From the NCBI GenBank assembly GCA_000320545.1, contig ADNK01003312.1, forward strand, positions 1-64,000: DNA of 64,000 nucleotides, read 5' to 3'. The position numbers were made by a program, and so were the translations under genes. Below the pieces are notes generated by a model, which saw only the letters and a list, made by a program, of their open reading frames with translations, had not been told where the DNA came from and did not search any database. Numbering within the stretch: the stretch's first letter is position 1; the number at the start of each line of letters is the position of its first letter. Origin of the DNA: Bigelowiella natans CCMP2755 (taxonomy: Eukaryota; Protista; Cercozoa). This document shows positions 1 through 64,000 of this stretch, piece by piece.

Positions 1-561
1 TATGTTAGGGCCAAGGTAAATCTGAAGATCGAGAAATAAACAAGAACCTTCTGGGGTGGCGTTGCAAAGGTTACCGAGAGGAAGGGGAGGAAGCAGTACT
101 ACATCTATGATGGGAACAGGGTCACCTTGCGCCACATCAGTCACCTAAAGAATTATGATATCGGTGAGAAGCTCCTAGAGGATGTTAAAGTAAACCCTAC
201 TGTGTGGGAGCGAGCAATGCCTTGTTTAGGACCCCGACCTAAGTTCGATGTGGAATATGGAAACAATAAGGTCAGGGTGAACGACGATTGGCGCATGAAG
301 ATTGTCTATCTAGGCTACCCTGGATTACGAAATATGGAGAGGGTAGCTATGAAAATAAAGGACGGAAAATATCAGCTACTCTACCTAGCTGTTCCCGACT
401 TACCCTTTGAGCACTGGTATAAGGTCCTGGGGGACCTTGATGCAGAGGGCTGGTATGGACACGAACCTAAGGACGAAGGTGAGTTCTGGGTAAGCGACAA
501 AGGAGATAAGGTTAGAGAGGAATCTATTACCTGGTGGTTGGTGAAGTTCCGAAAGCGATGA
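1..561 (+). pseudogene. 3' end of Ty3/gypsy-like pol (integrase C-terminal GPY/F / SH3-like region) with an in-frame stop
   Basis: Frame 1 reads YVRAKVNLKIEK*TRTFWGGVAKVTERKGRKQYYIYDGNRVTLRHISHLKNY. This resembles the gypsy integrase tail pattern (W.GP..V......Y.I.......H.S.LK.Y). There is a TAA at 37-39, no introns, and a polypurine tract and LTR follow directly. Confidence 0.65.
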
Positions 562-612
562 AGGTCTAAGGGAATAAGGAAGGAAGGAAGGAGCAACGTG
601 ACTTGGGGGAGG

Positions 613-1002
613 TGTAGCGCGTACCACTACGCGGGCACAAGTCACGTGCGACAACAAAGGGGTTGTCGCGGATATAGAATATAGATAACGTAGATATTAA
701 TACAGCATAGGCACGTGGGTTCCGGCGGGACTCATGGCAGCACACCGGAAGTGTGCTGCCCCACGTGCGGCGGCATTCGCGAAAGCTTCGCGAATGATTA
801 CGCAGTGCACGATTTAATAAAAATATAATCTTTAATAAAAATAAACACAACTCTTCAAAAGGAAGCAAACGTGCCTTTCCCCCCCCCTGCCTACTTGTGC
901 ACGTAGCGCCTCGGCCTGTGAACACCTTACGCGCAACATCTACACCACGGTGCTCTTGCTTGCTGGACCCTTGCTTATGGGAATGCGATACCAACGCTTA
1001 CA
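613..1002 (+). mobile_element. 3' LTR (~390 bp) of an LTR retrotransposon
   Basis: Polypurine tract GGGGGAGG (605-612) lies directly before TGTAGCG (613). The element ends CGCTTACA (1002), giving TG...CA ends with an imperfect terminal inverted repeat. It contains a TATA-like stretch (~671-700) and AATAAA signals (~816, ~835). Confidence 0.75.
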
Positions 1003-1254
1003 ATTCCACTTGATCGTGATGTTACGAAGAGTTTCAAGGGTTTCGTAGTTCAGAGGATTGTAACAACCTGGGGGGAGCAGTTACTCGAAACCGCAACTTT
1101 TCTTGACGATCAATGAAAATTTAAGATTTAGAAACTATCAGAAAATCGCATGTTTTTTTATTTATCGATATTTTTTCTTCTATTTCGAAGTTTTTAATAT
1201 GTCGTCGATATTATTTATGGGCTTATTTTGATTAAAGTAAAAATGTTCGATTAG

Positions 1255-1980
1255 AATGGTGGGTACATGTCGCCTGCCTGAAGATACGGGACCATTGGCA
1301 AGAATTCAAAATGTACATTGAGTTCTTGATGCGACAAGTATTCTATGCTATCGCAAGTCGTTTAACCAATGCAATTCTCCTTCACAGAATTATAATCAAA
1401 TTATTTAGCGTCCAGTTGCCCGACAGCCGTAGAATAGATGGGTCATTTTCGTCTGTTATTGGTAATCCAGATTGTCTCTATTGCAAGAACACCGTAAAAC
1501 TAACAAAGAGAATCTTTATGAAATCTGGCTTCTTCGAAATACGGGTGTTCGAATGTCAGATTTTTCTAAGAGACGAGTGGAGATTTTGTGAGATTTTTCC
1601 AATTTTAAGCTAGAAATGCCTGTCGCTTCAAGAAAATTCATAGGATTTTCGTGCTATGACATCCCTGCTCGGGGTTACAAACTAGACAAAGCGTTTCCCC
1701 AGATGGGTTTCAGCGTTTCGAAAATGCACGAAGTGCTTGCCAGCTTTCCTTGGAGCTGGTTGTTGGGGGAAGCAAAAAGAGGTATCACTTTCGAGGATCC
1801 TCTCAGCTGCATCATTGGAACAGCTTCATTCATTCATTCGTTCATTCGTTCAGGATGAAAGACTCCATCCGCTTTGGCGGCACAGTTGAAGTCAGCCTGC
1901 AGTCCATGGAAAGGGCGGAAATCAGCGCTCTCCATGCTTCCAGTTTCCGCGATCGAGTCACATGGTTTTTTCCTGAGTGA
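1255..1980 (+). CDS. Possible small spliced hypothetical gene or fragment
   Basis: AG/GT-bounded open segments (EWWVHVACLKIRDHWQEFKMYIEFLMRQ; GFSCYDIPARGYKLDKAFPQMGF...WSWLLGEAKR). No recognisable family and the exon phases are not fully reconciled. Confidence 0.3.
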
Positions 1981-1984
1981 CCAT

Positions 1985-2620
1985 GCAGAGATGGCGATGA
2001 TCTGGTGATCGTTGATCGATCTCCCTTTAGCCTCACTTGAACATGCATTGACATCACCCGGCACGCGTGGCATGCTAGCATGGCTAGATGGGGACATGTC
2101 ATTGTCATGCAACAACCCATCTAGCCATGCTCATGCCTCTACATTGTCTCATGTAACAACTTGTGTCTCCACAGCAGCATTGCAAAAGTTGCATTTTAGT
2201 CATTGTCATTGCATTGTGTTGATGCAGCAACATCAGCCTGTCGATCTGGTGAATGTCCTCGCGGCTTGAGTGATGTGGATTCAAACAAGCTTCCTTTTTT
2301 TTCCCCACTTGTCTAGTTGTGCATGCACTTGCCACGGATCAAAATGAACACGATTGTCAATGGCATCACGCACACGTGCCTGAATCATGAGAGTCACAAG
2401 CTAGCAAGCGCGAAATTCCATCCCTACGACCTGTTTGGTCATTGCTAGATTGGCACTCTAGCTAGCTTTAGCTACATCTACATGACATCATGCTAGCACG
2501 CACGCATTATCGAACAATGCCTGCACGGCTTCTAGAATTCATAATGTGTTGCATCGTATTGCCACTGTGAAAAATGTCGCAATGTTACGTTGTCGACGAT
2601 CATGTAAGAAAATATTCACA
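1985..2620. repeat. CATG/CTAG-rich intergenic patch with a 16-bp perfect inverted repeat (2077-2092 / 2116-2131)
   Basis: AGCATGGCTAGATGGG ... CCCATCTAGCCATGCT. The 22-mer at 2070-2091 matches 54214-54235 with one mismatch. Confidence 0.6.
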
Positions 2621-2632
2621 CAGAAATGTACG

Positions 2633-2950
2633 CTATTGTTGGCTACGCGTGATGGCATTGAGATCTTGCGCATGAGCCAGGATCATTTCTGCACCCTACG
2701 GCATCGAATATAACAGGTAGTATTGTGTGTATATGTGTGTAGACGTTATTGCACAAACCCATACATGGTGTGGTGCTTAGCATGTGAATGTCGTATGTAT
2801 GCCAGCAGTCACTGAAATTCTAAATAGCATTTATGATATAGTATGATGGCACCACCTTTTCAGCAATCATGAAAGTCGCAGCTTGCGTATTGCCTAAGAA
2901 GCAAAATGAAAATAAAACATACACACACACACACACACATACACACACAC

Positions 2951-2997
<47 letters not shown>

Positions 2998-3480
2998 ATA
3001 CGAGTGTGTTGTGTGTGCTTATTTATTTTAAAAATGAATTCATTTTACAGAACGCCTGAACATTACAGGCCTTTAGGCAACTTTATATGATTTATGCAGT
3101 GATAGGACCATTGGGTATGATTGGCATAACGGAGGCATCGATAACACGAAGATTCTCGACCTAAGAACAACCACAAGACTCACAATTTGCCACTCATTTG
3201 AATGCACAAGTACACCCACAAAATACTAGTAACGTTTTTTTGGATACATAAATCAAAAGTAACACACACACACACACATAAACAATATTTCTTATAGAAA
3301 GAGTAAAGGGGAGCGAGGGAAAAGATGTTCTAGTGAATATTGCTACATTATGCACTTTGAGCTCTGGATTGACCACTGACATCGGATCATGCCTACCCCC
3401 CAACAACACCGCCAACAGCACCAAACCATCCACTCAAGCCCCCTCCAATTCACACATACAAATAAAATTTAGACATATTG

Positions 3481-3519
<39 letters not shown>

Positions 3520-4880
3520 TACAATATGGCAGAAAATTCAACCAATTGAGCCTTTATTTGAATGCTGACCTGCTTCCCATTTTGCAGGTGCCTACAGGAT
3601 GATATCCTGTATCGACGTTGGCTCGTACCTTCAAGAAGAGTTTTATGATAAAATGAAACTCTTAAGGATTGGCAGGTCCACCACCATGATCTCATCATCC
3701 CACCCCTTGCCAACACACATGACTACGCACATTTGTGATAGATGTTCTGCGGAACAAAAGCGGCGAGAAATTCTTCCCGATTGGAACGGGCTATTTGTTG
3801 ATTTTGAACACCGTTATTTCGCACTCTTTGTTGCCGGCTGGTACAGTTGTTTTGGGGGCAATCACCCTCATCATTTTCTAGCTATTAATAGCATCAGCTC
3901 AATACAACATTAGCAACATGCGATGGTGTCTACCCAATCCTCCAATTCTTTGTCAGTCGAGACCTGAATCGGTAGCAGAGGGGGAGGGAGGGGCATTGAA
4001 TAACCCGATGGATAACATGAATTCGGGAAGATGCAGAAGGGGAGCGCCGGATGGAGAGAAAGCAAAAGCTATGGCTTAGAGAGAGAATAGAGAATTTGTT
4101 GGACTTTGATTTTGAAAGGAATCGTTACTGAGCAGATGATTGAAACATACGTCTTTTCCAGGCTGAAGCTCCTCCCCTCGAATGCCCTCAAATGCCTTCT
4201 GTGAAACCACCTAAGAGCCACAAGACGAGGCGTTATTTGTCGCTTCGATCTCCTCCTCAACGAGTTGAACTACAGTGCTTTTGACAGTAATAACACACTA
4301 CTTGCGGCACCTTTCTGCATATCTTAATGCCCTCCACAATTGAATCTAAATCGCGTCTGTCGGATAGATACCTGAAGATATCAACGACGACGACGATGAT
4401 GATGATGATGGTTTTCGCTACTACTACTTCTCATTTTCGTTACCATATCTCAAGCATGATTGGCTTGTTATTGAAGCCATTATTGGCTACTATTGAAAAG
4501 AGACTTACTTTGGGTCGATTAAGGGCTTGTCTTTGGCGTTAATGCTTCTCAGACGAATAGTCCCTTAACATATTTCAATTAAGTGCCAATATGCAAGATA
4601 GAAACACCCCCCCCCCCCCCCCCCCCCCTTCCTATTGGAGTTGAAAGTAGGGAAAATTGACGGATGTCATTCCTTCCTTTTCCCTGTTGTATACTACACG
4701 CTATTCACACCTCGGCTCTTAGGAGTGACCGCGTGAGGTTTCAAGTTGAACCCCGTCGAGACTGGAGGCTCTAGCAGCAGCAGGAGCAGCATGTGACCAG
4801 ATATGTAAGAAGACAAGAAGAATCGTACCAGGAAAACAAATGCATGAGGTGGGTATTCACGCACACACACAGTACACAAC

Positions 4881-4919
<39 letters not shown>

Positions 4920-5590
4920 AGATGCATACCAAGGAGCAAATCTGCATTGGAACGAACGTGATCCTGAGCGATTCGTAGTTACAATGATACGTCAGTTAGC
5001 ACTTCTTACGAGCAAAAGAATACTCTCTTCCGTGGATTTCAACAGAACGGTCAAATCGATTCTGTTTGAGAGTACTCTCGGAAGAAATCCAAAACATCTT
5101 TTTCAAATATGCACATGCCAATACTGCTACATAACGACGGGTACAGCAGCCCTGTGAAACACTGATTCTCAGATATGTGCCGCAGAAGGGCAGGACACCG
5201 TTCATATTCTTGAAATAATAGGCTTTGATGTTGAGGAGTTGTTTCAAAACAGCTTTCTTCCTCCTCCTCCTCATCATCATCATCGTCTTCTTCTTCTTCA
5301 CCTTCTGTTTCGTCTTGATAGTTATACAACAATGTACCTGTTGGATTTGAATATCCGGGGGTCCTGTGCTGTTGCGACTGGTAAACAAGACAGTGTTTTC
5401 AGCGAAATGAATGGACACTAGCCTTCAATTTCACGACGAATATCACGTATGGTTTATTCTCTACCCCCCCCCCCCCCCTCCCCCTATGCTCTCTCCCACA
5501 AACAGGAACACTCGTAGGCGAATGGAGAAACCTTGAGGCGTACAGGTTGGCCTCCACGTGTGAAAACAGATGCATGGGATTTAGTCCTGC

Positions 5591-5641
<51 letters not shown>

Positions 5642-6009
5642 GTGACGATGATGATGATGACGATGATGGCTACGTGGTTACTTCATGTATAGAGATTCGT
5701 TCTGTCGCCTGGAAATATGTTTCACAATAAACGGGAGCAGCATGCGAACGACTATCTTCAAAACAAATGTCCGCCGGTCAAGCGACTCGTTTCACCCGGC
5801 GATGAGGACAGAAAACCGTCGATGTTTCCCGTTGGGACGTGTCAGAACGCATTACGCGATAGCACGTATTTTGCTCACTCTTTCAGCTAATGCGCACCTG
5901 CAAGCTTTGACTCCCATTTACATGCAACACGGGGATGGTCGACTAAGTTGCTTCCAACGCCTTTCGAATGGAGAATGGAACTGCTCAGTAATTCATGAGA
6001 ATGCATATG

Positions 6010-6051
<42 letters not shown>

Positions 6052-8122
6052 ACACACTCTTGCACAATACCAAACGCACTCATACGAAAAATGTACGTGC
6101 ATATAATGTATATATTTTAAGCAGACGAAGGACCTCTGAGAGCTACTTTGGGCTCTATGCCAACCTGTAGATTATCGCTGCCTTTAGTATCTTTGTCTTC
6201 TTCTTCTTCATCATCATCATCATCACCACCACCACCACCATTAGTTCTAACAGATATAAAGCAAACAACACGCATAATGTCTATTCAGAAACTAAAAACA
6301 CTGTCGTACCCCCCCCCACACACACATATATTGATTAATTCGCGAATTCTTGAAGATAAAGGGGTAGGGGGGGGAAGCTGAAACACCTCTCTCAAGTGCG
6401 AAGGAGGACCTATACCGCTCAGAAGAAGAATCTACAACAACATACATGATGAGGAAATATCTCCAACATTAGCAGCCAACAAGGCATAGCACTAGCGCAC
6501 CTGTGGAGACCCGATGACGCCAGCAGAGAGAATTATCTTTGTAGAGTAATAGAGAAGGCAATGTATATTTGATATGGAATGTGTCTCATGGTGCTGAGCC
6601 GCCTCTAGCTATCACGGCTGTACCTCGTTACGTGCTAAAACAAGATGCTTCTTGTCGGTTCTGTCCGTATAGGTCACCTGGCATTCGCGACATATGTGAA
6701 TGAGCAATATCAAACCCCACGAAGAGAACGCATTGCGCTTGCCAGAATGTAGAGAGAAGGAAGAATATGAGAGCGGGAGATTGCGTCTTTGCTGAAGTGC
6801 GAGAGAAGCTAATGGCGCGTGTCATCATCCTCTGCCATGCATCTAACCCTCAAACATAATCGCCGCCATCCAACACCACCAACATGTGAGTCATCATTTG
6901 CATGAAAGAGTTCTGAATACCCCAATAGCCTTTTGGACGCCCCCTCCATGATTTCCAGTGAGAAATATTCCTAAATTGAGTGGGTTTGTGCGCGTGTATG
7001 GTAGGCGAGAGAATAGTACCACAGGATGTAAAAATGCGTGCATATACTCAACGGTAGACTCCCTCATTGCTAATGCCCCATGCCCTGAGAGCAATTTTAC
7101 GTATATATCGCCACACCTGTAACAAGGCTGTTTGGCCTCACGTGCAGCTTGGGAGATTCCAACTGCTCAAGTTATCATTCAGTCACTTACAAAAAACCAC
7201 AGAGTGTAAATATATAAATATATTACGATTTTCGATAAGAATGCTCTTGAGGCCGTGACCTGAAGACAAAATAGACTTTCACGTTGAGCTATTAAAGGAG
7301 AATTGCCTCTCGCAATACGACATGTTTCGAGTCCTTGATGGTTTTGTATGCTATGTGAGGTGTATGCTCTAGTACCCTGTGGCCAGTATCGTCGCGGATA
7401 TACACCTGCATTTTTGCGTTTTGCAGCATTGTTAGCATTTTCTCTCTCAAACTACAATCTCTACTGAACAACTAACAAATGAAGGGGGAGTGGGGGAGGA
7501 GGGGGGGGGGGGGGCTGTCCTTTCTTTTTTCCTTTATTTCTTTATGATTTCCTATCTATCTCCGGCGGAGGTTCTCCGTGCCCATGTGCGGTTTTGTTTT
7601 CGCTGCTGGTAGATCGGCATACCTGGTATATCTGAACGCCGTCCTGAGGAGTGATAAGGGAGTTCTGGTCTTCGTTATCTTCAAACCCTGCTTGCACACA
7701 GGCCTGGCAAGGAAACAACCCGTTATACATGGGCGCCTCCTCTCAGCGTCTGCATAGAGTTGGCAGCAAAAGCAGAGGGATATCCCTCCGGTCTGTTCTG
7801 ACCTTGTGAAACGCCGTCGCTATGGGAGAGAGCTGCGCCTTTGGGATATCTGATACGCGAACGTCACCTAGGAACATGTACAGGAGGAGGATCTTACATC
7901 TTGCTTCAATCGATCGAGGAAATATTGACCGAATAAATCGGAGTGAGAGAGAAAGAGACAGGGAGGGAGAGAGGGGGGGAGGAGGGGAGGCGCGTCGTCT
8001 TCATGATGAAGCTAACAGGTGCTATGGAAGAGCTCTCTCACCGCCTTTCCCATGGGCTGTAGAGGACCCTGATGTTGTGAAGCAAAATCCATTCAAACAC
8101 ATGCACGAATGCACGTGCTACT

Positions 8123-8153
<31 letters not shown>

Positions 8154-8736
8154 ACACGTGATATGCTACAGGATATGCTCTAAATGATCAGCAATCGAAC
8201 CTCTTGAGTTGTCCTCGTAGCGCTTGAAATACGGCAGCGCCTCATCAGCACTCCATCTGATAGAGCATACCCACCACCCATTCATCAACCCACCAGCAGA
8301 GTACAAGGAGGATCATCAGAAATCAACGGCGGCACTGCATGTTCTCCATCGCATGACGATGTTCTCTCGTCATCTACATATCAAGGTCACTGCGGTGATA
8401 AACAGCTAAAATGAAGGGCCTTCGATCGTCTCTTGGCTTTGCATACCCGAAAGCGCCATTTGCAGCCCATTGGTCATAGATCTCTCTCGCGCCCCTGTAA
8501 GGACACAAGACGCGTTGCTCACCAAGGGAAATGTACGTGAAGGAGACGAAAGTCAATATCAGCGTATTGTATATATGTGTTGTGCACGCCGTTTTTCTTT
8601 TTTATGATCATCTATATCAACAAAGGAGAGAAGAGGCAAGCTGTTAGAAAGATGCTGATTCTTCACCGGTTGAACAACATGCCATTCACGAGAGAGGTGC
8701 CTCCAACACCGCGTCCTATATGTTAGCACACACACG

Positions 8737-8791
<55 letters not shown>

Positions 8792-9140
8792 GAACATAAA
8801 CACTATCAGAAGTAGATATCGAAGCAATAGAGGTGTGATTGATTGTTTCCCGTTGTCTTCATCATCGTTCTATCGTCCACGCACCTCGTGTGCAGCGAAT
8901 GTGCCTTATTATGCGTTATTTACGAGTGAAAAGGGGCGGAGAGGGAGAGATCAGAGGGCGTTAAGAGAGAGATATTTGTGAGCAGAAAGACGGTCGTGTG
9001 GTAGGCAGTAGCAGTAGAAGTAGTAGTGCTAGTGGAAGTAATAGTCGTTGTCATAGTACTACTACTACTACTACTAGTAGTGAGATAAACGTAATGTACC
9101 TGTCCCCACAATGAGGCTGCTCAACTGTCGCATATCTGCA

Positions 9141-9176
<36 letters not shown>

Positions 9177-9228
9177 AATGCTGATATATCACCAATTGAA
9201 GATGAGTGATGGGGAAGGGAGGGGGGTG

Positions 9229-9285
<57 letters not shown>

Positions 9286-9778
9286 GGAAGAGGGGGGAGA
9301 GGCAGAGAGGTTGAGTAGTAGTAAATCCAACCCCCAATTGAGCGTTGTGGCGAAAGCAGCGCCATATTTCATCGGATCATGGACGGAATCGTTCAAATCC
9401 TCCTAAAATATACAAAATCAGCAGCAGCAGCACATATACCATAAGAAGGTACATGGATAGCAAGGACAAAAACAGAACATAACAACGGTAGGTGGTCACC
9501 GCAGAGAACTCACAGAAGAAACATGCACTAGATCTTCCTCCTCATGTCATTGTATTGACTGATGAGCAACCACACCTTGAGCGAGTCTCCAGCCTCCAGG
9601 ACCACCACATTATAACCTTTTACAAAGGGGTGATTGCAGATTAGCAGTGCCCTATAGCACTAGATTCCATGCAGATGACCAAGATGTTGTATTCACTGCT
9701 ACATACTACCGTTCTCAGAGAGCCGATTTGCTACTAAACATCCAGCGCTAAGATGAATCAAAAGTTGATGCTATGTAA

Positions 9779-9816
<38 letters not shown>

Positions 9817-11618
9817 TATAATTTGTTATTATTAACGTATTCCAATGACAAAGTTGTCAAGAGGCTTTACTATTTGCTCTGTGATTGATTCATACACAAA
9901 GTCCCAGCATGCATCGTCACCGCACAACCTTCCTGCGCCGATAACGACGTAATCGGCAATTGTTGTTTGAAACGAATCTGATTGATGGTGATCGTAAGTA
10001 ATGACAACGAGACAAGCTCATACATAACAAGATGAAATATAGACAAATGCATATTAATATTAAAAACCATAGAGCTCACAGGCTCAGAAAACGCAACGCC
10101 GAATCAATCTGAGTACCAGCTTCGATGTCTTGTGTTGTCGCAGCTACGAGATCTGTGGCGTTTCTGGGGAGATTTTGCTTATCCGAAATCTCTCCTATTA
10201 TTATTAGCACCAATAGAGACAGAGAGAATGTCATCCTGACCTGTCTTGTTAAACGAATCATTCACAAAACTTAGGAAATAGCAAGCATCCGCACATCGGT
10301 GTAGGGAGTTATGCATTTCTTTGAAGAAACGTTGTGGTGCTATTTGAAGACTACCGATGAGGTAAGGAGCTCCAAACTTCTCCAATATTTCCTGCGTGCA
10401 GTATCATGGTAATGTATTTAAAGTGTGTGTATGTGTTTTCAGAGAAAGAGAGAAGGGGGGGGGGGGAGAAGGGGGTCCAGAATATGATGCATATCAATTT
10501 TAAATGGTGTTAATTCTTCCGAACCGAGTGATGAAGATGATGAAAGATATTCGTTGCATCCTTTTGATAACAATAAACTTCAGGTGATAATAGGCATCAG
10601 AGTAGCAAAATTGCATAGGCATACTGTCGCGTATCTTATTTCTCTGCTTCCTTGAGAGAAGCAAGCACCCAGAGGGATGAATAGAGCCACAGTACGTACC
10701 CGTGCTGCATACTGTGTTAGTTGCATGGTGTTATTACAACCTTTCCTGCGTTGTCCAAGATCGGCTGCTTGTTACCTGTTTAGATACCCATCAATATGGC
10801 TGCTCAGCATTGTGTTAAAGTCCATTCCGACTTTATAATTACGAACGTACATGTAACTTTGTGCGTGCGTGCGTGCGTGCGCGCGCGTGTGTTCAAATAC
10901 GCTTCCAAATGAGCATGATTAATGGTGGATGTGTTTCATTGCGGCAGACCCGGATGCAGGGCAAGCCATTCAGTCACATCGTAGACATTTCCTAAGTAGA
11001 GCATAGAAGTCCCGGGTTCAAATCAAGCAAGCTGTAGCCACGCCATATATGCGTATATTAGGAGAAATGCCATAGCATCACCAATGACCATAATTTCGAA
11101 ACAATATCGTCTGCAATGTGTGACATTACAGTATACCGTCAATTATTATCCAGCAATCTGTTTCCTTGCTATGCCTCCGAACCTCAGCCACCGTGAACCT
11201 TAAATGCAAAGGAGGGGGTGGATTATGCTTTAAAGATACATACGGTACTCTCCACGTACTTCTCACGATCGATTTCATTGAAGGTTATTCGAACGCATAG
11301 ACAGGTCAGTACCTCTTTGTCTCTGTTTCTGCGTGCGAATACTGATTGCGGTGGTACAAGCTTCCGACTAAGGCCAAAGCGGATCCTGTCGCTAAAGCCT
11401 GATGGGAGATCACACTCGATTCATTTTGTGTGATAAAGAGAGCGAGAACGGAAGAGGAAGAAAGAGGGGGAGTAGTGGGATTCGTGTAGCTGGGGGAAGG
11501 ACAGGGAAATGACACCTTCAGTCCCCTCCTGCGTGACCAGTACGTACTAGATCAAATAAACAAGGGAGTTAATCGAAAGCGTCATCGAGCTTTCTATTAA
11601 CCCACCGCTTCCCTTCAT
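2633..11618 (-). CDS. Cytochrome b5-GMC oxidoreductase fusion (choline dehydrogenase-like flavocytochrome), >30 small exons; start codon tentative
   Basis: Spliced translation of the b5 domain (~11198-10300): [21 protein letters not shown]|[13 protein letters not shown]|[12 protein letters not shown]|[12 protein letters not shown]|[18 protein letters not shown] motifs follow: [10 protein letters not shown]|[65 protein letters not shown]|[24 protein letters not shown]|TIRLRS..PLIDPK|[30 protein letters not shown]|[12 protein letters not shown]|GAEMIL. Stop at 2633-2635. Confidence 0.92.
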
Positions 11619-12362
11619 TCGCAGAGAACAGGGGAAAATCTACCAAACATGAATTTCAACTCGACGAACGAAAAGAGCGCCTCCTTGGAAACATGGGGGG
11701 AGGGGCGCGAGGTAGATACCCAAGTCGACGTAACCCTGACATCCATCCACGTGCTGTCACCTTCAGTCCCCTTCCAAAGACAGATTCTCGCAATAATATA
11801 TATATTCCTGATGATTAAAACGGCATGCGTTTTTGCATCGTCGCATCCAACCGGATTGACGTAATACAGAAATCAGCGACTTTTCTCGTCGGTGGGTATT
11901 GCATTTTATTCTGAAATTTTCTTCGTGGTCAAAGCAATCAACATAGGAGAAAATGCACTGGCAAGCTGGCAAGCGAAGATGACAGAAATCGCTCATTTTC
12001 TCGAACAAGCCATATGATGTTTTCTCGAATAAAAAACGTTCCAAAATGAGTAATTCGGGGAGAGAGATTTGTTCTGGATTTTTCGAAATCAACAAGCATT
12101 TTTCCTTGTCTCAGTGTAATTTTCAACAACGCGTTTCAGAAATTCGCCAGCAGCGGCTGCAAGAAAACGTCTGAATATACGCCTTTTTCCAGCTACGACA
12201 TGTGGAATATTTTGTCGCAATATCTCACCCATATTTGCTTCCGGGAATGGCGTTCTGCAATGGGCAGCATCGGTTGCGCGTTTACTTTTCTCCTTGAACT
12301 CTGGACCCCCACCCTTCCCCCCCCCCTCTCCCTTCCGCCCGTAATGCCGTAATGTGATTCAT

Positions 12363-12818
12363 ATGAAATGCTTACGGCTGCGCAGGGGGATACTTCTCTG
12401 GATATTTATCGTAAGCCTGGTTGGGAAAGTTTGCGTCCACACAGGCAGAAAGGCAGCAACTACTTCGCGGCTATCTTTGCCGCGGCTACGCGGGGTCAGA
12501 GGGGGGAGACCTGTACTGAATGAAGAGCAGCTTACTCGACCAGATTGGTGGCATGGTGGACAGAGAATATCAAGCTCAACGGTTCTCCCCTCCGCGTTTT
12601 GTTCCTTGACATGCTATTTTTGAATATTTATTGCTTTTGCAGATCTTCTCTCGTCTGCGAGGGGGTGGGGTGGGACACCCAATCGAGGATGGTCCGAAGC
12701 GAGACTATTACGAAGTCCTTGGGTTGAAGAAGGTATCCAACGAAAGGCGCCCCGTACATAGTACACATAGATTGGGAAAGAACGAAAATGAACATATTAA
12801 AAAATAAATAAATAAAAA

Positions 12819-12863
<45 letters not shown>

Positions 12864-13595
12864 GTGTGTGTGTGTGTTAGGGTGCCACGGAGGACGAAAT
12901 CAAAAAGGCCTACAGAAAGCTTTCGATCAAAGTATACCCACCCCATTCCAAATATTACTATTTGTGCGTGTGTTTGTCTGTCCAGCCATGTGTTTGTGTG
13001 CTTGCACCGTATTGGGTTAGATGCCATTTTTTAATGGAACAGAGTCTTCTTCGTCATCATCGTCGCTGACCATAACATAGGAGCACCCTGATAAAAAAAA
13101 GACAAAGCCAGAGAAGGAGAAGGCTCATCGCATATTCAAAGAAATTGGAGAGGTATTCCTTCGCAATCACCTCTATCGTATTCCGGCGAGGAAGCGCCTA
13201 AGCTTTTGGAATGATCTTTGCAACTTTCGTAAATGTGCTTGTGGTAATTCTCTCATATTGGGCCCTAATAAGGAGAAACTTAATGAGAGCCCGCGATTTC
13301 GCAGAAATATTGGACTTTAGATTCCACGACTAGCTTACAATGCATATTCTAAAAAATTAAAAAGGGCTCATGAGCGTGCAAATATGCGTTTTGCTGCAGG
13401 CCTACTACGTTCTAAGCGACCCTAAGAAGCGCAAGTTGTACGACGACGGCGGGCATGAAGCCGTCATGTATGCAGGTAGTTATCTTGCGGTTATCATCAT
13501 TGGTAAAGCGTAGAGCACACGGAGGCACATTTCTTTGAGTCTCGAGTCTTTCATATGAATAGAACTAGTTTTTGGAATGCAGAGCTAGAACACGT

Positions 13596-13637
<42 letters not shown>

Positions 13638-15516
13638 GCAACACACACGTAAACAGACGAAGGCGGAGGAGGCCACCACGGCGAGATGATGGGGGGATTT
13701 GACTTTGAAGATGCCGAGTCTTTATTCAAGTAATCATTGCTACATGCTTTATGGCAGCAATATATGATACCAACATCGGTGACAATAAACCAGTGGTGAG
13801 GAGGATGATCATGTGTTTACGTGAAGCTGGTGTGTGCTCGTACTGTCAAGGGTTATGTTTCATTGGAAATTCGATCTTTGACTGTTTTTCCTCAAGGCAA
13901 TTCTTCGGGGGAAAAGACCCTTTTTCTTCCTTTTTCTCTGGATTTGGAGGTAGACGTCACATTGAATTTGCTATGTTCTCGCGCGCGCGTGCACACGCTA
14001 ATACTGCATCGGAACTCATGCATACAAACACACTTCAGGGGACGACAACGATGATGCCTTCGGCGGGTATCTGATGGGAAAATACAATATATCATTGGAG
14101 ATAAAGATGATGATGATGATGATGATGATGATGGTGATGCTGATATATGTGAAGTCCAAGTAGTACTGCGATTTACCTTTCGATTCTTCGCATTTCTCCA
14201 AATAGCACGTCAAGTTCTTTTTCATGAAAATTAACGTCCGGATCATACTTCCTTAGCTTCGGTGGAGGGAACGTATTCTCATCCTCAGTCACCTTTGGGG
14301 GGGGGTAAGGATGTAGATTACTGCTAAAACAAGAGTAGAGTGAGACGGCGACGCTCATGATGGTTACGATGAACACGTTGTTATTGCATGCCATTCTGTT
14401 GAAGAGTCGTTCCCATTCCTTTCGTTTGCTTTTATTGCTTGGCCTTCTAGCGGGGGTTTCACATCATCGTCGACATCTCGGAGAATGACCAGAGATTCCC
14501 AAGGCCGCCAAGTCGTAGAGGAAATCACCAAGGTCCTCATTATGCGGCCATTCGATTACACGTGCATGCTTTCATGTGCGTGTGCGTGTGCTGGGACAAC
14601 CGTTTCTGGAAATGTTCAGTGTGCTCAGTTGCATGTGTTGCATGTGTTGCTCAGACGACAAAACCTGATGGAAATGTCGAGGAAGTTGTACGGAGAAAGG
14701 TATTGCACATATGCACAACACACACACGCACACACACTCACACACTCACGTGTGCGCGCGCGCATGCATTTAACATAGACTTTTCTCGCATAATATTCGA
14801 TATACCTGTTATAAATACGTGCAACAGCTAGGAGATGGCAAAGTAGAGGAGACCCGTCGGCAGCTTCCACGTCTTTCCGATGGAAAAACGGGCAGAGGTG
14901 GAGGAGGAGGAGGAGGGAGCGGGAAACAGCATGGAATTCAACGGTAGCACAACAGTGCTTATTATTCACCATATGCTAGGATAGATAGCTGCTACTATAC
15001 GCTTTGCACACACAAACACACACACCTAGAGAGAGGGCACTAATCACGTTCCTGTTGTGGAGAAGAGGATCCCAATCCATACAACGAACACTCGCCTTAT
15101 AGTATCATTCTCACCATCGTCATAATCATCATAATCACCTTCATCATCATCATCATGAATCCCTTCTCCCTGCACTTATCAGTCAGGAGTTTGGAGGTGA
15201 GGATGACTTTTTCGGGGGGCTAGGAGACATGCTCTCCTTTGGCAGAGAGGCGGGAGGCCACGGCGCCGGCAGTAGTATGTTTGGATTTAACGATGATGAT
15301 GACGACGAAGACGATTTAAGCGACGATCAAGACGATGATGATGAAGATGAGGACGATGATGATAACCCGAACAGCAGCAAGAGGCACAGAAATGGCAATG
15401 GTAGTAGTAGTAGTAAGAGAGAGCCGTCGATGAAGCACAGCAATAGAAACGATGCCTACCGAAGTAGCAGCAATAAGGGCGGGGGTTCCAAACCAAAAAT
15501 TGAGACTCTGGAGTAG
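12363..15516 (+). CDS. DnaJ/Hsp40 (DNAJB6/B8-like: J-domain, G/F-rich region, S/T-rich region) with N-terminal hydrophobic and basic leader and acidic C-terminus
   Basis: Exons give RDYYEVLGLKK|GATEDEIKKAYRKLSIK|EHPDK...FKEIGE|AYYVLSDPKKRKLYD with the HPD motif intact, then FKQFFGGKDPF, GGFTSSSTS and TTKPDGNVEE. The last exon has a D/E run. Leader MKCLRLRRGILLWIFIVSLVG starts at 12363. Confidence 0.92.
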
Positions 15517-16823
15517 CAACAGTGCTATAAAAATGACGGCGCTCATACACACACACACGCACACTCTAACACCACGACATCGACATGGATCGATTGGTCT
15601 ATTTGTTACAATGTCAATGCTCTAGTGTTAGAGGCAGTCTACCTAGCTACTAGTGTTGTCTACTATTCCAGTTAGCGTTTCTGCAATCAACGACAAAGTG
15701 TACTATTGAAAAGATATGTATCTCAAATATGTTACTGCATACCAACATGTCAGCAACTACTGCAGGCATGCACTTCTAGACTTCCGCATTATCTAGTACT
15801 ATATTGTGACAGTGTGACAGTCGTACATAGTATGATTGCACACGTATATGTTCTTCCGTATACATAGCTCTACTCATCGCATCGCTATCATAAACTTGCC
15901 GAGATAAACGTTGAATTCGTGAGCAACAATAGACTCGACGAAATTTGTAAATGATAGCAAGCAAGCAGGCACACACATAGACATATATCTTTTTGCACAC
16001 TCTTTAGAGTTGCATTGTGCATGCGCGCGCGGCACGCGCAGCTGTAATATGCACACCATTTGATGTATACATGCATGCACTCTATCCTCCTACATAACAT
16101 TCGTCCGCATAGCAGCAGCAGAATAAAATCACTTTACGAATAATTTGCTATGCTAGCATGGCTCTGCAATTTAAATTTGTACATTACAATCATCATTTTT
16201 CTTCCTGGCCGGTACCATCGTCAGAATTGTTATTCGTGCTTTTACTATGCACAATCCTATGACAAAATGAGTGGAAGTTGACATAAGATTGATGCATTTG
16301 GATACGATAAATGAATTCTATAATTCAACAGCAAGATAAAAATATACGCATATGTATCTACCGTAGTGGTGTATATCTTGCAAATGATAATATTTCAACG
16401 CAAAAATCATGTAATAACCACCACTACTATCACTGCGACCATAACAATAGTATCAGCGATTTTGATACAGCGACATGACAGTCATTGTCTATCATAGAGA
16501 AATAAAATACGATAGGTTTCCTCCTCCAAAGCATTGGATAAATTGAAATACTTAGCGGCTAGTTTATTTTTTAAGTTGCAACCTCAAAGCATATTCGAGG
16601 ACGTCTCGACTGATTTTATCCAAAGATCCACCCTTCGCATTGCCGTCATCTGACGTATTCCAAAAGGGTGTTGTAAGAGTGGCAGACGCAGTGACGAGCA
16701 TGCATGTTCCCCTCGCTGCTATCTTTCAAAAGATCTATATCTTCCAAGGTCTATTTTGCTGATGGCATTATGCTTCAAATTGTGTCTTTAGTGTGAGGCA
16801 GGGCATGAGATTCAAGAGTGCTG

Positions 16824-18116
16824 TTATTCATGCAGAATCCCTCCGACATCGACGTAGCTACACACGGATGCGGCGTCAATGCTGCAAATCGTAGCGCCTC
16901 TCTTCGGATCTTGTCGATGACACCATTATGGAGGCGGAGAAGACATGAAAAACAAATCATCCAAAATATCCATACCGCTCTTCTCGATGAAGTCTCCGGC
17001 ACATTCCTCCCAAACCGCATGCCGAAGAACACTTGCGCTTGTAGAGGAGAAAGAAGAGGCAGCTTCATCCCTCAAATCTCGCAAAACCTCAAACGTCTAA
17101 GATGTCCAAGCATGACACAATAAAGACGTGTCCTCGATCGAGCATCTCAAACGATCACACCGAAAGCGAGCGCCTCAGCTCTCAACAAGAACGAACAAAA
17201 CAAAAACGAAAACCCTTCCGTGTTTTTGCCATTAAAAAAAGTTCCAATTTGCTATTTTGGAAGAATTGCGTGTGGCATCACTCGGACCGCTCATTTTATT
17301 CTATTGCTTTCCTCTACAAAGTCCTCAATCACTAATCACCTTTGTGTCAATGTCGCACAACACGTCTCGCAGCTCAATTAGCGAGGTTGTTGACAGGATT
17401 GCAGAATCGCCCAAAGCTGCAGTTGTTGTCGTATCTGACGATAAATCACGTCTGCTTGAGCGTGCACCCACCTCCCCATTATATGTTTCTTTTTCTTCGC
17501 GGCTGATCTCCTTCTTACTCTTCAACTCTTTGCCATTTCCTATATTCATGGAATGCCTTTCGTCGGCAGCGTGAGGCGATGACAACCAAGAGTCGAAGCA
17601 TATCCTAAGGGCAGATCGTGTTGTTGTTAGGCTGATGAATGCCTCAAGCAGATAAAGCGAGCATTGGAAGCTACGCGACAGTGAAAGAACTTTTAGAGCG
17701 AAAGAAAGAAAGAAAAATTTATAACGCAAGCTAATCGGGCTGTTTTCGTTAGTATATCACTCCAGCCAAAGCACCAACTCGAGTTACGACTAGAATGGAT
17801 TCATTTTCATTCAATGTCTCCATTTGATAATCTTGGGGAAGTCAAAATTCGTCGGTCAACACCCCAGCGTACATTGAGGCTGAACCCTACCGTTGCATCT
17901 GCTTGGCAAGGCGCATTTGTGCGCGCTGGAACATTATCGCGTCTTCTTCATTTATATCAAGTTTCTGTCGGTGAGAACAAAGGTATTCTGTAAGCGCAAT
18001 CATTCAGAGCAAACCCCAATTGATACTCAACTCTCAAATGCAGGTGAAACAACCATATTACGACTCTAAGCACATCGCCTGAAATATTTAACATCTCTCC
18101 CCTACTTATATTCGTT

Positions 18117-18158
<42 letters not shown>

Positions 18159-18231
18159 GTGTAGAGCCTACTTTCGCAAGCCTCCGCACGCGCATTAACA
18201 CCTATCGATCGATATTTGGAACACGCACATG

Positions 18232-18267
<36 letters not shown>

Positions 18268-18689
18268 GACAGAGCGAGAGAGAGGGAGAGAGAGGGAGAG
18301 AAAGAGGGAGAGAGAGTGAGCCGGGGGGCGAGGTATAAGGATAAGTATAAACATAATACATGTATGCACGTGCGGGCGCGTGCGTGTGTGTATCTATGTG
18401 TGATTTAAGGGTGGTTGCTTTAGTTTCCATGCCCCCCTCTTTCTCACCACTTGTTCCTGTTGACTGTCTTCAGGATTGAGATGGAGAGCAGGAGAGTCGT
18501 CGATACCGTCATCCCAACCATGCTCATTATATGAAGAGATGGTACTATTTGTATGAACGACAGCATCGGCAGTAGCAATAACGCTTTCATTGAAATTTTT
18601 GGAAGCCCCCTCGAATTTCACCCGAGCAATATTCGCCTGCACTTCTTTCCTACAGATGTGTGAATACACGTATGTATGTATCTATACAT

Positions 18690-18735
<46 letters not shown>

Positions 18736-18973
18736 CAATTTAGAGTGGCGCTCCTATTGCTCGTCATTACCGCTGCTGAAGTAGTTTGACAAGAATTTTC
18801 ACTCTAGTCGCGGGGGAGGGGGAGGGATGTGCTGTGGCTTCAACGGTCAATTTAGACGTGATCAGCATGGAAGGTGAGGAGAAGATGAGGGACGGGTGGT
18901 GTCGCAACGAATGCCCCGTCATTCTGGCTGAAATTGGCCTTTTCTTGGTCGAGCCCGACGTTCCAGCGGCCAT
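16824..18973 (-). CDS. Hypothetical multi-exon protein
   Basis: GT-AG bounded exons: MAAGTSGSTKKRP...KLLQQR, ICRKEVQANIARVKFEG...EQV, RSFQCSLYLLEAF...DIDTK, ASVLRHAVWEECAGDFIEKS. No family recognised and both ends are tentative. Confidence 0.5.
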
Positions 18974-19489
18974 TGTGAATGCTATGAGAGTCACTGTCGA
19001 TGCAATAATGCGGAAATCTTGAAAAAACATATCTGCTTTGTAGTAATTCCAGCTTCCCTCCCCACTGTGTTAATCCATCACGAGTGAACGGTAGACCCTC
19101 ACGATGCTGGGCAGGGGAGGCGAGGAAGGAGGAGGAGGAGGAGGAGGAAGGGGATGGGCATTGACAAATGGAGACTGATGCTCATTGTTCTCCTGGTAAA
19201 GGACTCTGCGTGTGCGACAAGAAAACGAGGCGATTTTGACCCGTTTTTGATACAAAATCATGTCGCAGCTTTGGTTTATGAGCGATGTCGAGAGTCGCGG
19301 CACAGCCTCTCTCATCGCATTCATCATCGTCGTGTCATTGAATGCGAACCTGCTGCGTTCGATTCCTGCGAAAATCCTCAACACTGACAAAAATCAGGCT
19401 CCATTGGGATGAAAGAATGTCAGGTTGACGAGCGCAAGTCCAGATCGAAATTTTGTGTGCACTTGCGTGCTTGCGTGAACGTTTGGAAA

Positions 19490-20170
19490 TCATCAGACTG
19501 AACAAGATGCAACGCCAGAACGAGTGCAGTGCAATTGGGACTCGTGCGCCCATGCCAGCATGCGCATGCATGGGCATCTAGCTAGCTAGACCACGCGCAT
19601 GCCAGCATGCTAGCATGCCCCCTTGCCAGCTTGCTGGCTTGGCGCACAATGCAAATTGCTCGCTAGCTCGCGGAGTGCAACTGCTACGCTGAGCCAATGG
19701 CGTTGTGCAAACGCAAAACTTCAAATCGTGTGCATGATTGCAAGACGATCAGTGCACTTAGCAAGTGCTTGTGTTCCAAGCTAGCAAGATTCATGCATCG
19801 ATTGCTGTCGTCGCGTCTCACTTGTCAATTTCGTCCGATCTAGTCGCACAAGCTTTGTGCAGCTGACACATGTGCATGAAGAAGCTAGCATTGATCACAT
19901 TGGCTTGCCTGCCAATCGCACCGGCACGAATTGAGGTTGGATGATTGCGGGCGCCACTGCACATGCGCAAGGCGAACGATGAAATGCTCACCAGTCTACA
20001 CGCATCTAGTGCTACGAATGTGTTGAGTCTGCATCATGCTAGCATGTTTGCTCACGACGAGGTGGTGTCGGAAGTCTGGAATCGTGTTGATATCTGGCTG
20101 ACAAATTTAGGGGCTAGCAACATGGATCATGTCTCAAGTCGTAGTGCCACACTACACATCCAATAGAACA
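19490..20170. repeat. CATG/CTAG-rich intergenic patch
   Basis: Dense GCATGC, GCTAGC and TCTAGCTAGCTAGA (also at ~54143 and ~54167). No microsatellites, and TA occurs mostly inside CTAG. Confidence 0.55.
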
Positions 20171-20267
20171 TGTGAAGTACGTACCTTCATCCCGTGATTA
20201 GATTCTATTCATCTAGTCATGGCAGAACCGATGACAAAATTTGGAAAGCGAATTTCGTTGTCACTGC

Positions 20268-20617
20268 ATCAGCTGTGTTTCGTGTCTGCAGCATTCCTCT
20301 TCACGTTCATTTCTCTGCGACCATCCTACATGAAATCAAAAGCATATCTGAGCACCGTCTAGATTATATGCATATATAAATATAAATAAATAAATATATA
20401 TTATATTTCCACCACCAACGCATGACGTTCTACTGGTGAAATTGTGTAGCGCGTGTTTGTATATGTTTGACCACACCGTATTATCCACTCCTCCTGAGTT
20501 ATTTTCTTTCGCATCAGCATGATTGTCATCGTCATCCGCATCTAATGCTTGCACCAAGCGGACAGTTCCATCTGTTGGGAAAAGAGATATCGTTTGTATT
20601 TCTATAGCAGATCGTTT

Positions 20618-20655
<38 letters not shown>

Positions 20656-21150
20656 GCACACGCACACATTTCAAGGCTTCTCCTGGCACGATTTATGTGT
20701 TGTAGTATTTCATATTTTCATGCAATCTGATTCCAGCTATTTGCGTTTGCTGGCAAGATATTAACGCAGAGACTTAGCATTTTAAAGAAACATCGACGGC
20801 TTTTTTCTTACATCAGAAAAAAGTCGTCATCATTGACAAGCAAAGACCATCATCGGTGTTGCAGGAATCTTGTGATTTCGTTGTTTCAAAACAAAACAAA
20901 AAGTCGCTTAACCCTTTTCTCTTTTCTCGAGAGAAACTTCAAGGTAATCCTCATCCTACCGTCAAGATCACTCAATCTCACATAAAAAATAACAACATGA
21001 ACATTGCTCTCGATTTTATCCATTGATTCATATCATTAAAAATGCTGCAAACAAATATCTTAAAACCATCATCACCAACGATTATGATCTCTTCGCACTC
21101 ACCTCGTTTTCTAACGGATTATCGCTCAGTGGCAAGCTGGATCCCCTACA

Positions 21151-21186
<36 letters not shown>

Positions 21187-22689
21187 TTTATCAGCAAGTG
21201 ACACCGAGCCAGGCTTTACACAACGATGAAGCCGACATTTGAATGGCGAGTGGACTTACCAGGTGTACTCTCGTACGGCTTCTAGCTTGTGCCCCTTGTT
21301 GCTGACGCAGTTGGCATGTGCTGCCGCGATGATCTTTGCAAAAGAGAAAACCGGGGAAAAAACAGTTAAAGAAAACGCTCTCTTTCAAGTAAGAACGTTC
21401 ATCAGAATATGTTATCGATGCTCCGCTATCTTCAGTAAACAAGTGGTGGTAGTGGCTGAGAACAGTGAATCGTCTCTAAATCATACCTTTCCTTCCCGGT
21501 GGATCACCATCAGAAACGGCTTGTTGGCAATGAAATGGCGCCTCATTGTCTGCACAAGCCCGGAGATAGATTGGAACGAGAAGGGGGGGTGGAAAGGTAA
21601 GGTTTATTGTACTATTGACCACCCTCTCTCAATATAACTGCGAATAAGATAATGCTGATGTGAAGGAAAATGCCTTAGCTGTTCTTACTTACCACGGTCT
21701 TTTGCTCTGTAGTCATCCCAGACCCGTGAGCATCAGCTATATCCATTGCGAGTTGAGCACGCTGAACGACCACAGCACAAGGTAGGATGGACGGGGGAAA
21801 GCATAATTATGTAGGCGAAGAACAGAATACGAACGACTCGCGTCTCGCGGTGCATAGCCGCGCTAGAAAAGTGAATATGAAAGGAGTGGCAGTGCTGTTA
21901 CTACTTCGCCTTTGGGGGCCAGCGTAATAATAGTTTTCTGAGTAATTCCAGACAGTCTATGGCACAAAAGAAATACAAACTGATGAATAATCCATCTCAA
22001 CGAGAGAGAGAGAGAGAGAGGGGGGGGGGGGAAGAGGAGTCTTCTTGTGGATGCGAATCTGTTTTGCACATATAAAATACACTATTTGATTCAAACGAAA
22101 TGGTAGTCAACTTTGCAGGCATTTCCTTCTCGCTCTTGAAGGCTGGCCCCCAGTCTCTATCAAACACCATGATATATCATCAACAACAGCAGCAGCAGCA
22201 ACAACAACGACAGTAACGAGCGTTCTGGCTGGTCTCACCACCACATCTAACACACACGCTCTATGTACGACCTAGTCTCCTCCAAGATTCTCTTGCAGCC
22301 CCAGGCCGCCATTTTCGGTGCCATGTTGACTAAGAATGACGTTCACGGTGTTATCGAGCTTCCGCAGTAGTTCAGGGGAGAGAATGCGCGCAATTTTGGC
22401 AAACGAAGAAATATGCTAAGACAACGCCTAGACAGCATTGCCCCATCCCCTCGTTTTTGATGACAGAAAGAAAGGACAAAGTATGGAAGGCTGCAAGCTG
22501 GAAATGATGGATTCTACAATCTTCTCCGCTTATTTGATCGCCGAGGGTCGTGCTCGAAGAGAGGAAGTTAACACGGTAGTAACCGGATACAACGAAAAAT
22601 CATGGGGCAGAGGAGATGGTACAATAAACAAATCTTCAACGCATCTACCACTCCCCTACCATTCCCTTCTTTCAATGTTTTCGTTCGTT

Positions 22690-22723
<34 letters not shown>

Positions 22724-23213
22724 GCCGTGCTGCTTGTTTGTCATCTCGTCGCACACACCCGTATGTTCAATTTCCCCCATAGGCAAGCTCATGTGCGTAA
22801 TACACCTGAAAGCAGAATATTTATTGAGGGGAAGAGAGGGGGGGAGGGGGGAGAGATAAACGTGATGCCGTGTCGCCGTTTCGCCACCCAAAACTTCTTC
22901 CCGCAGCTACTCTCAGGTTTGATATGATTTTGCTCACAAATAGTGCAAGCTACACGTCACCTTCGCCCGATTCTCTTCTCATCGTACATCGTGCTGACCA
23001 GAGACTTTAGGGTATTGTACTCGGTGCTGACTCGTCCTCTGCGGTCTCTCTGCGTAATTGGACAACAATCATCAAAATGCAAGCAAGCACGAGGGCACAC
23101 AATCTGAGAGACAACCCAACGATACAAAAGCGATATTCACCAGAACAGGAGGTAAATAGTAGGAAATTAATTGATTGGAAAACATGTAAATTAAGATCGC
23201 TTTTTCAAGCGAA

Positions 23214-23294
<81 letters not shown>

Positions 23295-23969
23295 TATTTA
23301 ACCTTTGGGCGTTTGAGGAGCTTTTCTAAGCTGGGGGGCTCAAAGTTGTCGTTGTCCCTGTTACAAAGAGGAAGGAGGGCATCTTCAAACACGCGCTCTC
23401 TCCCAATACCCCCCAACGAATAAAATACTATGCACACTTGACTCTGATCAAGCTGATTCTTTCTCGATTGCGCCTTTTCATGCTATTTCATCACCGTCGT
23501 CGTCATCACTATCATCATCATCATCATCATTATCATTATCACTATCACGCTGGGTGACAACAACAACAACAACAGCAGCAGCAGCACATTGATTCTGTCT
23601 TAGGTTCATCTCTAAATGGAGATAACCGTGCAATTGCTATGAGAACGCCCTCTTTTTGATTCTTGAGCTTCAAATGCGTCACATAGGCATCCTTGGTAAC
23701 CTAACGAAGGTGGGGCGCGTGGGTGGGGGGGGGGGGGGGATGGATCTCAGTTTGATGATATATTCTCGATACACAGCACACTGCTGTAGCTCAATCGTCG
23801 TCGTTGTTGCTGTTTTCTTCATTCTTCCAACGATTTTCAGGGGTATATTCAGCAGTTTGGATCAAGCACTCCTCTGCGCCACTACTACTTCTGCTTATTC
23901 AATTGAATTGAATTGAATTGAACATGGCATTGATGCAGAATCTACATGCTTCTTCTTCTTCTTCTTCTT

Positions 23970-24003
<34 letters not shown>

Positions 24004-24085
24004 CAGATAAGGGCATTTGACCCACCGAAGATGCATAAATCTATGTCGCAACACGAAAAAGGAAAATTGTGATGATGGAATAAAA

Positions 24086-24121
<36 letters not shown>

Positions 24122-24402
24122 CACACCCATACACATTAAGAAAAAGACATTTGCGATTAAAAAAAAAAAAGAAAGTGCATTCGTATATTCGTTGCATCAT
24201 TGGTTGTTCATGAAAACTAGACGACTCTCGTCGGTGCATCAAACAAGCCACGCATCGCATCGTCTGAGGGGGGGGCGGGAAAAGGAGGTGATGAGTGTGG
24301 GTTGGCGCCTTACTGCGTCCGAACTTTGTGCGTTCTCGAAACGCGGAAGAATTGGAGATCAGGCCTAAGTCAAACCCCAAAGTTCATGAACACATGGTTT
24401 TT

Positions 24403-24452
<50 letters not shown>

Positions 24453-24694
24453 TCCACATGAGAACCAATCGATCTTATTCTGCGACAGCAGAGGTGGTAC
24501 ATTTGCGTGTTTGCTGTGTGAAAAGCGCGAAAGGGTTCGCTACCTAAATTGGCAATCGTCGCACCATTCAGGGTCAAGCCTAGCAACAGCATTTTGCATG
24601 CGACAACCAATGAGATGATTATGATGCGTATCTGAGTAGAGATTGTTAGCTCTGACACCCATACACCAAGTATCTATCACGGCTATGCCCAGGG

Positions 24695-24733
<39 letters not shown>

Positions 24734-24967
24734 TATACGTTATACAAATCTCCCATTCTGGCAAAAATAAGGCCCTACACGGTTTTAGTACCCAAGCTCA
24801 AACTTCACGTGCCAAGTAGGTGAACAGTGGATAACGGATGTCGTGACTGCTGAAACGCCTACGAATTGTCCAAAATGAAACGATTTATTTGATAAGAATA
24901 TGGGAATCAAAAGAAGATAAATTTAAGGAAAAAGCAGGATAATCCTCACAATATTCTGCTATGGTTA

Positions 24968-25002
<35 letters not shown>

Positions 25003-25490
25003 GAGTGCTTGCTATGTTATCAGATCAGTCACCTCTGAGCTTCGTTCCGTAGATCTTTTCAACCTCTTCATGCGTCTTTTTCTGTTTAAGAGGCAACGCT
25101 TGAGTAAAGCAACCAGCAATTCAATTGTACACACGCACGTATGTTTGTACTCTCATAAAACGCATTTACTTAGTTGGAGACTGGCATCCAATCTCACCAA
25201 AATCAATGCCGGGGTGACCCCACGCGCGTTGTTGTTTTTACGGTCATTTGTTGTTACCTTTACCCACCAATCGATCGGCTCGGAATTCTTAGCATTTGGC
25301 TGTTAGCATGAGCAAGCAAAGGACAATTAGTTGTCATTTACTTGTGTTTTTCAGCCTCTCGTCTGATGCCTCATAAATTTCGGATTTGATGTGGTGTTGT
25401 TCTGCTACGAGAGAATTAAAGCTGTACCCTTCCAAGTTGCTCGATGAACTCTTCCTTTGACAAATAGCCAGAGCTAATATTGACCCCGCC

Positions 25491-25530
<40 letters not shown>

Positions 25531-26174
25531 CGCACAAGCGAGCGCACACATGCATATTTTCAGATATCCATACTCTCTCTTTGCGTATCGTGTTATAAAT
25601 CATGATTTCCTTACTACAACTACTAAGACTACTACCACCACCACCACCACCACCACCACCACTCACTACTGATGATACAGCAATAACTACTATTACTACC
25701 CCAATGTAACTACTACTAGTACGACTACTATAATAGTACTAAGACTACTATATAATTACTTGTCATCATCAAGGGCGGTGAATACAAGTTCAAGCATTTC
25801 CTCTCGAGACTCGCAATCCTGCATCGCCACCTGTATGATAACCATCGCCATAGTAGCGCCACACACCACACACCACACAGTGCAGGAAGAGATAATCAGC
25901 ACCCATTGGCTGCGGCACTCACACGGAAGGGGGGGGTGGTAAGCTTTCTAATCAGCAGCCCTCTGTTTGTCTAGTGGTAACATCGTCCTTGTCCCCCACC
26001 AGCCACCCCCCCCTCTCTCTCTTCCTCTTTTCAGTCGCTGAGTACATATTTGTCATCATCCCCTGTACCGCACGTGTGACATATGTGGTACCGGGCTAGA
26101 TGCATGGGCAAGCGATCGCGCGGCGAACTGACCGTCAATTAAGGGGGGGGGGGGGGGGGGAGAGATGGTCGTCA

Positions 26175-26215
<41 letters not shown>

Positions 26216-26521
26216 AACACACACACACATACAAGCATATTATATATATTGATATGCGAATGGTCTAATCTGGCTGCTCCGTGGTTTTGATTGAGTGTAA
26301 CAACAAATCAAACAGATTATCTGCTAGTAAATCCTCATCAAGCATGCAGAGGTAGGCTCTCACTACTACTACAACTGCTACAACTAATATTATTATTACT
26401 ATTGCTACTACTACCAGGAGATCAGTGGCCAGGAGAGTAAAGTCCTCTCCACTGCAGTAATTCTTATCACCAACTGAAAATCACAACATTTAGAGGGAGG
26501 CGCGTCTCAAAATGGAACATA

Positions 26522-26585
<64 letters not shown>

Positions 26586-28007
26586 TCATATGTGTGTTTA
26601 TGTGCGTGTGTGTGTGTGTGTGTGTTTGTGTGAATAGGCTTGGTATGGGTTGATGAAGGATGAAGGAGAAACTAAGAGTGGTAAGATTCTCCTCTCCCTC
26701 CTCCCTCCTTTCCCCCCCTTCTTCTTCCTGCTTCCCCCCCCCTCCTCCTCTTCCTTTTCTCACTCTCTGACATACCTTTTGCACGGCAGTTGATGGTGAT
26801 GAAATCAATGAAATCTTCCTTGTTGATGAATTTGATATCCTCCCTCTGACAAATTCAGGATTATTGAACAAGGCAGCTGTCACCACACAGCAAGGGCAAC
26901 ATTCATCCTCATCATCATCCTGCAAACCATCATCATCAGTATCCTCTCGAATCCCCATTGCTGCCAGCCACCAATTGCTACTCTAACACGTCTTAAAGCA
27001 GCAGCAGCATGCGCCGGCACCTTCATCTCCTTGAGAATCAATTTGTAAGGAACGAGGTTGAATTGTTTCTGGAAAAGTCACGAGAGGAGAATGCATGAGT
27101 CACTAGAAGGAAGGGCCGAAGAGGCAACCAATCGGCAATGAAGGAAAAACGACCATCACCATCGTCGTCATCACCATCACCGCCACCACCACCACCAACA
27201 ACAACAACAATAAGAAGAGAAGAAGCGCTAAAAGCCTTCATAGCAATGGTAATAGCGAAGCGTAATGAGAAGGGAATAGTGAAAAGATGCTGCTGCAACC
27301 AAGTTTCACTCATTTTCATCGATGAGGGGAACACACGTCTGTAAATTGCGAGGAATATAACGCACGCTAGAGCTACTTGGCATCATTGCCATTATTATAC
27401 GACTAATGCCCTTCTTCGCACCGCAGCAAACCATTATTTTCATCATCACTGTCCAATATATCGATGAATACCTACCAGCGTCTCTGCTTTCCTTTCAAGG
27501 AAGTAGATGTTTAGCTTATCCGCTAATCTGTGGAGGAGGAGAGGGGGGGGGGGGGGAGGGGGGGGGGGGCTGTGAATGATGACGACGATGGTGATGATGA
27601 TGATGCTGATGACGATGATGATGGTAATGATCATAGCACGTCGTTGAAAAATCATCCTTTGCGGGGTTGGAACTGAGGTATTGCCAATTCTCGACGCTAC
27701 CACTACTACTACTACCACTACTACTACTACTTCTCCTTCATTATCTTCTCCTTCTTGTACCACTACTGGTACTGCTGCTACTACCCCTGTCATTCCTATT
27801 ACGGCTGTTACTACTATCTATGCTGCAGACCCCAATTTTGCTACTACAAAACTTCCTTTTTTCGTTTTTATCAAGGGCACATTCAGTGTCAGTTCATCTT
27901 ACTTTATCAAGCTCGTCAAATAGGGCAGTAAGTCGCGTGGAACCACCCTGATTATGAGCGTTGGTTGTGTGTGTATGTCAGCCCCCCCCACGGCCAGGAA
28001 GGGGGAG

Positions 28008-28042
<35 letters not shown>

Positions 28043-28258
28043 GAGGAGGAGGCGTCAATTAAATCACTTCGCCACAAAATTTCCAACAGAATTACAGAAG
28101 CTTGAAGCTACTTACACAGATGATTCTCTCTCTCTCCCCCCCCCTCTCTCTCTGCGAGTGTATGTGTGGATTACATTTGCCACTCTTCCCTCAAAGTAGG
28201 AGCCCTGATACAGACGTATTCGTGTGAGCAAGCGTTTTTTGGTAATTTCGTGTGTATG

Positions 28259-28294
<36 letters not shown>

Positions 28295-28851
28295 TGTGTG
28301 TGTGTCGTTAGAGTGAGAGTTAAAGTGTTTGTATCGCCGCCTCCACGAATTTTCTATTCCCTCCATCCTCCCCCCCCCCCCCCCCCGTTGGGTATTTGTA
28401 GTGCGTGCTTGCGTCTTATTGACCGTTGTTCGATTCCCAGCATCACCTCCAATAACTTTGTAGAGCTGAATGAAGAAGATAGTACTCATTGCACGCACGA
28501 GAAGGAGCAGCAGCAGCAGGACAGCCACCACCACCACCACCACCACTACTACTACTTGTCTGATACTAGTAGTACTTTTATATTGAAATCTTCCTTCGTA
28601 TCACCAGGGATCCATATTGAATGGCAAAACCTATTTTTTGTGCATGTAGTAGTTTCGCATCAATGCCTTGTTCTTTGTTCATTGTTCATTGCGCAACGAC
28701 AACGAAGACAAGGAGGGACTACTATTATAAATGTATTATTACGCTGATGATTTCTCAGCATGTATCTCGTGCCAATCAGCGTCCTTGTGGGTATTATCTG
28801 GCCAACAACAAACATCAAATTCCAAGCCAATGCCGGCTGATTGTACTTGAG

Positions 28852-28887
<36 letters not shown>

Positions 28888-29379
28888 TGTCTGCCGTTCG
28901 TTTGAAAACTGACTTTCCATATCATCACGTTTTTTCTGTTCTTTGTGCAGCTTTGGGATGATTTTCTCAAAGTCGCCAAAGGCCTGGAGAAGAAGAAGAA
29001 GAAGAAGAAGAAGAAGAAGAAGAAGAAGAAGGAGGAAATCGCCAATATCATCAACCGCTATTATTATCATTCCTCAGAATAGCGATGAACGCTTCCCACC
29101 TCGCGCATGGCTAAGCTTTAAAAGCTGTGGAAACAGCTTTAGGGAAAAACTATTCGAACACTACTCAGCTTCTTCCGTGCAGGCATGCAATCAAAGACCT
29201 CCAGTTTACACACGACGCATCATGCATGGGGGTTCCTTCTAAATTAGACAATCATTACCCGAACAAGCTCTCGCTTGGTGCTGCCGTAGGTTGCCGATTG
29301 AAGCTAGTAATCATAATAAGGTGGTAGTGCAAGCATATGTTTCGTTATGGAGAGTATTCGCGCGGGCACACATAGTTGC

Positions 29380-29431
<52 letters not shown>

Positions 29432-29687
29432 AATATGTATTATAATTATAACGAACTTACCATGAGGAGGACAATTGTGACAGCGATCGGTGAAACTACA
29501 ACATTCTGAAAGCAAGTAGCAAGGTATAAATGTATGATATTATAGTATGTTACATTATCTAAGCTACATCAACAGCATTTATAATTCATTATACTGGAGG
29601 AGAATATGTGCTTTTGGAGGGAAACAACAAGAAGCGTGCACGTGCTCAATATTTGTAGAGTAGAGATCCACGTTTTAATATTAATAC

Positions 29688-29757
<70 letters not shown>

Positions 29758-29951
29758 GCGCTCTCTAGTCCTCGTCATCATCAATAAACATGTTTTTCCA
29801 GATAATAACTCTTCAACGTCTATATTCTTTTAACTCGTAGCAAAAATTCAAGCCTACTCAAAAGAACCTGCAACGGCCCATCGTTCCGCTTGAGCTCTTC
29901 CAGCTGCAATGTAACAATAGCCCATCATCGCCATCAACATACCGTCATCAC

Positions 29952-29984
<33 letters not shown>

Positions 29985-30046
29985 TTCGAAAAATCTATAC
30001 GAATAGAGGCTTTTATGTGATTTACACATTGAATCTCATCACTGTG

Positions 30047-30089
<43 letters not shown>

Positions 30090-30390
30090 CATATACATAT
30101 ACATATACACACAATATGCATTGTTAGTTGCAATACTACCGCGAAATTTAGAGCGTCAAAACCCAGAAGATTCAACTGCTCCTCTCTCAAAACTCTGAGC
30201 AGCATGTACGCCTACAGCATTCCAACAGAGTTATTAAACTTCACGCAGAATCTTGAACTCAGTGAGATTTAGATCACATAATTACGATCCTTACTCTCTC
30301 TGTGGCGTCCACGTCTTCCGCATTTAAACCCATTTTGGCTTTCATTTCCTGTACACACACACGCGCGCGCGCGCGTATACAGACATGAAG

Positions 30391-30441
<51 letters not shown>

Positions 30442-30983
30442 GTTGAAAATATGTGTGTGTGTAGTGTATGTATGTGTGTATGTGTGAGTATGTGTATGTG
30501 TGGGGGTGTGCGTGTGTGGAGACTACTGTAGATTCTGAGTCATCAAAAAATCAACGCTCACATATCCTTGCAGAGCCAGGCTATTTTTCATGCGAATAAA
30601 TTCGACAAAGCAGTTATTTCCTTCTTACCTCTTCTGTGGGAGGGCCATCGACCCTCTGCTGAAAGCTGCAATTTCCCATTTTATCTCTCGAAAAATCCTG
30701 ATGCAACATAGCATGAGGGTTAATGTAGCTTAAGCTTAAGGAGTAGCTGTTAATGTCCTTGTCTGGATAAACATAGCGATTTTCCAATGTCGTATCGATC
30801 AGATTCGCTCGATCAGCAACAATACGTGCGTTCTACTCCCTAATATTACTGCTGTGCGTAAAGGCAGCTTCCGCTATGACTAGGAAAGTCACCAGATCAA
30901 GGAGGGGAGGCGAAGGGTCGTTCCGTGCAAGCTACTTGCTCCTGATTCGTAACTGGCTCAAGTAGCTCAGCTTTAATGGACAT
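20268..30983 (-). CDS. Large divergent serpin-like protein with internal acidic/Cys-rich insertion; could alternatively be two genes
   Basis: Serpin motifs appear in canonical order: LEELKRNDGPLQ|NVVVSPIAVTIVLLM|LQSATYGSTKRELVR (hB/hC, ~29900-29260), FCHSIWIPG (s2A), YFEGRVAN, FFRVSRTHKVRTQ|FMH (F......V.V.MM), IFLRLPKLR (LPKF), LSGITQKTIITLAPKGE (s5A/hinge), HFIANKPFLMVIH (F.ANHPFLF.I, ~21520). Last exon DGRREMNVKRNAADTKHS*. Confidence 0.6.
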
Positions 30984-31434
30984 ATGTCATGATGGTAATG
31001 CCGTGGATTCTTTGCTATATATCAGTGAAATTTACTTTTTTTTTTAAAATATAATAAGATTTTTGAACTTCTTGGAAAAATGAAACCACTCCTAGTATCT
31101 GAAAATTTTCGTCGCCTTCTGGAGCGAATCTCTTTAAGACGATCGGGGGGATTCGAAAGATGAAGAAGATACGAAATAGCCTATAAATGAAACAACAAAT
31201 AGATTTTTTGCTGAAAGCAATCACATAATCGGAAGGATATGGACTCAGTATTGAAAATAATTGGTTCTTGTATGTCAATGAAGCGATCAGTCCCTGCGGA
31301 TTGAAATTAGTAGGTATTTTTTTGACAGCGACAATGTTTTGCGCTGGTTTATGATTATAGCTTTAAAATATAGGCGGATTTCTTTCTGCGTCATGCCGAT
31401 TTGAAGGTTGTTACTGCAACACCGCTGGGCACAT

Positions 31435-32180
31435 ATGTTCTGCTATGAGTGCTCGCAGCCTTCCCTCCCCCTCGCTAAATTGTCTTCCTCAGATCTAATG
31501 TGTTCTATCGTAGGCATACAAATAAGCGTGAACTGAGGCTTCGAGAACTTAATTGCGGTGGTGTATGCATTCGATGCTACACTGACGGGGTATGTGGCAA
31601 AAATGTTTGCTGCTCACCTGGCGTGCTGTTGAAGCTCAAACATCTCGATTGTATTCTGGTTTTGGATAGGAGCAAGAAAAGTACTTTCCTATCCCCTTTC
31701 GCAGCAAGGCATCGCAATCGTCAACCCCATCGTCTGCGGGATCTGTAGAAGCAGTATTAACAAAAAGAAGGCGTTGTGATGACGACGAGGGCAACGACGA
31801 CGAGGACACCAGCATCAAGGAAGGGAGAAGGGAGGAAAAGGGGGTTGAAGATTGCGATAAAAATGAAAATGGCAATGATAAGAATGATAAACAGGAAATG
31901 CTCCCGGTAAGCCATTCGTGAATCAATTATCATGTGTTCACGTCGTTGTGTCCAAATACAAGCTTGCATGTGTCTGCCTTCTAGTTTGAAGATTTTAACT
32001 AAATCCTCCTCTGTCGTATTTCTTGATGCTGCCTCTCTCCTCGCCATGAAGGTCGATCGTATTCTACAGAACAGAGCAATTACGCTGTATTTAGAGAAAT
32101 ATCCTGAGGAGAGTAGCGATGAGATAGTGCGTGCGCTGTGGCTATGGCTTCCATCTAAGGTATGCATTTGCACATGTATT

Positions 32181-32236
<56 letters not shown>

Positions 32237-32283
32237 GTGGCAGAGACAGAGATAGAGACACACAGAGAGAAAAGAATACTCAT

Positions 32284-32323
<40 letters not shown>

Positions 32324-33590
32324 AGTGTATCTGTTTATGCACGCGCATGTTTAAGATTGTGAGTGTTTGCTCAGATTCTGACCGATGAGGTTATGAGGCT
32401 ACTAAAGGATAATGAAGCGTACAATAAGCCAACAGCCAATATCCTTGAGCTGGGAGCAGGCGCAGGGGTTGTAGTAAACATAGAAACCGAACAGCGAGAA
32501 CAGCAAAAATCGATTATACCAATACACAGCGTATAAATAGTGATGATGGTGTGAATGAGGGTAGTCGTAGTCAGGTTTTCCTAGCATTAAAAGCTACACG
32601 ATCGCCTCCATAGCCGTGTTGCTATCGTTTATAGGTTGTCGGTATATTCATCTCGAAAGTGTTCAAAGGAGCATGCGTCTACATAACGGATAGAAGCAAA
32701 GCGGCCTTGCAGGTAGTACAGATGGAGGGGGGGGGGAGAGAGAGAGAGAGCATGAGAGTGATAGTTGCAGGATATAGTTATGGTACTTGGAATCATACAT
32801 TGATCTCCCCCATTCTAAGGTCGCTACATTAAATGCTGCTCTCAATTGTGACGGTGTCGGATTAAGGAGGCAAAATGCTAGTAGATCCCAACGGCATACC
32901 CCCCCCCCCCCTCCCTCCTCCTCCTCTGGGGACAACGAAGATCCAACCAATTGCAGGGGACAGAACACGGCAACCGTTGTAATGCAATCCCTTGTGTGGG
33001 GGGAGGAGAAGACTCAGCTCACGCACGTTGCTCGATATGATGATAATGATAATGATGATGAGGAGGAGGAGGATGATGATGATGATAATAACACTTATGC
33101 TGGACGGCAAAGCTATCCAGATATCAAAGGTTTGTTCAGGCTCATAGGAAGTAAAGGAATCCCCCGTAGAAGTAGAGCGGCATGAGCATGCATTTTCTCT
33201 GTGCTCTGTCTCCGGAGATGATGGATACCTTGGGAGAGTGGAAAAGCCTATTTGGGACCCACACGTAAACGTTATGCTTTTCGCGCGTGTGTGTGTGTGT
33301 GTGTGTGTGTGCGTGCGTGTGCTTTTAGGGAGCAGTGCACAGCCCTCCGCTACCCCCCCTGCCCCCTGTGCCGGGTTCAAACTGATAATGGCGTCTGATG
33401 TGTGCTATGACGACGACTGCGTCGTTCCCTTGTGGAATACGATAAACAGGTGAATGCCATGTAGAGCATGTGCCAAAAAATCAACTAGCAAATTTGTGAG
33501 GGCTGCTGATTTGTCAATGACTGTGTATGTGCGTGTGTGCGGCTAGGTATTTATCTCAAGAGAAGGAATCGCTGTTCATAATGTTGTAAA

Positions 33591-33635
<45 letters not shown>

Positions 33636-33676
33636 TTATATATTATATAAATACAAAAACGATTTCGTATATTGTA

Positions 33677-33714
<38 letters not shown>

Positions 33715-34847
33715 TGTATTGTATCTAAGCTCATGGGATGATACAAGGAAGGTTTTTTTTCGCTTGTATGTGTGTCGTATGCGCGTAACACAGTAGGGTT
33801 AGCCTTTTTCCTTTTGCCGTCGTTGCTCATGCTCTGTATATGTCCTCCTACTGATCGTTATATGTTGGAATCTGCTTCCCCGTTTCAACGACTACTTATT
33901 CTTTGATTCTTAGGGCACATGAGCTCAGGTTCACTCAAACCATAGAAAACGGGAAGGTAATGAGAATGTTGAAGGAGGGGGGGGGGGGTAACACGAAATG
34001 TAACACGAGGCCGATTAGTCACGATCACGTCTAAACATTGGCTATTTAGGTCATCCGAGAAGAGGAGGACTCAACGCTGAAACTTTTCATTCAGGTAAGC
34101 TTACAGCAACATCGACGCTCGCTGACATGAAATGCATCAAATATTAGGCTTGCTTTGACACGTGCAATTGTTCGGCTTTCGTCAAGTTCTTCCCGCATCA
34201 TATCCTTTGTATCACGCAGAAAGGAACGGAGCTCGGTTTCTTCCTCCGGAGTGCCAGGGCGCATCGATTTCGGGGTTGTGGTTACGATGACCGCGACAAC
34301 TTCCAATACGGTGATGAACACGACGCACGGAGTCAACTTATGAATGAAGAACCGTCGTATAACAGCATTTTCAAGATAAAGGCAGAGGTAATAGCATTGG
34401 CGTCTAGAATCTGCTTCATCAGGGACAGTGTAATGAGATAAGCACATATGTGAGGATGTGAGAGCTAATACGTGGTTTTCATCGGCAAAGTCCCCCCAAC
34501 TCTTACCCTCCTGAACGTATCTGCTGTGCTAGGCACCAAATTCAGCTGGGAATCATCATGATGACAGTAAAGGCCACATAGTGACACTTGTCTTCAAGCG
34601 GTCCTGTCGTACGACAGCTACGAGGGCAAATAGCGAGAATAAAAAGACAGTTTCAAAGCAAAACAACGGAGCTGCTAAAGCTACTGCCGGGACTGCTGCT
34701 CCTGCTTCTGCTGCTGCTGGGAAATGCATTGATAGCGCCGATTATAATGGTGATGGTGGTGATGGTGGTAATGGTGATTCATCTCCTGCAGAGCTGTTGG
34801 CGACAAAGCCTACATCAAGGAAGAGGAAAAATCGGGTTCAGAGTTGA
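31435..34847 (+). CDS. Seven-beta-strand protein methyltransferase, METTL21/Methyltransf_16 family; 5' end unresolved
   Basis: RALWLWLPSK|ILT, NILELGAGAG|VVGI (motif I), VYITD, LNAALN, SLVWG, FKLIMASDVCYD (DxxY motif II), AHELR. Acidic insertions are present. Confidence 0.88.
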
Positions 34848-35479
34848 ACGAAGCTGGCTATTCTTAGCTGCGTGCCATTCAATAAACCCAAACGACACAT
34901 CGATCGATATGAAGCTAGCGCCGCCCAAAAGCGGTTCTAACACAATACGTACGGATTATTTAAATGAGAAGAGTGTTGCTAGGTTGTTCTTGCATGCACG
35001 CCATAGGCGTATGTATGCTTACAAATCGAAAATGAGTTTTGACGTCGAAAACGTCGCTGACTGCTATCTAGCTATGTACAGCAACATGCAGTAGAATAAA
35101 GCGATGCTACTACTGAACATGTGCTGCTAACTCGTGGTTTTAAGACGTACATTAAATGCAAATCATGCTTTCGTCATCACCTAATCCAACCCTGCTCGCG
35201 CAGGCCTGCTACTGACATGGAAATGCAAGCGTCAACGCTTTCTATAATAAGGAGGAGCTCCCAAAGAGCATGCACAAGTAAAATACGCCATTCTGAGCAC
35301 GGTGTTGAATTTGTAGTGCCGCACAAGATTCTCGCTGCTCTATCAAGCGGCTGGCTGCATGAATGGAAAGTATTATGCTGGCAACTGAAGCAATACGAGA
35401 CGTCAATTTAAATATATCTTGGTTGTGAAATGGCTTCATAGATTACTCTGTTTTATCCGCTTCATTGTAAAACCCTCGT

Positions 35480-36917
35480 CAGCATAGTAGTAGAGTTCTA
35501 CTTCGGTCGGGCAGCCCGTCAATCGAGTACTTCGTGGTCTGCGGAGGGATTAAGGAGGTGGATTTATGTGTCCAGCAATACCATCGTATATCGCATCAGT
35601 ATTTATTTACTTTTGATATTTCGAAATTATTAGAGTGCCGTGTTCGGCATGTTATTTTTATATGCCCATATATTGCTGGAGGGCATTAGGGATAGGCCAA
35701 AGTTAAAAAAGTAGGAAACGAATGTTATTCCGATTTTGTCAATTTTTCCGCTGACCTTGGGCTGGATGTTTAACACATAGACAATGCCATGACTGTATAA
35801 TTAAAAGGTTGATATGAAGAGTATCAGTTAAAAAGGTGTAATCAAACGTGTATAGCACAAAATAGCCTACGCCTATGAATTCCCCCCCCCCCTCCCCCCC
35901 CTCCGCTCTTTCACTTCGTTGAGCTAAAGCTTAAAAAAGACACAAAACTGATGCTTCTTTTCCTTCAAAGTGAGTACCGCACAAGCACACAGCGTCACCA
36001 AGATTCCAGCAAATACCGCACACAGCACCATTTTAAGCGTGGTTCCCTTCTGAAGGGGACAAACAATAATATTATTGGCGTTTTTAGGCTTGCCATTATT
36101 GTGCGTGCTGGTGGAGAACAGCATAACTTCTGCCAAAATTACTTGAGAAATCTGTCATTGTTTCCAATAGCAAAACACGTTGCAGAGCGTTTGCGTACAA
36201 TAAGATCTACCTTGTCGTTGTTGGATCCTTGATGGTTGAGTGCTAGTTGCACGTTTGCCTGTAGAAAATACGACAAAATTAGTGATGTTTCATACTAATG
36301 CAGTTCAAAGAGCTCGTCACGCTTTCGATAATGAGAAAGCCAATCAAAGAAATTTTCGTCTTCTGTTGCCTTCCATACTCTCGTTGTCGATCGGTGTGAG
36401 AGTGTGAGTGTACACGGACCCAAGTTTCTAAGTGCTCCTCAATCAATGCCATTGAATCCAAGACTGACGATGGTATTATTGAGGACAATGGCGATGGCAG
36501 CGACCCCGACGATGGTGGCGATGACGAATTCGACGACGATTCCAGGATTTCTTGCTCATTGGACTGCTGCAGTGTTTGTTTAGCTACAATGTGACTACTA
36601 TCCGGCTTTAGAACCCCATTCTTTTCCTCGCGAATTAATTGCCGTCCGAAATCAAATTCCTTTTGTGTCTCCACAGATTTTTCCGGTGATGAAGTGGGGG
36701 GGGGGGAAGACAAAGGAGTTTCCGAAAATGATGTTAAAGTCCCGTTAGCAATGTCGCTTCTCGGTGGCACCAAACTATTTGCATAAGCTTTGTTCCCTGT
36801 CCATGACCCCATCAACATCACGGTAGGTGAAAGGTCAGGGAGGAGGCAAAGTACTAGTAACCATGATGAAGGACGGAGGGAAAAGGTGCTGTCCCCCCAC
36901 CCCATCTCCATCTCCAT
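35480..36917 (-). CDS. Hypothetical single-pass membrane protein with S/P-rich ectodomain
   Basis: Long first exon with hydrophobic WLLVLCLL and an S/P-rich tract. A later AG/GT-bounded exon encodes the TM-like segment MVLCAVFAGILVTLCACA (~35978-36050). The 3' end is uncertain. Confidence 0.5.
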
Positions 36918-37288
36918 CCGAGGTTTTCTTTCTTTAGAGCCAAAAACAGGGATAATCTTCCATACGACAACAAAATCTCTTTGTCGTACGTGTAAAATAC
37001 AACATGCCTATTGCGTCTTGCTAACAGTTATGTTTGACCTGGACCTGGACCTATCCTACGACGTATGGACAGTTGATCAGTTTCGGTCTCAGGAGATCAG
37101 TTTCGAGTGGAAGATGAAGGGCGTTTTTAATAGTTTTTTTTCCGCGCAAAAGCGATCGTTTTTTTCGATGCGACAACGATTATTTCGATTCATTATTGAG
37201 CGCTCCGAGGCTGGAATGGATTCTCGACCTCGGTGACGCTCCGCCCTGTGTAGCTCGTCTGCCTCGAGAGCGGATCTTGCTAGGCGCA

Positions 37289-38074
37289 ATGGGAGGCATG
37301 TGCTGCTCCCAAAGATCCCCCAAACCGAAATGTACGCGAACTATTGAGCGCCACGCTGAAACGCGAAACCCCCCCCCCTCAGACATGTTCTCGTCCCACA
37401 GATGAATTTGGCTCGAAGAGGAGGACCGAGGACGAAAAGACTCCCTTTGAGAATGAACAGTTCAGATCTTTACACTGCACAACTCACCCTCCTCCCCCAA
37501 CTGATGTTGCTGTGTACAGTAGGGGAGGTGGGGGCCTGAAGAGGCGAATCTCCTACATTACAGGTTGTTCGGTGGTGTGTGTAGCATTGCTTTTTAATGA
37601 TTTGTAGAAAAAGTGCTTCATCTTAATCCATATTGCTTTTCTAAGAGAATATATTTGTTACCCACCCCATGCCCCCCTCCTTGTCATTGATTCCAACCCA
37701 ATGGAAGGCGATATTGCTGAGCACATCGTCCAGAACAGGTATTGATTAGTCTTTAATATATGGTCTCAGCTCTCTCCCTTCCCACCTCCCTCTCGATCTC
37801 CCCCTCGCCGCTCTCTAAACCATGAAGCGACACGCCAGTGCAGCGCAACAACACAGACGAATCAATCAATCAAACAACTCGAATTCGATTTTCCTTATGT
37901 ACTTCTTAAGATGGATGTTGGTGCGGCAACTCGATCTGGGATTGTCGTTATCTTCATCGTTTTCATCATAATTCCATGTTCTCACTCGAATCGACGGTTG
38001 CAAACCATATTAGCTATGATACGCAAAGCCTATTGAAAGCAACAGAGGTACTTCTTGCGAAGTATATTTGGGTT

Positions 38075-38111
<37 letters not shown>

Positions 38112-38227
38112 CATAAGACCTGCCTTTCAAGAACAAATATTTTTTGTTTACACCGCTAGCCTTTGTGTTCTGATATTCTCTTTCCGCAACCCCCCCCCCA
38201 CCCCACCCCACCTCTCGCTGAATCCAG

Positions 38228-38262
<35 letters not shown>

Positions 38263-38449
38263 TATCATCATAAAATCAGCATGATGTTTGAACACGTGAA
38301 ACTAATGTAACAGGAGGGATGGCAGTTGGTTGTCCAGGCGCTTATGGTGGTTCTCCTCGACGAAGAGAGCAACAACACAATCACAAAGTAAAACCTAATA
38401 CTAATCCACTGCTGCAATGCCTATTCACATACGTTTTATGATTTTTGCC

Positions 38450-38488
<39 letters not shown>

Positions 38489-38707
38489 TCTCTTTCTCTT
38501 TCGCTCTCTCTCCATTGCTCGGTGCTACGATATAGACCAATGATCACGTGGGTACGGAATCATATAATTCTTCATGGAGCTCCCCAGTAATCATCAAATC
38601 CTCCAAACAACATAACGCATTGTTTCACACAGTAAATACTGTACTGACGAAAAGCGCATAGAAGTCCGGATTGGGGCACCCTTATCATCTTAACCATATC
38701 AATTGCA

Positions 38708-38747
<40 letters not shown>

Positions 38748-38980
38748 TCCTTTTCTCTTTCTCTTCCTTGTTGTTTTTGGAATGTTCAGGTCATGTTTGG
38801 GGTGCATTGACAACTTCGAGGCCAAAGAATGGGGGAAGGAAAGTCAGCCCTCCACTCGCACATTAGCCATAGGAATAGCCGATCGATCACCCAAATTGCA
38901 GCAGGGCACATCAGCCTAATTATGAATGATATAACGACGATATATCAACGTATAAAGGCATTACCTTTTTTTTTTGGTAC

Positions 38981-39031
<51 letters not shown>

Positions 39032-40323
39032 TCTCGTTCACTGTGTGTGTGTGTGTGTGTGTGTGTAGACAGCCAGCTGATGTATACTTGCTAGTAACTA
39101 AGCTAATGATGGCTATGTGATTCACTTGGAAGTATTTTTATATCAGGGATACGAAAGCTGTTCAGCCAAAAAGTCGTCGTAAAGATGCGATACGTAAGAA
39201 GGAGGAGTGCCATTGTATTCTATATCATTGTGCATAACACCACCGTGCCAATCGAGCCGCATTTTATTCTGAGTCTCCAATATTTTCATGTCTTTTGGGC
39301 GCTATTTCAATGGTGTTTGGCCGCTACTTGCTTGTTTCCTATCAAAAAAGGTCATCGTTTATATCTTCTTGAAGATGTACCAGGTTGCAGTTGGAAGTAG
39401 CAATGAGAAAGAATGGCATGCCATGTCGTGTACTCGTCGTCGTTGTCGCCCTTTTCGCCGGTTCAAGCAGAATAATGGAGGGCTGCAAACGTGAAGTGAA
39501 AGTGGGAAATCGTTCGTGCCTTTTGGCTCTGATGCCTAGCATATTCGTTCCCCGCCACTTAGGCGATGAACATTGATGGAAGTCGACTTCTACCGGTGCT
39601 AGTGTTTGAGGTGCTGGTGGTTCATGAGCTTGTTCCGATGAGAATGATGATGATGACGATGACGATGATGATGCAATTTGATGTTTGATTTCATTCTGTA
39701 AAGTAAATGATGCGAGCGATGATGATCATGTCGTGAAGAGGCTATTGGTTATGATGAGGCTGCTACTAGCCGTCTTTGTTATATAAAAATGCGTGTGAGA
39801 TAACTATTATAGTGACCTCTACCATCAGCATATATTATCATCGTCATCATCGTCGTGAGTGGCCGCAATTCGTTTTTTCTAGCAATAATTTTTTTAAAGA
39901 ACCCCCCCCTTTGACATTTACCATCATCATCATTATCATCATCATCATCATCATCATCATTACCGTCACCACCTCCACCGCTCATTGCGACTCCCCCCCC
40001 CCCCCTCCCTCTACACGCCTACCATCGGTGTGCCCTGTCAGGAATTATCGGTAAAACCGGAAACAGTAAGCCGTATTCGGGATCTGATCGACCACGAAAC
40101 GTGAGCTTTTAGTCCATTTTTTTAAATTGTGTCTACTAAATATGAACCAACTGCAAACGTGCACGTTGAAAGGACGACGGTCGTTGCATTGGCTCACGCA
40201 CCCTTCCCTCCTTCACCCCCACCCCCTCCCTCTCTTTTCCTTTTCCTTTTGCAGATTCAACAAAAAGGAGAGAGTGGCTCTCCTATTTCCAGACGGCCGA
40301 CATGTACGTTTGTTGTGGTTGTT

Positions 40324-40356
<33 letters not shown>

Positions 40357-40440
40357 GCGTGATCGGAATCAGTCATATCGCGTAGTCGTGGATGAATAGC
40401 CACGCTCATACATACTCAGTATTCTATGAGTATACACGTG

Positions 40441-40480
<40 letters not shown>

Positions 40481-40587
40481 AGGCCTAATTACTTTTCAAT
40501 GGGTATTTGTTCGTGTGCGTGTTTGTCTTTTATGCGAGCAGATCAAGACAAGAATTGGTGGAAATTCTTCTCATGGTGTTAATACTA

Positions 40588-40630
<43 letters not shown>

Positions 40631-40796
40631 CTTTCTCTTTCTCTTTCTCTATCCCCCGCCCCCTCCCTTCCCTATCGTGTGTGGCATGTATTTGGAAGTG
40701 ATACGTATTCCTTTATCATATGTGTGCGTAGGTGGAGGTTTACCGCAGCAATCATCGTCTCATTCGTCAGCTACGGAGCAATTCCATATGATCTAG
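37289..40796 (+). CDS. Hypothetical multi-exon protein with N-terminal dual acylation motif
   Basis: Starts [14 protein letters not shown]|YEFGSKRR. The exon chain [10 protein letters not shown]|[12 protein letters not shown]|[11 protein letters not shown]|[15 protein letters not shown]|[16 protein letters not shown] has consistent phases. Frames of the 3' exons are ambiguous. Confidence 0.6.
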
Positions 40797-41437
40797 TGAC
40801 ATGAGTATTGGCAGTATTGACAAAAGTAGTATTGACAAATAGCTGCTAGAGACTATGTGGAAAACGGCTTTTGGCATTACTTGACATTTGATGCATCGAA
40901 AGTACATGCACTCGGCGAAATGCCCACAACTTTACACATAGCATCTGCTAGACGTGCTATCGCGGGTGTGCGTGTATGCGTACTAGCGTATCCCTCAGCA
41001 GCTGCGCATGCAATCAAAGCTAGAAAGCTGCGTACAGGCATTTTTTTGTTGCTTTGGAAAATGAGAAATAAAAGATTTTTGCTTACTACAGCAAAACGCA
41101 AATGCAATTATTGAGCAATATAGTAACATTTATTAAAATTCATAAAAGATGTGCTATTCCTGGCTGCTAGATCGAGTTATAGAGTGGTTACAACTTCATT
41201 TAGTCATGCTCGCCAGGTGCTTGTTATTATGTAAACATTAACTAGACATTGCAGCAAACGCTGATACTGTAATGGCGCAGCGCTTTACTCCGCAAACTAT
41301 CTAGGTATAGCTCCAGATCTGGTCTGGTGGTATGCGTGTTGTTGCGATGATCTACACCTAGGTATCATCTGCATGCGCGAACTGTTAATGTGATAATCTT
41401 GACCTACGAATGCTTCGGCCGCGGTCGTCAGTGTATC

Positions 41438-41891
41438 TTATTCGTAACTATTATTGTGCTGCTGGTATGCTAGGTGCAGCATATTAAACTTAACAGATGA
41501 CGAAGATGTGCTTGTGAGTCTATGAGCACTCTCATCGCCAGAGATAATAAGTGGGCTGGATAATGCAGATAAACTAGTAAAACGGCGTCTCGGAATCATG
41601 CAAAATACTGAAACAAACTCGTTCAGCTTGATAGCAGAAAGCACAACAATGAAGCAACTGTTGCTACTACCCCTATCTCCCCCCACCCCATCCCGTTTCT
41701 TCTCCTCCTCCTCCTCCTCCTCGTCGTCGTCGTCGTCGTGTATCATTGCCACTCCGAAACCCTACTCATCGTTCTCAATATGATTGACTTTACTCAGCTC
41801 TTGGGCGATGTAACTTGACTTGGGGAGGGGGTTCCACCGGTCACAACCTTAATAACAACCCCGCAGTATCAGAATTATATGTGCGCAAACT

Positions 41892-41955
<64 letters not shown>

Positions 41956-42135
41956 ATATTTGTCACTTCATCCATCATGATTATCATCGTTATCACCAAC
42001 CTTATCAGATTTAGTTCTATCCCACGATTCGGTCTGCCTTTCATGCCAAAGCTCAAAATTCCACAGGTACTGTGTACTTCCTGATGGTGGAGGGGGCGGA
42101 AATCAGGGTGTAGCACACACATACCCCCCCCCCCC

Positions 42136-42185
<50 letters not shown>

Positions 42186-43319
42186 CACGGTATTAATAGC
42201 TCTTCACAGTATTCTGTAGATCTATGCACAGTAACGGCATGGGTGAGAGAGAGGGAGAGGGAGAGAGCTATATTCACAGGAAACATTAACGACGATAACA
42301 TCAAAGCCAGTGCTTCTTACAAGGAGTTGTTCAAAAAGGACAAGGGCTACTACTACTACTACTACTGCTACTACAACCTCTAACTTTCGCCATTATCCGC
42401 AATGGCTGCCCTGCTAAGTACGAGGTCAAATCGAACCTCTTTCCGAGAATCTTAATAGTGTACGCATGGAGCAGCAGCATGGGTTAGAGGTGCTCATATC
42501 TAGTTGTTGTTGTTGCTGCTGCTGCTGGATACGTCAAATTCGAAACGTTCATAGCTGCTGTGTGGAAATCACCGTCATCGTCATCATCATCATCATCTGA
42601 AACCGTGATGATAAATGAATAAATAAATAAATATGTACATACTACCGCAAGTCTCAGGTCCTCAAGAATCAGCTTGTCATTGTAGAAATCAAACGTATAG
42701 ATCTGTAGGAGGGGGGAGAGCATGAAGAGGAGGGTTATAGCATATCTATTATATTGTATAATAAATGAATAAATTTAATTTTTTTCTCACAGGCAGTGAT
42801 ATTTTCTCGAAATTTTGATTTTGAGGTGAGAGATGTTGCTGCTGGTGCTAGTGGATGTTTTCCCTTCACTTACTTACCACGTCGGTGTCAAAAGAAAACT
42901 TCTCCAGATTTGTAATTTTGTTGAAATATTTCCTGGTTTCGCCCAGGATAAGAAAAGAGCAAGAGCATAGTGGGGGTAGGGGATAGGGAAAGGAGATTGT
43001 GGAAATATACACAAAGATATTTATGAGTAAAATATGAAAATGAGGAGAGACAATGCCCTGGTAATGATAGCAGCAGCAAGTTGTAATATCTACTAGCCAT
43101 CAATCGTATGCATGAATTGCATGCATATTCGCTTGTTACGCGATCATCATCATTATCATCATCATTAGAATCGTCATCATCGGCATTATCACCATCACCG
43201 TTATTACGAATCAATTTGGCCAACATCATCGCATTACTTCCTCCAAATAATTCTTCTTTCCATATCGGGATACTTCGTAAACGAATCTGCGAGCTCTCCT
43301 CCCAACGCACGCATATCCT

Positions 43320-43362
<43 letters not shown>

Positions 43363-45540
43363 ACAGTGTCAGAAATGAACGGCGAGTTCAAGATTAACGA
43401 TAAACTCGACGGATGGGTGCAAAAGGGCAGAAAACATCTATGGTTTTTGATCTTGACCACACGGATCTTCATGTTAAATCGGGATGTTTGTACTGCTTGA
43501 TCTCTCATCATGAAATCGAGCAGTGATACTATCTTCTCCTTTCCTCAAAACATACGCTTACACCTCTTGAATTCGTGCTGTAGTTGACAGAGTCGGAGCT
43601 GATTTTTCGTCTTTACTTATATTGATTATCTGTGAGGTATTTATATAGCTGCAGTTAAATTGTCAGGACGCTTATACAAGGCGATCTCTCATCATGCTAG
43701 TTTTGGCCTTCCCGCAAAACAGAAAATCTCTTGAATGACAATGAGCTACTGAGAATGCATGATGGTGTCAAGGTGATGAGGGGGGGAGGGATTCATTGTC
43801 GCTGCCGTGTGATATGAAAGTTATTATCATTATTATTATTATCATTATTATTATAATTATCGATTTTTTCGGTGATAAAGGAGATAGATGTTCCTCTATA
43901 TTCTGTGCTTATGCACCGACAGAGGCTGTGGCGGCCATTGGACTCATGAAATGCGTTGCGTTCGGTATCATCTCTTTCTCGTTCTCAGCGACAATATTGG
44001 CCTCCATACTGTGTGACATTATGCAATGCCAATCAACGAGATGTGATGATGATGGTGACGACGATATAGATGTACATCTGATGCTATCCCTAAGTTTGAG
44101 ATGCAACATTGACAGTAGGCTTGATGATGATAAATGGAATCTTTCTCTATTTTTGATATAATCATCCGTGTGTGCGTCTGCGCGTGCATGTGTAGTTTTC
44201 CTTGATTTTTCCGATTCGACAATGACCTTGGGGATAGGGTTTTGAAAAGGGCGAAGGCAGCCTTGGTGATAAAGTACCCAGGGCTTTTAACCTTGATAAT
44301 AGAACAACACACTTTCTATCTGCCCGCCGTCGTCGTCGTCGTTGTCGTCGTTGTTCATTGATGATGTTAACCACTCGGATGGTGAACGACGACGACACAA
44401 AATTTCATCGACTGCTCGAAATCTACATCACCATTCTCAGCATCATCAGCATCATCAGCATCATCATCATCAGCATCATCATCTTAGCAATCTGTCTATA
44501 TTTTAGATCAAATAAAGCTGGGAGCAACCGCGTACCGGATGACAGAACTCCTGCCCAGTGAGCACGTCTCTGAAGCTAATCTTCTTCTTGAATTTTCCTA
44601 ATTGGACACCGGTTTGAGGAGGGTCATAAGAGATCATAACGGTAGCAATGGTAACAGCGAGTCGATGAGAGACGCAAAAGATTTATGTGGAGAGTCGCCA
44701 ACGAGCAATGCTGCCATTGTATGCAACTATCAATATCTGGCGACGATGAAGAATGGGTACAGTTGAGAAATTGACTCCGTTGCAATTTATCATCATCCCA
44801 TTCCGCTTTATCTGTGTTGGACCCCACGTTGTATGTAGTACCTTGAACTAATACGGAAGATAATCGTCGCTTGCCCTTACCACAACAGGCACTCGAATAA
44901 GTGATGGTATTTCACATGATATAAGTCTAATTGACATTGGAAATGGTCGACACGAGGCATAAAAGGTCTCCTGAGAACAACCTTGTAAACTACGAAGAAC
45001 CCATCGTATATCGGCATCATCATCATCATCATCACCATCATCATCATCAGAATGAGCAGGGTCTACACCATGCTACTACCTTGAAGTATTCTTTTGTCTC
45101 TTCAGATGGAATCCGTAATATCCCCTTTCCAGAAAACGTCGATGTCTCTGATGAATGCAATTTAAAGAAGGCGTTGGAGCAGCCTCACTTTCTCACCTTC
45201 CGAACATAAGCTAGGAGCGATTGCTTACCAAATGTAAAGGCTTCTGTATTCACGGGAAGGCCTCCCTGAGCAACCTCCTTCTCCCCAGTCCTCTTCAAAG
45301 CTTTTTTGTTAGGTAGGTCAATGTGCAGGCGTTATCGATTTACTACTGGGTTGTATGTAGTTTTAGTGTTTCTATCTAGAGTTCTTTGCGAGGTAAATGT
45401 TTACATTGAATATGGCAGTGTATAGATGCATTTTCCATGGCAAAGGTGAAACAACCAATGAGTCGAAAAAGGAGTTATTTTTCGGAGGATCGATCTACCT
45501 AGGTATTTGCTTTCTACATTTTCTTCGAATCGTCCCCTAA
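41438..45540 (-). CDS. DUF1769-domain protein; 5' end may extend toward ~46300
   Basis: LPVNTEAFTF|ETSTFSGKG...YFK|GKRRLSSVLVQ|GKFKKKISFRDVLTGQEFCHP|, FMSPMAATAS, RKYFNK..LEKFSFDTDV|IYTFDFYND, YLWNFELWH. This is the characteristic DUF1769 motif series. Confidence 0.82.
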
Positions 45541-45784
45541 TCAAAGATACGTATTTACAATAATCATCGAGACTGTATTTTCATGAACGGAATGCACACT
45601 CGAGGTTGCTGCTGCTGCGTATTTTTGTGATTTTACGCTTGATGTGGTGACTACTTCACATCGGAAGCACTAGAACCACTAAAGGAAGAGAGTAACCCCC
45701 AAGGGCGCATTCAAATCGGTGTATTTCCATCATAAACGGCACGTATACACCATCGACAAAGGTCAGACAGAGATATAGTTTGTA

Positions 45785-45785
<1 letters not shown>

Positions 45786-45863
<78 letters not shown>
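45786..45863. repeat. (CA)39 microsatellite, the longest in the window
   Basis: Uninterrupted CA repeat, more than twice the ~30-bp length typical of the other tracts here. Confidence 0.95.
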
Positions 45864-45867
<4 letters not shown>

Positions 45868-46905
45868 CGCACACGTAAAAATGAATGATGACGAAAACAC
45901 GCAAATTAATGCCTTGTGTACAAAGAATATGAATCCCTCTTTTTATCTACACGCCCCCCCTCCCCGCATCCTCTCATATCTCTCGTGTCAATGGTGTTAC
46001 AAGAGGAAAGTCTCCTCTTTCACGCCCACAGAGTACAAACACAGCTTATAATAACTCCCTATTTATTTTTTAAAAGACAGAGGGAAAAGCGCATTGATAA
46101 TGTTTTTGACCACGCCGGCTGCAGGTTCCCTGTAACGTTATGGCAGCTTCCACTGAGACGGAAGAGTAGAGGTCTGAGAGAGCAACAACTCATCGCATAT
46201 AACAAACACCGGATAGGAAATGAAAGTTTCACACCTAGTTTTCCATGTTGAAGGATGCGGCAAGGCGTTGGGACAGAACCCTCCCACTGTTGCGTACTTC
46301 TGAGAACAGACATGCTCTTTTTCTAAGCTTCCATTCGCCCACAATTGAACGGGAAAGGGAGCACCTCAAATTTGGGGTCCGTCTTAACGTGGACGGTGTT
46401 CTCCTTTGTGACCTCCCCTCTCTTGTTGCACTTTTGACTCATAGCAGTTTGAGCTTTGAAGGAAGTAGGGTGTACGACTTTCGTAGTATCGACTAATAAG
46501 AGGTGGGGTTTGAGGCTGTCGCATTCGATGAAATCGCCTTTATTTCCGCCTTTTCGTACGCATCACACGCGAATAAAAAGGTCTAGTCTGGCTCGAGCCA
46601 CTGGGAAATGACCTGCGAAAATGAAAATATCGAGGAAACCTGGGTGATTTTGCCGACAATAGGAAAAAGTTCATATAGGCAAAAAATAACCAGTCTAAGC
46701 ACTATTAAATGACGTGCTTAAATTGGGATTCAGCATCAAAAATATTCCCAGTAAAAGAAAAAAAGTATGTCAGTATTTTACGGTTTTACAAGTATATTTT
46801 ATTTCTTAAGTGAAGTTACTGCTACAACATCTTTCGCAATAACTCTCGACAGACACGTGGAGGAATGGGGCTCGCCAACTAACAGAATACTAATTCCTGT
46901 CACCA

Positions 46906-48406
46906 ATGCCGTTGATGTCAAAGAGAGGGGTTGGGGTGGTTTTCACGGTGTTATGCATATGCTATTTTTCGTTTCATCCGAAGAATATGCTAGAGATGAC
47001 AAGCACTCCGAGGGTATTAAGGTAGCTCGCATCCCCTTAACCGAACCAGAATGAGAGACTGGGACTAAGAATCTCATTGTCCACAGGGATAGGCTATCTT
47101 CGTCCAGACTATTGATTACCAAATCTCCAAGCTTTTCTGGAAAACGAATGCTCATCGCTGCGAAAGCAAAATATGCACCCGTCCTGGAGGTAAGGCGCAA
47201 AGCGACGAGGATACAGTGCTGTCGTGATGACATACTACCGTTTATTATTCCAGATCGAAGGGGAGTGGGACTTCTGGAAACTCGACTCGGCGGTGAAAGC
47301 AATAAAGGAAGGGGGCATTGTGGTCCTCCCAACAGACTCATGCTACACTTTCGTGGCGGGTATTTCGATAAATGTTTTTTTAATAATCATTTTCCTCGGT
47401 CCGCAGTTATCATGATTTTTTATGCTATTAGATGTAAACTCTCGTGACGCGGTCCAGCGCATTTACACTATAAAAGGTCGGTAGTTTTTTCCAATTTTCA
47501 GTTCTTTTTGTTGCAAGAGGTAATATTCAGTAAGTATAAAATGTGTGATGCACATCCATACATGCACACATAATGTATATTATTTCCCTCTGTTTATATT
47601 TGAACTCTAAGATATCGCTTTACGACAGATATGAAGGATCCAATAACTGCAAAGCCACTGTCCCTACTATGCCACTCTATCTCGCAAGTAGAACCAATTC
47701 AATCGCATAGAAACAACGAGTTTGATGGGTGCGAGGTAAGCTCTGAAATTGCTTTTGTGCCCTATTATAGATCTCAGAATACACTTCGGGGCTATCATCG
47801 CGCTCGGCCTTCAAGATCATCAAACAGTCGCTACCAGGACCCTACACCTTTATTCTCCCGGCGTCTAATAAACTGCCGAAGATCATCATTGAGCACAAAG
47901 AGCATAAACGGGTAGAAATGATGATTTTCAAGCGATTCAATGTCCTCCGATGCGACACCACAAGACGGGTTTCATTTTAGTTTTCAGTAATGCTTTAGTG
48001 AATACCGCTTATCTCTGATTTTATACATGGATGTGCCTACAATTTACATCGAAAATGCGAATACAGGGCTGGAGACGGAAAGAGATAGGCGTGAGGATGC
48101 CAAAAGAACCTATCGTCCTTGAATTTCTCAAAGTGGGTTAAAATTTAGAGAGCAAGGATTTTTCTGAAACTGATGAAAAACATTTCGGCTTTGCGACGGC
48201 TAGTTTCACTCACTATTTCCTCTAAACAGCTTCTTGATAATCCAGTACTGTGCTCCAGTGTTCCCGTAAGCAATCACATCCCATAACACATCTGCTGAAC
48301 AAATGACCGAAAAAAGAGATGATGAACAACACCGCTCATTTGTGTAGGTATCACGAGACAGCAAGATTCTAGCTACGGTGATACAGGAACCTCTCCCCCC
48401 TCCCCC

Positions 48407-48444
<38 letters not shown>

Positions 48445-48624
48445 TTCTCTCAACCTCTATCAATATCTACACTCCTGTTTCTCCTTACAGCATGCTGGTT
48501 TGAATAAATGTAGGAGGGGGCACAAGTGGCAGATGTTTGGGCTCATTGCGTTGACTTCGTTATCGATGCTGGCGAGCGTGAGTCTCATTTAAATATTTAT
48601 TAATATATACAAATACATACATAA

Positions 48625-48657
<33 letters not shown>

Positions 48658-48662
48658 CTTGC

Positions 48663-48696
<34 letters not shown>

Positions 48697-48852
48697 CTCA
48701 CTTTACAGCGAAAACCACTCACTCTGGTGTTACCACTCTCAGGAGATTCGAATCCATCTACTGTTGTTGACATGACGGATGATTCTGGAAAGATTCGTCT
48801 CCTACGAGAAGGTGCTGGCGATACAGAAATCTTCCGACCTTATTTAGAATGA
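46906..48852 (+). CDS. Sua5/YrdC/YciO family (threonylcarbamoyl-AMP synthase-like) protein with bipartite signal and transit-like leader
   Basis: AVKAIKEGGIVVLPTDSCY, AVQRIYTIK, KPLSLLCHSISQ|ISEY, LPGPYTFILPA, RKEIGVRMP, PVLCSSV, VDFVIDAG, PSTVVDMT..IRLLREGAGD. Leader MPLMSKRGVGVVFTVLCICYFSF followed by an S/R-rich stretch. Confidence 0.92.
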
Positions 48853-49049
48853 TAGGATTTTTCTACTGTGTGCGTGGGTCTACACATGTGCAAGCTTTAT
48901 TTGATGACGTATAGCATTGGCGTTGCTGCATTTACAGTCATTAGAAAGATATCATCAAAGGTATACCTGCTTTGCGCAGAACAGCTAGACAGATGTAACG
49001 TTCGAACAACACGTTGAAATTGAACGCTGTACTACCTGCTGTCGCAATG

Positions 49050-49830
49050 AGTCTGTAAGTTTTAAAGCTGACTATGGATGTAACAACTAGCATCATTATT
49101 AGCACTAGAGCAAGGTGACATGCGCGATCATCGATCGCGCTCGTCAACACCTATCACGCAACGCTACACCACGTTAGCATGCACATGTACGCACAATGAT
49201 GCACAATTATATTGCATAGCTAGCTAGCTGCATTAGCTAGTAGTAAAGATAAATAATATTGGATATATTATTACGTGTAAAATACAATTTCATTACGCCA
49301 AATATGAACCACTTCATCTAGCCTGCTATCGCTTGTCCCATGTGACGTGATCAACTCTAGTATTAACGCATACATAATCCATGTGGATTTTACATATGCG
49401 CGCATGCTAATAAAACACTATTATGCCTGTGCGATCTGGAGCGAATGATGGCTAATTCGATTCGCTAGTTGCAATGTGCCATATGTGGACATGGCAGTAC
49501 ACATGCCCAATGATTCAGCGTTTGTATGTGTCAACTATTTGTCTGAATTTGTATTACATGTGTTGAGGAGTACACTAAAAGAAGAGACTTAGCTCACTAT
49601 GATCATTCTATGGTGAAGCTCGATATGAGTTGCACGCGTATAAGATTGAAGCATAGGATATGATCGACTGCAATTATGACGAGTAACTGTTTTAACCTTT
49701 CACTGTGACTACTTACCACGAACCGGTGCTACGCACGAATATCGGCGTGAAGAAAACTACTACAGGCAGCCCATAGCTGCCGTATAGTCGACGATGGCTT
49801 TCGTGCTAATTTCACGATCGAAAGCAACTA
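49050..49830. repeat. CATG/CTAG-enriched patch between convergent gene ends
   Basis: GCTAGCTAGC, GCATGC and ACATGT clusters; weaker than the 53.8-54.8 kb patch. Confidence 0.4.
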
Positions 49831-50109
49831 AGATCTTTATTTGTAGGAAGCATTTATAATTGTGGATCTGTTGGTAGAGGAGCAGCAGTGGTAGTAGTAG
49901 TAGTAGTAGTAGTATTTATAGTATTTTGTAGTAACATGATAGCATTGCCTGAAATTAATTAGCAACGGCTACATCTTTTATTATCTATTTTTTGTCTGTT
50001 TTGGATCTGTTAAATGGAAGCGGGTTCTATGCGTGTGCATCATTTGCCCATCCGCCCATCGTTTCTAGCTCGATAACAGTTATCACTCCACCCTCTCCTA
50101 GAGATATTT

Positions 50110-51135
50110 TTAATAGTGGGATGAAGCGACAGCAGCAGTGCTTGTCGGGGGCGGAGGCGTGGAGGACAGAATAGCCCGGTCGCCTATGTCCTGCACAGGC
50201 CTAGCATTGAACCCGTTTTTATCCGACGCTGGCAGAAGCTTGGTCACGCTTGCGAACACGTCAAGCTGTTCCTTCGACATCTCGATTGGATCCGTGTAGA
50301 GGTAGTATTTCACGTTTTCCGAGCAAGGCGGAGTGGTGAGCGACCCGGTGTAGAAGAGATATCTGGAGTCCGCAGAGTCGTGGTCGGCGGGAAGAAGGTT
50401 CAGCAGATCAAACCGTCCCTGTATCGTGTGCTCCACTCCCGTGACGGTTGGAAGGAATTGCGAGAACTTGTACTTGGTCGACGGAAAGGCGTCGTTTGCC
50501 TCGCCTTCCTTCACGAACACGGACAGAACGCCGTATTTATTATCTGCGGGCGGGACGGCCTTTTGGTTCTTATGGAAGAATTGAATCTCCATAGCGTAAC
50601 GGGCTCCATTAAACGTGTGCTCGGAAGGATAGTGAAAACGTACATCCATTAGGGAGTAGTTGCCTCCTGGGGTTAGTAGCCAATTCCCAGTTTTCTTAAA
50701 ATCAAAAAAGATTCTTTTGCCATTGTTGGTGATTTTCAGAGGCGATGGCTTGTAACCAGCCTTCAACGGCACAAGATTGTTTGCAATTCCCCACGCGGAG
50801 TCGTCCTGCAGGTCGATAGGAGACTGCATGCCACTTCCTCTACAAGCTAGATTCTCCCACCTGCTCTCTTCATACGAGAAATCGTCATCAGGGTTAAAAG
50901 ACATGCCGTAGAAAGAGATGTTTCCCTCTTTCCACACCTTAGCAGCTGCAAAGTGTCTACCCATGCAGGTGGCATCGGCATTTGGAGACTCTGGTGTCAC
51001 GAAGAACGCAATCGTGAAAGTCAGCAGCACTCCGGCGAGGAGAGATCCCACGCAGGCTCCTATGATAACTGTCGTCCCAAACTTTTTCTCCCCTCCAAAA
51101 ATGGGTGTGCTTTCGTCACTGGATGAGTTAGCCAT
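50110..51135 (-). CDS. Intronless alpha-carbonic anhydrase-related protein with N-terminal TM anchor (zinc ligands H94 and H119 substituted)
   Basis: C.GSGMQSPIDL, NNGK, RFHYPSEH.FNG..Y.MEIQFFH, YLFYTGSLTTPPCSENV, NARPVQ. TM segment VIIGACVGSLLAGVLLTFTIAFFV. First ATG at 51135. Confidence 0.93.
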   Translation of the reverse strand: MANSSSDESTPIFGGEKKFGTTVIIGACVGSLLAGVLLTFTIAFFVTPESPNADATCMGRHFAAAKVWKEGNISFYGMSFNPDDDFSYEESRWENLACRGSGMQSPIDLQDDSAWGIANNLVPLKAGYKPSPLKITNNGKRIFFDFKKTGNWLLTPGGNYSLMDVRFHYPSEHTFNGARYAMEIQFFHKNQKAVPPADNKYGVLSVFVKEGEANDAFPSTKYKFSQFLPTVTGVEHTIQGRFDLLNLLPADHDSADSRYLFYTGSLTTPPCSENVKYYLYTDPIEMSKEQLDVFASVTKLLPASDKNGFNARPVQDIGDRAILSSTPPPPTSTAAVASSHY

Positions 51136-51329
51136 TTTTATTCGAAGATGTCCTTGCTTCCTGAAAACAGCATACAACGGTCACAATATGCTCTCTTTTT
51201 ACTGGGCATTCCGTTGCGCCACCCCTATCCCCCTCCTCGTCACCCAACTACATCTTAGGGGTCGAATGGGCTAGAAAGAATTTGTGGAATGTATACAGTA
51301 GTTATTTATGACAATGACTTCGTGCCTAG

Positions 51330-52335
51330 GTTGGGGGCTTCACGAGAATCAGGTCTGGAGGAAGGGCACCTCTTCTTCTTCTTCAACCACTACCTTTTCT
51401 TTTGGATGATGAGGAGAATTCTGGTGATTCAGATTAGCGTGCTCCTTTTCAGGCAGGTGAAAGGAGATTTTCGGCTGCGTCACGATAATTGGCAAGTCGT
51501 AGAAATTGAGCCATCGGTGTTTCATATTACCGTTAAATATTTCAAAGCGTAAATGCCCTGGTGCTTCGGAGTGTGACAAATGAGACGCAGTGTTTGCCGT
51601 GTACGAAGCACCAAATATCCATATTGCCTGTAATCTTTGAAGTACGACATCGAAGGGAACAGTTGAATGAAGGGAAATAAAATAATTAATAAACTAATTC
51701 TTGAAAACAAACGCAAGAAAACTCATAAACGGCACCCGGGAGAAGAAGGTACAAATGTACATTCTGATATCAACGGTTGGATAGTACGAATTGCGACACG
51801 TTAATCCCTGGACCTTTGCGCATAAAAACGCCCGCGTCACATTGGAGAAAAGTGTGATTTGGGGTACCTTCAACAGCGAGACTGGTTTGTATGAACAATC
51901 TTTTTTCGAACGGAACAATAAGTATGTCGCTTGGTAAAAACGACACCGAAAAATATCCAAAAACAACGGACAACTGCGCCAAAAGGTGCCACCTCAACTT
52001 GGCCAATTTGGCGAAAGGTCCGTCCCGATTTTTGGAGATACGGAGAAACAGCTCCGCGATTTGTCGTCTTCTACATTTATCCTCAATTTCCTCCTGTTCG
52101 CAACAAGCCAAAAGAACCACGAGAAGCAGTGCAGAACGTTCAAAGAAAGGAGGCGGTTGCAAAGGGAAACACAAGGAACTTGTGGCAAAAACTGGTTTTC
52201 CACTGAATAAGTAGCAGAGGCTTGTCGCAGGACAAAAAACATAGGTATTAGATCTATCTAGATCTACTTTTTCCTACACACCAAGACGACCTCTATAGAG
52301 CATTTCTTGCTTGCGCCTCTTCCCCTTCCAGCCAT
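51330..52335 (-). CDS. Hypothetical spliced protein
   Basis: MAGRGRGASKKCSIEVVL| then AG/GT-bounded EEIEDKCRRRQIAELFLRISKNRDGPFAKLAKLRWHLL and TYLLFRSKKDCSYKPVSLLK. The 3' end and some exon phases are unresolved. Confidence 0.4.
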
Positions 52336-52400
52336 GATGCAGGGATGAGCGTATGGCTCTGCAGAACAGAACTGGCAGAATAGCACAGAGTTCTTGCTTG

Positions 52401-53805
52401 ATGTCGGAAGCCAAAAGGGAGGTGTTGAGCCTGGATGGTGACTCAAAATCAGGTTGCTGATTCATTCTTCTGTCCTGAACAGTTTAATAATTGCCACGCA
52501 TCTCTTAGGAGCAAACCCTGCGGGTAATGGCCTTCAAAGCCGATTTTTCGGATGCCTTGTTGGCGCAGCAATTGGCGACGCTCTCGGAGCACCTGTTGAA
52601 GGTCGTAGTAATGGGATTCTTTCCATCATTCAAATGAATAAATACAAATATCAAGTGATCGAATGCATGGTACCCATTTGGTAGGCTTGAGTCAAGCTGC
52701 AATTCGTGAAGATCCCCTCTTTGCTGAGGAAGGGGTAAGGGTGATGATCAGCCAGAAAGATATGAAAAGCTGGAAAGACATCGCAAAATCAATGGCCTGC
52801 ACCGTAGATGAGTTGGGAGCGACTAGGCCATCAGGGAGCTACACCGACGACACGTGCTTAATGATAGCAACCGCGAGGGCGCTCATCAGTTCTGGGAAAA
52901 GGGACCAAAATGGAAAATCAGGAGCGGCCTCTCCAAGCTGCGAGACGTTTGGGAGGGCTCTTGCAGAAACCTATGCAGAGATTGAAAAGAGCTCAATGAA
53001 AGGCTTGAGAGGATTTGGGAGTGGGACGGAGAAGATCTTGAAAGCGCTACTCGAGGGACGTGTGACACCTTCAAAGTCTGGAACCTTTCTTCGTAAGGAC
53101 GGTTCTAATCGAAATGGAGGCGCGATGAGGATTGCTCCTATTGGCCTTGTTTACCGCAATGCGAAGCTTGCATCACTGAGGCACATCGTCAAGGAAGCAT
53201 GCTGGCCAACACATGTCCATGCGGAAGGAATAGACGGCGCCCTAGCTGTTGCTTATGTTGTGTCGCGTTGTATATCAGCGAAAAGCCCTGCCGATTTTCT
53301 CCAAACACAGTCTGAAGAAGGTCTTCTGAGGGAGCTAAACTCAAAAGTTTGTGTGACGGATGCACTGCGAAGGCGTTTCAAGGCACTAGAAGAAAGCTGG
53401 AAATCTGTCAGCAAGCACCAGTGTTTCAGATGGAAGGACTCGGAGGCAGAATATGATATCAAAATTACTACAAAAATTCGGGATGACCCAAAGGACTGGG
53501 TGCAAATAAAAGCAAGCGACGCTGCTGCGGTAGCCATATGGATGTTTCTCCGACATGGCATTATGCTTGATGACAAATACGGGGCTGTTATTAATGAGCA
53601 GAGTCTGAATCCTACGGAAGCTCTCGTTCGAACGATTAGCCTTGGAGGTGATACTGATACGCTTGCCTGCATAGTCGGCTCGATGATAGGTGCTCTGCAT
53701 GGCCCATCAATTTTCCCAAAGAAATGGCTGAATGACCTTGAACGCGGTACAGAATTGGGATCGAACTTGTTTGAGGAAATAGCAAAGAAACTTGTTGAAT
53801 TGTAG
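52401..53805 (+). CDS. ADP-ribosylglycohydrolase (ARH3/DraG family), 3 exons
   Basis: MSEAKREVLSLD|GANP...RFFGCLVGAAIGDALGAPVE|GLS...YTDDT...NGGAMRIAPIG...PTH...GGDTDTLACIVGSMIGALHG. Introns at ~52438-52508 and ~52602-52684. Metal-binding TDD and DTDT are intact. Confidence 0.93.
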
Positions 53806-53809
53806 ATGC

Positions 53810-54780
53810 TAGGCATTCATATGCATGTGCACGTCTTGATTCGATTTCTGATACATCTGAATCGACGGGAAAACTTCGATCAAGTTACTGCCTGTCTGGT
53901 CATGTGCAACTGAAACATGTGCAATGATTCACGCTTCGATGCATTCCTTGGTCAATGAGCTAACGAATGTTGCTCACAAGTCTAGAAGTGGTGATCAAGC
54001 TAACCTAACTACACTGAGCAATGCTGAACCTGCTAGCTTCATCATCTTTAGGTCGTGAAGATTGCCATGCCTACTTCTAGACTGCATGATGACTGACCAT
54101 GCTGACATGCCAGCATGTGTGCGTGCATGCATGTCTACTAGTCTAGCTAGCTAGATGAGCACACCTCTAGCTAGCTAGACCTGTTTGGACGCCATGCGCG
54201 CTAGCATGTGAAAGCATGCTAGTATGGCTAGATGGCGTCACGAGCTAGCGAGCACGCTAACTAACACGGGCTAGCGGGCCTCTGTCACTTCGCGTGCACA
54301 AAGACATCATCTAGCATGCTAGATATAATAGATCATGTCCACACACGTTGCACATGCATGCGTGCATGCAATGAACATCTGCATCAATCCAAACAATGTG
54401 TGCTCTAGCTAATGCGTTCATGTTTGTCTTTTGTCATGCCACATGTGCATCTTCATCTAGAAGTATGAGTTAGTGTCCACAACACGTGTCACGTGTGAAC
54501 CTGCATTTCAGCGAACTAGCGAAATGCCAAGATGTGCTACTCCAGCACTGGTGATTTTTCAAGGTTGCACGTAGCAGAAACATCATGTCCACTGGCTAGC
54601 TAGTCCGCCATTTACAGTACGTGCAGGCATGTTTAGCACGGGTTGCGGACTAGTGTACGACTACTAGAGTAGGCGGTGTGAGCATAGCACTAGCGTAGTT
54701 GAGGCTTCATGACAGCAGGGTCCTATCGCGTGCCATGGCATACTACATGCAGTTGAACTAGTTGCATGAAATTATGTGAT
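53810..54780. repeat. Strongest CATG/CTAG-rich patch, between convergent genes
   Basis: Very dense GCATGC, GCTAGC and ACATGT. Shares a 22-mer with 2070-2091 and ACCTGTTTGG with ~2429. Confidence 0.6.
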
Positions 54781-54849
54781 TAAATTGACAAGTGATATGA
54801 TTCTTTACTTCATGAAATCATATACAGAAGCCTGATATTTATAACTAAG

Positions 54850-55633
54850 TGCATTACATTGTCGCAAAATGAGATTGACAATTTACTTGATGCACTCACA
54901 TATAGCAAACCCAACTTTAACGCACTCATGTCGACACCACACTCATTCGAACAATCATAGACCCGCCTGATTGTAATGACTGGGCTTATCACGTAGAAAC
55001 ATTTCGAAATAACGTTTCCATACCTGTCCTAGCTATCTTCTTCGGGTCTCTTGTGAAAGATACTGGCTTCTTATGCCTAGATACGTAACAAATATTCCAC
55101 ATTAGAATCTAAATATATATTTACCAAAAAGTGAGCTTCTTACAAGGGCAACCTACAGATACTTTCTGTTTCAACATCGAGATTATCTAAATCAAGAAAC
55201 CTAACGAATAATAATTTAATTATTTATCTTATGACGAAATAAAGTAAAGAAGTAAAAATTTTGTGATAATATATCCTTACGTAAACTCAATCTCGCTTGA
55301 ATAACAGCTGCCATCCTAATATCATGATATTAGTTATAATCATGTATTTGTATGCTGGGACAAGATAACTGATAGACTGATGAGAGAGTGCAAATTATAA
55401 TGGTCTCCTATAATTACCTTTCTTCTCTTCAATTGCTTCAGCTGAATGAAAATAAAGCGCTGCTCGTTTTCACTGGTAGGTGCGATGTTAAAAGCCAAAA
55501 TCATTTCAATTAGAGATAAATTCAGACATAAAATTTCACACCTTCCCTTTAGAATATAGATGGTGCTTGTCAAATCACCCGGCAATGTTTGTGCTGGCTT
55601 ACCGACAATGTTACCCTAATACAAGTTAGTACA

Positions 55634-55670
<37 letters not shown>

Positions 55671-57952
55671 TATATATAATATACAATCATATAGTAATTC
55701 AGAGGAAATACCGTCCCATCAGCAATAGTAACCGCAATAAATGGCCTGCCAATGTCTTCATCTAGCACTGATGACTCGCCCCCTGTCATATGAAATCCTG
55801 TGACTAACAAACTAATTAGGTGAACTTATTCACAACCTAAGTCAGATTTTGATTCTGTATCGTCAGAAGTAGCTCTTAGAAAGAAACTCTGATAATGGGT
55901 AAAATATTGATCAGTATTTTTACTGTACCAATGAGTATTATTGCTACCGAGCTTCTTTTTTTCAAGGATAATCCATCCTGGATATTAAATGTGACCTAAA
56001 TTAATTTAGTAGAAATAAATCAGTTAAATCGTAAAATTGCCAATCATCGAAATGACATTACCGATTTAGATGATATTGAGTCTACGGACACTTTCCAGAT
56101 GTCAACCCCATGAAACTAGAGAACATAAAATTAAACCATTCGCCATTAAGTAATCATAATATCAAACCAACAATATCAAACCAGCAACTGTCATAGGATA
56201 ATCTATAGAACTTTGAATCTAATGCCAATGTTTCTTAAAGGACACCTGCTTTGTGATGTCAGAGGTGAATGCAGACCAATTCGTCATCTTAATCCATTGA
56301 TGCGGCAACACTTCTTCTTTTTTTGAGAGTATGGATTCTTCCGTAGTAGCCTTAACAAAATTGAAAAATGAATGAAAGGCAAGATAAACTGTCAATAATG
56401 TAGAAAAATTATTCAGTACTTTAACTTTTTCTAGGAATTTTTCATCAGGCAGAATTTCAGCAGGATCTGCCGAACGCATCAGTTGTAACTTTGCAGATTC
56501 CATCTCTGCTCTCTTCAATGATGCTTTCAGCTTCATGATCTAACAAATGTCATAACAGTATTAGATAAAACATCCAAAAATTACAGTTAGTTGTTCGCAT
56601 AGTACTTCCTGTTTGAGAGACTCTTTCTCTGCAGTCCAGCCTATCTTTTCTTTCTCAAGTTGTTGAATTTTTTCATCCCCTTCAGCAATTTCTTCTTTCA
56701 TCTTCTTTGATTCAATTTCATGTTGCTGAATAGCAACTTCGTTATTTTTCTTCAAATCTGCACATTCCTTACGCAGTTCCTGAAGGATGGATTCCTTTGC
56801 AGCGACCTCCTGGGCTGTTGCAATTTCGCTGGCGGAGACTGCATCCTTGACCACTGCTGCTGCTTTAGCAGCCTTGGCAGCCTCTGCTGCAGCAATGGCT
56901 TTTGCTGAAGTAACATCATCTTTCAACTTCTTTTCTTCAGCAAGGAATTTTGCATGCTCCTCTCGTAGTTGCTTCAGGGCTTTCTCCTTTGCCTCGGCGT
57001 CCTTGGATGCTGCAATTGCTTTTGCCTCTGCATCTTTATTGCGACTTACAGCACTTTCTGCTGAAGCGTTTGCAGCATCCGCCACTTTTTGCAAAGAATT
57101 CTTTTCTTTCATTAACTTGTTGTGCTCATCACGCAACTTTTGTAGGGCGCGTTCCTTTTCCACCGCATCTTTGACAGCTTCGTCAGCAACCCTTTTTGCC
57201 TCTAGCAGCTTCTTATGCTCTTCACGTAAATTCTTAAGAGCCAGCTCCTTTTCTGCTGCATCTTTGGCCGCACCTTCAGCTTTCGCAGCAGCTGCAGCAG
57301 CATTTTGAACAGCTTTAGCAGCCGCTGATTTCGCTTCCTGAGAACATTTCGTTTTTGCCTGTATATCTGCGAGATATGCAGTTTGAAGCAGCTTTGAGTC
57401 GGTGGGTCCAACTTCTTCGGAGAGCTCCTTGACCTCTTCCATTTTGAGTTTGGAGGTACCGAAGTCGAGCTCCACAACACAGAATTCATCATTTTTCTCA
57501 ATTAGAACACTGAAGAAAAAGTCAGCGTGAGATTTGACAAAAAGGCCACATACTGATCATTCTTGCTAACCCCTTTCCGTAGGTAGTGGAGACTTGAGGT
57601 GGATTTTTGAGATGCTTTGAATGGATGAAGACATTTCCGAATGCGAGTTTCACTTGCTTGATATCAGTAGCGGAATCTGGATTCACTTCACGTCTGACAA
57701 GTAAAAACTAATTGAAGCGACTACCTTGAAACGAAAAAAATATTTGAATACCCTATTCCATATGGGGTTACATAGTATTGTCCTACAGATTATTTCAACC
57801 ATCCACGAAGCGTTAATGCAACAAGATTTGTCCTTCTAGATGATGTTCCAATTGATTAATAGAACAAGAATTTTGTCCCGTCGTGTGTAGAGACAACCTA
57901 GTTTATCTTCGAGAGCTCCTGAGTTGCATTGGCAACTTGCATTTTGTCCCAT
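54850..57952 (-). CDS. Putative N-myristoylated coiled-coil protein (A/K/E-rich internal repeats) with unrecognised C-terminal domain
   Basis: Start MGQNASCQC (ATG 57952). SH3/KOW-like VSTTYGKG|VLIEKNDEFCVVELDFG, then a ~300-aa A/K/E-rich exon (~56606-57510), then many exons separated by short AT-rich introns. The 3' end is tentative. Confidence 0.7.
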
Positions 57953-58999
57953 GACTGGTGTTCAATGATCACGTCTTAGTGGGGTAAAGGTTCGGGGGTT
58001 GAAATGTGAGAACTCTGCTTCAAAAAAAAAATGTGATTTTAACCTACTCTTCTCCAAAATTAGCTCGAATCATGCAAAAAGGCCACCCAATTAGGTCATA
58101 CTTTTTCATTGCTTATCGCGTATCCCCAACCATGCACTGGTTACATTTTTTCGAAATCCAAGCCAAAAACGTTGTAAATTCGTAATATACTCTGTCATTA
58201 AAGTGCAAGTGCCCTTTGGTCTGCCCAAAATGTTGTTCACTTCTGGGATTTAACAGAATTTTTGAATCAGCAAACGGCAGATTCTTTGTTGTACATAAAA
58301 AAGCCCCCGGAGATTGGCAACATGGGCTGATCTTGAAAACAAAGAACCGTTTTGGGCTTGTTTTTCCTGTTGTTTTTTTGACAATCCAACTGCGACATTT
58401 TACCAGGTGAAATAACATGCAATTTTCCACATGCGTCAAGCTAATAGTGAATTATGTACAAATTACCGTATTTACCGTTAGTATCGGAAATTGGTACGTT
58501 GGTACTTGGAGCTATCTTTTGAAGTCTGCCTCATTGATCAGCAAGTTCAAATGAACGACACAGGCACCAATGCCATTGCTTCTCTATTGTACTGTTTTTA
58601 GGCCATTTTGTCGATTTTTTTCTCTATAACAGTGTCTTCACATGATAAAGGAGGAAAGCAAAGCTCGTAATGAGTATTGTTCCTCGTGACGCCTGTGCGA
58701 CATGAAAACTTATAAGTCGCAAATTGTTTGCAGTTGCTGAAGGTGAGCACTATTTCGCTTCCATCACCGTTTTTCTGCTTTCTTAATAAATTTTATGTGG
58801 CATTTTTATCAAAAATATCAATGAAGTTCTGCTGCGCAGGTAGATTGTAGGCTATTTTTAGAAATTTTCTTAAAAGATTTCGGATTTTTTGCAACTTTTT
58901 TGTTGATGGATTGTGCCTCAAAACTCCGGTGCTATCGCAACGCAGGTGGGGGGCCGGTAACGTGGCCCCATTTGAACATTGTAGCATCTATTTCGTACG

Positions 59000-61152
59000 A
59001 TGCCAAAATCTGCTTTGAAGAATGACAATGCTAGTAGCAGCCTGTGCAAGTCTCGTCGGACTTACTGCTATAACATTGCTCTGAGTGAGGACGACGCAGA
59101 CATGGTGAAAACTGCAGGAAAGGAACACCACTATCTTACATTTGAGTGGGTCAATGATGACGGACTCACAGAAATTTACCGGCTCCGATGTTCTTTGGGC
59201 CTTGCGTCGAATCCGCAAGCTCGAAGAAACGCGAGACCAAGCAAATTTAAACGCAAAAATACAAATACGCTTGATCTTGAGCCAGACAACACTAGGCTAA
59301 GTTTTTCTATCAGGTTGACACGCCATAATGTTGGATCTTTGGGAGGATTGTGGTGGAGAAATTCAGATGAATATTTCATTGAGCTTTTGCCTTCGAGAGA
59401 AGGCAGAAAACAACGGAGTTCACTTCCGTGGCCGTTGACTGTTTTTGAGTTAAAAACAAACCATAGGATAAGGGTTCTCCGTTTTGAACGGGGAAACAAA
59501 GTGAGGGTTAATTTTCTAATCCAGAAGGAATATACAAAAGAAAATGGTAATGATCAAGTGGAGGACCTTAAGCAGAAAAGAAGTGGAACAGTACAAGATA
59601 TGCAATGTGATGAGGTATATATTGGATTAGTAATGGCTCTGATATTATTAGGAAGTATCTTTAAATTATCAGGTGGATATCTCTATGGGGGACCTTGGAA
59701 CCATGGAAGATGATGTGAATATGCAGCTTGAAGAATCTCCTCGAGGTTACAATATGGCGGAGGTCTATCGGTAATAGTATTCAGAAATATGTGTAAACAC
59801 TTAAGAATTTCCTTTTTAATCAATCAAATATTGAGAAGTATCCTATCAACAATCAGGACTGAAAACTCCCATGATGCAATGCTTAACCTTCGGCAGCATG
59901 ATCTATATGTAAGAAGTTACATTAGTTGGACCAAAATTAAAACATTCATAATTGTGATAAATTTAAATTGTTCTGTTCACTTAACGAACTTTTTTGGTCT
60001 TTCTTCACAAGAACATATGGCGTCATAGTATGCTGTGGCACTGATTCTCTTCTACTTTAGTACGATCAGGGAAGAATAAGTAATTCTGGTTCTACATCAA
60101 TGTGCACTGAAATTCCAGTGTTCGACGAGACCAAATCTACAAATGATAACAGCATTGACACAGCTTCCTCGATATTTTCTGATTACTCAAGAAACGACCA
60201 CGACTTCTGTTCTCCTTTCCATGCCCATGAATTTGCTACACCAGAGAGTAGCTGCATCTCTACAATACCTTCTGTTGATGGTGGGACTGGTCAGAAAGTA
60301 GATCTCGTTGTCATGAATATGAAGGTTCTCGTTTCTAAAGACCGAGGGTTAGGATTGTTACAGAATATTAAGAAGACTTTAGCAGAAAAATTCAGTGCGC
60401 AAAATGTAAATTGCGTGAAAATTGATTCACCATATAGTCCTGGCAGGTCAAAATGTTGGAAATTGGTAATCCGATTCGGAGACTTAGATTTTTCGTCCCC
60501 TGATCACAGGAGGTTAGCGAAACAGAGGATGCAAACGGTATTCCGGGGGGCTAAAATTCCTGATTCCAACGTGGTAGAAGAAAATGTCGAACCTGGCTCC
60601 ATCATTGTAACTACTTGGATACGGAAATTGGACACTCAAAGACGGTTTTTAATCAAGAAACTTACCCAAAACTACCCTGATACTACATGTAGCCTTGGAG
60701 TTTCTCAGCATCCGCTTTCAGATGCAAAGGGTTCTTTGTATACAATCCGAGCGAGCTTACCAGCATCGGAATGCAAGCTAGCAAGATGGCGAAGTCACAT
60801 CCAACAATCCCACTTCTGTTCGGAGCTTTCGTTCATGCTCAATGTAGCTGTGCAGAGTTGTGAATTCGAAGGCACAATGTCTAGCAGTAACTTTATTGAA
60901 CAGCACAAAAAAAAATTCCATCACATGTCAAACTATGGGAAAAAACCATCGACTGCAAGTTTGATGGAGAATCAATCCCAGGTTGAATATAATTATCATA
61001 GATCACAATTAGCTGGCAGTGATAAATCATTCTTTGATCACTTGCACACAGCCAAACAGCTTGGAATCTTCGTTCTAATGAGATGGAATCGATATTTTCA
61101 CCGCAGGAGAGGTCCGTCAGATCTCCCCCCCCCACATTTGGGGGACAACTGA
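59000..61152 (+). CDS. Orphan hypothetical protein; the two long ORFs are probably joined by small exons
   Basis: 237-aa ORF with GT donor at ~59614, exon VDISMGDLGTMEDDV... (~59672-59762), further small exons, and an acceptor at 60060 in frame with the 350-aa ORF. Confidence 0.65.
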
Positions 61153-61259
61153 ATTGATCGGGCAGCAACAGTAAAGATGTCCTGCAATTGAAAGCTGTAA
61201 ACAATTTTTCAGCTTTAGAAACAAGCCCGGTTGACTTTGCACAAAATCCATCGATTTAT

Positions 61260-61975
61260 GTAATGTGACATTCAATGCTAGAATGGGGCGCCCATGCTAG
61301 GCTAGCAGGTGCCATGATGTGACATGATCTTAGATCGCCAACACGGCTATCTCTAGTATCTAGCTATGTTGATTCAATACGCTCTTGCAATGCGTTCGCG
61401 TGGAGCACAGCGGGAAACATGTCTCAATGCGGCTCAATGCGGATGAAAAATGTAGAGCCGCATTGAATGCCAATGCGCAAGACGTCAGAACCCCAAAAAT
61501 CCGTTTTTTAGGTTCCGACGTCTTGCAAATGGTTTCGCGCTCAAAACCGACCACCTCCAACACTCGGTCTAGCACACTAGCACTCCCTGTGCTAGTGTGC
61601 CTGATGTTGAAGAAGAGGAAGCACATCTAGACATGCTAGCATGCTAGCATGCATCTCTAGATCTCTAGATCTGATCGCACAGCAGGGCATCGGAAGAGGA
61701 CATTCTGAGCTCTAGAGCTAGCAAATCTAGAAAAAAATCTAGATTTAGCTGTCGTTTGGACACTGCTAGCAGCTAGACTGTCTAAATTCTGAAGATTATT
61801 CGAACGCGCTTGCGAGTCCGCCAGACTAGCTAGCTAGCTAGCTAGCAGACTGGCACATTTAGACACATGTGTGTAGCAACAATGCGTCACATCACACGAT
61901 AGCATCATCGGCATTACATTCGCTATGACTATAGAAGCAGCAACGGAAACATGCTAGCATGCTAGCATGGGCAAC
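61260..61975. repeat. CATG/CTAG-rich patch between convergent genes
   Basis: CATGCTAGCATGCTAGCATGCA, CTAGCTAGCTAGCTAGCTAGC and TCTAGATCTCTAGATCT clusters. Confidence 0.55.
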
Positions 61976-61993
61976 ATCGCTTATCGCCGTTCG

Positions 61994-64000
61994 TTAATTT
62001 CCTCTTGAAGCGCAGCAGATGCCCGCCTTGAACACCCCGTTCGGGAAATGGAGCTCGTTGCCATATCGAGTGTAACGGTGATTCTTCGCCGAGAGCTCGA
62101 CACCACAAAATCGGCACCAATGCACACGAACCTTGGTGCCATGCTCGTCTACGCAGTAATGACTCATGTGATTGCAACCCCCGTCGTGTCCTGTCGCAGC
62201 TACTTCTTTGTAGTCGGAATCATGGATGAAGAACTGCCGGCAGCAGGGGCAAGGCTTCGATTTTCCTAGGACGCCTGATGCTATGCGTTTGGTCTCGCCG
62301 TCCTGCCCGGCCTTTCGATTCTCGAATTGCTGGCAGCTCATGCCAGAGTGCCAGGGAGTTTTGCATCGACTGCAAAATCCCCTTCTGCAATGGGGGCAGA
62401 CTAGATGATGGCGATGGTGAAGGCCTGTTTCACTGTTCCGACCCTTTGTGTCATCCTCGTCCCGGATTGATTCAAGATGGCAGAGAGGGCATTGCGTGAT
62501 TAGCCCTCCAGTTGCGGCGTGCAGGCACCGTGTGTCGTAAGCCGCTAGGACGCCACGAGCTAGTTTCTCCTGTCAAACACACCGCAGCAGCACAAGGTTT
62601 GAACCCCATATAACCTTGTTGATTTAAGACTGAATGTATTAGTGCTGCACGGGGAGGGGTAGACCATTTGAAGCTGGGATGTGAATCATCCAGAGGTCAT
62701 ACCTTTTCGAATTCGCTTACTGCCAGTCGGCACACTGGTTCTGAGCATTCCCACCATCCAGATTTTCCACAGGTGATGTGACTGAAGTGCACCGCCTGGC
62801 ACCTATCCTTAACCACCTATGGCATAATATACGTGGCGGCGACCGCAAAGAGGACCGCAATTGTGGGGGTAGTGCGCTAGATACGTGTACATTATAGCAA
62901 TCCTTACCCCCACGCAGGCTATAAGAATCACGATTCCCCTACGATGCTACATTTGTGAAAGACACGCATGACAAAGCCATTTGCAGACTCTCGTCGCGCA
63001 ATTATTATTATACATAACTTCTCCTAATTCGAAAATTCACCGGGCTCACGTTACGTTTGCGAGTGAATTTTCTAGATACGATTATGTTTGACTCGGCAAA
63101 CAGTACCTGTGTTGCACACGCTTGGCAAAAGTAATGCCCGCATTTGCCGCTTGTGAGCGTGACGGTGCCTTCTGCTTCACAGAAAGTAATAAAACTCGCA
63201 GCGCACGTGGCCCCTTCCCCCTTTACAGGCTCTCGAACAAATTTAAAAGAACTTTGGTAAGTATCCTTCTCCTCCTCCTCCTCCTCCTCCTCTTCTTCTA
63301 TATCCTCCTCGGCCGGTTTCTTATTTTCAGACGGAGGAGCTGTCGACGACGCAGGAGAAGATGCTAATTCTATATTTTGAGGTCTCAGCCCCAAAAACTC
63401 GCCAGAGCACAAAATTCTGACAAAATATCTGCCATCACTGTTGATCGCCTTGCATATTATCCCGCTTTTGCCATTGTGCTCTGGTGCGTTGATAAGTCCT
63501 GTTATTCTTACCTTTTCACCAGGTGAGAACCATCCTGAAATTCTGGTGAGATTTTCAGGTTTCATGCGGAATTCCTTGTCCGAAATTCCCTCTATATATA
63601 CTCGATAGCGCCCATCGTTGCCAAGACTACCCTAATTTAACAATACTTTCGAGAATCAATGAATTCTGATGGCGAAATCTTCATTATTTGACTTTTATTT
63701 ATAATTTAGTGACTACTCTATATGGAATGATTTCTCCTACCTGAACGACTGCTTTCTTGCCATTCAAATTCGTGGCAGTTTTTAAACCACAAATCTCCAT
63801 TTTGCAACCATTCCGGAGTGCAACAGACGTTGAATCATTGTTATTATTCACTTGGTTCTTCTTCGTCTCAGAGCGTGAAATCAAGTTACCAGCCTTAATA
63901 TAACATCTCCGGGAAAATTTATCTAAGTTTATAGGATAGCGTCCAGCAAATGCCCCCGATTGCAACAAAGGTCCGCATACGGTTCCAGACTCGCCATTGT
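61994..64000 (-). CDS. RBR (RING-IBR-RING) E3 ubiquitin ligase-like protein with tandem N-terminal SH3/KOW-like repeats; 5' end outside the window
   Basis: RING1-like C...C...CGHYFCQAC, IBR CPLC...CPHCRRGFCSRCKTPWHSGMSC, RING2 KPCPCC...GGCNHM...HWCRFC. At least two V.I.GL..A...NG..G.....DGRY.V......(L/M)(R/K)P.N(I/L) repeats. Confidence 0.88.

Follow-up and report, generated by a model that had tools for sequence, protein, structure and literature searches.

A single transcript of Bigelowiella natans carries, in a single reading frame, a complete cytochrome b5 domain and a complete GMC dehydrogenase with their cofactor and catalytic motifs present. The gene occupies a minus-strand chain of 44 exons in the window (the whole stretch of 64,000 nucleotides analysed), runs from the ATG at 11742 to the stop codon at 2633-2635 and encodes 707 amino acids. 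On balance, we favour the reading that this one nuclear gene encodes a 707-residue flavocytochrome consisting of a targeting signal, a b5 domain, a linker and a GMC dehydrogenase, in which electrons would pass from FAD through haem to a one-electron acceptor in the mitochondrial intermembrane space. While the architecture is observed, we infer cofactor binding, the direction of electron flow, the substrate, the compartment and the acceptor.

The exons are 20-86 nt in length (median 48.5) and are separated by 43 introns of 64-363 nt (Table 1). Exons 1-28 were positioned by spliced RNA contigs, one from each of the runs X15, X16 and X17 of two studies (1403, 1429 and 1856 nt), which span from 11775 to beyond 6385 and take in the exons of the b5 domain, a single linker exon and the first exons of the GMC part. 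Every displayed joint of these contigs reads CT..AC on the plus strand, that is GT-AG on the minus strand, and the exon structure is identical in all three runs at a contig depth of 48-58. Joined from 11775 down to 6387, the 28 exons comprise 1338 nt and form one open frame of 446 codons. As assemblies, the RNA contigs carry a caveat: overlapping transcripts could be fused in a de Bruijn contig, and the raw RNA reads at the locus (n = 6) are too few to define transcript ends. For the 3' half (6164 down to 2633), the model combines spliced alignment to a paralogue with splice and frame constraints; exons 30-44 rest on such homology and splice modelling, and exons 31, 32 and 34 are provisional.

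An earlier note on this DNA had described a phase-consistent exon chain at this position, which is indeed present on the minus strand and is placed by RNA contigs for exons 1-28. Its left end, 2633, coincides with the stop codon, and at the junctions between about 10400 and about 9930, for which it had proposed an RNA check, contigs of all three runs cross the b5, linker and GMC exons. Its start at 11618 has to be revised, as the RNA contigs instead use 11720-11775, which holds the ATG at 11742, followed by an exon of 31 nt at 11516-11546. This ATG is the first in frame after a genomic in-frame stop at about 11815-11817. The putative first exon of the note (about 11562-11618) is absent from the RNA contigs, and a rival candidate for exon 2 (11562-11593) does not fit the count of letters in the RNA record.

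Table 1. Exons of the b5-GMC gene, in order of transcription, with the basis of their placement
Feature	Position	Strand	Evidence
Exon 1: 5' end of RNA contigs, ATG 11742-11740, first 8 residues MSGLRRLG	11720..11775	-	RNA contigs X16/X17
Exon 2 (31 nt): basic part of N-terminal signal	11516..11546	-	record coordinates and bin depth; 32 raw letters, 1 ambiguous
Exon 3: uncharged hydrophobic stretch and spacer	11313..11398	-	RNA contig piece 11311-11397, shifted to GT-AG
Exon 4: b5 domain start	11137..11198	-	RNA contig piece; Pfam Cyt-b5 positions 1-20, E 0.0049
Exon 5: b5, first axial His80 at 10956-10954	10950..10991	-	RNA depth/count; Pfam Cyt-b5 positions 16-35, E 8.7e-5
Exon 6: b5	10741..10775	-	sole candidate with open frame and four-exon sum of 150 nt
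Exon 7: b5, second axial His104 at 10530-10528	10525..10560	-	RNA contigs
Exon 8: b5 end	10355..10391	-	RNA contigs
Exon 9: linker, one exon, phase 1 at both ends	10117..10194	-	RNA contig piece 10117-10193, all three runs
Exon 10: linker end and FAD fold start (DYVVIGAG)	9929..9977	-	RNA contigs
Exon 11: remainder of GxGxxG	9710..9747	-	RNA joint 9614->9708
Exon 12	9576..9616	-	RNA joints
Exon 13	9332..9402	-	RNA joints and contig piece
Exon 14 (36 nt), within repeat-masked stretch	9100..9135	-	34 letters at joint 8906->9332 located to 9102-9135
Exon 15 (20 nt, shortest)	8885..8904	-	RNA counts (153 nt between fixed points) and GT-AG
Exon 16: GMC signature 1	8667..8715	-	RNA contigs
Exon 17	8447..8494	-	RNA joints
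Exon 18	8201..8256	-	RNA joints
Exon 19	8042..8068	-	RNA joints
Exon 20	7803..7867	-	RNA joints
Exon 21 (27 codons)	7623..7703	-	RNA joints
Exon 22	7376..7405	-	RNA joints
Exon 23	7227..7259	-	RNA joints
Exon 24	7117..7162	-	RNA joints
Exon 25	6921..6970	-	RNA joints
Exon 26	6624..6677	-	RNA joints
Exon 27: GMC signature 2, first half	6501..6536	-	RNA joints
Exon 28: last RNA-placed exon	6387..6431	-	RNA joint 6431->6501, loose end 6385
Exon 29	6134..6164	-	first 30 letters identical to the loose ends of the three RNA contigs; spliced alignment
Exon 30	5912..5960	-	spliced alignment to paralogue
Exon 31 (provisional, 27 nt, RQNESLYMK)	5682..5708	-	frame/splice search; SLY matches paralogue ...PITLY; unseen in RNA
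Exon 32 (provisional)	5512..5586	-	frame/splice search; unseen in RNA
Exon 33	5338..5422	-	tblastn to paralogue NHFESCAFVRSNEKQKYPDIQ; strong donor
Exon 34 (provisional)	5125..5161	-	sole phase-compatible candidate resembling paralogue CPVAISYDGNSPI
Exon 35	4711..4761	-	spliced alignment
Exon 36	4509..4563	-	spliced alignment
Exon 37	4311..4371	-	spliced alignment to paralogue
Exon 38	4151..4210	-	spliced alignment to paralogue
Exon 39	3934..3963	-	spliced alignment to paralogue
Exon 40: catalytic His632 at 3601-3599	3570..3628	-	Pfam GMC_oxred_C positions 78-98, E 1.2e-4; spliced alignment
Exon 41	3347..3392	-	spliced alignment to paralogue
Exon 42	3109..3160	-	Pfam GMC_oxred_C positions 112-133, E 6.9e-5
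Exon 43: second catalytic residue Asn676 at 2891-2889	2856..2893	-	spliced alignment to paralogue
Exon 44: stop codon 2635-2633	2633..2695	-	spliced alignment to paralogue

Residues 1 to about 46 form a putative N-terminal targeting signal. The first 41 residues contain seven basic and no acidic ones, and a 15-residue uncharged hydrophobic stretch lies behind the basic part. The b5 haem domain (residues 48 to about 119) is complete with both axial histidines, His80 (HPG) and His104 (HHS), as had been read from the letters alone, although HPGN stands in place of the canonical HPGG. Against a profile built from six b5 domains of this genome, the joined model reaches 58.3 bits, compared with at most 3.6 bits for 200 shuffled versions, and Pfam Cyt-b5 matches two of the exon pieces (E 8.7e-5 and 4.9e-3). 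The flexible linker that follows is mostly derived from one exon and in the joined frame measures about 30 residues (120-151) rather than the roughly 60 given earlier.

The GMC part (residues 152 to about 700) contains the FAD motif, the catalytic pair His632 and Asn676 and, as the note had read, the motif PNGNT, and the full His/Asn enzyme that the note had claimed lies in the same frame and spliced transcript as the b5 domain. Two exon pieces are matched by Pfam GMC_oxred_C (E 1.2e-4 and 6.9e-5). Residues 132-694 are collinear with residues 31-587 of the choline dehydrogenase of this genome (jgi/Bigna1/45749 on G000:C181; E 1e-92), the closest GMC protein in the genome, which shares the His/Asn pair and the GMC signatures but is without a haem domain. 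This paralogue, of the choline dehydrogenase/BetA type (PDB 9lq0), is 58% identical to bacterial BetA, whereas the b5-GMC protein is distant from both and, because its identity to the paralogue over the whole GMC part is only 33%, is not its orthologue. At this level of identity the likeness to choline dehydrogenase does not narrow the choice of substrate.

In the mechanism that we propose, a substrate of the alcohol type, which may be a choline-like amino alcohol, a different alcohol or a sugar, would be oxidised with transfer of hydride to FAD. The reduced flavin would then pass its two electrons singly to the haem of the tethered b5 domain, which may swing outward on the linker and reduce a one-electron acceptor. 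The layout of the N-terminus makes the mitochondrial intermembrane space the likeliest site, where the acceptor could be cytochrome c. Flavocytochrome b2 and animal sulfite oxidase work in this way: each carries a b5 domain at its N-terminus, resides in the intermembrane space and has cytochrome c as its electron acceptor. An electron path from FAD through haem b5 to an external acceptor, possibly cytochrome c, is a reasonable analogy. That a GMC flavodehydrogenase can transfer electrons to a tethered, mobile cytochrome is known from cellobiose dehydrogenase (CDH) (PMC6472588).

Flavocytochrome b2 (L-lactate:cytochrome c oxidoreductase, yeast CYB2) resembles the b5-GMC protein in having an N-terminal b5 domain tethered to a flavin dehydrogenase, in the expected path from flavin through b5 haem to cytochrome c and in an N-terminal signal whose basic part precedes an uncharged hydrophobic stretch. 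The bipartite presequence of cytochrome b2 is arranged as a basic part, an uncharged hydrophobic stretch, a short spacer and then b5, and the same order of parts is seen here. However, the flavin domain of flavocytochrome b2 is of the FMN TIM-barrel type (FMN_dh) and not an FAD GMC fold as here, and therefore a 2-hydroxy acid substrate is not indicated by homology. Animal sulfite oxidase, also an enzyme of the intermembrane space, is similar in that a flexibly tethered N-terminal b5 domain takes electrons from the catalytic centre and delivers them to cytochrome c, but its catalytic domain carries a molybdenum cofactor and is no flavoprotein.

The same N-terminus could equally serve this fusion as a signal peptide or signal anchor for the ER, giving a secretory-pathway or extracellular enzyme whose haem would reduce an extracellular or lumenal acceptor, for example Fe(III) or a further redox enzyme. 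The 15-residue hydrophobic stretch suits the core of a signal peptide, the linker carries an N-x-T sequon (NAT), and CDH, the only well-studied GMC flavocytochrome, is secreted (PMC6472588). We nevertheless regard this as rather unlikely, as the strongly basic, acid-free segment of 18 residues ahead of the hydrophobic core is on the long side for a signal peptide and has the typical character of a mitochondrial presequence.

Two further readings, both distinctly improbable, concern the fate of the electrons. The GMC part could act as the reductase of its own b5 domain, which would then feed desaturases, hydroxylases or P450s in place of NADH-cytochrome b5 reductase; such a protein would be a substrate-driven electron source for the membrane enzymes that use free cytochrome b5. 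The intraprotein electron path would be the same as in our preferred explanation, and the genome has 33 Cyt-b5 matches, but this role is without known precedent and the protein, ending in ...AITRSQQ, lacks a membrane anchor at its C-terminus like that of microsomal b5 and carries an N-terminal targeting signal instead. With as little probability, the flavoenzyme could be an ordinary oxidase passing electrons to O2, as many GMC enzymes are (PDB list), with b5 as a regulatory, sensor or non-redox ligand-binding domain. Some b5-like domains (MAPR type) indeed transfer no electrons; however, both axial histidines, missing in those domains, are present here and the haem domain scores as classical b5.

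That two adjoining genes, one for a small b5 protein and one for a GMC enzyme, are joined by an assembly or read-through artefact is hardly credible: although a contig spanning two genes is not proof of one transcript and retention of intron 8 would stop the frame 57 codons past the b5 domain, the frame stays open through b5, linker and GMC over eight GT-AG joints, the three runs agree, and no separate start codon for the GMC part lies ahead of M197. Between M1 and M197, which lies behind the FAD-binding motif, the joined model contains no in-frame methionine, so that a GMC part without b5 cannot come from these exons.

For the flavocytochrome that we favour, CDH provides the comparison among GMC enzymes. 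It is the only well-studied natural GMC flavocytochrome and has a b-type haem domain at the N-terminus, connected by a flexible linker to a GMC dehydrogenase with a His/Asn active site (PMC6472588; PMC6509819), the same layout as in the b5-GMC protein. Its cytochrome, however, folds as a beta-sandwich, carries a disulfide and has Met/His ligation, unlike the alpha/beta b5 domain with His/His ligation, and the b5-GMC fusion must be of independent origin. The earlier contrast with the CDH cytochrome was correct, since both Pfam and the b5 profile assign the present haem domain to the b5 type. A full-text literature search found no studied example of a natural b5-GMC enzyme. Other algae and protists may well have uncharacterised proteins with the Cyt-b5, GMC_oxred_N and GMC_oxred_C architecture, and a 'new class' of flavocytochrome is not established. 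A GMC dehydrogenase has been given a b-type haem exit by engineering, in fusions of FAD glucose dehydrogenase with cytochrome b562 (PMC8348568). Those fusions are artificial and employ a four-helix-bundle cytochrome; the b5-GMC protein would be their natural counterpart with a b5 fold.

The region 2633-11775 of the window, which belongs to contig C425 of the 91.4-Mb B. natans assembly, contains short frames only in its ORF list. Reading of the minus strand in three frames reveals cytochrome b5 and GMC oxidoreductase motifs spread across short stop-free pieces; these motifs, like the His/Asn pair, the very short exons and the left boundary at 2633, agree with the earlier note. Assembled contigs (Logan) of the sequencing runs X15, X16 and X17 and the raw RNA-seq run X21 were mapped to window:6201-12200. 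The share of sampled words was ~0.9 in DNA runs and 0.13-0.20 in several presumed RNA runs, the latter being expected for a spliced mRNA of ~2 kb on 9.5 kb. X15, X16 and X17, which come from two studies, yielded one contig each (1403, 1429 and 1856 nt; k-mer depth 48-58), aligning to the genome as many short pieces. In each run this single contig spans the b5-GMC junctions in an open frame, in agreement with the continuous exon chain proposed earlier. All 14 simple joints displayed are CT..AC on the plus strand, corresponding to GT-AG on the minus strand, and a fifteenth (8906 to 9332) jumps a 36-nt exon inside a repeat-masked stretch. Record coordinates and bin depths, taken together with GT-AG ends and the frame, yielded ten further joints. 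The resulting 28 RNA-based exons, from 11775 to 6387, form a single open frame with a total of 1338 nt, which matches the record coordinates.

The contigs are assemblies from runs whose RNA nature is presumed, and the removal of 27 GT-AG introns shows that they derive from spliced RNA. Six reads of X21 were found, every one in exon-holding bins. The b5-GMC transcript is well supported. Its start differs from that of the earlier note, which had placed it at 11618; the contigs instead use exon 1 followed by the 31-nt exon 2, and both the proposed first exon (~11562-11618) and an alternative 32-nt exon (11562-11593) were ruled out by the record arithmetic of the contigs. X15 also holds an unspliced 170-nt contig (6964-7133) across intron 24, at a depth of 3.8 as compared to 47.9 for the spliced contig, which represents either pre-mRNA or intron retention, or else a trace of DNA.

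Past 6385 the contigs of X15, X16 and X17 continue by 93, 93 and 516 nt according to the record arithmetic (255 nt for X17 in the contig table), and their loose letters open with those of the next exon, which begins at 6164. For the 3' half we used our own spliced protein-to-genome aligner, with the choline dehydrogenase paralogue of the same genome (jgi/Bigna1/45749) as a guide. On the RNA-verified half the aligner recovered most of the known exons in conserved regions and made errors where conservation was lower. The 27 verified introns served to train splice-site weight matrices, which together with frame-consistent exon chaining completed the model. Ab initio chaining without homology missed a clearly homologous exon and was dropped in favour of homology-anchored chains. 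The full model comprises 44 exons and encodes 707 residues, from an ATG at 11742 to a stop at 2635-2633. The 3' third is based on homology; exons 35-44 show clear homology and clean AG/.../GT borders. Details are presented in the table.

Domains and exons of the b5-GMC gene (nucleotide positions in the window)
Feature	Position	Strand	Basis or remark
N-terminal signal	aa 1-46		18-residue segment, then 15 residues, then 14 residues
Cytochrome b5	aa 48 to ~119		axial His80, His104
Linker	aa 120-151		mostly single exon 9
GMC	aa 152 to ~700		FAD motif, both family signatures, His632, Asn676
Exon 1	11720-11775	-	RNA contigs
Exon 2	11516-11546	-	RNA contigs; 31 nt
Exon 3	11313-11398	-	RNA contigs
Exon 4	11137-11198	-	RNA contigs
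Exon 5	10950-10991	-	RNA contigs; His80 (LHPGN) at 10956-10954
Exon 6	10741-10775	-	RNA contigs
Exon 7	10525-10560	-	RNA contigs; His104 (HLHHS) at 10530-10528
Exon 8	10355-10391	-	RNA contigs
Exon 9	10117-10194	-	RNA contigs; most of linker
Exon 10	9929-9977	-	RNA contigs
Exon 11	9710-9747	-	RNA contigs
Exon 12	9576-9616	-	RNA contigs
Exon 13	9332-9402	-	RNA contigs
Exon 14	9100-9135	-	RNA contigs; 36 nt, repeat-masked stretch
Exon 15	8885-8904	-	RNA contigs; 20 nt, shortest
Exon 16	8667-8715	-	RNA contigs
Exon 17	8447-8494	-	RNA contigs
Exon 18	8201-8256	-	RNA contigs
Exon 19	8042-8068	-	RNA contigs
Exon 20	7803-7867	-	RNA contigs
Exon 21	7623-7703	-	RNA contigs; 27 codons
Exon 22	7376-7405	-	RNA contigs
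Exon 23	7227-7259	-	RNA contigs
Exon 24	7117-7162	-	RNA contigs
Exon 25	6921-6970	-	RNA contigs
Exon 26	6624-6677	-	RNA contigs
Exon 27	6501-6536	-	RNA contigs
Exon 28	6387-6431	-	RNA contigs
Exon 29	6134-6164	-	start = loose letters of RNA contigs
Exon 30	5912-5960	-	modelled
Exon 31	5682-5708	-	provisional
Exon 32	5512-5586	-	provisional
Exon 33	5338-5422	-	modelled
Exon 34	5125-5161	-	provisional
Exon 35	4711-4761	-	homology, clean borders
Exon 36	4509-4563	-	homology, clean borders
Exon 37	4311-4371	-	homology, clean borders
Exon 38	4151-4210	-	homology, clean borders
Exon 39	3934-3963	-	homology, clean borders
Exon 40	3570-3628	-	homology, clean borders
Exon 41	3347-3392	-	homology, clean borders
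Exon 42	3109-3160	-	homology, clean borders
Exon 43	2856-2893	-	homology, clean borders
Exon 44	2633-2695	-	homology, clean borders

Intron density in this gene is extreme, with 43 introns (median 172 nt) in 2.1 kb of coding sequence; the B. natans genome averages ~8 introns per gene (PMC13746701). With 44 exons of a median length of 48.5 nt, neither ORF-based nor exon-wise domain searches attain significance, and the gene illustrates how such fusions stay hidden. Microsatellites of the types (CA)n, (GA)n or (TA)n lie in many of the introns. At the 27 verified introns (6387-11775) the flanking exon bases show a strong bias: the last exon base is G at 26 donors and a G directly follows 20 acceptors, giving the pattern AG/G...G/GT. 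Intron 2 (11399-11515; 117 nt) is in frame and stop-free, and its retention would separate the basic N-terminus from the hydrophobic stretch by a further 39 residues with the frame kept. The 13-nt string GGGGACTGAAGGT lies inside exon 1 (~11757-11769) and occurs again across the exon 2 donor (~11514-11526; GGGGACTGAAG/GT), so that the exon 1 copy could be an alternative donor.

Both axial histidines of cytochrome b5 are present, and the second Gly of the HPGG motif is replaced by Asn. Single exon pieces match positions 1-20 (17.3 bits) and 16-35 (22.9 bits) of the Pfam profile PF00173, just below its cut-off of 23.7 bits, since these exons encode only 14-20 residues. Membership of the family over the whole domain of ~74 residues is supported by the joined model, to which a profile built from six b5 domains of this genome gives 58.3 bits, as compared to 3.6 bits at most in 200 shuffles. 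The linker that follows is ~30 residues long, about half of the ~60 estimated earlier. In the GMC part, the GxGxxG beta-alpha-beta FAD motif, followed by VVVLEAG, is encoded by the RNA-verified exons 10-12; signature 2 carries one deviation (V for [PSTA]). Residues 132-694 are collinear with residues 31-587 of the paralogue (33% identity, E 1e-92, blastp), in which TNGNL aligns to the PNGNT motif that holds the catalytic Asn676; the catalytic His632 is also present. Exon by exon, Pfam reached E <0.01 in only four exons, the others being too short. PF05199 matches two exons; PF00732 had no exon-wise match because the exons are too short, and a genome-wide PF00732 profile search also missed the gene. 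In-frame methionines are absent between M1 and M197, which lies behind the FAD motif, and therefore these exons cannot yield the GMC part without the b5 domain.

In cellobiose dehydrogenase the cytochrome is a beta-sandwich with Met/His ligation, whereas the b5-GMC protein has a b5-type haem domain; it is not a cellobiose dehydrogenase and is a functional analogue only. Similarly, flavocytochrome b2 contains an FMN-dependent alpha-hydroxy acid dehydrogenase domain (FMN_dh) in contrast to the GMC flavin domain seen here, and the b5-GMC protein is not a flavocytochrome b2, again only its functional analogue. The 33% identity to the choline dehydrogenase of the genome, itself 58% identical to bacterial BetA, is too low to support orthology with BetA/CHDH. 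We rate the protein as a probable variant of the tethered-cytochrome flavodehydrogenases.

Flavocytochrome b2, sulfite oxidase and cellobiose dehydrogenase suggest a probable mechanism by analogy: the substrate would be oxidised at the flavin, predicted to be FAD, and electrons would pass one by one to the tethered predicted haem; the haem domain would then swing on the linker to reduce an external acceptor. The main rival for the site of this reaction is an ER or secretory route. The first 41 residues contain seven basic and no acidic residues, and the parts of the N-terminal signal follow one another as in the presequence of cytochrome b2. This order favours, by analogy, a location in the intermembrane space with cytochrome c as the acceptor. 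It is tempting, if rather more doubtful than probable, to see in this protein a natural cytochrome b5-GMC flavocytochrome, the first of its kind. It would be an alcohol-type substrate:cytochrome c oxidoreductase of the mitochondrial intermembrane space (or a secreted one), would have arisen independently of cellobiose dehydrogenase, and would use its b5 haem to relay electrons of the GMC flavin to a one-electron acceptor.

No natural b5-GMC enzyme was found by full-text literature searches, including reviews of cytochrome-wired enzymes, a fungal GMC survey and work on the algal fatty acid photodecarboxylase. Among the GMC chains of the PDB that the paralogue retrieved, none is b5-GMC-like as far as molecule names and lengths alone can tell. 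A query of 27 codons, the longest exon (window:7605-7721:-), retrieved three spurious repeat proteins only from a representative protein library, which says little, as the library keeps one member per 50% cluster. A homologue search with separate exon rows and the paralogue as scaffold was swamped by choline dehydrogenases; the best 120 of 8000 candidates were all BetA-like and none carried PF00173. The architecture is possibly widespread among taxa. Within the genome, GMC matches occur on contigs C181, C605, C2228, C1946 and C1924 besides the b5-GMC gene, and Cyt-b5 matches number at least 33; no b5 exons were found upstream of the other GMC loci, the multi-exon ones on C1946 and C1924 among them.

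To our knowledge, few flavocytochromes have a haem 'exit wire' of their own; besides flavocytochrome b2 and cellobiose dehydrogenase there are a handful more, and cellobiose dehydrogenase is the sole GMC enzyme among them that we know of. Haem-wired flavocytochromes are textbook systems of interdomain electron transfer. Such a wire is so useful in biosensors and biofuel cells that glucose dehydrogenases have been equipped with cytochromes by engineering (PMC8348568). A natural b5-wired GMC enzyme, if confirmed, would be a second, independent answer to the problem solved by cellobiose dehydrogenase and a third kind of b5-tethered dehydrogenase alongside flavocytochrome b2 and sulfite oxidase; it would also be a natural GMC enzyme able to perform direct electron transfer, and a candidate for such transfer to electrodes. 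If located in the intermembrane space, it would provide a new electron entry point into the algal respiratory chain.

The paralogue found in the assembly (G000:C181:5500-12500; 607 aa, three exons) is 100% identical to the EukProt entry jgi/Bigna1/45749. Its 58% identity is to BetA of marine gammaproteobacteria, an unusual closeness for a nuclear gene of a eukaryote. At another GMC locus (G000:C2228:12121-15276), one open frame leads from a GMC C-terminus through a hydrophobic segment into an ABC-transporter ATPase. Elsewhere in the window, a 173-codon stop-free piece at the contig start (40-561, plus strand), without a Pfam match, closes with a stop and looks like the last exon of a protein. 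On the minus strand, a 355-residue ORF with a hydrophobic segment at its N-terminus (50110-51177) looks, by eye, like a candidate alpha-type carbonic anhydrase.
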